A stretch of DNA of 64,000 bases from Oopsacas minuta (taxonomy: Eukaryota > Animalia > Porifera), in NCBI GenBank assembly GCA_024704765.1, contig JAKMXF010000222.1, positions 310,001 through 374,000 on the forward strand, in the 5' to 3' direction. Shown piece after piece: positions 1 through 64,000 of this stretch; the stretch's first letter is position 1; every line of letters starts with the position of its first letter. The translations under genes and the position numbers were made by a program. The notes under the pieces were generated by a model that was given only the letters and a program-made list of their open reading frames with translations, was not told the origin of the DNA and did no database searches.

Positions 1-305
1 GATGAATATCAAAAAATTTATCTACTAAATAGCTCTAAATTTGTCCAATAAAGACCTTCAATTCTTCATTAATGAAAATCTAAGTTTTCTAGTCTAAATT
101 TACTTAATCACCGATATTTAATTATTCAATAGCTGCTAATTTATTGATATTTATTCAACTATGAGGAATAAATGTATGTACGTATATGTCGTGAATGAAT
201 TGGAATTGGAACTCGGACTTTCTAGCAAAATTAAAAGTCACATTACTAGCAATCCGAATTGAATATTCAATAATTAAAATACAACTTTTGTATTAGGTGA
301 CAGTA

Positions 306-481
306 CAATGTAACCGCCGAAAACCGGGCCTGTGGATTGTGGAAAAGGGGAACACCTGGAAATGGATTGAAAAATATACAAAGCGAATTCCGATTGTTTT
401 CCCGAACTAATGAATCTCCACTAACGGGATAGTTGGGTAGCATTTTGGCATCCTGGCATCCCGTTTTTGGAGGTTACACTG
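306..481. mobile_element. MITE, family with CAGTGTAACCTCC-type TIRs
   Basis: Left end CAATGTAACCGCCGAAAACCGGG is an imperfect inverted repeat of right end CCCGTTTTTGGAGGTTACACTG. Internal GGGTAGCATTTT-like segment is shared with copies at 5768 and 61623. Confidence 0.65.
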
Positions 482-608
482 AAATAATGAATTTGATTTC
501 GATGGTAATTATATCACATAATTTCTCCATTGCAATTATATCGCGAATATAGTAAAGTTATGTAAAATCATATATTTTTGCTCTAAACAACAAATTCTAA
601 TTTTCTAG

Positions 609-3600
609 CATCAGGTGGACGTGAAGGCCTAGATGAAACCCAGTTGAATCGTGAAGTAGAGTCTGTAGCAAGAGATAGTACATCTGTAGCAATGGGTGTA
701 AGAGATAGGAGAAGAGATGATATATTATTAGCTTGTGATAGATTGAGAGCTGAACAGTCTGTGTTCTCTTCTGCACTGAGAAATCTTAAGGCTAATCCCA
801 ATGATGATACTCTCCAGCATAGAATGGAAGGTAGTTCTATATAACCGATAAAATATATGTTACGTCTTTGGGACCATATTTGTACAATTTCGGACTTAGA
901 TGTAAGCTGGTATTTCAATATGTGTGTTCGATATAACAGGAGTTGACTGTATTTTTGAACATTTATTTTCAATATAGGAAGTGCAGAAATGCTCTGTAAA
1001 TACATAGACGAGCTAGACAACACGGTGAGACGTGTAATACTCGAAGAAACTGTGAAAACATTCACAGATACAGACACATCACTTAGTGAATTGATTGATG
1101 CTACAAACTTAGATGATGAAGGGACACTCAGTGAGAGAGTTGGATCATTTCGCGAACACACAAACAAACTAACTAGAGTTAGTAATTATGCAGCGTCAAA
1201 AAGCGGTGAAGAAAGAGGCGTGGCTCGAATTAGATATTTATCTGAGGAAATTGATCGCTTATCACCAAGGGTGATAACTGCCGCAGAAACAGCATTCCAT
1301 ACACGCGATACTACGAATAAAGAGCATCTAAGTATGCTAAGCCGTGAATGGTTAGATCGAGTGAAGAATTTAACTCTAGCAGTTGATGACGTAGTAGATA
1401 TGAAAGAATTTATCGTAATCTGTGAAGATAATATATATTTCTACGTAACACAGTGTAGAGACGCGTTCAAGCAAGAAGAAGCTGGCTTATTGAGTACATC
1501 TGTAATTGCTGTTAAAGTGAGTTAATTTCATAGATTTGTTACAGTAGAAGTCGAATAAGACGTAAGCACGTACTAACCTATGTCTTAATCCGAGTAGGTC
1601 TAATACGAGTTCTGCTGTAATAATAATGAAACGATTGAAATAATAAAAGTAATATCATGAATTTCTGCATAACTACGTATTTTTATCCCCTCCCTATCCA
1701 AAGCCACTCATAATTATTTAAAAAATACGTATCTTGATATCAGTTGACTTAAAATAATGGGGAATAATTCCTTGTAATCTCTGGTATTTCTGACGAATAT
1801 ACGTCTACCATTTATGTAAGATAAAGTTTATTTCAAAAGTCATAGCGTATTGCCTACCCAGTTTTTAATACTCCTATTCAAGCTTGATATGGACATATAC
1901 ATCATCCAAATGATTATCAAATTTATAATCAAATTCGTACATAATTATTACCCTAATGCGTAACCATGTGGGATTAGTTACAGTATATAATTAATATCGC
2001 TCATATAAATGTGCTACATTCCTATTTTGTCACAATGTAGGGACAGTTTCAACGAGTTAAATTCATATCCTCTTTACGTAACTCGCTCATAAGCTCATTT
2101 TCGTAACACGTTGCTTTTGACTATCTAATAAATAACTTTATTAATTAGAGAAATCACCACATCCCTGTGACATGATTATTTAATTAAAAATTTTGCTTAC
2201 AACATTTTTGTAGTCAAATTTAAAGATATTGAAAGTATGCTATTACAAACTAATTTGTTAAGTTGTGTGATAATTTATTGACGTTATTAACTGAATTGAA
2301 CTGGTGTAAGATCCCCACAAAAATGAATTATTTGCAAAAACTGTACAGTTTAGCCCCAAAATATGCACTAAAAATAGATTTAATTAGTTGTCTAATCTCT
2401 AGGTATTTTCATAAAGGATATTATTCGTAGACAATTTATTAAAATTGGAAAATAGACAATTACTTTTTATTTTCATCCAAATTGAACTCCATCAGCAATA
2501 GTATACAAGTCTAGCTAGGTATTACTCCAAAATGTTCCAGAACGCCAGCAGGAAATAATTTGAATTTGATAAAGGAATTCCATAATTATAAATTTGCAAT
2601 TGCATGTGTTTTCAGTTTAAAGTGCAAATTACCCAATTAACATTACTAAATTAATACATCCGCTTGACACTAGTTTATAGCTGTCTCAATTAATAATTGC
2701 TTCCTTCTAAAATCCTATTAATCAACTGCACATCTATTCTAGGCACATTGTCTGCGGGTATTGGACATATGTCGTGCAGAACAGATGAATCGAGAAGACG
2801 AACTCTTCTGTCGAGCACTCTCAAACCAAGCTCAGCGCTTGGAGAGAGTACTCACTCGTCTTGACGTATCAGTAGCGCAAGCATGTGCTGACATGAACAA
2901 CGAATATTCACAAACACAGGTAGCCAATTCCTGTAGAGAAATATGCCAGTGTATAAAGGAAGTTAGGCAACTAGTACAAGGTAGAGGGAGACAAACAATG
3001 CATCGTGAAGAAGCATTAGAATGGACAGAGGCCAGTTGGACATCTCAAAGTCCCTCTGGGGGTAAAAAGAAGAATCACATGTTAGCAACCCACCCGCTTA
3101 GTAAGTCGTATAGTCCTCCAAGTCAATCAAAAGGCACTGAGAGGCCCATTATGACGTCATCACCAGTACACACACAAACAGAAGGAGATCTGCTTCAAAC
3201 TCCCCCGGGATTATCTGCACTCAGTAGTAGATACAGTAATGATAGTTCTCCAGGTAAATAGCTCAAATATGAAATATAATACTGAATACACATTTATGTA
3301 AAACTGCTCTCTCAGCACGATTTCCTCAACTCTAAGGTAGACAATTTTGTACCATATACCCACAAGCAATATGATATGTACTAATAATATTTTATCCAAA
3401 GGGAGCAAAAATAAGGCGAGAACAGTTTGGAATTTCACACAAGAAGACAATACAACTCCTTTCACACGAGAATCTCCTCTATACCAACAAGACACACCCC
3501 TAGACGTGTTAGCTAGGAAATCGAATAATACACAAGACTCCACACAAGTAGGAACTGAGATATCCTATACACGAAGCCCCAGGAAGGTAGAACAATGTGA

Positions 3601-6382
3601 AAACTGGTCACAGACTACCCCACACATACCGGAAGTAATACACAAATCACATCCTTATTATCTATTCGCTCTCCCTGCTGTAGGGTTAGTTAAACATATC
3701 GTACTATCGCAACCGAAACAACTTGAAGCTGAATGTACGTCACTCACAGCTAGGACTTTGAAATTAGTCAGTCTCTGTGATGAAACTGTTGAATCCTGGA
3801 AGTTTATGGGACTACCTGAAGCACGTATGCTTAGACAAGCTAGCCAGCAGGTGACTACACTCACTCCACAGGTGATTGAAGAAGCACAGTTGTTATCGGG
3901 GCAAAGCCAATCTGTACTATCACAGGATGATATACAGAATTTAGTTGGCATTGCAAAGGAATGGGTTAATAAGCTAGGCGGGATGTTAGAACCTTTGGAG
4001 AAATTCTTGACTCCTTGGTCACATCTAGGACATTCTCTCCTTGAATTGATTTTACAGGGAAAGAGACATAGTTTAGAACGACAGTTAGAGCGATTGAATA
4101 GTCTAAGTCTGTTAGTTGTTGAGTTAGGTGACGCTAGTTTGGAGAGTTTATTCCTTATGAATAGAGGGGGAGAGACGAAAGACGCGAGAGAGATTGAACG
4201 AGCTCAGACTCAACAAAAAATACAAAATTTATCAGAAGAACTTAAGCAGATCGTATCGTTTATATTAGAATGTGCAAGGGAAACACCATTGCTTAAAGAT
4301 GACGTCATTTGCCAGGAACAAGTAGCAGTTATGTGTATTGAGTGGAGTGCAAAGATAAACGGGCTTCTCAGCTGTTCCGATCAGCTGAGCGCGGGGATAA
4401 ACCAGCCCGCACATTTCTTACTGGTTTCTATAGAAGAGGGAGCATCACGTTCTACAATACAAGCTTCTATTGCTGACTTGAAGCATTTCACTGGAGAGCT
4501 TAAAGAAATTGGGAATTTAGCAATTAGCGGTTGTACAGATCAGAATATTGTTAGGCAAGTACGTGGAGCTTCTCGTGACATGGAACGGGTAATGGTTAAG
4601 GTAACTAGCATGGTGGAAGGAATACAGATAGACAAATCTAAACTGGAAGTGAGGGAGAATCTTGAAGTACAATTGAGACATTGGGCGATAAAAGCCGCGA
4701 TTATTACCTGTCTTGTTGACGAGCTGTCTCTTCAAGTTTCAGGGCCTGTTGACCAATTAGGTGGTATAGCGCTAGCCATTAGTTTAGCTGATACGTCATC
4801 TAGTAGGGAAGAATTGAAAGAGCAACTTGAAAATATATCCGCGAATCTCTCCCGAAAAATCACACAAATGTATGCACTAGCTCAACAGGTCAATGAACCA
4901 GTACAATTAGGTGCTGCTTCTTTAATCAGACCGGTAAAAGCGTCACTAATCGCGTTAAAAACCGCAACACAGAAATTGGTGGACTCAACAATTTCTCTAT
5001 CAGAAAATTCTGAACAAGAAAATGTGAATATTTTCCAACACAGACGTCGCCAATGGACTTCACTTCTACTCAAGACAATATACGCAATGGATGCGGTTGA
5101 GGATAACAAACAAATATCTCAACTCTCAAGCCTTGTACAGGAACTATTGTTACACGGTATTCCAGAAGAATTGATACCACAGGATGAAGTAATTGAAATA
5201 GATACTCCACCATCTCCAGCATCTTCCCCAATAAAATCTAAGACAATTGAAACACAAGCTGGTACAACAGCTCCATATTCCTCATACAAAGATCCATCAA
5301 GCCCTTTTACAATGCTATCCCCAGATGAGATAAGTTATTCCTCACATACAGATCACCCATATAAACTCAGAGATACAAACCCTTTTCTATCTGATCTAAC
5401 AGCTGATGAGGTTTCATATCCAACTGACCTCACGCCCTCCCTCTCTCCTAACTCCTCATATGGTAGTGGTTTTACTTTGGGATTATCTTTAGCTTCAGTT
5501 GCTAGGAAATTACATAGACAAACAGATATGTATGTAGATGTGGGTAATCCTTTAGTGGAGATTGCTAAAGAGCTTACAAAGCAAATGCTGCATATGTCTG
5601 AACTGGCCAAAGCTAGAGGTAAGCAAAACTTATTGCAAATACAGTCAATATCGGTTTTCATGAGCAATTTGACAGAAAATACAATTAGACACTATTAATC
5701 AGTTTCGACTGAATGCCCATATATGGATAGTATTATACTAATTGGCTATTTATTTTGAAAATCTACACAGTGAATTAAACCTCCACAAACGGTTGGCAGA
5801 TGCAGGAAACAGGGTAGCCATTCTCAGCGTCCTTGGCAGCTTGTTTGTGGAGGTTACACTATATTAATTTTAGGAAATGCAGAATCTAAAATGGAGATGA
5901 TAAACATTGCAAAGAAAATAGCACAAGGCACACAACAAGTAGTAGACATAGCACACGCTATAGCCGATCAGTCTGTTGACAAACGAATGCGTTCTAACCT
6001 GAAGTATTACGCAGATATGTTACCTACATTCACTAATCAACTGAGAATCCTAGCTGATGTTAAAGCTAGCATGCCGAATGATCGATCTGCTGATACTATG
6101 TTAACTAAAAACGCGGAAAATCTAATCAAAGCTGTCTCAAAGACAATTGAAGCAGCGGAGGCAACTTGCGTTAAAGGACTACAACCTTCTAATGACCCAG
6201 AGATAAAACGTACAATCCAAATGGCGAATAAATGGAAACACAAAGTATATGCCGATAGAGTAAAAGAACAGCGATATGCGAAACGAGGACCGCTAGGCCT
6301 GCGAGTTTATTCGGAAAAAGAATCGACTATACAATTCGATAGAAAACTTCCTAAAAGCAACCCATACGAATCGTACGCGTAG
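609..6382 (+). CDS. Vinculin/alpha-catenin family protein, 5'-partial (>=1332 aa visible)
   Basis: GT-AG, phase-consistent exons 609-830, 978-1516, 2743-3253, 3402-5618, 5874-6382 (the 3254-3401 intron is least certain). FREHTNKLTRV...WLDRVKNLTLAVDD resembles the alpha-catenin M domain. DKRMRSNL...LRILADVKA...NAENLIKAV resembles the vinculin tail. Confidence 0.85.
5768..5861. mobile_element. Short MITE copy inside the last intron of the vinculin-family gene
   Basis: Perfect 13-bp inverted repeat AACCTCCACAAAC / GTTTGTGGAGGTT. Same family as 306-481. Confidence 0.6.
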
Positions 6383-9300
6383 TATTTATCCGCCCTAATA
6401 TAACTATTCATAACTCTTTTCTTATATTTTACATTATTTCATACACTAACTGTATTGATATTTATTGCATTACATATTATTTATTATGTTTGTTGGGGAC
6501 TTTAATGCAGCAGACCCTCGCAAACCCGTGAAAGCCTGTACACCCTTTGGAAAATGTTCTAAGATTTTCAAAATGACCTAATTGTACTGCGGGCCAATAC
6601 ATAATTCTATACACCGTATTACACAGGTTGGCAGCCTTTTCATCGTTTGTACAACTTTCGAAAAAATGTACTACTAGTTCCTATAGTATTGTTCAATGCA
6701 TTTCACTAATCTGAACGAATTATTTTCCAATTGGAACAGTGCAATTCGGATGTATCTGAACAAAAAAATGCATTTTTGCGTACGATCGTTTTCTCAGTAG
6801 CTTTGATGGGAAACATGTAGCCTAGCATATTTTGAATTAAATTTTTACTCACTAATTATCTGTGATTCCATAATCTAAGCTCTAAATTTACATATGTCGC
6901 TCATCATATTTATGAAATGAATTAATTCCCAACTATTCTCTATAATGACTTGTATCCTTGAAAGGTAGATATTATCTATTTATTATCTCACAAAACATTT
7001 TGATAAGCCAAGTCTCTCCAAGTAAATTTCCTTTTACAGCTGGTTTAAATTGGGAGAATTCCTTCGGGAATCATAAAAGTGGAGCGAAAAAGTCATTGTA
7101 AATCAAAATCTAACGCGAATAGACAGACATTTAATCATTACAAACTCATATTACGATGACTTTCAAAGACTAAATTATTCTAATTTTAAAATATGTCTCC
7201 CTCTTGTATAATACAATTTGTAAATTCATTAGTTTGGGTTAATTTATACAAGAATGTTGGAGATGGTCGACTCCAGATATTGGAGATATTTTGACGAAGG
7301 ATTCAGACACAGCCCTTAGAAATAATAGAAAATATTGCGGTTCAACTAGAATTTCACTCAATGGGCAAAATTGGAGCGAACATCTTTTAACTCAATTATA
7401 TAATTCGTATGTTCCCTGGTGAGTATTCTTTTCGTGTCGGAAATTTCTGCCAATTTTGAATTCCCAAAGTATTTCCAGCTACAGTAATAATACTAAGTTA
7501 CTAACTGAATTAATATGGTTGAATACAAACACTCATTACAACTATTCTCTTTATATCACTGACTCAACACAGTCTTATTCCATCAATAAAACGGCGAATT
7601 GTACTCGAACATACCCGAAAGGTACATACATTGCGATATCAGATTCTAAAGGCGGTTACTGGCAATTTTTGTAAATTTGGTATTGATTACGGGAGCGATG
7701 AGATAATTCTTAGAGTGTGAGAATACAATATATGAATTGTTAATAGGAAACATTGCTTATATGTATTCTGTTTGTTTGTTTGTTTGTTTGGGTATTGAAT
7801 GAAAAGCCAAGAAAATGGCATATTAGTCTCAAAGTAATTCTCATGACAATATAGAAATTGAAATATGGTGTACAATGAATTGATCGAATTATTTAGAAAT
7901 TGTTGCACTACTTACTTTCTATAGATTTCAGTGTGAGTTGGATGGATTAGTATAAATACAAGAAATGTAAGATACAAATTAGATACAAATTCAATTGAAT
8001 TCAATTGACTAAAAAAAATCATAACACAACTGTCTTCATTACAGAATAGAATATAATGGAATTTAACAGAGATATATATTACAGTGACCGCATAGAGAAA
8101 TTCAAAGAATTCAACAAACTATCTGAATCAACGGCAAAAAGCTCGCGATCACATTCTAAATTCAATTCAGAAATATCCGGTGCACAAGACGACTTTGAAA
8201 GATGGCTTAATAAAACAGCCAATTATGACGTCACAATTAGATAATTCAGAAGAAATATATATCCTTCAGTTCATCATGCATCACTTGCTGAATCCGCGCG
8301 TTCAAATGATTAAAAGCCAACTCTCTTATTCAAGCAAGCTCACACAACTCAATCAATTCTTTTTGCAGAGCAATTATTCAGATTTGATAGTTTTACTCCA
8401 GATTTTATCACATTCTCATTACTTTGCATATTTATTGAAATCAGCATTCATTTTTAACTTTTTATGCCGCTTCTGTGCTGAACAGATAAATAAAGCATGT
8501 TATCCCTATATATTCAATATACTTATAGTTTATTACGATAATATCATACAAATTTGGAAACTATCCAAATATACAAATTGGTCAAGCAAATTTCTCAAGG
8601 ATAATTCATATGTGTAATATTCCGAAATTTCAAAATGTAGCATAGGTTAACAGTGCATAAGTTAGGAGGAATTTGAGAGATTTTATTCTATTAGCAAAAT
8701 AATAATTGTTATTGCGTACTATCTACCGGGAAAATATTGCTACATTTGATGTATTTGGGAGACATTTTACGACAGATCTACTGTGTAAATTTTCAGCTTT
8801 GCTCCAAATTCTGAGACAATTTTAATAGCATTTTCAGTGCTGAGTGGACTTTTTAAATTCTGTTAACATTTAACTTAAAGATACTAACATTGCAGAAATA
8901 ACATCACCCAAGTACAAAGCTAGACTTTCAAGTAATATTCTTAACTATGAATAGTAGTATTTCAAGAATGTTAATTAAACATGACCTCAACAGCTTAAGC
9001 AATATTATAAAGTCTCAAGTGACAATGGGCTTGTACGTATGTCAGAAATATTAATTCTATAAATTTCAATTAGACCAATTACACATATTGAATTCCCCAA
9101 TGTACACCCATAATGCTAATCATTGTACAATTGAACTTCTCTTGTTATATTTCTCCACCCTTAATAAACCACTGATACTTAACCAGGCTTTCATGTGGAA
9201 TCATTGGAGTTGTATCATACGTACTATTCCTTCAGCAATGATAAGGAAATGATTGAAGTATTTCTATAATTATGATTGGTTTTTACGTGCGTGGGTAACT

Positions 9301-9881
9301 AATATCTATCAGCACTTATAGTTCCTGAGAGAAATATTTTGTTTGAAATTTTCTTCTGGAAACTGTTACCACAAATAATTCTCAAAAAATACACCCGTAA
9401 CATCCTTCTGGAGAATTTCATGGTGCACAGTTAGAAACTATCGCTAATCCAAACAGCCCGGCACCAAAAAATACAAGATCGTTCCGATCGGTGAATTTTG
9501 TTCGGATTAATAAATAGCATTGAAAGAATCCAAGTTGTATAATACGTGATCTATTTGAACGTATTATACGTCTAGGTTAATCTCGAAATAGGAGATTTTG
9601 ACATTTTGGACTTGTATAAATCACACGTATTATCAAGCATTATATAATTTTGTCAGCTAAGCTAATACTTCTCATTAACAATTCGAGAACTTCTGTTTTC
9701 ATGCGAAATAAATTGCAGAAATCAGCCCAATAGAAGTTACGTCGACCAAAAATTGTAGGTTGAACGTATACGAATTGTAAAATCGTATTATACGTAATAC
9801 GTCCTCATTAAAAGACGTATTAAACAACTGAAGAAATAATACTATATGATCTAGAATTACATATTTAAACAAGATGAAAAC

Positions 9882-10717
9882 GGGGCACCTGTATTAGGTC
9901 GAATTACGGTGTTGGCATTAGGTCGAATTTACTATGTATGCTCTAGGTCGAATTCCGTGTGTTGGCATTAGGTCGAATTCCGTGTGTTGGCATTAGGTCG
10001 AATTCCGTGTGTTGGCATTAGGTCGAATTTCGTGTGTTGGCATTAGGTCGAATTTACTATGTATGCGCATTAGGTCGAATTTACTATGTATGCTCTAGGT
10101 CGAATTTCGTGTGTTGGCATTAGGTCGAATTCCGTGTGTTGGCATTAGGTCGAATTTACTATGTATGCAGCATTAGGTCGAATTTCATTGTTTACAATAA
10201 GTCGAATTCGGAGCGCATCCACTAGGTCGAATTCTATTTTAGCTAAGTTGTCAATAGAGCGAATGTATATTAGCTATGAATATCACTTTTATAACGCCAA
10301 TTCATATTTTGAGAAACACTGAATGCTTCCTTAAATTTCTAAAAAACCTGCACAAACGTTTTAAAAGCAAAAAATCCAGCGATCCCTCATTTTGCAAACT
10401 TTTCTAATAATTAATCCAACAAAGGTCCATCCAAACACAAAATTAGCATGGACTCCACATCCCCGTCCCTAGGTAGCTCAATAACGAGTACAATTGAAAA
10501 CTCCCAGACCGATAATGTAGTGAACAAAATCCCTAATCCCCTCCCAATGGTACGGGTTTATAATTAATATAATAAAATGTCCTATCACGTCCTCGTTTCT
10601 ATAAATCCATTTTCTATATCGATCTATTGACAACATAGCTAAAATAAATTCGATCTATCACAATATCTTAATTCGACCTAATGCCAACACCGGAATTCGA
10701 CCTAATGCAGCTCTCCC
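9882..10717. mobile_element. Non-autonomous TIR DNA transposon (Merlin/IS1016-like or other 8-bp-TSD class), 836 bp
   Basis: 48-bp TIRs starting GGG with 5 mismatches, flanked by an exact 8-bp TSD ATGAAAAC (9874-9881 and 10718-10725). Confidence 0.85.
9893..10233 (+). repeat. Minisatellite of ~25-bp units with core ATTAGGTCGAATT
   Basis: About 14 tandem units in two main variants (...CCGTGTGTTGGC and ...TACTATGTATGC). Two inverted units lie at the right TIR. Confidence 0.9.
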
Positions 10718-12756
10718 ATGAAAACGCTGTCAAAATGTGCAAATTTTGACAATTTTCAAAAATTGTATCGCATTATGCCCTGTACCGATTAGCAATTGTA
10801 TACTGTAGCAACAAACAAACGGATATATACAACAATTAAGACAATAGGATTTGCTCGAGACGCTACTAACATCAGTCATAGTTTCCAGTGATAACAATTA
10901 ACACAGATACCTCATACTACAAAGGCGATTACCTAACATTTTCAAATACTGTTAAATTTGAATTAATTATGAACCATTACTCATACTTTCTAAACAGCTC
11001 CATTTCTCGTAAAGGTTCATTGAATCCTTACTGTTGTATAATGGTTACATCAAAATCTTTTGAGACTTTTCAACGAACATAGACCAAACACTTCAATGCT
11101 TTCCAATTCTGGCTAAACGGTGTCGGCTGTTACAATATAATAACAGTCATAAATTATTGAATATCTCGAATTAATATACACTTTTATATTTAATCGGCTT
11201 TAAGAAAGAAATTGTGTATCAGTCGAATGGTTCCTTTGATATTACCTTATTGGGGTCATGAAAAGAAGTACAGCAGTACAACAGTCCTACTTAAACACCA
11301 TTCATTTAAGCTATGTTGCTAATTGACCTATATATTCATGTTAAACTATTCGAGTAATATGAAAGCTGTATTTATTCGTTTATTGTGTATATGGGCTGTT
11401 CGTGTAACAATGTGCTTAAGTCTATTAAGTGAACTAACGTATTGTTATTCTCATGAGTTGTACTATACAACACTAAAATTTTGAATTTAACAGTGTCTAT
11501 TATTTGACACAATAAATGAATTACTGTAGCCTTACCCTTATCATACTTTCTAGCCGCTTGTAATAATTTCCCAAATTTAACGTTTACCCCCCCTCCCCTA
11601 ATCAATCCGAAAATATCCAGACATATAGCATAAAAGTGTTCAAATTGAATAGGAACTTACCTTTGGGGAATTTCGCATTTTGATTTGAGTGATCCATTAT
11701 TTCGCTTTCCTACGGGAATCTTGAAATTATACGAAATATCTATACATCTCTATATACACTTGACAGTTGGCATTAACAAATGGTTTCTGAAGAAGGAAAT
11801 ACATAATACATGAATTATTATAATCATCCATCATATCATGATATCCACAAACGTGGTCACAATTCTAATTCGAGAGTTTATATGATCAACAATATAAAAT
11901 TGAAAATACATGAGATCATTAAGCCACACCCCTCATTCATGGAATCAAGAAATTTCTCAAAATCATGACGCAAAATATAGTCATTAGCCTAAGGACGGTT
12001 GGTGAAATATTCAATCTCATCTTGTGGGCGATGACAATACATCGCAAAAATAGCTGACTGATAAAATTACTGTCACCACATACACATGTGAATGCAAATA
12101 TACAGACATCTTCCTCAATATTTTTGGAATATGTTATTACATTAATATCCCACGCGATGTGAATATTTATCCAAATTCTTAGAAACAAGGGTTAATTTTA
12201 GAATTATTATCTTGATTTTTCAACCATAATAAGGAACGAAATTCTCTTCATTATTCTAAGAACCTGCCGGGCGCTATTGAGCAAACAATATACAGGTTTA
12301 CAATTCTGAATTAGAAGTGTCTACTGTCAAAAATTTCGCGAATTATATGCACCTGAGTTGTAAGGCATAATAATCAAATATTATTAAGTTGTTTTGACCT
12401 TTTATGGAGAAAATAAACTAATATCTATATTGTGCAATTAATAAGACACATTGCACCACAATCTGAAGTAAGAGTGTAAAGTTGAATATTTTGTATAAGG
12501 TCTCTAAAGCAACTCGGCTGAAATATGTCAACTATAAAATTGTGGCTAATATTATGAATTAAACTGGGAATTACACAAGTATCTTAGGCAACGAAGCAGG
12601 GACGTGTGTTAGTACAGAAATCATTGCATCTGGCCAGATTGCTATGATGCCATCGAACCTCCTTTATTCCAGGTAGTGTAATTATGTATTTGGACATGCA
12701 CCATGGATCATTAGCTACAACAAAATTCTACTCCTTTTTGTTGGCAGTATAGCATT

Positions 12757-12815
12757 CAGGGACGTCGCCAGGATTTTTCATCTAGGGGACATTGCCCCCC
12801 CTGGCGACGCCCTTG
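12757..12815. mobile_element. 59-bp mini inverted-repeat element
   Basis: CAGGGACGTCGCCAGG / CCTGGCGACGCCCTTG inverted ends, GC-rich in an AT-rich background. TSD not convincing. Confidence 0.45.
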
Positions 12816-12978
12816 CATGCATTGGTCAAGGTAGAAACCAACACGACTATATATTTATTCGTAGCTCAACTAAAAAATCAAATTTAAATCCAACAAATAT
12901 ACCCAATATTGTCAAAAAGGTGCCTTTTATGTTGTAGTTACATTTAACATTTTATTGCAATATTATACATTAGCAGAA

Positions 12979-13461
12979 ATGGCAGTGAACGAAGACACCT
13001 ATTCTCTGGATGGATCAGATGTTAGCGTTAGCGAATCGGAGGCAATATCAAACAAATTTCAACAAATAATCAATAGAGAATACCCCAAATTTGTTGTAAA
13101 TGTTGATTTAATACTAAAGAATATAATAAAAGAAAGTCCAGTTTATGATAAAAAGTTCAGTACAGAATGTATAGAAAAACTGAGAAAAGATAGTGATTTT
13201 TCGATAGAACCTAACGCGAAATTTGCCCAATTAAAAGTCTTGCAGGAAGAGAGAGATCAAAATATGTACGAAATCTTACAACGTACAAATATCATCTGCG
13301 AAAATACCTATGAACAAAGTAAATTTGGAGATGATGGAAAGAAGCAAGCACCATTATTCTCTAACAAAGAAGAACTTTTGAAGTATATCGTATGCAAACT
13401 CAGTACGATTAAGACAAAGGAAACGATTCCAGTTGAAGAGTTAGCATTCGAGTTTGATTAG
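12979..13461 (+). CDS. Hypothetical 160-aa protein (intronless, acidic, likely helical)
   Basis: Open ATG-to-stop ORF with protein-like composition in AT-rich DNA and a TAG/CAG acceptor-like motif just upstream. No recognised domain. Confidence 0.55.
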   Translation: MAVNEDTYSLDGSDVSVSESEAISNKFQQIINREYPKFVVNVDLILKNIIKESPVYDKKFSTECIEKLRKDSDFSIEPNAKFAQLKVLQEERDQNMYEILQRTNIICENTYEQSKFGDDGKKQAPLFSNKEELLKYIVCKLSTIKTKETIPVEELAFEFD

Positions 13462-14024
13462 AATAACAGTTTTTCAATGTAACGCATAACCAATACTATT
13501 ACTTATTAATAATTCTAGCTACATATTCTAAACTAACACTATTACTTATTATTAATCGCACTTGTTACAAATCATGAAACATGGCTATGAAGCAAGATCC
13601 ATAAAAAAGTGTGGGGACCAATGTGAAAATGTGGTAAGGTGCGAAAATCAGTGCATAATTAGACCTCTATAATCCGACAGTGCGGCAGGTTTTTGAAACG
13701 ATGCACCGCCACTGACTGTAGCTGTATTACACATAAGAAATCCAAATAGCAGATATTATATCTCATATTACTCCTAATGTCATCATATTATCAAAATTCC
13801 GAAAAAAACATATTATTGAGTAATTTAATTCCTTAATTAGTCTGATAAGCAATTCATGAAAATTTCTAGAAATTTCTCATCAAATATACCAGTGCTATTA
13901 GCAAATTTAGAAAGGAGTCTTGTTACAGCCTATAATATGCCAGTATGTAATTATTACGTATGCTACATATATGTCACCAAATATATTTAGAAAATCCTAA
14001 ATCGTTAAAAGATTCCTATTACGA

Positions 14025-17000
14025 TCAATTGACATTCTCAATCAGTACAGCAATGCCTTGTCCACCTCCAATACATGCACTCCCGATAGCAAACTTCTTC
14101 TGTCTCCTAATCAGCTGATGCACCAGATGTGTTATAATCCTACTACCAGAAGCAGCTAGAGGGTGTCCTAGTGCTATAGCGCCTCCACACATGTTGGTTT
14201 TTTCATTAGGGAGACCAAGCTCTCGAGCTACTGCTAGGTATTGAGCTGCGAACGCTTCATTTACCTACAAAACCATTAGCATATATCAATAGTTATACAG
14301 TGTAAGGAGGCAGAAATGGTGTCTCGTAGCATTGTCTAGAGCAAGGTTTCTCAAACTTTCATGGACTATGGCCACACTTTTTAAAATTTTTATACCATGA
14401 CCACACCTAGGTCGACATACTTGTTCAACTTGGGTCATGTTTGGTCATATGACCAGAGGTTGAGAAACCTTGATCTAGAGGCCTATCTGGAATTTACTCG
14501 GTGATTTGAGTCATATAGCCTTTACCTAGTGCCCTTTATGATAAAAATGTTGGTATTTTGCAAGTTTGATTGACTACTGATAATATTCGGTTGCAACTTT
14601 GGTATTTTACCATCTAGCATTCATGATACGAACATGTATTTTCTCATAATTTCAAGCAAACCACAACTCGAACTATAGTTCCGAGGTCATAAAATTTACG
14701 CGCCTGAACCTAGTGATAATTTCATAATCGTATACAAGTAACAATTAATATAGAATATTTTGTAATAAAACTGAGCTCATGGTACCCATAAGAAACCCTT
14801 AACTTCAAAATAAATTTATGATCATATTAAAATACTACATGCATAAATCCTATCACTCATACACCATATAGTATTGTGCATATATGCAAATGTTTCAAAA
14901 CATCATAGATGGCAACACGAGGTGAGTGAGGCACAGGTGTATATTAATGCCCTAGACAAAATTGTACAATATACATCATAATTAAAATGCTAAGTTCTTA
15001 AAAGTTGATATAGAAGCATAAATCAAGTAGGTTGATCACAAAAGCCTGAGAGCATAATCTAGCGATCATATAAAAAGGGATATACAGTCATGGTAGATAT
15101 TACTCGTAGTTTTATTATCTCTGGATATTACAGATGCAGCAGAGACAGTAAACTCGTTATAACAAAGTGCTTGGGACCTCGGAATCATTTCGTATAAGCA
15201 AGCAAAATCAATTACTTTCACGATGTAGGGGGTAAAGAATCACTTCGTTATAACGGGGGTCTCGTTATATCCAACTTGTTAAGACTGTATTTGCTGAACT
15301 TTTCCCTTTAACCAGATTCCATTGCATAAAATTTTCTATATATTTGAAATGCCTGTATCTAGATGGAAGAGGAAATAGCACAATTTTTAAATAAATTAGA
15401 TTTAGAAGATTATCTCAAAGACTTCACAAGTGACCAATGTCTTCATCCAGTCAAGAATATACAAGATTTTAAAGTTTATCTTGGCAAAGAAGAAGCATTA
15501 GAAGCATTAGGTCTTACTGATGTAGAGGTTAAGAGATTTATACGAATGTGTAAAGGTACAATACACGTGAGTTAGTTGGTTATAATATGGTTTTGATTAG
15601 TTAAGCATGAATAAGCACGAGTCGTACGTAGTTCACGCACAAGAAATTCAGGGTTCTATCTACTGGGGTGGTGGGGGGTGGGAGCTTCTCCCCACAAAGT
15701 TTCTAATAATGCAATATTTTCACAATTTATTACTCCACAGCCACAGGATTTATATATATTTGGAATATTGGATGATTAAATATTATTTTCTTGTTAACTC
15801 CTCATACGTAATAAGTGATCAACCTTCGTGTTATATGAATTTTCACCATACTTCCACAGTGTTCGTATAACGAGAAACTAGTGTAATTAGGTTTTAATAC
15901 AGCCAACTCCCTGTTGTTATATCGAACATGGATATACCCACTTTTCTCGAAGTCAGAAATCGTACAAAAATATTACTTCAATTGAACTCCGCTTATATCA
16001 AAGTAATAATCTCCGTCCCTTGAGCTTCGATATAACGATAGTCGATTGTCTGTCTTGTATTTCCATTTTCGAAAGTTAAACCATATTAATCAAATAGGAA
16101 ATTCGTCCAAATGATACCCATGAAGTTACAGGAGATCCAGAACAAGAGCTTGTACGGATTCGTTACAGAATTCTTTCTCCTACACACATCCAATACTGTA
16201 AGAATGATATACTACAGGTGCCAGAGAATACACCCTATTATGGCGTCATAACACAGCTATATGAACAAATCAAACCTAGTCTAGAATACGAATGTGAGAG
16301 TATTGAGCTGTACAATGAAACAGGATACCCGTTAGTAACTATACCAGCTTACTATCTATATCCTATACAATCCTGGTTATTACGTAGTGAAGATTTGGTC
16401 TTTGCTATACCCAAAGCTCTCCAGGCTCCTTCTATTATCAATAAAGGTGAAATTAAGCATATTATTTCCATACAAACTACTAATGAAGAGATTAAACTAG
16501 AAATCGAGATTAGAACAGCTGAGAAGGATAATATAGAAATCACAGGCCTGGACATCAAGCAGGCTATCTCGTTACATATACACATTCCTGTATACTGTAT
16601 ATATCTCTACTTTAGACCATCAAATCACAGATTCCCTAACCAACTTGAAGATTCAAAAACACTAACTTTAAAATCAATTAAAGAAAAGAAAACGATCGTG
16701 CTATTCGATTTATCAGAGGAATATTGGTCGCCTACGTCACTCGATACGTACTCAAGTGAACTGACCCGTCCTTGTAACATACAACCTAATGAGTATCATG
16801 TATTACATACATTCAATGCTGAGCTTATGTATTTCGCAAGGGTACTAGCTAGCAGAAGTAAAGAAGATCAATTGTTGTTTCTCGGTAGTTTAAGAAAGAT
16901 TTCATGTTCTCCACCGCTGGTGTACGCATTCCTCCTACTCTCAGAGGGGAATTATATCTCATTACCCCATAAAATCGCGATTTTAGAGGGAGTATCAACT

Positions 17001-20000
17001 GTACTCTCATTCGCGGTTGAAAACAAGAATTCAATCCTGTGTAAATTTCCTCTTTTCGCGAGATTATGCGCTTTCGTTGAAAAATCTTCAACACCAGGTG
17101 ATCGTAGCACAGAACAATATGAACATTTATATCTACCAGCCAGAACACGTAGAAGATCAACTGATGATAATATAAAACGTTTATCAATGTCATTCCCTGA
17201 TGAGCAAAAAGAAATGATAATATGGTCAAGCGTACGTAGAGTAAATCAAAAATTCAACACAAAAATAAATCTAGACAATTCTATTAATTTCCCGTATAAA
17301 CATCCAGTTGAGCTGATGTTCGACTACATGCATAACCGAATTGAAAACGGCTTAATGGTACCTTTAAACAAAGGCAAAGAGAGTGCTGTTGTATTCACGG
17401 GAGGCTCAAATGAACCCTATAAATACCTCAAATATTATTCGCCTCTTGAAGGAAAGGCGATTACATTCCATCCACACGATTTCTCAGTCGTATCGGATTC
17501 ATTAACAGAGGATCTATCACACTGTGACGTCACCAACACAGTGATAGTATTGTTAGACATATCAAATGAAATGATTAGAACAGATCTACACTCTTCGCAG
17601 GGCTTGAAAAATAAACGCACGGATAAATCTGGATGCACACAAATAGCAGCTGGCATTATACTCATAAACACGATAATAGATAGGTTAATACGCCAAGAAA
17701 CTAACTATCTACTCGGTTTATTTATCTTCTCAAATGATCGACCTGAATTAGAGTATAATCGATTCCTCGTTACTCCAACATTGAGTTATAACGATATTGT
17801 TATCGCAATGGATGCTACACTACAATTTCTAATTCGTCCTTCTATTGCTAATCAGGTTAAAACAGCTGATAATATGCTCACGGAAGGAATTGAGTACTGT
17901 AACGGGAATTATCCAAATTCTAACATAATTTGTATTACGAATCAATCAGAAGCGAATGAAACCGCGATTACGTCATCAATCAACTGTATGGTAGTTTTTG
18001 GTGGTAAAAATGGCTGTGATAAATTAAAGAAAAAACAAGTTGGTATGCTAATAAATGAAAAGAAAATAGACCTCTATATCTCTAATGAACAGGATAAAGT
18101 CATGAACTATCCATTCAGTGAGTGGAGACTTGTTGAGTACATTGATCTAATTGAAAACCATATACGTATAGCGAATAATTTCGAGTTTGCGTTACAAAGC
18201 CCGAATTTCAAAGAATTTAACGATTATGAAGAACAGCTCCAGATGTCTGGCGACAAATACATGTCTACATCAACGCCAGAGGATATAATAGCAGTTTTAA
18301 AGGAGATTACACTTTACATGCATAATCCTAATCCCTACGCTAAAATGTTTTCCAATGGATCTCTTAAAGATTGGTCGATAACATTCGATTTTCACGGTGT
18401 AATACCGAATATTGAATTGTTAATGCATTTACCATTACGTTACCCATTGGTACCGCCTAAGTTCCGTCTTCTCTGTAGAATACATCATTGTAATGTAGAT
18501 AAGCATGGATATGTGTGTCATCCTATTTTGTTTGAAGGATATCAACATGGTATAACATTACGTAAGATAATTGATGCTATCTACAACATGCTGATTACAC
18601 CAATACCTTCTCATGCAGTGCAAACGAAAGAAGTTCTATTATACTACTCTCACAGCCAAGGTGAAGTGAATGAATCAATATTCAGTTCTTCATTCGTATC
18701 AAACAAGCTAAAAGTACATAGAAGTCAATCTGCTAAGACAACCAGAGACACCAAATTGAAATGTCCTGAATACCTCACATGCTCGCTAACCAGTCGTGTA
18801 TTCGAGAACCCAGTGATAACACCTGATGGACATACATATGATCGTGATGCAATAATCCTCTACATCAATCTAAATCATAAAGATCCAATATCAGGCAATC
18901 CATTGACTGAGGAAGACTTAACTGCGAATAAGAGTATTGCGGATGGAGTTGCTAAATATAAACGCGGTGCAAGTATTGAAAAATATTGGTGGGAACAGAA
19001 ACTTTGATTTTATTATAATTAAAGAGCTTTCAACATTATATATCTTTTTGTAAATACTAACAAGATATTTATTTATTTATTTGTATCATATTTTGTATTT
19101 GGTTATTTTTTAGTTTATACAAAGATTCTGTTGAGACTGTATTTACAATTTTTCTTACAAATTGAACTTGAACATTGTGTCCTCGCTTGATTTCGTTCCA
19201 CCATAATTGCAACTAAAATCGCCAAAATTGTCCATGGGTAAATCTATGCACTTATTGGTGATAATTAAATCAATTATTCAGGAAAATATTCATTCTTGCT
19301 ATAAAATATACTAATACAGTAGAACCTCGTTAATGCGTACACCAAGGGACCGTAGAAATTTGCACTCCTTATTCGGAGTACGTATTAACCGGAGTATATC
19401 TATTGAATAACCATTGTACGGATTAAAATTGTGTAAAATTGTGTTCGTCTTATCCGGATATTCGTATTAAATGTGTTCATATTAACGAGGTTCCACTGTC
19501 GTATGTATGCCGGATATAGATATAATAAATTTCTCAAGATCGTCCGCTTTACCTACTATATGATATAATTCATTTCAAAGTGCTTAAGAAATGATGCAAG
19601 AAGTTAAGGAAAAAGAGTTGGAAATATTATTAGAATTTCTAACAGAAAACTATGTTGAAGAGCATATGACCGCTATGGTGAAAGCAGGTGTAAAGAAACT
19701 ATCACATCTGGAAGATGTTAATGCAAAATTCTTAGAAAACTTGGGAATGGGAGAGATAGCAATTAAGCGTTTTCTCAAGAATATAGAAGAAGTTTTATCC
19801 CCAAAACCTTCCATCAGGGTAATAAATTATGATACGTATCTACTGCAAAATTTGAATTTTGTTTTATTTACGAAATATTAATTAAGAATACCCAAAAAGC
19901 AAAATAAATAACTTTCAAGTTATAGGGAGTAGAGAATCTCTTCGTTATAACGAGAGTTTACTGTAATTATTATCAGATATTTTAACGTATTTCTACACTC

Positions 20001-23000
20001 ATTTCTCTATAGATTTTACCCACATCACCTAACCCTCTTTCTATCACACCAAACTCAAGAACAATAGAATATAAACTCTACCATCATGAACTCAATCCAA
20101 TGATTATTCCATTATCAAACTTCAAAGATATTACTAATGCAACATACCGCCAGTTAGTTGAGGCTATATCAAACGAGAGCATGTTATCAGCAGACCTAAC
20201 CGTCGAGTTATATACACAAGAAGGTTATCCAATGGCTTGTAACCCTGATGCGTGTATTGCTAAGCTCAGTGAGTGGAATTTACCAGATTACGGGAATATT
20301 TTGATATATGCTATACCTAGATTAACAGTGCTACAACACGCTACAGGTTATCATAATACAAATAACATTGGGAGTGACATCATAAATATTCAACATTCGG
20401 AATCGAATTATTCTTCATCAGTTAACGTGGATTGTGAAAAACATACTCTCAAGTTCTTATTAAGGCAAATTGAACAAGAAACTGGTATCCCATACTACCT
20501 AATTTCATTCAAATACAATTCTTATATCTACAGTGAAGGCAGTCCAGATCAAATTTTAAGAGAAATTGGCATTGAACATAAGAAATCGGTTTTAAACTTA
20601 ATAATTGATACGGATTATTGGGAATCTAAATGGGACAATAATTTTAATTTCAAACTATGTAAACCAACTTGGCTATCTTCACAGTCACAATTTGGTATAA
20701 GCTACTTCTATTCAATTCTATGGACAATTTCTGTAATGTATTCTCAATCAAAGTCTCAAAGTAAGAAAAATTTACTTGGATATATCCGGTTATTAACAGC
20801 ATGTCCACCGTTAGTGCATGCGTTAACCTTGCTTTTCAATAAATTCTCATTATCTCTACCACACCGAGTCGCTATACAAGAAATTTTATTCTTGCTATTC
20901 AGTAAGCTACAACCAAAATGTACTAAAGAAGCATTAGCGAAACCTTCAATTAATTCACTTGAAATAACCGAAAATTCTCACATATTCTGGACGTATTTTA
21001 TTTCCAGGGCCGTAGAAATACATGGAGAAAGTGAAGAGTTCGAATTATACGAACTCACATGTCAAGTGTCATTAAAGAAGATGAAAGAACCAGTTTCACT
21101 GAAGCATCGTAGCGGAATAATTCAAATACTTGATAGAGGAACAGTAATGAAAATGGCATTAATAGAAAATAGCATGAATATGAAACTTTTAAATGATGTT
21201 AAACGAATTATTCGGTCATTTCCAAGCTCAGATACAACTGCATTAGTTTGGAAATGTCAATCAGACGCAGCGAAAAATTCTACTTCAATCGCGAATAATA
21301 TCACGTATGAAGAATGGTTGAGTTTAATTGAATTATCTGCGAAAGATCACCAATTTTTGATCATACAATCACCGACAAAAATCAAGGATCATATGTGGTC
21401 ATCTTTTCCTTGCATTATTCCTACCGTGGGTAAGTATGTGTGTTTGTGTTTACAACGAGCCAAAGGTAGAGATAGGAAAACACCAATTCATGACGTCATC
21501 GAAGGAGATGGATCGTTAATTGATATTGATGAACATGATATGAGAATTAAAGAGGTTGGGCTTGAATGGTGCGGGACAGGAAATGCGAATTTGAGTGCGA
21601 TAACTCGTGACAACATCCGAGCTGTAACAAGAACACCTCGTGAGATTATATTAGTGCTACTAGACGTTAGTCTATCAATGGAAGAACCATCTTACCATTT
21701 CACTGATTGTTCTGAGATTAGAAAAATTGAAATGGTGCATCGAGCATTTTTAATGTTTGCAGATCGAACTAAAGCGTATAATTTCCATCATTTAATTGGG
21801 CTAGTTCCATTCGCTGCTACTCCTACGCTAGCATTTCCTCTTTCAGAATCGTTTGATGCGTTTTCGAGGAAATTAGAAAATATCCCACTTAAAGCATGTA
21901 CTGCACTATATGATGCGATATCTTTCGCGAATGAGGCGTTTAACCAATTCGCAGTGGAACATCCCCAGTATATTCAAGGTGTAAAAAAACGAATTCTATG
22001 CCTAACAGATGGTATCGACCATCACTCGCATATAACAAACGAACAAGCTCTCCAACTATTAATTGACAATGATATAATAATGGATTTGATATTATTATGT
22101 GAGGGAGAAGATTTTCTATGTGGAGAGGGAGCACATCATCTAGCTAAGCTAAGCGGTGGTTATTCATTCTATCCAACGAACGAAACTGATTTCAATAAAC
22201 TTCTTGAATTAGAAACATTAATCAGTCTACAATGTAGAAAAGAAATCATTCCATTTTTCAAAAAAGGTGAGACTGTCGATATAAAATGCACGGAGTTTCC
22301 ATCTTGTGATTATGAACCTCAGTACGCGATTCCAGAAGCAGCTGAACTTAAAGTTGAAATGAGTGAAAAATGTTTAAGTAGAATTATTCAAGAGAGAAAA
22401 CTTTTAACTGAACAAGTTTGGAGGGGTAAAAAGATACATATACTACAACAACTGGCTTATTTCCATCAAAATAAAGATATAAACATTCCTCTTAACGTAT
22501 TTCCCTGTGTAGAGGATATTACATTTTGGCAGGTATTATTCGAAGGACCTGATAATTCGCCTTATAAGGGCGGTGTATTTCGGCTATATGTAGATTTCGA
22601 AGGCGAATATCCTATTAAACCTCCTAAAGTGCGGTTTTTAACACCAATTTATCATTGTAATATAAACAGTGTAGGGAGAGTGTGTCATGCAATTTTAGAT
22701 CAATTTTATGCATCGAATGTTAAAGTACGAGATATTTTATATTATGTCTTCCACCTATTATCTGATCCAGAACCTGACGACCCGTTGAACGCAATTCAAG
22801 CTGACGAACTCAAACATAGCCCAGATATGTATTACAAAAAAGCTACAGAACATACTCGATTATTCGCAACACAAAAAACTATGACTGAATTGAGAATCGA
22901 ATTATTAGGTGGAGAGGAAATAGTTGATAAATATAAAGCAGAAGCTACTTTAATATGTCCTTTAAGCTTAGAACTATTTCAGGATCCTGTTATCACTAAT

Positions 23001-26000
23001 ACAGAAGGATTAACTTATGAGAGGAAATATATTGAAGAATATATTGATGAAAATCATTGTGATCCTATTACGCGTTCTGTTCTAGAAAAATCCAATCTTG
23101 TAGCTAATTTAGCTATAGCTAAACAGGCTGGTAGAGTAAGAACTGAGTTCGAAGATCTGTCCAAATGAATGTATTATATGTATTAATTTCGGAATTTTAT
23201 TTTGTATAATTACTCATTTTATAATTTATAAGCTCGATTGTTGTCTATTTATTTGTTTGGATATTGAATAATTGTTGTAATGCAGTTGCAAAACTAAAAG
23301 AAATCTGCATAATCTGTATTAACCAGTGTCGGATTATGCAGGTTCACTGTATGAAATATTGTTAAAACAGGTTAATTATAAACAACTCACATCTAATATA
23401 TCGATATCCTCTAGTGTTTTTCCAGACTTTTTGAGTACTCCTCTAATAGCTGGTGCTGGGCCTATTCCCATAATGCTAGGTTCTACTCCTGCAACATCTG
23501 CACATACAACTCTAGCTAGTGGTTTTAAGTTGTGTTTCTTAACTGCTTCCTCACTGGCTACAATGACAGCACCTGCTCCATCACAAATACCCTATACAAT
23601 AGTGTGTTATCATCATTTATTTTATTTTACACAATTAAATACAAACACAGTTCATCGATATACAGTAGAATCGGTTAGTACGTGCTTTCCTCCAAAATTG
23701 TTTTTTTTCTGCTTGTACTAATCGTACAGGAAAATATTCGGATAAGTTGTACTACTTTTTGTTTCCCGATAGGCTGCGAGGGGGTAAGTTTGCGGATTCC
23801 AACCTTTCCGCTCGTGGACCCCCTGCTGTCGTCCGCGGACCTCAGGTTGGGAACCGCTGGGGCAAGTCTTATCCGAATTCTACTGTACCTCTTAATATGA
23901 TGATTAAAATTCTTAGTCCATAGTATATAAGAATGATCAGCTGATCAGTTGAAATTAATATTAGAATTGATAAGCTATATATGACCAAAACTAATGAAGC
24001 ATATAATAAATTATAATAGATTTTCTGAGAGAGAATGGCAACTGAAGCAAATCCTCGGGGAAAAGAAATATACAAGTACTCTGCACCATGGCCTGTATAT
24101 GCAATGAATTGGTCCTTTAGACCAGACCACAGATATCGTCTTGCAGTTGGTAGTTTCGTAGAAGAGTATAGTAACAAAATACAGATTGTTTCTCTCTCAA
24201 ATGAAACTGGAGAATTTGAAGTTAAATACCAGTTCGATCATCCTTACCCCTCCACCCGGATAAACTGGATACCGGATCCCACGGGACAGATGCCGGATAT
24301 TCTAGCAACATCCGGTGATTACCTACGTATATGGCGTGTCAATAGCTCTGAGGTAAAACTAGAAACTTTATTGAATAATAACAAAACTTCAGAATTCTGC
24401 GCTCCATTAACTTCGTTCGATTGGAATGAAGTAGATCCTCAACTAATCGGCACATGTAGTATTGACACTACCTGTACAATATGGTCGATAGAAACCGCAC
24501 AAGTTGTAAGTCGCACTAAGCCTACTCAACTAACTGGTACAATTAAAACACAGCTGATCGCTCATGATAAAGAAGTATACGATATTTCATTCTCGAAATC
24601 TGACAAAGGTCGCGATCTGTTCATTTCCTGCGGTGCGGATGGTTCAATACGTTTGTTCGATCTGCGAAATTTAGAGCATTCAACTATAATATACGAGGAT
24701 CAACAACACAAAGCATTGCTAAGACTGGCCTGGAACAAACAAGATACAAACTATATAAGCGCTATAGCGATAGATAGTACTGAAGTGAACCTAATTGACA
24801 TACGTGCACCAGGAACACCTGTAGGAGTACTACAGAATCACCAATCGCAACTTAATGGTATATCATGGGCACCACACTCTTCTTGTCATATATGCACAGC
24901 TGCTGATGACAAAAAGGCGTTAATCTGGGATATCCAAAATCTATCACGGCCTATTGAAGATCCTTTGCTTGCTTACCAAGCTGATGGAGAAATTAATCAA
25001 GTACATTGGTCTACACTGCATCCAGATTGGATAGCGATCTGCTACAAATCTAACCTAGAGATATTGAGGGTGTAATGGAATGCATCCTATCTCAAACCCC
25101 CAAGCTCTCAAAATTTCACCAAACATTTGATAATGCTATGCTAATTTATTGTGAGATTAGTTGTTTATTTGTGTTTTCTAACTAAATTGGGCTTTGCCTA
25201 TACATCCACCATCCATATTCTACTAAACACTTCTTTCATTAAAAAACTTAACATTAACTATTAATCTTCCTAGTTTCTTATTTTGCTGATCTGACGTTTA
25301 CTACGAATATAGATTTTTACTAAATAAAACAATGGTTTTTGAATGGATTACCTACACTCATAACACACAACCTATATTCTACCAAATAGTCCTAATTATA
25401 GGCTCATTCAAATGCGTTGTAACACTACTCAACTTCCTATACTGGCTACTAACATCACTATACATATTCTACTTATCCTCACCACCTGATTTAAAGAAGA
25501 CAGGTGAATGGGCAGTTGTAACAGGTTGTACTGACGGTATTGGGAAGGGATACACGGAGAAATTAGCTAGCTATGGACTGAATATAGTTTTGATGAGTAG
25601 ATCACAAGAAAAACTCGAAAAAACAATCAGCATATCTTATAGAAAAATATCAAATTAAAACTATTATCATTAAGATAGATTTCGGTACAGCAAGCAAAGA
25701 ACTCAACCAATCAATCGAACTGATACTTACTCAACTAGATATTGGCGTGCTTGTAAACAACGTAGGAATGGTAGTGGAATATCCTATATTCTTCTGTGAT
25801 AAAGACAATACGTTAACAGATATAGAAACAATGCTTAATGTATGTTGTAGATCTTTCATAAAAATTACTCACATGGTTTTACCTAGCATGCTAGAACGAA
25901 ATAGAGGAGTTATCATAAATATTGCATCTGGTGCTGGACTACAACCTATTCCACTTCTAAGTATATACTCAGCATGCAAAGCATTAATGAAGACAGCTTC

Positions 26001-28082
26001 ACAAGCTTTGGATATAGAATATAATTCAAGTGATTTGATCATACAAACAGTTACACCGTTTCTTATCGCCACAAAACTCAGTCGTATGAAAAAGCCTAGA
26101 ATATCTGTTCCAAGTTCAGATCAATTCGTTGAACAAGCTATGCGTACTATAGGAAAATACAGCAGTACTACTGGTTACTTTTCGCATGAAATAATCGCAG
26201 GCATGAGACAGATAATGCCTGTGTTCATAGATCAATGGTTTTTCTTTAATATAACAATATTACGCTTGAAGTATGGCCAGAGAATAAAAGAAAAACTCAA
26301 TAGAAGTAATTGAGATAATTAATTACGAATTTTATGTACGTATAAAGTTATGTATGATAGTAGTTACAAGAAATGTTCGAATCAAATTGGATAGAGATCA
26401 AAAGATCTCAATACAATTCTAATATGGGGAAATATACAAATAACTTATATATAGCTCAACTATACTATAGTACAGTTTTTGTATATTAGCTTTTCTATGT
26501 TCGAGGAAAGGTCATTTGTTAGGCCTAACGAAAGTCACCTTTTTGGAATGAGGGTATGGCGTTTTTGTATTACAAAAACTGTACTAAAACTATAGTTGAG
26601 TTATATATAAGGAATCTGGGAAATATAATACAGTATTCACGATTTTGCATTTTTTATCTTTCAAAGCGCTGTATATACGTATTTATGTTCATGAAACTCC
26701 TATTACGATCACTTATGCATTCACTACCGAACGTTAGTTTCGAAATTTTCTGATACAAATATTTGAGTAGTATTTATAATTGAACGTACGTAGAAAAATC
26801 AATAAACTTACAGAAGCATTTCCTGCAGTCACAACTCCATTCTTCTTAAACACAGGTTTCAGCTTAGCTAGTTGCTCTATTGTAGTTATTTTAGGATGTT
26901 CATCTGTTTTGAAATCTTCCTTTCCTTTCTTGCCTTTAACTTGAATAGAACAGATTTCTTCATCGAATCTACCATCCTTATTAGCTATATACACGAAAGT
27001 TGGATTCATTTAATATGTAATTTTACACCAAATACAGAATTATTCATGTTTACCTTCATTCCATCTGTTCTGCGTCTGTAGTGCATAGTTGTCGCAGTCC
27101 TCTCTGCTAATATCGTACTTCTCAGCTAGATTCTCAGCTGTTATCGCCATTGGAAGATTACAATAAGTGTCACTCAATCCAGCCCAAAGAGTATCTTCAA
27201 ACTAACAATATTACTTGTTATCAACATATCCTGATAATTTGTCCATTGCCTTTTCAATTATAATCACGGTTAATACAATAATTACAAATTTTGTATTCGC
27301 ATTCAATTGTAACGGAACGAATATCCAATATATGACACTATTTGAATTAAATATTTATAAATTACAAATAGTGTACCTTCAAATCAATTCCTAATCTAGT
27401 TCCCCATCTAGCATCATAACTAGCTAGAGGAGCCATACTCATGTTCTCTGTGCCTCCTGTCAGGACTATTTGACTGTTTCCGAGAGCTATAGCCTAAACA
27501 TTATATCACAAATTATAGAATGCTATAAATATACGAAAATCGGGAAATGTATCATCTCGAATAAGTACATTCAACTCTATGTAGTATTTCGAAAACGGAA
27601 AAGGTCCACAAATTAGCCATTTTATTGATTTCAAAAACCGCATAAAAAGCGAAAATTGTGAGGAACATTTGCCCAATAAAACTAGAGTTGACTGTTACGT
27701 ATATCACCTCAGCAGCTGTAACTATAGATTGGAATCCAGATCCACACAGTCTATTAACTGTAAGAGCAATAGAGGAGATAGGAGCACCTGAATGTAGTCC
27801 TACATGTCTAGCTACATAGATACCATCACTTGAGGACTATAAATTGAGAAAAATGACTCATTTCGAGTTTATATAATAAGTTATATTCCAATATCTCACC
27901 TGTATTACATTTCCCATTACAACAGAATCAATATGTTCAGGCGGTATTTTACCAGCTAGTATAGTAGCTTTTGAAGCAGCTATAGCTAACTGTGTAGCTG
28001 TAGTGTTCTTAAGCTTACCTCCAAATGTACCGAATGGAGTTCTCTTAGCAGCTACTATGAATACTCCTCGAAACAAGGCCAT
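14025..28082 (-). CDS. ACAA2: 3-ketoacyl-CoA thiolase, mitochondrial (396 aa, 7 exons)
   Basis: Exons 28082-27900, 27836-27708, 27493-27377, 27201-27054, 26984-26812, 23591-23391, 14264-14025, all GT-AG and phase-consistent. Motifs [15 protein letters not shown] (catalytic Cys), [35 protein letters not shown]. Confidence 0.95.
14342..14472. mobile_element. hAT/Charlie-like MITE
   Basis: Perfect 13-bp TIR CAAGGTTTCTCAA / TTGAGAAACCTTG. TSD GTCTAGAG / ATCTAGAG matches the NTCTAGAN target preference of Charlie-type hATs. Confidence 0.8.
15146..15287. mobile_element. Tc1/mariner-like MITE (CAGTAAACTCGTTATAAC family), degenerate
   Basis: Starts CAGTAAACTCGTTATAAC and ends ...ACTGTA. A matching inverted end TTCGTTATAACGAGAGTTTACTGTA occurs near 19941-19965. 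Confidence 0.5.
15363..19007 (+). CDS. SAM-Ubl-vWA-UBC-U-box protein, paralog 1 (997 aa)
   Basis: Exons 15363-15566 (SAM-like) and 16218-19007, phase-0 GT-AG intron. QLEDSKTL resembles ubiquitin QLEDGRTL. vWA-like [27 protein letters not shown]-box [19 protein letters not shown]...DPISG. Confidence 0.85.
19317..19498. mobile_element. Tc1/mariner-like MITE
   Basis: TIR CAGTAGAACCTCGTTAAT / ATTAACGAGGTTCCACTG (17/18 match), TA on the left flank. Confidence 0.8.
19591..23168 (+). CDS. SAM-Ubl-vWA-UBC-U-box protein, paralog 2 (1127 aa)
   Basis: Exons 19591-19818 and 20013-23168, phase-0 GT-AG intron. vWA MIDAS DVSLS...TALYD...LTDG intact. [15 protein letters not shown]...[13 protein letters not shown]-box [12 protein letters not shown]...YER...DPITR. 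Confidence 0.9.
23663..23885. mobile_element. Tc1/mariner-like MITE carrying a nested hAT-like insert (23790-23859)
   Basis: Outer ends CAGTAGAATCGG / CCGAATTCTACTG flanked by TA. Inner element reads CAGCGGTTCCCAACCT on the minus strand, with flanks GGGTAAGT / GGGCAAGT. Confidence 0.7.
24035..25075 (+). CDS. DCAF7: DDB1- and CUL4-associated factor 7 (WDR68), intronless, nested in ACAA2 intron 5
   Basis: [48 protein letters not shown]-terminal LEILRV. Confidence 0.97.
   Translation: MATEANPRGKEIYKYSAPWPVYAMNWSFRPDHRYRLAVGSFVEEYSNKIQIVSLSNETGEFEVKYQFDHPYPSTRINWIPDPTGQMPDILATSGDYLRIWRVNSSEVKLETLLNNNKTSEFCAPLTSFDWNEVDPQLIGTCSIDTTCTIWSIETAQVVSRTKPTQLTGTIKTQLIAHDKEVYDISFSKSDKGRDLFISCGADGSIRLFDLRNLEHSTIIYEDQQHKALLRLAWNKQDTNYISAIAIDSTEVNLIDIRAPGTPVGVLQNHQSQLNGISWAPHSSCHICTAADDKKALIWDIQNLSRPIEDPLLAYQADGEINQVHWSTLHPDWIAICYKSNLEILRV
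25332..26313 (+). CDS. HSD17B12: Very-long-chain 3-oxoacyl-CoA reductase (HSD17B12-like SDR), with a 1-nt frameshift at ~25618-25623
   Basis: N-terminal [23 protein letters not shown] and YSACK (YxxxK). Removing one A from the A6 run restores a continuous 326-aa ORF ([24 protein letters not shown]). Confidence 0.85.
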
Positions 28083-28544
28083 ACTCTCTATAAACTAAGT
28101 ATATTTACAAAATAAGATTAGTTTCTGGCAACGGGACTTCCTTGTATGGAATTATTGAAATTTTTACTCAAAATAATTATTCCGAGAAAACCTCAGCCTT
28201 CAGGTACATAAACAATTTGTATTACAAATTGAAAATCAATTTTATGAGCTTGCTTTAGGGCAGAAATTTCCCAATTCCTATCCGTTTAAATATTTCTTAA
28301 TTTTTTCACAATTTTTGTAATTTGATTGTAAAAAGTAGAATATAATTATTCATAAACTGTGTAACATTTTCCATAATTATTGCCTATTTCTAATTAGCCG
28401 ATATTTATTGAAATTAATCCAATTTTCTTGCTACAACTGACTATAATTTTCCATTAGCTCATCATTGAATCCCTCTAGACATTAAAACTGATTCTCAATA
28501 ATTAACCTGAAATTCATTAATTCTAATAGCTAAAATATCTGTAA

Positions 28545-29093
28545 TTACATAAGATCAAAATCATCTCTCTCTTCCCTATACTCCAGTACATGTTTCTTAA
28601 TTTTAGATGTATTCGTCCATGTGACGAAATCTTCCAAACTTCTCGTGACTAGGAAAGCTGGATCAGTTACAACCTCAGGTCCAACTCGCACATGGCCCTG
28701 TTCAATGAATTGCACTGCATGTTTTAGATGCTGAGCCATTCTTAGTTTAACCATTACCACAGGTAGCCGCCTACGACAGAACGATCCTACCGAGACACGT
28801 ACACACTCTTCCAATCTCTTTTTAGTCGGTATAACCCCCATAGTGTATAGCTTTTCTAAAAGCTGTTCTGTGACGTCATTACGGAATTTGCTTTGTGTTG
28901 GTAAATCTCGTATTTTGAGAGTTAAGCGTATTATTGATTTTGTTAGTTTGTAATATTTGTTGTAGTCTTCTCGTTTCTGTAAATGATATCTACGTATTGT
29001 TTTAACTGCCTCTAGATTGTCATCACTTTTCCAGCTTATGAAATCAACTTTCTTCAAAAGCTTCCGTTCATGATACCTTAGTTTGCGGACCAT
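28545..29093 (-). CDS. IMP3: U3 snoRNP protein IMP3 (S4 domain), intronless
   Basis: [48 protein letters not shown]. Confidence 0.97.
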
Positions 29094-29517
29094 TTTGCTG
29101 TAATTTGAAAGAATATCATTTAGAAAGTATTTAGAGATAATAATTCAAGGAATGAATTCTCGATTATGATCGTTAGAAAAATCGGCAAATTTTATCAATT
29201 TATCTTAATAACTTCAACTATATTATAAGATAATGAACATTTGCAAATACAGTAGAAATCGGTTAATACGAATTGTTCTCCAAAACGGATTAGCTATTCT
29301 TGTGCTAATTGTTAGAAATATTCAGAAAAGACGTGTACTAATTTTGTTTTCAGTGTAATCAAATCAAAGTAATATCAAAATTTAATTCTCATTTTACACA
29401 ATTTTCCAACAACAATAATAAATATACAATCATGAATTAACAGAATAAGTAAGTGATCTCATACAAATTCATAGAAGTGATCTATTGACAATATTTAACC
29501 GATCGAAGTGATTAGAA

Positions 29518-32500
29518 TTAATCAAAGTTGGATAAAATATTTTCAACTTTATGTGCAGTTAGCCTAGCCATTGGATCTCTATACCAACATTCTCGTAGTG
29601 TAGGTAGAAGTTTAGCTAGAGAATTAGTTTCAGCCCATCTATCTGGAATATACGGCCGATTATTCTGTACAACTACAAACTCGTACATTTCATCCAGTGA
29701 AGGATCTGAAGGGAAATTGTCCTCATAAGGTAGTTGCGGTTTTTCACACTCCAACTTTGTGCAACTTTTCCATCTAAGTCCAATCTCCCACAACACAAGA
29801 CCCATGCTGTATACATCTGATTGTTTGAGGGAATCAATTTGTCTCAAGTCTAGACTACCAGTCAATGCTTCAGGAGACATATATCTACAAAGTATTTTGG
29901 TGAAGTTAGTAGTATAGTTATAAATTTACATTATACAATGGCATGTAGAAAGGAAGATACCCTATTGACATGGACGATGGACGACGTCTGTTCATCTGTC
30001 CAAGGTTGCCTGAGAAAACTAAAAATTGGTACATACATACGGACACATTCTGGGGTGTAGATGTGTATAAATCTTTCAGTGTGAATATTTTCGCATCTTT
30101 TTGACAGTTGAAAGCTGTTCGTGTCAATGATACGTGGTAAATTAAACTCGTTAAAATCGGATCGAATCTACATTCTATGGACAATCATTGAGAAAAATAA
30201 AAAGTGCAATAAGCATGAGTATCAAGTTCACGTACTGCGATATTATTACAAATTGACAACTCTTCCATTAACTAATACAACAACATTGTTGGTCCAGAAC
30301 AAGTGGGACAATACTTGTAAATAATATTCATTATCATACAAACTCACTACCGGTAGAAGCAGGAATTTGTATGATAATGAATATTATTTACAAGTATTGT
30401 CCCACTTGTTCTGGACCAACAATGTTGTTGTATTAGTTAATGGAAGAGTTGTCAATTTGTAATAATAGTTCCAAACGAAATTTCTACCAAATTTATTGAA
30501 ACACTAATTGATTTAGTCTCAATTAATATCACAGTACGTGGCGTCTCACACAGTATAATTACTGTATTTTAGGCTATTTATATGTTTCAAAATATAATTC
30601 TTAAAGCTTAAGGTTGTGATATAATTGTTAATTTGCGAATCAATAATGGATATGCTTTAGCCTGTAAATGTTACTTAATATTGTATTTATGTACACGTAC
30701 ATATATATATTTATGTCACGAGATTGTCACTTTTGAGGTTTTAGAAAATGATCGGAATTTGTCCTTTATATGTTTTCGCTTGAACTTAGTTATATATTTG
30801 CTCCAAATTTCCATTAACAAAATTTTTGGAATTTACGTTTTATATGTATATGGGTGGTAAGGGAACAACCTCAAATTTTCAAAGTGGACCAACCGGACTT
30901 GGGGTACAGGCCCTGACTAAGGTATATACAAGGTTTACTTCTGATTTGGTATTGGGCTAGCGTGAAGCTTCAATACAGTTGTTAATGGGAACAAGATAGT
31001 ACATATATATATTCCTAGTGAGTCATGTTGGCAGTCATATACCATATCAAAAAACGGTGAATTTACAGAAATACCAACTCTCATGCCTTTCAGAAGTCAA
31101 CAAAGTTAAATCTCCAGATAACGCCCTCATGAATTGCTGCCTTATTGAGTATTGATACGGTAATACTATTCATTCAGTTGTAACCTTACATTACAGTCAG
31201 CTATTTAAAAAAGTGTGAGTATCAAATTCAGATGCTGCTAATTATCGGAGGTTATTAGTGCTTTAGATGCTACTGAGACGGCTAAGACCAAACTAAATTA
31301 CCATACTCATCGTATGAATTTGATCCTTAGCATAACGTCTATCGATGAGCAAGACTTCAACTTTTGGATAATGAGGCTCAACAAGATAATACTAACAAAT
31401 AGTTGAAACTACTAATTGCTTTAGTCTCAATTAGTTTTTCACAGCACCTAATCGTCTCACACAATTTAAAGTCGTTTTCGAAGATATTTATACGTTTCAA
31501 TTATGAATTCTTAAAATTTAAGGTTGCACTAAAATATAACTTCCGTTAGATCAAACACAGATATCAAATATCGAAGTATGAAATCGTGTATGCAGGTTCT
31601 ACTGTATGTAATTGCTAATTACGTAATTTATAATTATAAATCAACCGTACACCTCAAAATCAAAGAATTTTCTTATATAAATAATTTTCCAAAACATCAT
31701 AAGTGTATGAGACGCCAATTACCTTTCAATGCTCATTGAGCCAAAGCAATGCGCTGATTATAACACTTTGGGTAATCTGAGTGGAGACGGATATTGGAAT
31801 TCTTGTATATTTCCCCTCCAGCCACCTCCCCTTCCCCGCATGTACCATCTGCCCCTACCGTCCACTTGGGGGAGGTAGTTGAAAAAGAAACTCATATTTT
31901 TGCTGAATTATTAAAATAATATTTTTTGTGTATTGGCTTCCACATCAACAAAATTTGGTCAGTACGATACGAAGCAGTTATATTTTCCCAACCTTTAACA
32001 GTCATACAGACGAATAAAATGAACTCACCTCCTTGTTCCTTGTGTAGGCTCTGCAATCTTAAAATCACTCTGAAAACCCTCACGTATTGCCATACCTAAA
32101 TCCCCTATACAACATTCACCATCTAACTTTACTAAAATATTTCTACTTTTGATGTCTCGGTGAGCTATTGCAGGCTTGTATGCATCTTTAGCTTTGACAT
32201 CTTCGTGAAGGAATGCTAATCCATTCGCTAGCGTTCTAGCTAGTTTCAAAGCTTCAATATGTTCAAGTTGTCTATGGTTTAGATAGCTGTATAGTGAACC
32301 GTTTGGATGTAAATCTGTTACCAACCATAACTGTATTGATTCGTTATCATCCTTCATATCTGCAGCTATAAACCCAAGAATATTGCTATGACGTAGCATA
32401 CAGGTTCTATAAATATCTGCTTCGTGTTTCCATGAATCTTCATTGTGTGAGAAGAATATCTTTACTGCTACTTTATTGCCTCTCCAGCTGCCTATAATTC

Positions 32501-33712
32501 ATAAGGTGCTAGGTTTAATTGATAGATAAAGAATTTGCTTTTATTGATAACGTAATCTATCACTTGATTATTACTAGAATTTTATAGCAAATTTGCTTCT
32601 GAAAATTAACTACAGTGGTGTTCTCTATTAGCAAATCGCCTCTCTCAACAATTTTTTTCAGGGACTTAAAGTCCATTTTGTATTGAATAGTTTCTCTAAT
32701 AGCTAGTTTGCATATTAGCAAGGGAAATTCGTGCAAAATACGACTAACTAATTGGCGAAATACTTACGATTTTATTTGGCTTTTTAGCAAATATTTGCCT
32801 GAAATTTCTATGTAAAACTTAGAAATACATGGAAATTTCGAAAATCCCAGCATTTGCCAAAAATATCCCGGGAAAGTATGTAATGGGTTGGTAAGTATGT
32901 TAACTCTAGATATAAAGTTAAATTTTCATGTGGATATTACTGATAGAGAAATTAAAGAACTCACCTTCATAAACTGTTCCATATCTACCCTGTCCTAATA
33001 TCCTCGTTACAGATATATGTCTACTGATAGTTCTCTGTTCTAGAAGAGGTATACCTGTAGCACTACTAGACACAGTACATTCTCCATACGTCATTGTAGA
33101 CAACGGATATACATCTGTATCAATTGTACCAGACACGCGTGTATGTGTATCAAAAAACGGATGTTGACTACCTCGAATACTTTTCCTATATCTATGTTTT
33201 CCACGGAATGACATGCATACTGCAATCAGTAATGATATACATACGCCTGTACAAACGAGAGGTACTAGAATTGATGGGAGAACTAGTTGTACAATACTTG
33301 TAGACCATTGACCCTGTCCTTGAAGTGTGGGTGTTGTAATCAGCTGAGTCGATAGCGGGAATATTGATGGCATTATGCTAGCAGTATTGCTGTTACAGAG
33401 ATCAGTACTGCAACAGTATGTGTATTCTACATACTTTCTCTGGTTATAAATTCTTATACGCTGATTCGGAGTATCACAATGGAACTCACTGGAATCTCCA
33501 GTATCACCACCTACACACCCCTGCTCAAACCGATCAGGGATTCGTGCATTGAATGCTGAATCTGTTTCGTAATCTTCTACTACTAGACATCTAGGAGGAG
33601 TGGGATGTATATCCTTGTTATATGTTACAGTACAAGTATCCTGTGTGTTAGATATCTTCCTAATGCATGTTAATTCTGTGGAGTTACTGGTGGTAGCTGC
33701 AATTGATGACAT
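29518..33712 (-). CDS. TGF-beta/activin/BMP family type I receptor Ser/Thr kinase (5' end uncertain)
   Basis: Exons 33712-32965, 32491-32029, 29884-29518 (GT-AG, phases 1 and 2). Ectodomain CCSTDLCN box, TM segment, GS-region GIPLLEQRTISR, GQGRYG, VAVKIF, HRDIKSRN, DLG, GTRRYMSPE. Confidence 0.9.
30241..30467. repeat. Perfect 102-bp inverted repeat with a 23-nt loop
   Basis: 30241-30342 is the exact reverse complement of 30366-30467, checked base by base. Confidence 0.95.
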
Positions 33713-35438
33713 TTGCTATAGCATGTACGTAATACATATATATGTTATTGCTAATCTTATTTGTGATATAAATGTTGTTTAGAATATACATATTTAACAT
33801 CATGTACAGATGTACTACATTATCAATTTGGTCGATCACTGCACAAAATTCTTGAAACTTAATACATCCGAATATCAGGAAATTTTCGCGTAAAAATCTT
33901 TCGTAAAACTTCTCCTGTGTGTCGAAACTCGGAAGTACCCGGAATATTTGTTTGCACGAAAATTACATTTGCATATCCGCATGAGCTCGTCATGACTTTC
34001 TATTACTTTATCATATTTATTCATACAGTCCAGACTGTTTAATTGGGGAAAATCTCATTCAAGTTAATCCTAAATATTTTCGGTTAATCGGGACAAACTC
34101 TAGTAAATATTAGTAACTCAATCAGGACGACATTTCTCTTGATTTAGAAAATTCTAATAAGCTTGGCGCGTGGATAAAATATGGCTAAATATAGGCTAAA
34201 TTTGGCCAAATTCTATTTACTGGTGATTGTTATATATTTACGGAAATCTCGTAAGCTACATGTCCGTCAATGAAATATCACAACAAAAATTTGGATATCA
34301 ATAATTAGAAATCTCAAGGCATTCAGTGAACTCACACTCAATTTAACTCAATAGCCTAGCTTTATACTGGAATTATCCACATATCCTACTCCAATTTGCA
34401 TAATTAAAACTTCCACTCATGTGTTACTTTGAACTGATAAGTTAAGACAATGTAGCAAGCTTTATAAGTTCAATTTATAAAGAATTATGTCTCAAATACA
34501 GCTGAATAGGAATTAATGAAACCTTTTGATTGCCCAGAAACTGTGTAACTAGCTCATCTACAAATTGAATTAGACTTTTAAGTGTTTTCCATTAATTAGC
34601 TCAAAATTTAAATACTTAAGTCTTCTCAGAAAGTAATAAACGGATAAATATCTGTAATAGAAGGTTACTAACAGTATGTTAAAGTTCATGTAGTCTGAAT
34701 TATCTGTCAAGTTAAATTCCAAAAAGACGTACAGAAATACTACCCGCTTACATTGCGGCAAACTTTTTGTAACATAATTTCACATCGGTTAGATCTAAGT
34801 AATTATCACTGTCCCTGACTTTAATTATCGCAATCCCTTGACTTGTATTTGTATCTATTTGGTATATATTCTGCTCAGACAAAATGACAAAACTTGTATT
34901 ATCAAAAATTCTCTATCTCCAGTTTTCTGTAGTCACTAGTCAGCAAAGATAAAGGAAGTAATATTCATTCCGATAAATGTAAGTAGTTTGTAATGAAACC
35001 TTCCACAAATTCTTTCAGCACAGGGAATGATAAAATTTAAATAGGATTTGATTAGAAAATAGTATATCACTCTTATTAGTATTTGAGCCCTTCTGATCCA
35101 CCGTCTTGGTCAGGGTCGCGATTTCATGATTCCGGAAAATTCCAATACTGGACAATCCTTTTTGTTAAAATACTCTCTTATCGAAGTAAACATTTTGATA
35201 TTGTTCAAATAAATATTACAGGTTAACCAATATTATTAGCAACTAAAAAGATATAGATCTGAAATATATCAATAGAAAAACCATTCGATAACGTATAGCT
35301 TAACTTGAATGTATGAAATACTACAGAATGATAGAGAAAGGTAAGCAAAATTCAAAAAGTTAAAATTTACAAGGCTATAATTGGGAGACAGATTGGAATC
35401 TTGATAATATCCTATCAGCAGATATCCCCTTTTTTTAC

Positions 35439-38400
35439 CTTTTTCTTCTGTTCAAAATGTTCTACATAAGCTGCTGGGAAAATTCCTCTTTCTATTCCAT
35501 CTGTCCCATGTAGCCAGCCGTCTCCTTCACTTCTGCTCACGAACACAAGCTGAAGAATAGTAAATAATATAATATAATATACTGTGTTCAAGTTGTATGG
35601 ACATTTTTGGTATTTTTCCTTGGAAAATTTTTTGCAAATTCCTTAAAACCCGTTTTGGTTTCTAAATAAAACAGGGCATATGCGCAGCGGAGGAGGGATG
35701 AAAGCATAGACCCCAACCATTTACTTTCCATATGCTGGTTATCATACCATTTTTACGGTTTATTGCAAAATATAGATAAGTAAAGATGATAGATTCTAAG
35801 AAAAATGACCCTAACATAACATCAAGTGGATGATTTGGGTAATTTACTAGAATGAATCAAAATATTCAAATAGGTAATACAAGTTATCGCTACATAAGCT
35901 GGTCACTTGGGGTGTGTGGATGAAAGTTCATGAAATCTTTAATCATTATTTCCATTACCCATTGGTCTAAACTCCAGACTAGGGACTAGGAACTAGGAGA
36001 CAAGACTATAACAATTATTACCTGTCCTAATTTAAGTTTGATCTCTTCTCTTGTTTGAGGTTGGAAGTCATAGAGTGCAATGTATATTTCTTCATTTTCT
36101 TCTAAAGTCTATTAGATACATGATTATATTATTTAATTGTTTTTCGTAATGTTGTATAACAGTAATATAATTATGACTTACATGGACGTAATTGTAGGGT
36201 ACAAATCCAGTTTTCCCTCTGAGAGTTGCCTAATATACAACAATTTTGTCAAAATATTTGAAAATAGTTACAAATATAGAGTGGTATTACCTGCCACCAA
36301 TCCCTATCTGCCCAATTCTTAAGCTCCATAATGTCCCCTTTCCTAAAAGCATCAATAGAAAATTATATATTTTTTGGCAGAATTGTGAATAATTAAAATA
36401 TTCATAATTTCAAAACTTTACTTGAAGCTGAGATCTTGAGTATCTTGTGCAGCATAATCGAATAGAGATACACATAATTTTACTTGTCCTTTCTAAACAA
36501 TAAAGAGCATTAGACTGATGGTAAATACAATTATATAAAACTCACAGATTTTTCTGTCATAGATTCTGATCTAGCTACAAGATCGTAATAAGCTAGATAA
36601 AGTAGTACACAGTATAGTAATTAGCAAGAGATACATTATTGAAATGGCTTTTATTAAATTCCATTGACTCAGTGGCGGTGCTAGGGCATACTTGCCGAGA
36701 TTCTCGGAATGTTACAAGGAACACAGGGAAGAAATCGCAAAATTCTATGTGCCATTTTCCCAAATAATAGCCTAAAATTGCATACCATATTTAAGGGAAA
36801 TTTTAAATAAATTCATTCCCAGGAAATTATTATCTGGAGTTGGTAAGTAAGAGGGAAAGGAGGTATAGTTATGATATGTCCTTAATAAAATACCTGGTGT
36901 AGCTATAGATAGAGGTTCAAATATCTCTTCTAATTGCTCATTAGGACTTTCAGATATTGTGTTAACAGGTGTTTCGCCATCCATATCTCCTCCATCTTGG
37001 AAACTAGACAGAGATATTGGTATTACTCGGGGATCAGGTGCTTTATACATGTTATCTTCAGCTAGATCAACACTAGGAACACGTTCATAGGGCTCTTCAT
37101 CACTGTCATCTAATGTTAAGGAGGAAAACATTGTGAGAAACTACACAAGCGTACTTTTTTAACACGGAAAGTATTTGCCCAAAATGAAAAACATACCATA
37201 TTGCAAATCTCCTCCCAAAAATTAATATATGTAAACAAATTTTTGTGTTCTCTAGGTTTCGCACAGCCGCACGGACGGAATGAAGTCGTACTCGTCCATG
37301 CCAATAGGGAAGTAGTTTCCAACCTGGGTCCAAGCGAATAAATTTCAATCTACAGTGTGGAACCTTCCACAGTTTTTAAGGAAATTCTAATCATAGTTGG
37401 AAATTTGTTCACAATAGACTCTAGTTAATACGAATAGTGTCAAGGGACTGTGTATATATGTTTTGTTTGTATTAACATAAGTCAGAGACTATGATTATAT
37501 ATTAGCAATGCATTATGTGCAAGATTTCGTGGAGCTGATAGAAGGCCTACCAGAAGAGGTCGTGGGTAAATTAAAGAAAATTAAAGAGCTAGATCAAGAA
37601 GTACAAACTTTACTCAGAAATATTCGTAAGAAAGAAACTATCTATTTTTCTGAAGCAGCTGATAAAACGGAAGAACAAAGAACATTTGAATCAAATAAAA
37701 TTTTAAAGGATTATGATGAAGTATCAAAAATCGGGTATACAAAAGTCAAATTAGCTTCAGAACTTGAAACACTTGCTGGACAATATTATAGAAAATTAGA
37801 GGGAGATTTGGAGAAATTTAAGAAGGAATTAGAAGCGGAGACACCAGGAATAACCGAAAAATTAGAACGTAAGAAACATATTGAACCTAATATATCATTA
37901 ATAGATGATTGGGTCGGAAGATTCTCTGAATCAAACAGCCCAGGTGGAATTGATCGACGTGAACAATCGCGATTTGAACCTGTATCGAATATATTTGATG
38001 AAACATTCCCCTATGAGCACGATAAATCGCTGTCAGGTCTCGAGCTAATGGATCAAGACGACAGTCTATTGAATGCACCGCAGAATATGGAAGAGATTTC
38101 TATCGTCCCTAGGCCCGGACAAACGATAGAATGGTTGCCACACAAAATCGATCCAAACGAACCAACATACTGTACATGTAACCAGGTGTCCTATGGAGAG
38201 ATGGTGGGCTGTGATAATCAAAAATGTCCCATTGAATGGTTCCACTATGCATGTGTCGGGATTAAAGAACCACCTACTGGTAATTGGTATTGTCCCTTGT
38301 GTAGAAGTATGCAGAAAAGACAAGATAGCGATCTTACGACTGATTAACTAGAAATTCATAGTCTTGTTTTGTATTAAAAATGTAAAATACAGGATATCCG

Positions 38401-41400
38401 TATTATATTGCGGTTTTTAATATAGCTTTAGTGGTAAACTGATTTGTGTGTACCTCATTGTATAATATTTCTGGGGAAAATGTTTAAAACACAAAGATTA
38501 GAACTTTCATTTAATTATTTATTATTAGAATATTCATTAGTAATCAGGATCTCACAGGTCAATTAATTTTATTTAGTCTACTTTCTGATGTATTCCATCC
38601 AAATCTGTAAATCCAGCTGGTCATTCAACGTGGTAAATTGATCAATTATGGATATTTTATGCGGAAAATCATTCGTTCGCACTCAAGGAAATTTCCTAAA
38701 AACCCTGACGTCACTTAATGTCTAAGTTTTGTTAACTTCTGCTACGACCTATTGGGCTAGTACACAAACTAATTTATGATCTGAATTATCCGCACCGAAA
38801 GAAAAGTCAAAATACAAATAAATAGCGAATGCATCAAATGAATGAAATATTACCAATTTGACTTTCTTTTGATTTGTTTGGTGTATTGGCATTTGAATCT
38901 CTTTTCTATATAAATCAAACAGAAAATAACAAATAAGAGATTTTGAATTTCTTACTTTTTGTGAAGGCTCTTTATCTCTAATAGGAATTCCATTACAGTA
39001 TGATATGTTATTCTGACATTTCCTGTGTAGACGCATGTAACAGATTTCACATTTCATTTCACTCTTAATTACGCCTGCAAAAATTATGAAAATCTTTCAA
39101 AAAATTGATTAAAATAACTGACATTTGACTTACTGAGTTGTTCATTGCAATAATCACATTTTTTAAATTTCTTATAATTAAAAGAAATAAGTAGATGGAG
39201 TCTCTCTATCGGTTCTGTTTGATTTGAAATTGGTAGAGAAGCTGTTTTAGAGTTAGATTGAGGTGAATCAAGAGCCTCAAATAAACTAGCCTAAAATTAA
39301 AGACAAATTAAAGATACAGTAAGTGGAATTCGATAGATAATCCTTGAAATTCTGAATTGTAACAAACCTTTCCATCTAAAGTTTCTAAATTACATTCTGA
39401 GAACATAACCTCTATCTTTTTCGTTAGCATTGCTCCCTCTATATCAGCTTTATTACCATACTCAGGTGACTGATCATACTGCTTGTATAGATCTCTAATT
39501 GAGTTGTATTCTTTGGTTAGATTTGATATTTGTCTGTTTAGGGATAATTTCTAAAAGAATAATATAAACTTAATATAATCGATAAAAACATAGGAACATT
39601 ATAGAATCTTATAATTCTGTTTGAGCAATGCAAATCTAACAAACTCTATTAATGAGAGTGTCTGTACATACATACAATTAAGCATACTTTAAGATTTCAC
39701 CAGGGAAGATCCATTGGGAGGCTAAGAGGGCTGAAGACCCCCCTCCCCTGTATAAAGAAATTACCGAAGACACCCATAAAGTGCTCTCTCCCCTCCCTTT
39801 GGAACAATCCTGAATCCGCCCCTGCCCTATCTGGCTGTCATAGTCAGGTTTAACTACCATATCCTCTCTACTATATGAAATACCAGTTTACCTTTTGTCT
39901 AACTTCACTACTTCTGTGTGTTAGAGCTTGTTGTGTTTGTCTTGAAATAATTAAGTTATCTGTCATTACACTCTAGAATTACAATTAGTTAATACAAAAC
40001 TACCGAAAACAGCTGATTGAATAATTCACTGACCTCTCCTGGATTTAGATTCATATCTGGATCTTGAAACACGAATCTGATAGGTTCAGGTATTTTCGAA
40101 GAATTCTGTAGTTTAACAAAATGCGAAATATCTCGCGAGAAGCTAACATTACACAAAACATCAGAAAGTGTGTCAAATCTACCAACAATTTTCTTCAACT
40201 ACGAACAACAGTATAAATAGAGGAGAATTGAAATAATTCCTTATATGGAAATTACCAACAACTGACCCTGTTTAAAAATTAACTAACCATATGATTGCTC
40301 TGAGAAATATAATAATTGAGAGAAGATTTGAATTCATTGCTCAAAGTATGTAACAGTTCTTCCACACACTATATTAGATAGAAAAAATTGAAAAGCAGGC
40401 CAAATAGATAACTATGTGAATATCAAAATCAGCTGTTTCGACTGAACCAAATTTCCCCATTTTGTTGGTAATATAATTTATCTATAATATTACGTCTAAT
40501 AGCGATATTAAATGAGTTTTGTGATAAGAGTAACTGAAGGCGTTTGAAGCTCCAAGTTGTAGGACATAGTCATTATGTGAGTTGTGACATTGAAGAGTTA
40601 AAGATTCCTAAACAAACAATTTGTTAAATATTATGACGTATATGATAAATCATTTGATATATACCTTTAATGCTGGTTTAACATTTGGTGAATTAACTTT
40701 AGTATGATTCTCTGCATATTCTTTGTAAAGCTATGAGGATTGGTATTACATGATTGTTATATTAATTCATTAGTAAGAGTGTATGTACCTTTTGATTCTC
40801 TTCTTTTTGTCTGTTTAAATCGAATGCGAACTCTTCTCTAGCTTGAAAGGTCTACGAATAAATTGTAGTAAAGGAGTAATCGACCTGAACAAGCCTAGCC
40901 GGAATGGAGCATTTATCAGGTTTATGTAATTCTAATATTTCAAAGGTTATAATTCTAAAAAATATATTATTACCACTACATATATACAGTGGAACCCCGG
41001 AAATACGGTCATCCACGGGACCGAGAAAAATGGCCATAATTGTGAAACTTGTTAATGTATATAGTATATTAAACGGGACTTTAAACAGTGGCCGGTATAT
41101 CGAGGTGGCCGCTATTCTGGGGTGGCCGTTAAGCGGGGTTCCACTGTATGTGCAATTGCTAGAAAAATGTTAATTCCAATAAGACAAATATTCAAATAAT
41201 GAGTATAAAGTCAAGCTAGTCGATAGAATTCGTAATATACTAAAAAATATTATAAATTCTTTTCGAGCTAGAATTAATATATTTGCCTTTTTGAGTAGCT
41301 CTTTCTTTTGAGAAGCAATAGCCCTTAGAGGTAATGAAATACGTTCTCTGAGTGTTTGTGAGAATTCCTGATAAGCTAATGATTGTTGTTCTACTTCTCC

Positions 41401-42584
41401 AACCATTGATTCCCAATAACTGAAAAGAGATCCAGCACAAAAATATCTATTTACAAATGTGCAGAAAATAACATTGTTCATAGCCTAAACAAGGTACAGT
41501 CAACTCCTATTTTATAGAACAGAGTTATATCGTAATCTGAAATTGTATAAATATGATCCCAAACGAAGGTTGCAACCGAATATCAGTATTCGGTATTCGG
41601 TTGATGTAACCGAATATTATCAGTAGTATTCGGTTAAGCAACTATTCATGAATACTGATATTCAGTTTGATTGGTTTCAACCTTGTCCCAAACCAAAGTA
41701 CAAATTCAAAGTAACATATCGTCGGTGATATCGAACTCCGCTTAAGTATAAGTAATTATCGCGGTCTCTTGGGCTTCAATATAACGGGAACAACAATTCA
41801 AATTCTAACTTACCTTTCTCTCTTTAAATCATTGTTCTTTGAAATATATTGTTTCACAAGGCCATGTAAGCTCCTTGAATAGTTCTCATTTAGTTCTGAT
41901 AATTTCTTGAAAAAATCACTCACTAATAATACATATTTTCAATTCAAATTTTAGCAAATAAATAGTTATGCAAAAAGGTTAGCTAAGAAAGATAACTTTT
42001 ACTAATAATTATAACAATTCAATATTAACAAGGATTAGTTAAGACTGTTAAGTGATTATAATTCTCAAGATGAGGTTGTGAAAATTATAAGCGGAAACTC
42101 TCATCCACTGTGAAATCTCCACATATGGGGAAGTTCTGGACACGGAGCGAATTCCTAGTCCCATACAAATCCCTAAACAGGGAAACGGAGTAGCCCAGTT
42201 AAAATCAGCATTCGTACAATTGTACCAGTTCCCCTCACTAACTATAACTCTAAATATATTGAATTTATTACCTGATTCAGCAAATTTTATCGCCAACGAA
42301 GCATGCCCTCTTGTATTATCTATTAGATGTGGTATATCTCTCAAATTTTGCATACCAACTTCATCTTCAAGAATAGAAATTGGTCTGTTGAACTTAGTAG
42401 AACGAGAGAACATTGATTCTGACCTCACACGACCAGAATGCCCCGATAAACTATTAGAATATGAACCGCTGAGACTCATACATTTCGGTAATTTCGGCAG
42501 AGGCGGTGCAGTATCTGAACCTTCATCAGTTATGACCTCATCTATTTTAGCGTATATTTCTCCATCCTCAGGTGTTGTAGTCAT
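35439..42584 (-). CDS. F-BAR-HR1-C1-SH3-SH3 protein (FCHSD/Bzz1-like), >=765 aa, terminal exon not located
   Basis: 20 phase-consistent exons: 42584-42272, 41922-41814, 41446-41287, 40851-40789, 40730-40665, 40607-40494, 40368-40288, 40198-40034, 39972-39892, 39550-39368, 39290-39134, 39074-38956, 38905-38854, 37109-36894, 36592-36546, 36492-36422, 36342-36291, 36229-36182, 36108-36022, 35549-35439. HNDYVLQLGASNA (F-BAR), H..CDYC..CEIC..HRKC..C (C1), LFDYAA..DWW..GFVPYNY and ALYDF..GW..GIFPAAYV (two SH3). Confidence 0.85.
37508..38347 (+). CDS. ING3: Inhibitor of growth protein 3, intronless, nested antisense in the F-BAR gene
   Basis: [18 protein letters not shown] (ING3-type coiled coil) and PHD [36 protein letters not shown]...WYCPLC. 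Confidence 0.9.
   Translation: [279 protein letters not shown]
40987..41146. mobile_element. Tc1/mariner-like MITE
   Basis: Perfect 13-bp TIR CAGTGGAACCCCG / CGGGGTTCCACTG with TA on both flanks. Confidence 0.85.
41565..41685. mobile_element. hAT-like MITE, copy 1
   Basis: Ends (G)AAGGTTGCAACC / GGTTTCAACCTTG, exact 8-bp TSD TCCCAAAC, internal AACCGAATA..CAGTATTCGGTT palindromic repeats. Confidence 0.8.
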
Positions 42585-44290
42585 TGATATTAGAAGCTAA
42601 TAATATTTTTAGATATTAGAATTGCATTAATTATAAATACATAATTCTAAAAGATTCCATATGAATACATGTGTAATTGTTAATTTTGAGTTTCTATAAT
42701 TCTATTAGTTGTGCATGGATATATATTCTCATTATTTTCTCACAATTGCTCATATATTCTTATTGAAATCAACGAACTATAAAGCTGCATTTTATGGAGT
42801 AATCAAAGTTGGTCCGGTTGAACTTGACCAACCAGACCGTCCAGTCACCTACGACCACGATCATCCGAACTCGTTTTCAACGTAAATCATTCAGGTAATG
42901 CATTGCAATCCGAGAATAACATATCAACGTCAGCGTTTCAGATTCGTAGACTTGTCTATACTCAGACGTAATTATCTAAACTTCTAAAGTACATAAATGG
43001 AATAACAATGTAACAGATACAGAATTTAAGTAATTACGTAGTTTCAAACAACGTATATATCATATCAATGGAAATTTATACAAGTCAAACTGTAATATTA
43101 TTCAATTCCAAATTATGTGAAAGACGCTTCGTTAATATATTCAATGTTCTACCTCATAATACATATTAGTGGATGCTGTATTGAATTATTAATAGAGTAT
43201 TATGATTTGTGTAATATCTCTCAATGACTTGAATTGAAAGAATAATTAGCATTTATGAAATTGTGTAATAAATTTGCGGAAATCATTTTTGCACAAAATA
43301 GATTGTAAGCAAATTCATATTCAATATTTGAATAAGTTTTGTAATCAAATTCTCTTTAGCTACAGGTATACTGTTTTTAAAGCAATTTGGAGTTCTACAA
43401 GAGTATAAGCAATTCAGATGCTTTTAAGTAATATCACAAACAGTATAACTCGTATAAGACATACCTCTACGGGAAAGAAAAATTAGTACATACTTTCCGC
43501 GGTAGTTTTATACGATTATAGAGATTATATTAAACTCAATGGGAACTAATTTATTAGTTTGAAAGAAGTACAGTTGTACCTCTATAAGTGGGGGCTTTGA
43601 TTCAAAATGTATAGCCACTTCCTCCAACTATTATAATATATGCCCTAAGGTTGGTGGTTGAAAATAACAATTGTAACAAATTCTCTTATGAGAAACCCAA
43701 AAAGTTCAATTCATCAAAGCGATAAATACGTGGTTTTTCCAAATTTAGTGCAACACTGATTATTTAAAAGAAATTCATCGTAGAATTCCCCAATTATAGA
43801 TGAAATTTCAATGGTGTGAGGCATAAGTATCTCTAAAGTATGCCCATTCCCCACTCCCTGCGTATAGAGACCCCTTTTATAGAGATTGCACTGTAGTACA
43901 TATTTAATCGAGCGTACGTCCTATCCGAGTTCTATTACAATAACTTACATTAAATCAATTTTTGCATGGATAAACGGTGTCCCAATTAGCGGTGTCGATA
44001 GTATATTTTTGGTTGTTCAGTGTGCAATCGAAAAGTCGTGGATATTTAGTCATATATTCTCTGATAATATTTGTCTATCCACATACGTATCATCAGTTTA
44101 ATCATCCGATTTATACATTAAATAAAATTTTGCATGAATAGAAATACCAATTATACCAATCATATTACATTAAAAGAACAAACTTATTAAAATTATCATA
44201 TGAAACAGAACAACTTGATAATTCCGCTACAAAACTAAGGGGTTGTGTTAAAAATATATCTGTCAATAGAAGGATAGAATTCTGTTTGTT

Positions 44291-47200
44291 TCATTGTTTG
44301 TAAATTTCATCAACATTATCAATTAGAATCTTTAGCATTAGGTTAGCGTTCCCTGCGTTAACTGATGGGAATATACTCAGACCGCATGATGTAGCTATTG
44401 CGCCGGTACACATCTTGTTTTCCTTTTCATGTTCCGAAACCTATACAAATGTAAAATATATAAATTCCATACTCGTTGTAAGAGGAATTCAGAATTTTAT
44501 TTTGAGTTTTGAATTTTCAAAATTATTATATTTTAATGTGTTTACCTCTTTAAATAAGTATAGAACTTCTTTCATTATAAACTGTTGTTCAGGAGCTATT
44601 CTCTCAATCACAGAAGATATTTCTTCAATCTAAAATATACAAAATAAATATCAACAAAAAATCAAATTTTGCGACTGATATGGATATGTCCTGCCTATCT
44701 AAACAGTTTTTTCGCGAGGATTTAATTGCCATTTAACCATATAATTTCATATGTACAATAGATTCGCACTGATTAGCTGTTGTCAATACCCTATTTTATA
44801 ACTTACATTCTTTTGCCTCACAGCTGTATACATATCACATGCTTCTCTCTTGGGTAATAATCCACAGTTTTCTTTAATGTGCTGTTTCAGTAGAGTAGAA
44901 ATATTGTTAGGGTCAAGTTCTTCATTAAGATCAGGCTTCATGGCTAAAAATTATATAAATAATAAAGTACTAATAAACACTGTATTTTTTCTATTTTTGC
45001 AAACACACAAATATATTCATGGACAATAGTATTCAGGGTTCCAGAAAAATGCAGGTTTTTTGGGCACAAGGATTATAGCATTATGGGCATTGCTAAAATA
45101 CCGTCAAACTTGTCTATAACGGCTAGTGAAGGGACTATCCAAAAGTGACCGCTAAGCAGTTTCCACTGTCTATTGAGACTGTTATGGAAAATAGTGCATC
45201 GCGGAAAATTCAAATTATACAACTCACAATAATCAAATTGTTTGTGATACAGCTTGACTTGGTTCAAATCTCCTGGAATACGGAATATACCTTCTTCTCT
45301 GAGAGATATTGATTTCTTTAAATAAGCTACACATTCTGCCACTAAAACTGTATTCAAACCGATAATCTTATTAACACCAGTTGTTCCTAAATAATGAAAA
45401 AATTAAATACATTTTACATCACAAAATAATACGAATATTTTAATAAAACATACTTAGTTTATTGCAGTTCTTATCAGGCTTGGACCTTCGTGAATCAACA
45501 TTTAAATGGCCACGTATAGCACCAATTATAGAATTCCTTATACTCTTTAAGTTATCCATTTAGAAACTTGAATTTTTTGTATTTATAATATTATTCTCTA
45601 GATTTACTCTATTTATACTAATTCATGCTATGCGGATTATAATGCATAATTATATAAAGCTTGAGTTAATATTGAAAATAAATAAATTTCAATACTAACA
45701 TTATCCAATATGAGCTAATATTTCTATTGAATTGAATATAATTATTTTTAATAGTAAACACAGTTAATGCACATATATTAAGTAATTTGCTATTCGCTAT
45801 CTTTACCAATAACTGACAGATATGTAAATATCATATCAGGTAATACGTCAACCAAAATATGCTTTTACAAGCATTAAAAACTTAACACAATCTAACCAAA
45901 TTAAAGTATTTTTAAGAGTGGAAAAGATACGTCAGATCTGGAGAAATATTAGCAGCTATTTATACAGAGTCTACAGTGGAACATAGTTAATACGAATTTC
46001 TGGATAAGAGGAACAAATATTTACACCCATCATGCCCCCGCAATGGTTATTCAATTGGTATTACTCCGATTAATACAATCCCCGTATAAAGCGAACAAAG
46101 TTTCGCCGTCCTCTGGTCTTCGTATTAACCACTGTATTTGTAAACCTACTAAAGCACATACGTATGCCGAAAATGCCTGAATCAACAATTCATGAAGTGG
46201 ACAGTTTACAATAATGTATGTATATTTAATTTTTTGACTCTATATGGTAAGAATGCATCATTGAAAGTAGAATAGAGCTAATCACAAATAATACATACGG
46301 GGTCCTATTATATATTTTGATTTGTAGCCAATTCCTAAGTAATAATCAAATGAAAAATTCCGATAATAATTCCAAAGAAGCTTAAATGATATTATTTGAG
46401 GAAAAGTCTAAGAATTTTAAGTAACTTGTTTCATTTGTTATAAACGGAAAATAATTATTCTGCGTATATTGATAATTTGTAATCGTTTTGGAGGTAAGTA
46501 CGTATTCTACTGTAAGATATTGAACAATATTTTAAAATAATTTTCTGCTAGATAACTCTATTTAACGTAATTAATAGAATAATTAAAATCTAACTCCATA
46601 AAGGAAAATGAATATACAATTAAAATGTATTCCTGCAAAAGTCAACCTCAAACAATGTAATATTACACAAATTATTGTAAGTGTTTCATCAAAATATGTG
46701 AGTTATTGAATCAAAAAATGTAAGCAGATTTATCGATAGTAGCCAGTTTATCAACTTTCCAAAAGTAATAATCACATTTTCCAAAACAAATTTGAAAATA
46801 AGCAAAATATATTTTTGTAACTGTCCCAGATTTGTCATAATTTACACAATTTATATTGGGACTAGAAAACTTACAGATGGCCAGTTAGTTAGTACCAAGG
46901 TCGCAACCGAATATTATCAGTAGTATTCGGTTGATTTAACCGATCATTATCAGTATTCAGTTGAGCAAACCGAATAATATCAGTATTCGGTTAGGCTACT
47001 ATTCATGAATACTGATATTCGGCTTGAGCGGTTTCAACCTTGGTTAGTACCTTGTAGAAGTATACGATACTTTAACCTATAATCTATCTAATAGATGAGT
47101 CACAAAGTTGTCAAAAGGTGAGATATTCAAATTCTGTAACTCAAGAAGTATTTAAAACGGTAGACGCCACGCATGGTCACTCTGATCTCGGGGTCAGGAC

Positions 47201-50200
47201 ATTTTGACTCGAATAAGTGGGATTATAGTGATGGTTCGATTAACTGGAGCTATGCGAGGTTGTATATATGGTTTGTATCAGACATGAGGTCAAATACATA
47301 TGTGTTTGTATTCGAGAGTATTGAAATATTTTTTTTCAAGTATTGTATTGTACTTGAGAGTTTCACAAGTATTTGTGCTTGTAATTAAATAATTTTTAAG
47401 GCATTAGACCTCATGTCTGGTTTGTATATTTGTATTTCACGCTAGTGGCAGTCCCAGGCAATGAAAAATCCCGGCCTGGCCCGAAGTATGCCAAATCCTG
47501 GTACTGACCCTGTTTCGCCCTATAGTATTAATAATATATACTTACCTAGTACTGGGCTAGAAATAGAAGGTGTAGTATCTTCTCCACCACGATTCTTTCT
47601 AAATCTTTTACTCATTTTGTGTAATATCCCACTTTCTGATGTAGTACCACCTACAGATGTTTGTTGTTCATATAGAATATATATTCACACTTTGTTGATA
47701 AAATAAACAATAAAAGAACATTCACGACGGTGATGTGAATCGATCAGTGAAGTAAATGTTGGTAGCATATGTACGGGCACATAATAGGAATGATGGTAGT
47801 TGTATAGTAAAGCAAACCGAAAAAGAAACCCATTGCAATCGATTACAACATTTCCTGAAATCATAGCCGTAATGATAATCAACTGTACAACACAAACCAA
47901 TAAAACAACATACGTACCAGTCTTTTTTAATGGTTTACTATCAGTATAGACAACTTCAACAGATTTAGTCTGCTCAACAGAATTAAGCTTAACATTCAGG
48001 TCCATATTATGAGACTGAGATCTACCTCTATAAGCAGCTGGTTTAGGTGGGATAGGACGAGCTCCGTGACTAGATATCGTCAACGTTTTAGGATTTCTAT
48101 TACCAATCTGATTCTTGTGATCAGCTGATAAATTTGTCCCATATTCATTCAATGACATAACACTTCGTTTTCCACTAACCTCGCTTACAGCAGGACTGAG
48201 AATTGAATAATTTTGGTCATTTTTATCATCAGAGGCGGATGTTTTAGATGACGTCATTCTACGAGGTGGTTTCTTAGGTGGGGCGTCCGTATAATTCATG
48301 ACGTCATTGTTATTAGATGTTTTGGTATCAAGTGGAGGCAATGAATTTGTTCGTATAAATTTTGATTTCAAATTAATAGCTGCAAAAGGCATAGTAGGAC
48401 TGTCTCTAGAGTTTTCAAATTCGTCTACGTTTAACATAGTATAACCTTCATCGTTAATGATGTAGTCTGTTTTATCGTTTGGAGGAGAACCTGATCGTTT
48501 TACGACCAGGGGAGAGAATGCGGGGAAATCCTCTGGGCTAGTTTCTGCGGAGACAGGGGTTAATAGGGTGTAGTCACCTATAGAGGGGGATTTAGTTGGA
48601 GAAGATTGTTTATCGGTTAAGTTACGCGGGAGAGTTAAGCTATAAGAGGGAGGGGGAGGTGGGAGACGTGAGGGGTGTTTAGAAACAGGAGCCATCGAGG
48701 GAAGCAAGGGTACACACTTCTTATTTTGAGGAGGTACTGATATAGGTGGTATAACAGGGGTAGATTTTATTGGCGGTTTAAGGGGAGGTTTGTAAGGTTG
48801 TTGTTTGGTAGGTTTAGGATTTATAGGGGGCGGAGTTCTCACTGGTTGTTGAGGGGATATCGTGTTTATGTTGGTTTGTGGGAAAGTTGGTGATATCCGT
48901 TTGTTGTTGTCAGCTGTTTGATGTGTATCTATGTTGTTGATATCTGGAGGTGATTGTTTCCTCGTGTTGATATTAGTTTGAATTGTATTTGTGAGGGGCG
49001 ACTTCTTGAATGGTATTGGCATACTAGGTTTAGATGTTGGTTTAAGTGGTAGTGACTGACTAACTAAGAGACCTGATGATTTCTCTGGAGCTATAAATAG
49101 AGACAAAAATATAAATTGGGATGCTAATACGTACTACAGATTTTGTAGAACTCGGGTAATACGTATTTCTTCATTTAACCAAAAAATTAGTTCAAATTCA
49201 TTTTAATTCAATCTATTCTCGGATATGACGTGCATTCGGATAGTACATATTAGTTTTAGCTTCCAAAAGGTGTAAGTCTTATCAGAGTTATTGTAATTAA
49301 ATATCAGCTCAGCTGACTGTTATGACAATACGATGGGAAACTATTTATTCACTTAAAGGCAGTTTAATTCTGTAGGTAAGATGTACACCCTCGGGAAACA
49401 AAATGAGTTCTTCCTGTATAATTAGTACGAGAATAGCTAATCCGTATTGGAGAAGTACGTACTAACTGAGAGTATATATTAACCAAGTTCTATTGTTTAA
49501 TGTATTTTAACTCACTATCTTTTGGTTTCCTAAAAGACTGTGCAGGAGTCTTCCTAGCTGTATTATTAACTCCTTTAGCATCTTCTTGATTATCTATCTT
49601 AGGAATAATAGGAAAATTCTGATCGATTCTAATTTGAGGTTTTGAGTTTGTTGATCTAGAACGACGAATTTGTACTCCGTTTTGAGGATGAGATGTCATT
49701 TCGTTATCTTTTATCTTGTATGGAGGAGGTTTGGCTGGAGGAGGTGCACGGACCTTCTTTATTGGACCAGTATTATGACGCATTAATTTAGATCCAGGCT
49801 AGAAGAATAATACAACAGGTAAAACATTTTCTAAGACTTAGAAGACAGTAAATATGCCGATTTTCCAAAATATTCGCTTATGCACAAGCCAAGCGGATCT
49901 TTATAAATAAATTCGAAGTACAATTTATCGATACTCAAAAAACGTGAATTCTAGCTTAAGTTGTTTAATACGTATTATACCGTCAATCTACAATTTTTAG
50001 TGACGTAACTTCTATTAGTCAGATTTCTGCAATAAATATTTTGCATCAAAACAGTAGTTCTCGAATTGTAATGAGAAATATCACCAAAGTGGCCAAGTTA
50101 TATAATAATTGAAAATAATGTGACTTATACAAGTATAACAATGCCAAAATCTCCTATTTCGAGGTTAACCTACACGTATAATACGTATTATACAACTTAG

Positions 50201-51378
50201 AATTCTAGCAATTAAACCAACTATAGTAAGCGTGGTTTATTGTTTGTATGTCCAGAATTGATGAAGTATATACAGATGCCGGGTATAAGAACCCTAACTT
50301 GATTTACCGAATCTTTTGTATTCACTCCATGGAATTTAAAGCTCGAGGATATGTCAGCGACCTGGGCAAGCGAAGCGCGCTAGTTTAACTGATCTTAACA
50401 TCCTGAGGGCCAAGTCCCGCGAAATTTCATGCCTCTTTCCGCCATATTTTTGGATATTTAACGTTTGATTAGACTATTAATAACCTCCCTTATTATTCCT
50501 ATAATATAGTCTGAATATCACTAAAATTACGCATTTATTAGTGACAGAATTAGTGCAATATTAATTAGTATAACACTTTATATAGGATACATTGAAATTA
50601 CGTATATTAATTGGTAACAACACCAAATACGTCTTGTGATTAACACAAAAGTGTTAATTGGTACTTAATAGAATATGTCAACTATACGCGAAGTGGCAAT
50701 TATTCGGATATATTGTAACAAATATTTATATTCCTTTCTATGTCATGACTACATATTCAGAGATTTACAATCAATCTAGATGAGGTATCTATGGGTGTGA
50801 TTATAACCAGGGATGACAACTTTGGAAACTCGGAAGACTCAAATGTATGCCATTTTTTGAATTTTCAGGAATAGAATGATACATATCTTGTCAAACAGCA
50901 CAGTGGTGTCCGCATAGCAATTCGCCTAATGGCTTTATATACGTATATTATCTTGACACAGTGAAAAGTATATCATTTGAGCTGAGTGTCTATGCCAGCC
51001 AAACAATTCTTATAACCACGATGCATAGGTGCTCAATATCGCGAGGCGAAAATACCAAATAAATAAACTTACCATCGGCGTTGGTGAACCGTTAATTTCA
51101 GACGAGATCTCAGAAAGAACATTCTCAGCTGATACAAACAAATTCCTAGAAGAGAGAAGTGAAGATTCTATCTCATCTGCTGATAACAATGTAGCGTACA
51201 AATTTGAATCTGAATTACTTAATTCAGGGTGGGTATCAGCTATGTCTGGTATCTCAAATTCTATTTTATTCGATGATATCTTCTCCAACTTATTCTTTGT
51301 TTTGTTAGTAATATTCACTTGGGCATAGAGATTTGATATATCTTTTCCAACAACAACTTGGATATCTGTTTCACTCAT
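44291..51378 (-). CDS. Proline/tyrosine-motif-rich RhoGAP protein (~798 aa model)
   Basis: Exons 51378-51073, 49798-49516, 49090-47918, 47650-47546, 45386-45228, 44943-44807, 44629-44546, 44440-44291, phase-consistent. GAP motifs EEGIFRIPG (Arg finger), STLLKQ, NKM..AIATSCG. The GAP exons are secure; their link to the Pro-rich exons is inferred from phase only. Confidence 0.7.
45974..46134. mobile_element. Tc1/mariner-like MITE
   Basis: CAGTGG...TTAATACG / CGTATTAACCACTG inverted ends with TA flanks. Confidence 0.65.
46896..47042. mobile_element. hAT-like MITE, copy 2
   Basis: TIR CAAGGTCGCAACC / GGTTTCAACCTTG, exact 8-bp TSD GTTAGTAC. Homologous to 41565-41685. Confidence 0.85.
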
Positions 51379-52874
51379 TTTAGCTAGTATTGAAACTTTT
51401 CAATAAACATATTTATTAGAATTATGGAAAATGATACATTTGTTTTCCTTTAGAATTACAATTCAATAAATGTTGCACAGGTGAAACGACGAAAACATAA
51501 TAACTACTGTAGTAATTCACGAATTTCTTGGTTTAGCTGGTAAAATGGTGTAAAATTCGCTATATTTCTATTATCAGTGTTTCTTAATCCACAGAAAAAG
51601 CCTACGGACCCAATGGAAATTTTGCAGCACATGAAAACTACGCATGAAATAGTCGTTTAGGAATACTATACGCGACGTTTCGAATGAAAATAACAAACAC
51701 AATTATATTATGCTTCAAGTAACCATATATTACATCTTGATATATTTATATCACCCCGCGTAATATAGGAAATCTTACACCGGACAGACAGGGTAACGAC
51801 ATGCATTTAATGATAATACAATACAAATAAGGAAAATTCAAAAATATCCTATAATTTATATTACACAATAAGTGTAATACTGTTTTGAACGATCTAATAA
51901 TTGTGTAATATTTACTATTATTCATATAAGCTCTTTGTAATATCATATTTAGAATCTTATTTAATTAAAAATAATACTGTATAAGGGATAAATCTGTAAT
52001 GAGTTGATATAGGCAATATAAGGGGAATTTTATTTGTGAATTATATTCTCCGATAAATACACAGGCCTAATATTAGATATGATTCATTACATCAAATGGT
52101 TTGACTTAGATCATACTTAAGTATACTTCAATTTATATTTTGCGATTCAATGTCTCTTACTCAGAAATGCAACACAAACCGGAGGGAGACGTGTATATAT
52201 ATCTGTACACAAACGTAACACTAGCTCTATTCACAAATGTCATACTCCTGGGGAGGCATTGCATTGTGCCATGAAAATTTTGATCTTGCTGGAAAATTGG
52301 TCAGGTGGACCAAAATTCCACGAAAATTCGTCTTACCCTGAAAAATTTGTCCCCTCCATTTTTACGTTTATCTAATTAAGTAATAAATAATTTCGTGGAT
52401 GAACTTTTGGAGAGTCAAAATCTGATATAAGAGGTGTATCAGTACCTAAAAAGCTTGATAGTAAACTAATTAGAGAATAAATCAATTTCTACAACCAGAA
52501 CACATCAGGAAGTAGTCTGCATTCGGGCAACATCTGGAAGCTTGGACACTAATCCGAGAAAATCCCTGAGCTACAATCCAAATGGTGACCAAGCTACACC
52601 AAATTCCATGGGAAATATTCCATATGACCAAATTTTCTGGGGACCAATTTTCCAGTGACATCACCTCAATGGCCGCACACAACTATTTAGAATTAAGAAA
52701 TACAAAAGAGTAAAAACTGTGTAACTACTAAACATGAATTACACCGGAGCAGTATTAAAGCCTTACAATTGCCTTACAATAGCCTTATAATGGCTTTATA
52801 ATATTCCATTCTTACTGAGATTACTAATATAATATTCCAATCAAATCACTCTAGCTATACACTTGTACTTCAAT

Positions 52875-55800
52875 ATGTCCAATATAATAAACCAATCAAT
52901 TCTTCTATCAGGCCAAATAGACAGTGACCCTATCCCTCTCACCAGTTCTAATGTAATCGTACACTGCTCCAAGCAGCCAAGCACTCCCCCACAGGCAGGC
53001 AGTACTATACAGGTGAAGTCTGAAGCTAGCAATAGAGTTCAGGTTCAAAACCTAACCAATCAACAGTGGGATCTGAAACGACTCACTGATAACCTAATTT
53101 GTGAGAATGAGAATTTCTTAGCTTACATTCTCCACGGTAAAAACGGTTGTCTGGTAAGATTGATGCACAAACAGAGTAAACAGAGACAGCTGATAAAATC
53201 TTTCCAAAGTACAGTGGTTGATCTAGTTTTCGTTCATATAGGTTATGATATGATTGCGTGTCTCGAATTATCAGGCACACTAACTGTATGGTCAATTCAC
53301 TTCAAAGAGGAAAATATTAGCCCAGATTCAAGCATAGCTTCTAATACCGATAACTCAATTTCTACTGAACTTATTCTAAGGATAACTCAAGCTAAAATCA
53401 GGCGCTATAGCACGCTACGTATTGTATGGTGTAGTCTACCATTCACTACACCAGAATCTACAGAATCATTGAGATCTATACGTTCTTATTCTCCATACTT
53501 TTGTGTTACATTGAACGACAAATGTGAAGTATGGGATTTAGATAAAGCAACTGAAGCACAGAAGTATTCAGGAAATGATTTTATAACAGCTGAGGATGAT
53601 AATAACAATTCTTGTATTTCAATACTAAATGCACATAATGGAGATATATTAGACGTAGCCTTCAGTCCTGATGAAGCATATCTTGCTACATGTGGAAAGG
53701 ACGGGACAGTCAAATGTTGGTCAATTCAAATGAATAAATGTGTGCATAGATTGAATCCACATGAAGGAGTAGAAGTATCGCAGATTAAGTTTCTAGATGA
53801 TCTGACTTATTCCACACGAAACGAAGCACATGCTGATAGTTTCTGGAAATTTATTCTTACGTTATCACGGCCCAAATGCGAAATAAAGTTATGGTCCTGT
53901 ACAGATTGGGGTTGTCTCCAGTCGATAACTTTCCAATCCGCAGTAGACCCTCCTCCTGTCTTACGAATCACGACACACCTCTCTTCGCGGTTTATCGCAC
54001 TCTGTGATACACAAAGACCCCTTCTATACATCTTAGAGTTTTCTCGCGAAACTTCACACTTCATAACTCTAGGTGAATTTGCCCTTATACATCCTATATT
54101 ATCTCTGTCTATTGCATCCCTGCAGTCTTATCAACCAACAAATGAACCAGGGATATTAAAACTATCCACCACTACTGAAGATCTGTTACCAGACAAATAC
54201 ACTCAAATAGTTCTACACTCCGTACATGCCAAATCCCTACAAGAACTAAGTGTATGCTACTCACAAGCTGTTTTGAAGGAAGATTCAAGTACTAAATTCT
54301 CTAGCCCAGTCGTGCATACTTTAGAAGAGCTAGAAGCTTCTCCTGTATTGAGTGAGCCTACCGACAAAACTCTATCTGATAAGTTAAACAGCACCGAATT
54401 GACTGACGTCACAAAAGATGATAATCTATCAAGTGAATCAGTTGATAAAATGGATCTACAAGATTCTGTAGACACACAGCATGACGTCATAGATAATGAT
54501 GATGAGATTACTATACCACCAGGTCCAGGTTCTGGAGTAGAAACTATGAAGAAATTAAGAAGTATGTTAAACCTCCCTGATCCCATAATATCACCTAGCA
54601 TACAAGCATACCCTCCTATACAAGCTGAAGAGGTGTTAAAAGTCGCGAATATAGGCGCGTATAATTATTTCGCAGCTGATATAAAAGATGTTGAAGAAAA
54701 GATGGAACAGTTACTCAATGTAAATACTTCTGATAATCCCAAGACAGAAGAAAGTATCCTAAACGGATCATCTCTGTCTCACAGTCATTCGTCTACTATT
54801 AGTGCTGAGGGAAAGCAAGAAATATCCTCACAAGGCAATGAGATCGTTCCTGCAGAATTAGACACCTCAACACAACAGGAATTATCGCGAATAAACCAAG
54901 AACTAACCGAACAGCGGAAAGCTAATATTGAATTACGACGTGAAATTTCTCACATTTCACATCAAATGAAAACTCTACTCCATAAGGAAGGACCTAACAG
55001 ACAATGTCTAAATCATCTCTTGCAAACACAAAATCATCAAATGCAATCCCTTGGACAACTCATATCTACGCAACAACATTTAACACATAGAGTAGAAATG
55101 AATTTAAAAGCTAACGAGTCTGATAGAATGAATGAAAAACCGCGAAATGAAACACTGATCGCGAACATAAACTCTAATCTAAGTCATATACTAACAAGTC
55201 AAATAAATAATTTACTCGCAAACGAAATAAACCAAATCGTTATGAAAATAGTAACAGATTCTTTGAATAATTTTCAAAAATCTCTTCCCACAATTCTAAA
55301 AACTATAATGAACGAACAAATGAAAATAATCGAAACAAATCTTGAACAATTTCTCATACAATTAATGCAACGTCAGGATGTAATTGAAAAAGTGAGTATA
55401 CAGCTGTCACAAGCGATGACAACACCTGTTAAAGAATCCCAAAAGAAGGTATTCTTAGAAATAGCATTACCAGCTTTTGATAAGTGTTGTAAGCAAATGT
55501 TTCAACAAATGAATGATACAATAGTCAAGGCATCCCAGGAATACGCTAAAGATATGCAACAGTGCGTGCAAGTAATCCGTGAACAGGCTGATAACGTGAA
55601 AAAAGATGGAGAAGAAGCCACAACACCAACTAGACTGGGTAAAGATGATGTCATTATTAAATGTGATCAGATTGCTAACAGTATTGAACAGTTACCACAG
55701 TTAATATGTAATGAAGTACAGCGTGTGTTACATGATGAGTTATCCACATGGACACAATCATTACCACCTTCTAGCAATCAAGTGTCTATCGAACAGATTA

Positions 55801-56210
55801 AAACTGACATTGAGAAGCGATTGAGTGAAGGACAAATTGCACAGGCATTTGATCTAGCTTTAACTGCGAATAACCTTGAAGCAGTAGAGTATATTTGTGC
55901 ACAAGTACAACCGGGAGAAGTACTAGAATCTGATCCACCAATTCTCAGCCAAGCTCTACTCCTTTCACTTATACAGCAACTCTCATTCGATCTAACATCT
56001 AACTTACAATTGAAACTCCGTTATCTTATAGACGCAATACACTCAATTGATCCTGCACATGAACATGCAGGACAAGTACTACGTGACCTCCTACAAACTC
56101 TAACACATACTTCAAACCAACTCGCATCAGCTGAGCCATTCTGTGTTCATCTATCTAAAGTAAACTGGCTTATGAAATACGTTAAAAAGACAGTTGACAG
56201 CATAGACTAA
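52875..56210 (+). CDS. EDC4: Enhancer of mRNA-decapping protein 4 (Ge-1), intronless, 1111 aa
   Basis: WD40 region (NLICENENFLAY...LIKSFQSTVVDLVF), Ser-rich linker, coiled coil, and C-terminal LSQALLLSLIQQLSFDL...KLRYL. First ATG at 52875. Confidence 0.92.
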   Translation: MSNIINQSILLSGQIDSDPIPLTSSNVIVHCSKQPSTPPQAGSTIQVKSEASNRVQVQNLTNQQWDLKRLTDNLICENENFLAYILHGKNGCLVRLMHKQSKQRQLIKSFQSTVVDLVFVHIGYDMIACLELSGTLTVWSIHFKEENISPDSSIASNTDNSISTELILRITQAKIRRYSTLRIVWCSLPFTTPESTESLRSIRSYSPYFCVTLNDKCEVWDLDKATEAQKYSGNDFITAEDDNNNSCISILNAHNGDILDVAFSPDEAYLATCGKDGTVKCWSIQMNKCVHRLNPHEGVEVSQIKFLDDLTYSTRNEAHADSFWKFILTLSRPKCEIKLWSCTDWGCLQSITFQSAVDPPPVLRITTHLSSRFIALCDTQRPLLYILEFSRETSHFITLGEFALIHPILSLSIASLQSYQPTNEPGILKLSTTTEDLLPDKYTQIVLHSVHAKSLQELSVCYSQAVLKEDSSTKFSSPVVHTLEELEASPVLSEPTDKTLSDKLNSTELTDVTKDDNLSSESVDKMDLQDSVDTQHDVIDNDDEITIPPGPGSGVETMKKLRSMLNLPDPIISPSIQAYPPIQAEEVLKVANIGAYNYFAADIKDVEEKMEQLLNVNTSDNPKTEESILNGSSLSHSHSSTISAEGKQEISSQGNEIVPAELDTSTQQELSRINQELTEQRKANIELRREISHISHQMKTLLHKEGPNRQCLNHLLQTQNHQMQSLGQLISTQQHLTHRVEMNLKANESDRMNEKPRNETLIANINSNLSHILTSQINNLLANEINQIVMKIVTDSLNNFQKSLPTILKTIMNEQMKIIETNLEQFLIQLMQRQDVIEKVSIQLSQAMTTPVKESQKKVFLEIALPAFDKCCKQMFQQMNDTIVKASQEYAKDMQQCVQVIREQADNVKKDGEEATTPTRLGKDDVIIKCDQIANSIEQLPQLICNEVQRVLHDELSTWTQSLPPSSNQVSIEQIKTDIEKRLSEGQIAQAFDLALTANNLEAVEYICAQVQPGEVLESDPPILSQALLLSLIQQLSFDLTSNLQLKLRYLIDAIHSIDPAHEHAGQVLRDLLQTLTHTSNQLASAEPFCVHLSKVNWLMKYVKKTVDSID

Positions 56211-56959
56211 AGTACTCTCCTTCATTACTCGTTTTTGTATTTTGTTAAATTAGTTTGTTTGTTGCGCAGCGGTGACAATGTATTGTATCTTGTGTTTACT
56301 TGTTTATCTTTATGTTAATGTTGTTTTATTTTCGTAGCAATATTGTTGTTTGTTATTTTTTGTTTGTTATATCATTATATATCATTATAGAGTGTTTCGG
56401 CTTAGCCTTAAAAATGTGTTCAACACATGTTTTGGAAACAAACTAAAATACAGTAGACTCTGATTAATAGGATCAGGTCGGGACCAGACAAGCAGAGATA
56501 CTTACATATATCCTAAAGGTGAGGAAAATAAATGTCAGGGCTGTTTAGACATTAGATAACGGCGGGAAATTTTATATTTTATAACATTACTCAGCATATA
56601 TCTCTACCGTAAATTCTATTAAAACTCGACCATATTAGTTTGTCAAATAATACTCAAAGTGTATAAATACTCAATCTATCTCTTAATTAATATACGAGCC
56701 AATCAGTTATCTCCTATCTTATTTGTTCTTACAATGAGTTCCTATGAAGTTATAGTAAATTTTGCCAGCACTTGTGACCTTTTTAGGACCCAAGTGTGTC
56801 TACTAGCACTACTCCCCATCAGAGACCTCTGGAAAGGGAGGAGATAGTCAGCACAGGAGGCATGGAGGTAGAGCTGAACACGATACTCGTTATTTTTACG
56901 TCTTTCTCAGATTTCTTTTTAACAATATCACAATACGTATGTTAATCGAATTAATCTGC

Positions 56960-57510
56960 TACAGGTATGAGCTGTTGGTCTAAGGGGCCGTTCAAGTTAC
57001 CTACACACATTTCCCTTTTGACCCTCACTTGTTCAGCCTTTTCACCGTTTTGTAAGCTGTCACACTTCGCATACCAGCCCCTTCCCTTGTAGTGTTATGT
57101 AACATTTGCACCAGTATGGATAGTTGGATACTTTCTAGTATGTAGATTTGTTGAATTTGTTATTCTACCATAGCATTGAAAAACGATTAAGTTGTATAGA
57201 ATAGGGATATTCTGTGGATGTGGGATGTGTTCTTCTTTAGATTTGAACCATCCACCATATAATTTTGAACTCTTTTTGTATCTCAATCAGCTAGTGTAAC
57301 GTATAAACTATGTTCAATTGAATCAAGACATGTATTCATTGTTAGTTGAATTCTTTTTTTTGAAGTTCATTAGTTGATTAGCTTCATCCCAGATAACTTC
57401 CAGTTCCCCAACAATTAGCTGAGTATTCACTTCAATCAGCTGTCTCATATGTTCGCTAACTCACAAGAGACTTATTTCGATCTATCACCTCTCTGTAAAA
57501 TCACGTACCG
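56960..57510 (-). pseudogene. Decayed paralog of the 58731-59834 NHL-repeat gene
   Basis: DNA similarity to the neighbour (agagaggtgatagatcgaaataagtct...tgggatgaagctaatcaa, GGWFKS..PQN, ttagaccaacag) with frameshifts, stops and internal deletions. Confidence 0.8.
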
Positions 57511-57859
57511 TAGAATCGTCTCATGAGCACGAAGAAGGTAGAATAGGAGGACGAGGTCAATAATTATGACGAAAAGGGTACAATCATACAAGTGACTGGT
57601 GTGCTTGGCTGTTTGCTGGCATGAAAGAGGTGGCACCAATTTACCATTCCAAAATAAGAGAGCTGAGGGTCTTGGCCAAGGTTCGTCCAGAGACCTGGAT
57701 GGAACAATGTGATGACAGGCCACCCACAATTTATTTCAGGGTAAAATGCTACATCATAGCACATGCAAGCCTGCCAGGGCTTTTTCGTATGTTTTTGATT
57801 TGGTGGTGGACTAAAGAGGTCAGTGGTGTAGGAATAGTACGAGACAATGTGAACGGACA

Positions 57860-58340
57860 ATATGGAGGTAAGTATCTGAACACGATTATAATAATAATCA
57901 CTAATGTATACCTCTCCGTTAGATTCATCAAATACCAAACTATGATTGGATAATCAAATTCCAATTCTCCTTCTTCAGGTTTCCCTATTTTAGAAATAAC
58001 TTCCCATTCACCTGGTAATTCAGAATACAATCGCTTTCTAGTGTAATAAGAATCCTATCTCAACATATAGCTAACCCAATTGGATGATATATCTTTCCTT
58101 CTCCTTCATCATCCCCAAATTTGAATATAATCTTACCATTATTATCGAATACCTTCACGCAACTATTCCCCCAATCTGCTACATATTTATCTTCTGTAGA
58201 ATTATCAATACTCATCCTTCCTGGCCCCCCTTTCCCCTTTTCAAACACGGACTATAGGTTGTACCTTACTCTTATAGTTTTCTACGAAGAAAATTCTCTC
58301 AAAATATTTGCTGTAACCATTAGTTTAGTCCTATAAATTT
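57860..58340 (-). pseudogene. Decayed NHL-repeat gene (second subfamily)
   Basis: YVADWGNSCVKVFD..GKIIFKFG..HPIGLAIC*DRIL, then FDESNGEVYISDYYYNRVQIL, split by an in-frame TGA and two frameshifts. Confidence 0.8.
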
Positions 58341-58730
58341 GCAATATATATCTTCCGTTTATTTCCCGTATATAGCTTCCCTTAAATTGTTTGATTACAA
58401 CAATACGCGTAAATATCTAATAATCTGAATACACTAATAATAATTCAAAGATAACTAAAATAATATTCCACATTTGTAAATACAGTGGAAATTGCATTAA
58501 CCGAAACACAAGTAAACTTTATATCAAATCCTTTCGGTAGATATATTATAGGTAACCGTGAGAAATTCATGTAGGTGAAAAGAACTGTAGTTTGTCATGT
58601 ACCTTCCCATCAGTTGTTACAATAGAGCCTAGATCATCTACTGCTATTCCTATAGGGTTACTGAATTCTCCTGCAGCTGAACCTTCTTTACCGAATTTAG
58701 TTATCAGTCTACCTTCATTTGAGAATATCT

Positions 58731-59834
58731 TCACTTGAGTGTAATGAGTATGTTAAGTTGTTGGTCTAAGCAAAAACAACGTACGTATTCCAAGAATTCT
58801 TTGTGTATAATACATCTAAGTAAATTGCCTTGTTTCGAAAATGCTTGTATAGGATAATCTGTCTTCTTAAAAGCTATGTAGAATACATCTCTAGCTGGTG
58901 AGATGTCTTGTAGCTTCGTATCTTCATTGAATTCAGTATATAGTTGTATATTGTTTTCTTCTACCAATTCCATTGTTAAGACTGATAACTTTACATTATT
59001 ATATTCACCCAAAAAGACATGAGTATTATCTGTGCAGATTCCTGACATATGGTCAAGAAATTTGCAGGATACTTTCTGGTAGGTAGATTTGTTGAATTTA
59101 ATTATCACATTGAAGCATTGAACAAAGATGAAGTTGTGTAGAATAAGGAAATTCTGTGGCCTTGTCATCTGTTCATCTTTTAGAGATTTGATCCAACCGC
59201 CATTTCCAGAGAATATCTGAACTCTATTTTCATTCCAATCAGCTACATATATCCTATCTTCAATTGAATCAATTGCTATTCCCCATGGATATTCTAACTG
59301 GTTATCTTGCTTACCTTGATCACAAGGACTCCACTTGAGTGTAATAGGAATGTTATCTTCAAACTTCACATATCTCTGCTTACTAGCACAGAAAGTATTG
59401 ATGCTATCTTTCAATTCTTTCACTTTCCAATTCAGTTTTATGTATGGAATATCAATGTTCATTCTTCTTTTCACTGACTCAATAGCTTCAGGTATTTGAT
59501 TGAGAGGATTCGGTAGAGATGGATCCAAATCTTTGAATATTTTCTCCATTTCTGTTCTGTGTTTGTTTAATTCTTCTATCTTTTTATGAATTTCTTCTTT
59601 TTGGAAGTTCATTCGTTGATTAGCTTCATCCCAGATAGTTTCCAATTCCCTAATAATCAGCTGAACCTTCTCTTCAATCAGCTGTTTCATATCTTCGCAT
59701 ATTTTCCTGACTAAAGACTTATTTCGATCTATCACCTCTCTCAGTATATTCATCCTGTCTTGTAGCTTGTTGCTGACCGGTATCAAGCTAACAGGCCCAC
59801 TAGCTAGATTCTCATTGATTTGTGCTGTTGCCAT
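58731..59834 (-). CDS. Coiled-coil + NHL-repeat protein (TRIM/NHL-like, no RING/B-box), last blade frameshifted
   Basis: N-terminal coiled coil and NHL motif QLEYPWGIAID..RIYVADWNENRVQIFS. The expected last blade (QVKIFSNEG..FG..GEFSNPIGIAVD) lies in another frame at 58737-58567. Confidence 0.8.
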   Translation of the reverse strand: MATAQINENLASGPVSLIPVSNKLQDRMNILREVIDRNKSLVRKICEDMKQLIEEKVQLIIRELETIWDEANQRMNFQKEEIHKKIEELNKHRTEMEKIFKDLDPSLPNPLNQIPEAIESVKRRMNIDIPYIKLNWKVKELKDSINTFCASKQRYVKFEDNIPITLKWSPCDQGKQDNQLEYPWGIAIDSIEDRIYVADWNENRVQIFSGNGGWIKSLKDEQMTRPQNFLILHNFIFVQCFNVIIKFNKSTYQKVSCKFLDHMSGICTDNTHVFLGEYNNVKLSVLTMELVEENNIQLYTEFNEDTKLQDISPARDVFYIAFKKTDYPIQAFSKQGNLLRCIIHKEFLEYVRCFCLDQQLNILITLK

Positions 59835-60258
59835 TTCTCAGTTAATAAAATAGAAAAATATTTATTGTAGAAATGGCTTATGCATATTGACTGTATGAAA
59901 TAATATATGGGTATATGGTTCAGTATATTAATAGCCACACAATTGCGTAATGTTATTATGTAAACAGTAATATTTCTGTGTTTTGTAATGAATAAATACT
60001 GTATTTTATGCTTGAAATATAGCCAATCTTCTTCACGCATGGTTTTCTTATACTAATTTTAACATATTTTGTGGACCCTCTAGTCCCTTACGGTACATAT
60101 ACTAAAATGGAATACGAATTTTGAGATCCTGTGAGACCCAAATTCGACTTTTCAAAATACATATAGCCCATCATACACGAAGCATATTTGTTGTATCGTG
60201 TATGGTAGGCTTAAGTTTTCACTTTATTAAATCAAAATGGCTATTTGATTAGAACTTA

Positions 60259-60405
60259 CAGTGGAGTATCCGAATAACGGACACGTTGGGGCATGGTATC
60301 TGTCCGTTATAGAGAGTGGTCCGCTCCTCGGAGACTGCTTAAGTATTAATTAATGACAAGCTTGGGCAAATTCAATCGGAGTGTCCGTTTTTGTAGACTC
60401 CACTG
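60259..60405. mobile_element. Tc1/mariner-like MITE
   Basis: CAGTGGAGT / ACTCCACTG ends, TA on both flanks, internal ACGGACAC / GTGTCCGT inverted motifs. Confidence 0.75.
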
Positions 60406-60583
60406 TATTCATATATTCAATGAATATATCCAATGAGTTATGGACTGATCATATTCTATGAACTGCAAGCATAAATCATTGAAAGAGCACAAACTATATT
60501 ATCGTATGTAATAATACAATAAACACAGTGTAATAATGTAGAAGTGATGGATGCGAATAACTAAATAAATATGAATTAAAATT

Positions 60584-61564
60584 CTAAATTTGTGTCAACT
60601 TAGACGTATAAATCTCTACAAATATTCTAATAACAATTTCATCTGACCCTGAGTACTCGTCTTTTAATAAATTTTCCTCTTCAGCCATCCGAAAACCTTG
60701 GCCCTTACTTTTCCCAACCAGTTGTCTGGAAAAATCTTCCTTGTATTCTGCTGTTTTTATTTGTGCAGAGATAGACCTTTTGGCGCTCTTACTACTTACG
60801 AGAGTTAGAGTTATTATGCCATCAAAAGGCCAAACTATAACCTTATCAAATTCACCTTTACACACGTGTATGAAAACCCTTAAAGCATCTTTCTTAGAAT
60901 CTTTGAAATTCATTGAAGCTTGAAATTTGTAGAATCCAAAATAGAAATATTTGCTAAGTTCAGTCGAATTATTTTTCAATTTCTCTCTTACTCCATTTAC
61001 TCTCCATTCTACTTCATGACCACGTTTAGTTTTTTGTTCTATTTCAATGAATTTTTCTTGCATTATCTTCACTTCTTCTTTCATCGTTGAAATATGCTCA
61101 CTCACCAATTTGATGTGTTTTACATTAGAATCATTTTCGTGAATTTTCATATCTTGTCTTTTACGTTTTATTTCACAGCCAAATTCTTTGTAACAGCATG
61201 CTACTTCCATAAAAGCACAAGTATCACTATGATTAATCAGCTCAGAAATTGTCCCATTCCATTCACAACCTTTCTCCTTCAAAGCACAACGGCAATTAAG
61301 TTTATGAATTGCTTTCATTTTTATTTCATCAAATTTACCAATATCTTTATGTAAGCAAAATTGGCATTTATAGCCTGTATCTGTCAGGCAAGGTTCACGT
61401 AGCAAACCATCACACTCAGTACACATTAGCATAGCGGAGAGGAAATTGTCTAATTCCTGTTCTAATAACTCTGGTTTATATCCATGGTATGAGTTGGTTG
61501 TAGATTTGTGAATACAGATTTGTTTTAGTGTGGTGTTTGATATTTTATCTACATCCTTCCACAT
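60584..61564 (-). CDS. TRAF-family protein (degenerate RING, TRAF Zn fingers, coiled coil, MATH domain), intronless
   Basis: CTEC..LLREP, C...EKGCEWNG, C....FGC...RQDM..H, MATH-like FYFGFYKF..VFIHVCKGEFD..WPF. Confidence 0.85.
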   Translation of the reverse strand: MWKDVDKISNTTLKQICIHKSTTNSYHGYKPELLEQELDNFLSAMLMCTECDGLLREPCLTDTGYKCQFCLHKDIGKFDEIKMKAIHKLNCRCALKEKGCEWNGTISELINHSDTCAFMEVACCYKEFGCEIKRKRQDMKIHENDSNVKHIKLVSEHISTMKEEVKIMQEKFIEIEQKTKRGHEVEWRVNGVREKLKNNSTELSKYFYFGFYKFQASMNFKDSKKDALRVFIHVCKGEFDKVIVWPFDGIITLTLVSSKSAKRSISAQIKTAEYKEDFSRQLVGKSKGQGFRMAEEENLLKDEYSGSDEIVIRIFVEIYTSKLTQI

Positions 61565-61622
61565 AACACAGGTTAAATATGAACCCGCGAAACTTTACTA
61601 AATGATAAAAACTAACAAAATA

Positions 61623-61751
61623 CAGTGTAACCTTCAAAAACAGGATGCTAGGGACGCCGAAAAATGCTACCCCATTTGCATGGGACAAGGAATTCGCTCT
61701 ATTTAATTTCGCTCCGATTCCAGAAGTTCCTCGTTTCTAGAGGTTTCACAG
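61623..61751. mobile_element. MITE, CAGTGTAACCTCC family, copy 3
   Basis: TA-CAGTGTAACCTTCAAAAACAGG left end is the reverse complement of the right end of 306-481. Degenerate right end AGAGGTTTCACAG-TA. Confidence 0.6.
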
Positions 61752-62114
61752 TACACGAAAAAGTTTCAAACGAGTCATTGCATTATTTCCCCCAAATACT
61801 CTCTTGTAAATTATTCGATTACAGCAACCATTAGTCTGAATACATTGATAATAATTCAAAGAGAACAAAAGACCAAACAACTAAGTAAAATGCAATGAAA
61901 CACAGTACTCCACAATAACTTAAACAGACAGCGAATTGAAGAGACAATTTGTAGCTAAATAACGTAACAGATTCATAAAATTAATAATTAAAAATGAAAG
62001 AAAGTTCAGCAATATTTGTGTGTCGCAAAACCTCTGAAAATGCTAATAACGGAGCAATACTACGTAACTTGAATAAAATACTATTTATGGATTATAAGAT
62101 AGAGAGGTAGGGAG

Positions 62115-63609
62115 TCATACGAACTGACCATCAGTTGAAAGGAACTCATCAGGTTGTGCTTTCATCATATCTCCAGGATACATTTCATGATGCATGTATT
62201 CATGTGGATACATTTCAGGTGCTTGTGCGAAGTTCCCAGGTATCATTGGCATGCTAGCGTGATGAATATCAACTGGAGGAGGGTAGGCGAGAGGCGCTTG
62301 AAGGAGTAGACCGTCTAGAGGGAGGCTAGTCGTGTCGCCGCCTGCTTGAGGTGGAGGATTATAAGAGGGTAGTCCTGTAGAATCAGAACCCCCTCCGTAA
62401 TACGGTGCTTGCTTATAGATCGGCGGATGCACGGATTTATTCGCTGGTAGACTTTCATAAGTTGGATCGAACTCTCCATCATCATCACTATCATCATCTC
62501 TCTTCTCTTTAGTATAAGACAATGAGAATTCTCCTGCTCTCCGTATGTTATAGGTACGTGATTGGTAATGATGTATTATAAGATAAACTAAACAGAAAGC
62601 TCCACCTAGTATCAGCACAATCAGAATTATAGCTGCTACGATAATCACAATCAACTGCCACAGCTCAAAGATACAGAAATACAAACCTTCACAATCCTTG
62701 ACGTATTCTACCGTTACACATTCTGACTGAATCCCACAAGTCTCATTCAATCCTTCTGTATAGACATTACAACAATATAAACCCTCATTACCTGACGAAA
62801 TAGTCTCTATGCTAAACGTATACTCGTCAACTACAGTCACACCATTTAGAGTGCTTGGTAGAGTACCAGATTGCATTGATACTTTCCTCATATATACCCA
62901 TTCTGAACTAGGCACTGGCTCGCCCTCAGAACTACATGTTATCGTAGTATTAAAGTGATCAATTGAATTCAATGGACCAGATGGAGTCACTTCAACTATT
63001 GCACAACTATTCACAATCAGTGTGAATGAATTTGTTACCTGAGTTCCAGCGCTAGTAGCTGTGCAGGTGTATACCCTGCCTGATTGTTGTCTATTGCCTA
63101 CAACAGCTAATGTATTATTAGGGAATATAGTGAATACTGTTGTATTAGCGATTATTGATCCACCAGCTGTCGACCATGTAACAACAGGTTGAGGCTCTGC
63201 ATATGCTACACAATCTTGAAGGTACATTTCCTTCTCCAAAATCTTGACAACGTCTGAAGGGAACAAAGAATCAATCACAGGGTCACTTGGTATTCTAACT
63301 GTTGAAACTTGTGACTCGTCAGTACCCTTGAAATTCTCACTTAAACATTTATAACCACCGTTATCCCTTGCAGTAACAGAGGAGACCGTTAACATAGAAG
63401 TGCGAGAGGAATTGTCTACGTTTTGAGAGTTAACTATCGTATATTTCTCAGATTCGGTTATATTAAAGCTTTCAGTGGGGCTGGTGAACTCCCATTGTAT
63501 CTGAGGTAGTGGATCTCCTGTAACCGAACAGCTGATACTGAAGATATCATTTACATTGTTATTGCATCTATGAAATCTGGGGTTGGATGTTGTGAGAATG
63601 ATGGAGGAA
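62115..63609 (-). CDS. Single-pass Ig-superfamily receptor (three visible Ig domains, TM, Tyr/Pro-rich tail), 5' exon(s) not resolved
   Basis: ISCSVTGDPLPQIQW..D.GGYKC, DCVAYAEPQPVVTW..YTC, TCSSEGEP..EGLYCC, TM LIVIIVAAIILIVLILGGAFCLVYLII, tail DPTYESL. Acceptor at 63610/63609. Confidence 0.85.
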
Positions 63610-64000
63610 CTATAAAAGCAAAATTGCTGATAAATTATGAATTTGAAATATTTCTTTCCCCCAACTATCTCATGTTTTTTGTTATGCAATTATATTACCT
63701 GAAAATTACACAAATTCAGACACAGTAATTCCCGCCATAACCAAGACGGATATAACGAAGTGAATTATAGCATAGTATCCATGCTAGTATCACACGCTAG
63801 TATTTAGACACAACGCTTATATATATTCCAACAGGATGCCAAACTTCCATCCCGTTACGTCATGATAGAATCACACAAACCATGGATATATCTTATCTAT
63901 AACTTCTATGCCAGTTTCACACACTACTAAATTTAACTAAATTGCTAGGTATTTTGGATTAATGGGTAATATGAACAAATTTGTACATGTAGTCACGAAA

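What the first reader, a model, noticed from the sequence alone, without database searches (positions are those of the whole stretch)
15363..23168. Tandem pair of single-chain E2-E3 ubiquitination proteins: SAM-Ubl-vWA-UBC-U-box
Each gene joins, in one polypeptide, a SAM-like exon, a ubiquitin-like domain, a vWA domain, a UBC domain that keeps the catalytic Cys (HCN in place of HPN; G[YR]VCH.IL) and a C-terminal U-box. A U-box normally recruits a separate E2~Ub, so the fusion suggests a self-contained ligase needing only E1. SAM could oligomerise it and vWA/Ubl could sense substrate. I know of no characterised animal protein with this architecture; vWA-UBC fusions with the HCN motif are uncharacterised proteins I recall from fungi and protists. 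The copies share intron position and phase but are highly diverged and lie nested in a housekeeping gene. This would fit a fast-evolving, possibly immune-type family (inference).
Basis: partly seen in the sequence, partly recalled or inferred. Interest (0 to 1): 0.82.

Follow-up and report, generated by a model that had tools for sequence, protein, structure and literature searches.

The report
Paired single-chain E2-U-box ligase genes
Two neighbouring glass-sponge genes each encode one long protein carrying both a ubiquitin-conjugating (E2) domain and a U-box ligase (E3) domain. They are real and expressed, but they belong to a widespread, already catalogued and still untested protein family, not to a sponge invention.

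Summary
The window is Oopsacas minuta. Gene 1 (15363-19007) is LOD99_725 and gene 2 (19591-23168) is LOD99_726. Transcript-like contigs of one public run carry both predicted GT..AG splices joining the SAM exon to the long exon, and both 5' ends carry a spliced-leader-like tag.

Gene 2 reads SAM, two Ubl domains, a helical part, an internal U-box-like fold, an alpha/beta part, vWA with an intact MIDAS, UBC (HCN, Cys-His) and a CHIP-like U-box.

The architecture is not new. 76 relatives were found in sponges, Saccoglossus, many ray-finned fishes, Paramecium, Pelomyxa, Dictyostelium and Mimivirus ('bifunctional E2/E3 enzyme R795'). HCN...G..C is invariant in them. I found no experimental study.

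Gene 1 belongs to a derived subtype: internal U-box deleted, MIDAS degenerate, acidic gate loop replaced, Cys and U-box kept. This subtype lies beside a canonical gene at five Oopsacas loci, and two such pairs are conserved in other species. At this locus, three related assemblies have gene 1 without gene 2.

Orthologues are not unusually fast-evolving. Self-contained E1-only ligase activity is plausible but untested. This scan already found the family on two other pieces of this genome, with the same reading.

The parts
15363..15566 (+). Gene 1 (LOD99_725) exon 1, 68 aa, SAM-like. The ATG follows an AG acceptor at 15361-15362 where transcript contigs carry a leader-like tag.
   Evidence: SAM_TNK 18.3 bits, below the cutoff of 25; joint and loose end; the exon is conserved 44-65% upstream of orthologues; best solved hit is the DGK-delta SAM at E 0.06, so the assignment is inconclusive.
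15567..16097 (+). Gene 1 intron, phase 0, GTGAGT..AG. It holds a weak inverted repeat at 15896-16056.
   Evidence: joint 15566>16098, skips 531, two contigs of X4..
16098..19007 (+). Gene 1 exon 2, 969 aa plus stop. Derived subtype: two Ubl-like regions, a helical part (internal U-box deleted), a vWA-derived domain, UBC and U-box.
16152..16712 (+). Gene 1 tandem Ubl-like region (Ubl1 16152-16418, Ubl2 16458-16712), placed by alignment to gene 2.
   Evidence: Not folded separately.
17541..18170 (+). Gene 1 vWA-derived domain with a degenerate MIDAS: DISNE in place of DxSxS, Thr lost, LTDG replaced by ITN.
   Evidence: No Pfam hit. BLASTP to the gene 2 vWA gives E 0.03. hhalign of the subtype profile against the family vWA profile gives 96.9%, E 1.9e-10. 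Motifs.
18291..18680 (+). Gene 1 UBC domain. HCN at 18486-18494, catalytic Cys807 codon at 18516-18518. The gate loop reads PIPSHAV in place of PEPDDPL.
   Evidence: UQ_con 51 bits, model positions 48-126; nearest solved chains are Ubc13 and UBE2D, E 1e-10..
18762..18953 (+). Gene 1 C-terminal U-box, followed by a YWWE tail.
   Evidence: 46 bits..
19316..19499 (.). MITE-like inverted-repeat element in the spacer between the two genes. It is not part of either gene.
   Evidence: 27-nt arms, 85% complementary; contig depth about 2,400-3,800 (X1-X3) in the bin that holds the element (19240-19436), against about 60-160 in flanking bins.
19591..19818 (+). Gene 2 (LOD99_726) exon 1, 76 aa, SAM (SAM_TNK type). 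A leader-like tag sits at the AG acceptor 19578-19579.
   Evidence: 33.5 bits against a cutoff of 25..
19819..20012 (+). Gene 2 intron, phase 0, GTAATA..AG.
   Evidence: joint 19817>20012 with cut +1, skips 194, in one 3525-nt contig of X4.
20013..23168 (+). Gene 2 exon 2, 1051 aa plus stop. Canonical family member.
20064..20606 (+). Gene 2 tandem Ubl domains (Ubl1 20064-20324, Ubl2 20376-20606).
   Evidence: model pLDDT 86, pTM 0.90; di-ubiquitin and ISG15 hits. Z 12.3; profile against ubiquitin.
20688..21032 (+). Gene 2 helical subdomain. It carries the conserved Q..G.S.F.S.LY motif at the start of a long helix.
21039..21236 (+). Gene 2 internal U-box/RING-like fold without zinc ligands.
   Evidence: 43 of the top 50 exhaustive structure hits are U-box, RING or SP-RING domains, Z 5.3-7.4, on model residues 139-204. 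Foldseek probability 0.97-0.99 but E 0.4-1; profile hits LubX at E 0.02 and CHIP at 0.34; near-canonical motif in Amphimedon.
21237..21617 (+). Gene 2 alpha/beta subdomain, fold not assigned.
   Evidence: weak papain-like/DUB resemblance together with the helical part.
21648..22247 (+). Gene 2 vWA domain with an intact MIDAS (DVSLS at 21663-21677).
   Evidence: VWA_2 38.7 bits. D, S, M, T and D columns invariant or nearly so..
22425..22862 (+). Gene 2 UBC domain. HCN at 22653-22661, catalytic Cys891 codon at 22683-22685, followed by His. PEPDDPL gate kept.
   Evidence: 115 bits; nearest are Plasmodium Ubc13 and UBE2D, E about 1e-26..
22938..23132 (+). Gene 2 C-terminal U-box, CHIP-like.
   Evidence: 47 bits. 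CHIP U-boxes at E 2e-9.
14025..14192 (-). Last coding piece of the host thiolase gene. Further exons lie at about 23379-23591, 26734-27177 and 27858-28082. Both genes sit in its intron.
   Evidence: Thiolase_N and Thiolase_C are called at the syntenic loci.

Best explanation
SHOWN. These are two expressed, spliced, protein-coding genes of the glass sponge Oopsacas minuta. They belong to an old eukaryote-wide family of multidomain E2/E3 hybrid proteins, the 'R795-like' family. The family core is Ubl, a helical part with an internal U-box-like fold, vWA with MIDAS, and a UBC carrying an invariant HCN...G..C-H signature. Animal members add an N-terminal SAM and a C-terminal CHIP-like U-box.

Gene 2 is a canonical member. 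Gene 1 belongs to a derived glass-sponge subtype that has lost the internal U-box, the metal-site residues of the vWA and the acidic gate loop of the UBC. It keeps the catalytic Cys, the HxN Asn and a well conserved U-box.

INFERRED mechanism.
- The UBC of gene 2 is charged by E1 on Cys891.
- A U-box then closes and activates the E2~Ub. This could be its own U-box in cis through the roughly 25-residue linker, or a neighbour's U-box in trans within SAM- or U-box-mediated oligomers.
- The vWA MIDAS holds the substrate or a partner through an acidic residue.
- The tandem Ubl and the middle module regulate the enzyme or bind ubiquitin.
- Gene 1-type proteins are specialised partners or regulators of canonical-type proteins. 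Their genes lie side by side at five loci.
For: Gene models.
- Spliced contigs with both joints.
- 100% matches to LOD99_725 and LOD99_726.
- SAM exons conserved upstream of the orthologues.
- Paralogues with the SAM-like start in the same open frame as the long part.

Domains.

Family.
- 76 relatives, from E 0 down to E 4e-7; Mimivirus P0072 is at E 1.9e-45.
- HCN...C in 76 of 78 sequences scanned, i.e. 74 of the 76 relatives plus genes 1 and 2.
- Invariant MIDAS and HCN/G/C columns in 44 aligned sequences.
- Pfam tally over those 44: UQ_con 44, VWA_2 43, U-box 38, ubiquitin 18, SAM_TNK 12.
- An ESM Atlas cluster of 458 members with the same three domains.

The UBC is nearest Ubc13/UBE2D and the U-box is nearest CHIP. 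CHIP has solved complexes with both kinds of E2: 2c2v, 2oxq and 9ye9 appear.

Subtype and pairing.
- Searches give the consistent subtype changes.
- the subtype forms one clade, SH-aLRT 99.
- head-to-head pairs are conserved in two other assemblies, with partners 54-56% identical.

Constraint: gene 1 orthologues are 57-73% identical with no stop codons.
Against: - No biochemical datum exists for any family member that I could find.
- The UBC/U-box docking could not be predicted, because the job was not folded.
- The E3-binding loop 7 of canonical E2s (WSPAL in the Ubc13 alignment) reads YASNV in gene 2, so ordinary U-box docking is not assured.
- The effect of Pro>Cys in HPN is unknown.
- Protist members lack the C-terminal U-box, so the UBC can evidently work without it.
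- Pairing of the subtypes may only reflect block duplication plus the strong microsynteny of glass sponges (PMC10282587).
- At this very locus, three related assemblies have gene 1 without gene 2. The tandem arrangement here is therefore probably recent.
Confidence: 0.6

Rival explanations
1. The fused UBC is not the E2 served by the fused U-box. The U-box (or U-boxes) recruits a separate free E2 such as UBE2D or Ubc13. The built-in UBC does another step (priming versus elongation, E4-like) or acts as a non-catalytic ubiquitin-binding, UEV-like module.
For: Loop 7 of the UBC differs from the SPA motif of U-box-binding E2s (alignment). Gene 1 gives a faint UEV hit (E 0.02) and lacks the acidic gate. 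Protist members have the UBC without the C-terminal U-box.
Against: His, Asn and the catalytic Cys are invariant in all relatives carrying the motif, which argues for catalysis. Hydrophobic residues stand at the UBE2D Phe62 / Ubc13 Met64 position (Ile in gene 2, Leu in gene 1).
Confidence: 0.2
2. This is a fast-evolving, immune-type expanded family whose diversity reflects an arms race.
For: About 11-12 copies in a 61-Mb genome, clustered. Tandem copies in fishes and Saccoglossus, and TRIM-like RING fusions in flatfish homologues. An eel homologue is listed in an immune-defence table and moves with CXCL10/11 and GBP5.
Against: Orthologues are moderately conserved, between the rates of neighbouring housekeeping genes. 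Oopsacas copies fall into at least five orthogroups shared with other assemblies, so the expansion is old rather than ongoing. There are no expression data after challenge.
Confidence: 0.12
3. The sponge genes were acquired horizontally from giant viruses.
For: Mimivirus and one giant-virus MAG encode relatives.
Against: Viral sequences form their own long-branched clade away from the sponge clades. The family occurs in ciliates, amoebozoans, hemichordates and fishes. The sponge genes have introns, spliced leaders and conserved synteny.
Confidence: 0.04
4. Gene 1 is a decaying duplicate with no function of its own.
For: It has lost the Pfam-detectable vWA, the MIDAS residues, the internal U-box and the gate loop.
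Against: The frame is intact. It is transcribed and spliced. Orthologues are 57-73% identical across at least four assemblies. The same changes are shared by three paralogues and their orthologues, and the U-box is strongly conserved.
Confidence: 0.03

Closest known systems
Mimivirus R795 ('probable bifunctional E2/E3 enzyme R795') and the database proteins named after it
   Same: Full-length homology (P0072, E 1.9e-45). Shares vWA with MIDAS, a UBC with HCN...GRVCH, a Ubl and a U-box in one chain.
   Different: The viral protein has an N-terminal RING. Its only Pfam U-box lies before the vWA (residues 682-747), not after the UBC. It has no SAM. Its function is predicted from domains only, as far as I could find.
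CHIP (STUB1) U-box working with UBE2D or Ubc13-Uev1a
   Same: The C-terminal U-box is nearest CHIP (E 2e-9). The UBC is nearest Ubc13/UBE2D. It is the same catalytic logic of a U-box activating an E2~Ub.
   Different: Here the two are one polypeptide. Loop 7 of the E2 is changed, HPN is HCN, and substrate recognition would be by vWA/Ubl rather than by TPR.
E2/E3 hybrid enzymes UBE2O and BIRC6
   Same: Large single chains in which a UBC domain ubiquitinates substrates without a separate E3 (from established knowledge).
   Different: They have no U-box or RING cooperating with the UBC, and their architecture and family are unrelated.
Plant RGLG1/2 (vWA/copine + RING, acting with Ubc13-type UBC35)
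   Same: A vWA domain joined to a RING-class ligase domain in the ubiquitin system (papers listed). The Ubc13 link is from my own knowledge.
   Different: The E2 is separate, the finger is a RING not a U-box, and no homology beyond the domain classes was tested here.
Ubc13 with its catalytically inert partner Uev1a/Mms2
   Same: A possible analogy for the canonical and derived gene pairs: an active E2 with a diverged E2-like partner.
   Different: Gene 1-type proteins keep the catalytic Cys. No interaction has been tested, so this is an analogy only.

Membership tests
R795-like vWA-UBC(HCN)-U-box family (database family, untested biochemically) | Significant full-length similarity to members across eukaryotes and Mimivirus | tested here: met
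   gene 2 has 76 hits, with E 2e-45 to Mimivirus; gene 1 falls in a clade inside the family tree.
R795-like vWA-UBC(HCN)-U-box family (database family, untested biochemically) | UBC with HCN and G-x-x-C-H in place of HPN and C-L | tested here: met
   for both genes. The other gene 1-type paralogues have HPN.
R795-like vWA-UBC(HCN)-U-box family (database family, untested biochemically) | vWA with a complete MIDAS (DxSxS, T, D) upstream of the UBC | tested here: met
   Met for gene 2. Not met for gene 1: the fold homology is kept, but S>E, Thr lost and D>N.
R795-like vWA-UBC(HCN)-U-box family (database family, untested biochemically) | N-terminal ubiquitin-like domain(s) | tested here: met
   for gene 2. 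Gene 1 by alignment only.
Catalytically active class of UBC-fold E2 enzymes | HPN motif, catalytic Cys, acidic gate residue (PxxDDPL) | tested here: inconclusive
   Cys, His and Asn are present in both genes. Pro is replaced by Cys in both. The gate is kept in gene 2 and replaced (S-H) in gene 1.
Catalytically active class of UBC-fold E2 enzymes | E1-dependent ubiquitin thioester on the Cys | not testable with these tools
   Needs a biochemical assay.
U-box E3 ligases | U-box domain above the Pfam threshold with the conserved core | tested here: met
   46 and 47 bits against a cutoff of 21.4; nearest is CHIP.
U-box E3 ligases | Binding and activation of an E2~Ub | not testable with these tools
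   The complex-prediction job was counted but not folded.
SAM domain (SAM_TNK type) | Profile match above threshold | tested here: inconclusive
   Gene 2 is met (33.5 against 25). Gene 1 scores 18.3, below 25. The subtype profile against solved structures gives DGK-delta SAM at E 0.06 only. The gene 1 exon hits the SAM exon of the gene 2 orthologue at E 3e-4.
FERM domain (talin-like F0-F3), considered for the N-terminal half | F2 helical plus F3 PH/PTB-like lobes after the Ubl lobes | tested here: not met
   Talin heads appeared for the 540-residue model with rmsd about 25 A. When residues 205-540 were folded and searched alone, no FERM hit appeared.
Clan CA (papain-like) deubiquitinases, considered for the middle module | Gln, Cys at a helix start, and a His on the beta lobe | tested here: not met
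   There are weak fold hits: ZUFSP, UfSP, PLP2 and OTUB1 at Z 5.2-6.2; CYLD and C39 at TM 0.3-0.4. The conserved Q and helix-start position carry Ser/Thr, not Cys, and there is no conserved His.

The most novel reading that the evidence does not exclude
The canonical and derived genes encode a two-component ubiquitin relay. The derived (gene 1-type) UBC keeps its Cys but has Ser-His where lysine-reactive E2s have Asp-Asp; from memory, this resembles the Cys-only-reactive UBE2L3. It would pass ubiquitin by transthiolation to, or receive it from, the canonical partner. The invariant second Cys of that partner (HCN) would serve as a relay site. SAM-SAM contacts would hold the pair together, and a pseudo-deubiquitinase-like middle module would position the acceptor ubiquitin.
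Probability: 0.08. Interest if true: 0.85.

Novelty: new member of a known kind. Interest (0 to 1): 0.5.

Why it matters
If the inferred mechanism holds, this family would be a natural one-chain E2-E3 machine needing only E1. That would be useful for understanding how a RING-class domain activates an E2~ubiquitin when the two are tethered. It could also serve as a template for engineered degraders.

It would give a function to hundreds of unnamed proteins in fishes, hemichordates, sponges, protists and giant viruses. A family survey from 2010 held a vWA + U-box gene to be lost in animals (PMC3087547). If that gene belongs to this family, the present data correct that view.

The conserved pairing of an intact type with a stripped-down type in glass sponges offers a testable case of enzyme and partner co-evolution.

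Tried and rejected
1. Complex prediction of the gene 2 UBC (795-955) with its U-box (968-1051). The job was counted but not folded, because a chain resembles a protein of a eukaryotic virus. I did not try to obtain the same answer with another tool.
2. FERM/talin reading of the N-terminal half. Rejected after folding residues 205-540 alone.
3. Active-deubiquitinase reading of the middle module. Only weak fold hits, and no Cys or His. Kept as a lead only.
4. Positional equivalence of the Mimivirus U-box (682-747) with the sponge internal U-box-like fold. The full-length alignment does not align them, so this is left open.
5. Literature. Searches for R795, vWA/UBC/U-box fusions and teleost homologues found no functional study. 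Marin 2010 (PMC3087547) describes a Monosiga vWA + U-box gene as lost in animals and does not mention a UBC. A search for the UBE2L3 gate residue found nothing, so that comparison rests on memory.
6. The fast-evolution claim was checked against neighbouring genes and not upheld.
7. The exhaustive protein search was not run.
The spliced products entered only as the database records P0001 and P0077. All my own searches used single exons by reference.
9. The run type of X4 is not on record. I infer RNA from the spliced joints, the low intron depth and the leader tags.

Full report
WHAT IS THERE

The region holds two long open frames on the + strand, 16218-19007 and 20100-23168. Both stay open upstream to AG acceptors at 16096-16097 and 20011-20012. 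Each is preceded by a short ATG-initiated open frame, 15363-15566 and 19591-19818, ending at a GT donor. Both introns are phase 0 and lie between the SAM-like exon and the first ubiquitin-like domain.

The spliced products are identical to two annotated Oopsacas minuta proteins. LOD99_726 is 1127 aa, which is 76 + 1051. LOD99_725 is 1037 aa, which is 68 + 969. The assembly size and contig number (61.46 Mb, 365 contigs) match the published genome as tabulated in PMC10282587.

EXPRESSION AND SPLICING

Four runs of one study hold the stretch. Three behave as DNA. The fourth, X4, carries contigs with GT..AG joints 15566>16098 and 19817>20012 (cut +1). Its depth is low inside both introns.

Three independent observations support the same gene models:
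- SAM exons are conserved upstream of the orthologues of both genes in other assemblies.
- Two paralogues carry the SAM-like start in the same open frame as the rest of the protein.
- X4 contigs for both genes begin with the same short foreign tag, ending in CTTAC, right at an AG acceptor just upstream of each ATG.

The genome holds nine copies of that tag followed by GT, against two for the control pattern. Four of the nine, when aligned, are about 170-nt near-identical units in which the tag ends at a CAG|GTAAGT donor. That is the look of spliced-leader RNA genes. Trans-splicing has been reported for the glass sponge Aphrocallistes (PMC10282587).

DOMAINS OF GENE 2

Pfam gives SAM_TNK, VWA_2, UQ_con (115 bits) and U-box.

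- A family profile of the N-terminal half hits ubiquitin at E about 4e-8.
- The AlphaFold model of residues 1-540 of the long exon is confident (pLDDT 86, pTM 0.90). It shows two tandem Ubl domains. The second superposes on ubiquitin at Z 12.3, rmsd 1.1 A over 71 residues.
- Residues 205-540, folded alone (pLDDT 85.5), show a helical part, a roughly 65-residue insert and an alpha/beta part.
- In an exhaustive structure search, 43 of the top 50 hits were U-box, RING or SP-RING domains laid on that insert (Z 5.3-7.4).
- Foldseek gave U-boxes at probability 0.97-0.99 but with weak E-values.
- The sequence profile independently hit LubX and CHIP U-boxes (E 0.02-0.4).
- In Amphimedon the corresponding stretch is close to a canonical U-box motif.

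I therefore read it as a second, internal, degenerate U-box-like fold.

The vWA has a complete MIDAS. The UBC is nearest Plasmodium Ubc13 and UBE2D (E about 1e-26). It keeps His, Asn, the catalytic Cys and the acidic PEPDDPL gate. The C-terminal U-box is nearest CHIP (E 2e-9).

THE FAMILY

The word search found 76 relatives:
- sponges (Amphimedon and many unnamed assemblies);
- Saccoglossus;
- many ray-finned fishes, nearly all labelled 'uncharacterized' and one labelled 'putative bifunctional E2/E3 enzyme R795-like';
- Paramecium, Pelomyxa and Dictyostelium;
- Mimivirus.

No tetrapod was among them. One giant-virus MAG also has a relative. The ESM Atlas has a 458-member cluster with the same three Pfam domains.

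The HCN...G..C signature was found in 76 of 78 sequences scanned: 74 of the 76 relatives plus genes 1 and 2. In a 44-sequence alignment the invariant columns are the MIDAS Asp/Ser/Met and His-Cys-Asn, Gly and Cys of the UBC. The Pfam tally over that alignment is UQ_con 44, VWA_2 43, U-box 38, ubiquitin 18 and SAM_TNK 12.

So the whole SAM-Ubl-vWA-UBC-U-box plan is a family property, not a sponge fusion. I found no experimental paper on any member. One eel transcriptome lists a homologue in an immune-defence table.

TWO SUBTYPES AND THEIR PAIRING

The Oopsacas genome has about 11-12 copies. They fall into a canonical type (gene 2 and six others) and a derived type (gene 1 and three or four others).

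The derived type forms one clade (SH-aLRT 99) and shares these changes:
- the internal U-box is deleted;
- MIDAS reads DxSx[D/E], its Thr is lost and LTDG becomes [IL]TN;
- the gate loop PEPDDPL becomes P[IV]xSHxV;
- the catalytic Cys-His is kept;
- the U-box is strongly conserved and ends in a YWW[D/E] tail.

Its vWA origin is still detectable by profile-profile comparison (96.9%, E 1.9e-10).

The other derived copies have HPN. Gene 1 and its orthologue P0083 have HCN.

A derived gene lies next to a canonical gene at five loci:
- tandem here;
- head-to-head on C19 and C44;
- tail-to-tail twice on C111.

The C19 and C44 head-to-head pairs are conserved in two other assemblies, with partners 54-56% identical.

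At the present locus, however, three related assemblies have the gene 1 orthologue in the same vinculin/DCAF7/SDR/thiolase setting without gene 2. The gene 2 orthologue sits beside PEX13 elsewhere. The tandem arrangement in this window is therefore most simply a relocation in the Oopsacas lineage.

RATE AND CONTEXT

Between Oopsacas and those assemblies the identities are as follows:

| Gene | Identity |
|---|---|
| DCAF7 | 88-94% |
| Thiolase N-terminus | 75-82% |
| Gene 2 | 67% |
| Gene 1 | 57-69% |
| Neighbouring SDR | 51-52% |

The genes are under ordinary constraint. The 25% identity between them reflects an old split.

Both lie in an intron of a - strand thiolase. Nesting is common in glass-sponge genomes.

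MECHANISM

Shown: architecture, conservation of the catalytic and metal-site residues, expression and pairing.

Inferred:
- E1 charges the UBC Cys.
- A U-box of the same chain or of a neighbouring chain activates the thioester.
- The vWA MIDAS binds substrate.
- The Ubl domains and the middle module regulate the enzyme or bind ubiquitin.
- Derived-type proteins act with canonical ones.

Points of caution:
- The loop 7 SPA motif used by U-box-binding E2s is changed.
- The meaning of the invariant extra Cys in HCN is unexplained.
- Protist members do without the C-terminal U-box.
- The docking prediction was not performed by the tool.

COMPARISON AND VERDICT

The nearest named relative is Mimivirus R795, a domain-based prediction of a bifunctional E2/E3. 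The nearest working analogue is CHIP with Ubc13 or UBE2D. UBE2O and BIRC6 are E2/E3 hybrids of a different build.

Gene 2 is a new member of a catalogued but unstudied family. Gene 1 represents a glass-sponge variant of it.

Two earlier reports of this scan, on other pieces of the same genome (s1-284886 and s1-273571), reached the same reading. I saw them only after my own tests.

Noticed in passing
window 15361-15362 and 19578-19579; G000 C10:47280, C10:77418, C10:92154, C16:67145 (L028-L031) and five more places: Transcript-like contigs of both genes start with the same foreign tag ending in CTTAC at an AG acceptor. The genome has nine copies of the tag followed by GT (control: two). Four of them, aligned, are about 170-nt near-identical units with the tag ending at CAG|GTAAGT. 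These are candidate spliced-leader RNA genes of Oopsacas.
   Followed up: partly
window 15363-26313: Four + strand genes (gene 1, gene 2, DCAF7 at 24035-25075, an SDR at 25332-26313) sit in introns of the - strand thiolase, with spacers of about 260-870 nt. With leader trans-splicing, they could be cut from one precursor. This was not tested.
   Followed up: no
window 19316-19499: MITE-like element with 27-nt inverted arms between the two genes. Contig depth in the bin that holds it (19240-19436) is about 2,400-3,800 in the DNA-like runs X1-X3, against about 60-160 in flanking bins, so it is a high-copy repeat.
   Followed up: partly
L023 (ENA ERZ25766962 ctg17114) against window 19591-23168: The orthologue of gene 2 lies beside PEX13 in a related assembly, and is absent from the thiolase/DCAF7 locus of three assemblies. 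Gene 2 seems to have moved next to gene 1 in the Oopsacas lineage.
   Followed up: partly
window 20688-21617 (gene 2 residues 226-535): Helical plus alpha/beta parts around the internal U-box-like insert give weak but repeated hits to papain-like ubiquitin/Ubl proteases (ZUFSP, UfSP, PLP2, OTUB1, CYLD, C39). A conserved Gln stands six residues before a Ser/Thr at a helix start, the spacing of papain Gln19/Cys25 (from memory). There is no conserved His. It may be a dead protease-like fold.
   Followed up: partly
window 22653-22661 and the family alignment A2: The Cys that replaces Pro in the HPN motif is invariant in all 44 aligned family members, and a His follows the catalytic Cys in nearly all. 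No explanation was found; a redox switch or a relay site are guesses.
   Followed up: no
window 18954-19004; L013, L019, L026, L027 C-termini: Derived-type proteins, and some canonical ones (C210, Saccoglossus), end in a conserved YWW[D/E] or WW[D/Q] tail after the U-box. Gene 2 lacks it.
   Followed up: no
G000 C19:59381-62312, C19:63651-66448, C111:1214449-1217502, C111:1210849-1213556: Several paralogues are split into two overlapping or adjacent open frames in different frames. These may be short introns, frameshifts or assembly errors. One derived-type copy on C111 (1221590 region) looks fragmentary.
   Followed up: no
P0001 (LOD99_726) database record: UniRef names this protein 'non-specific protein-tyrosine kinase'. 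That appears to be carried over from the SAM_TNK domain. No kinase domain is present.
   Followed up: yes
PMC5560681, immune-defence table: An eel gene annotated as a 'bifunctional E2/E3 enzyme R795' homologue falls to 0.18-fold after nematode infection, together with CXCL10/11, GBP5 and GIMAPs. This is a weak hint of interferon-type regulation in fishes.
   Followed up: no
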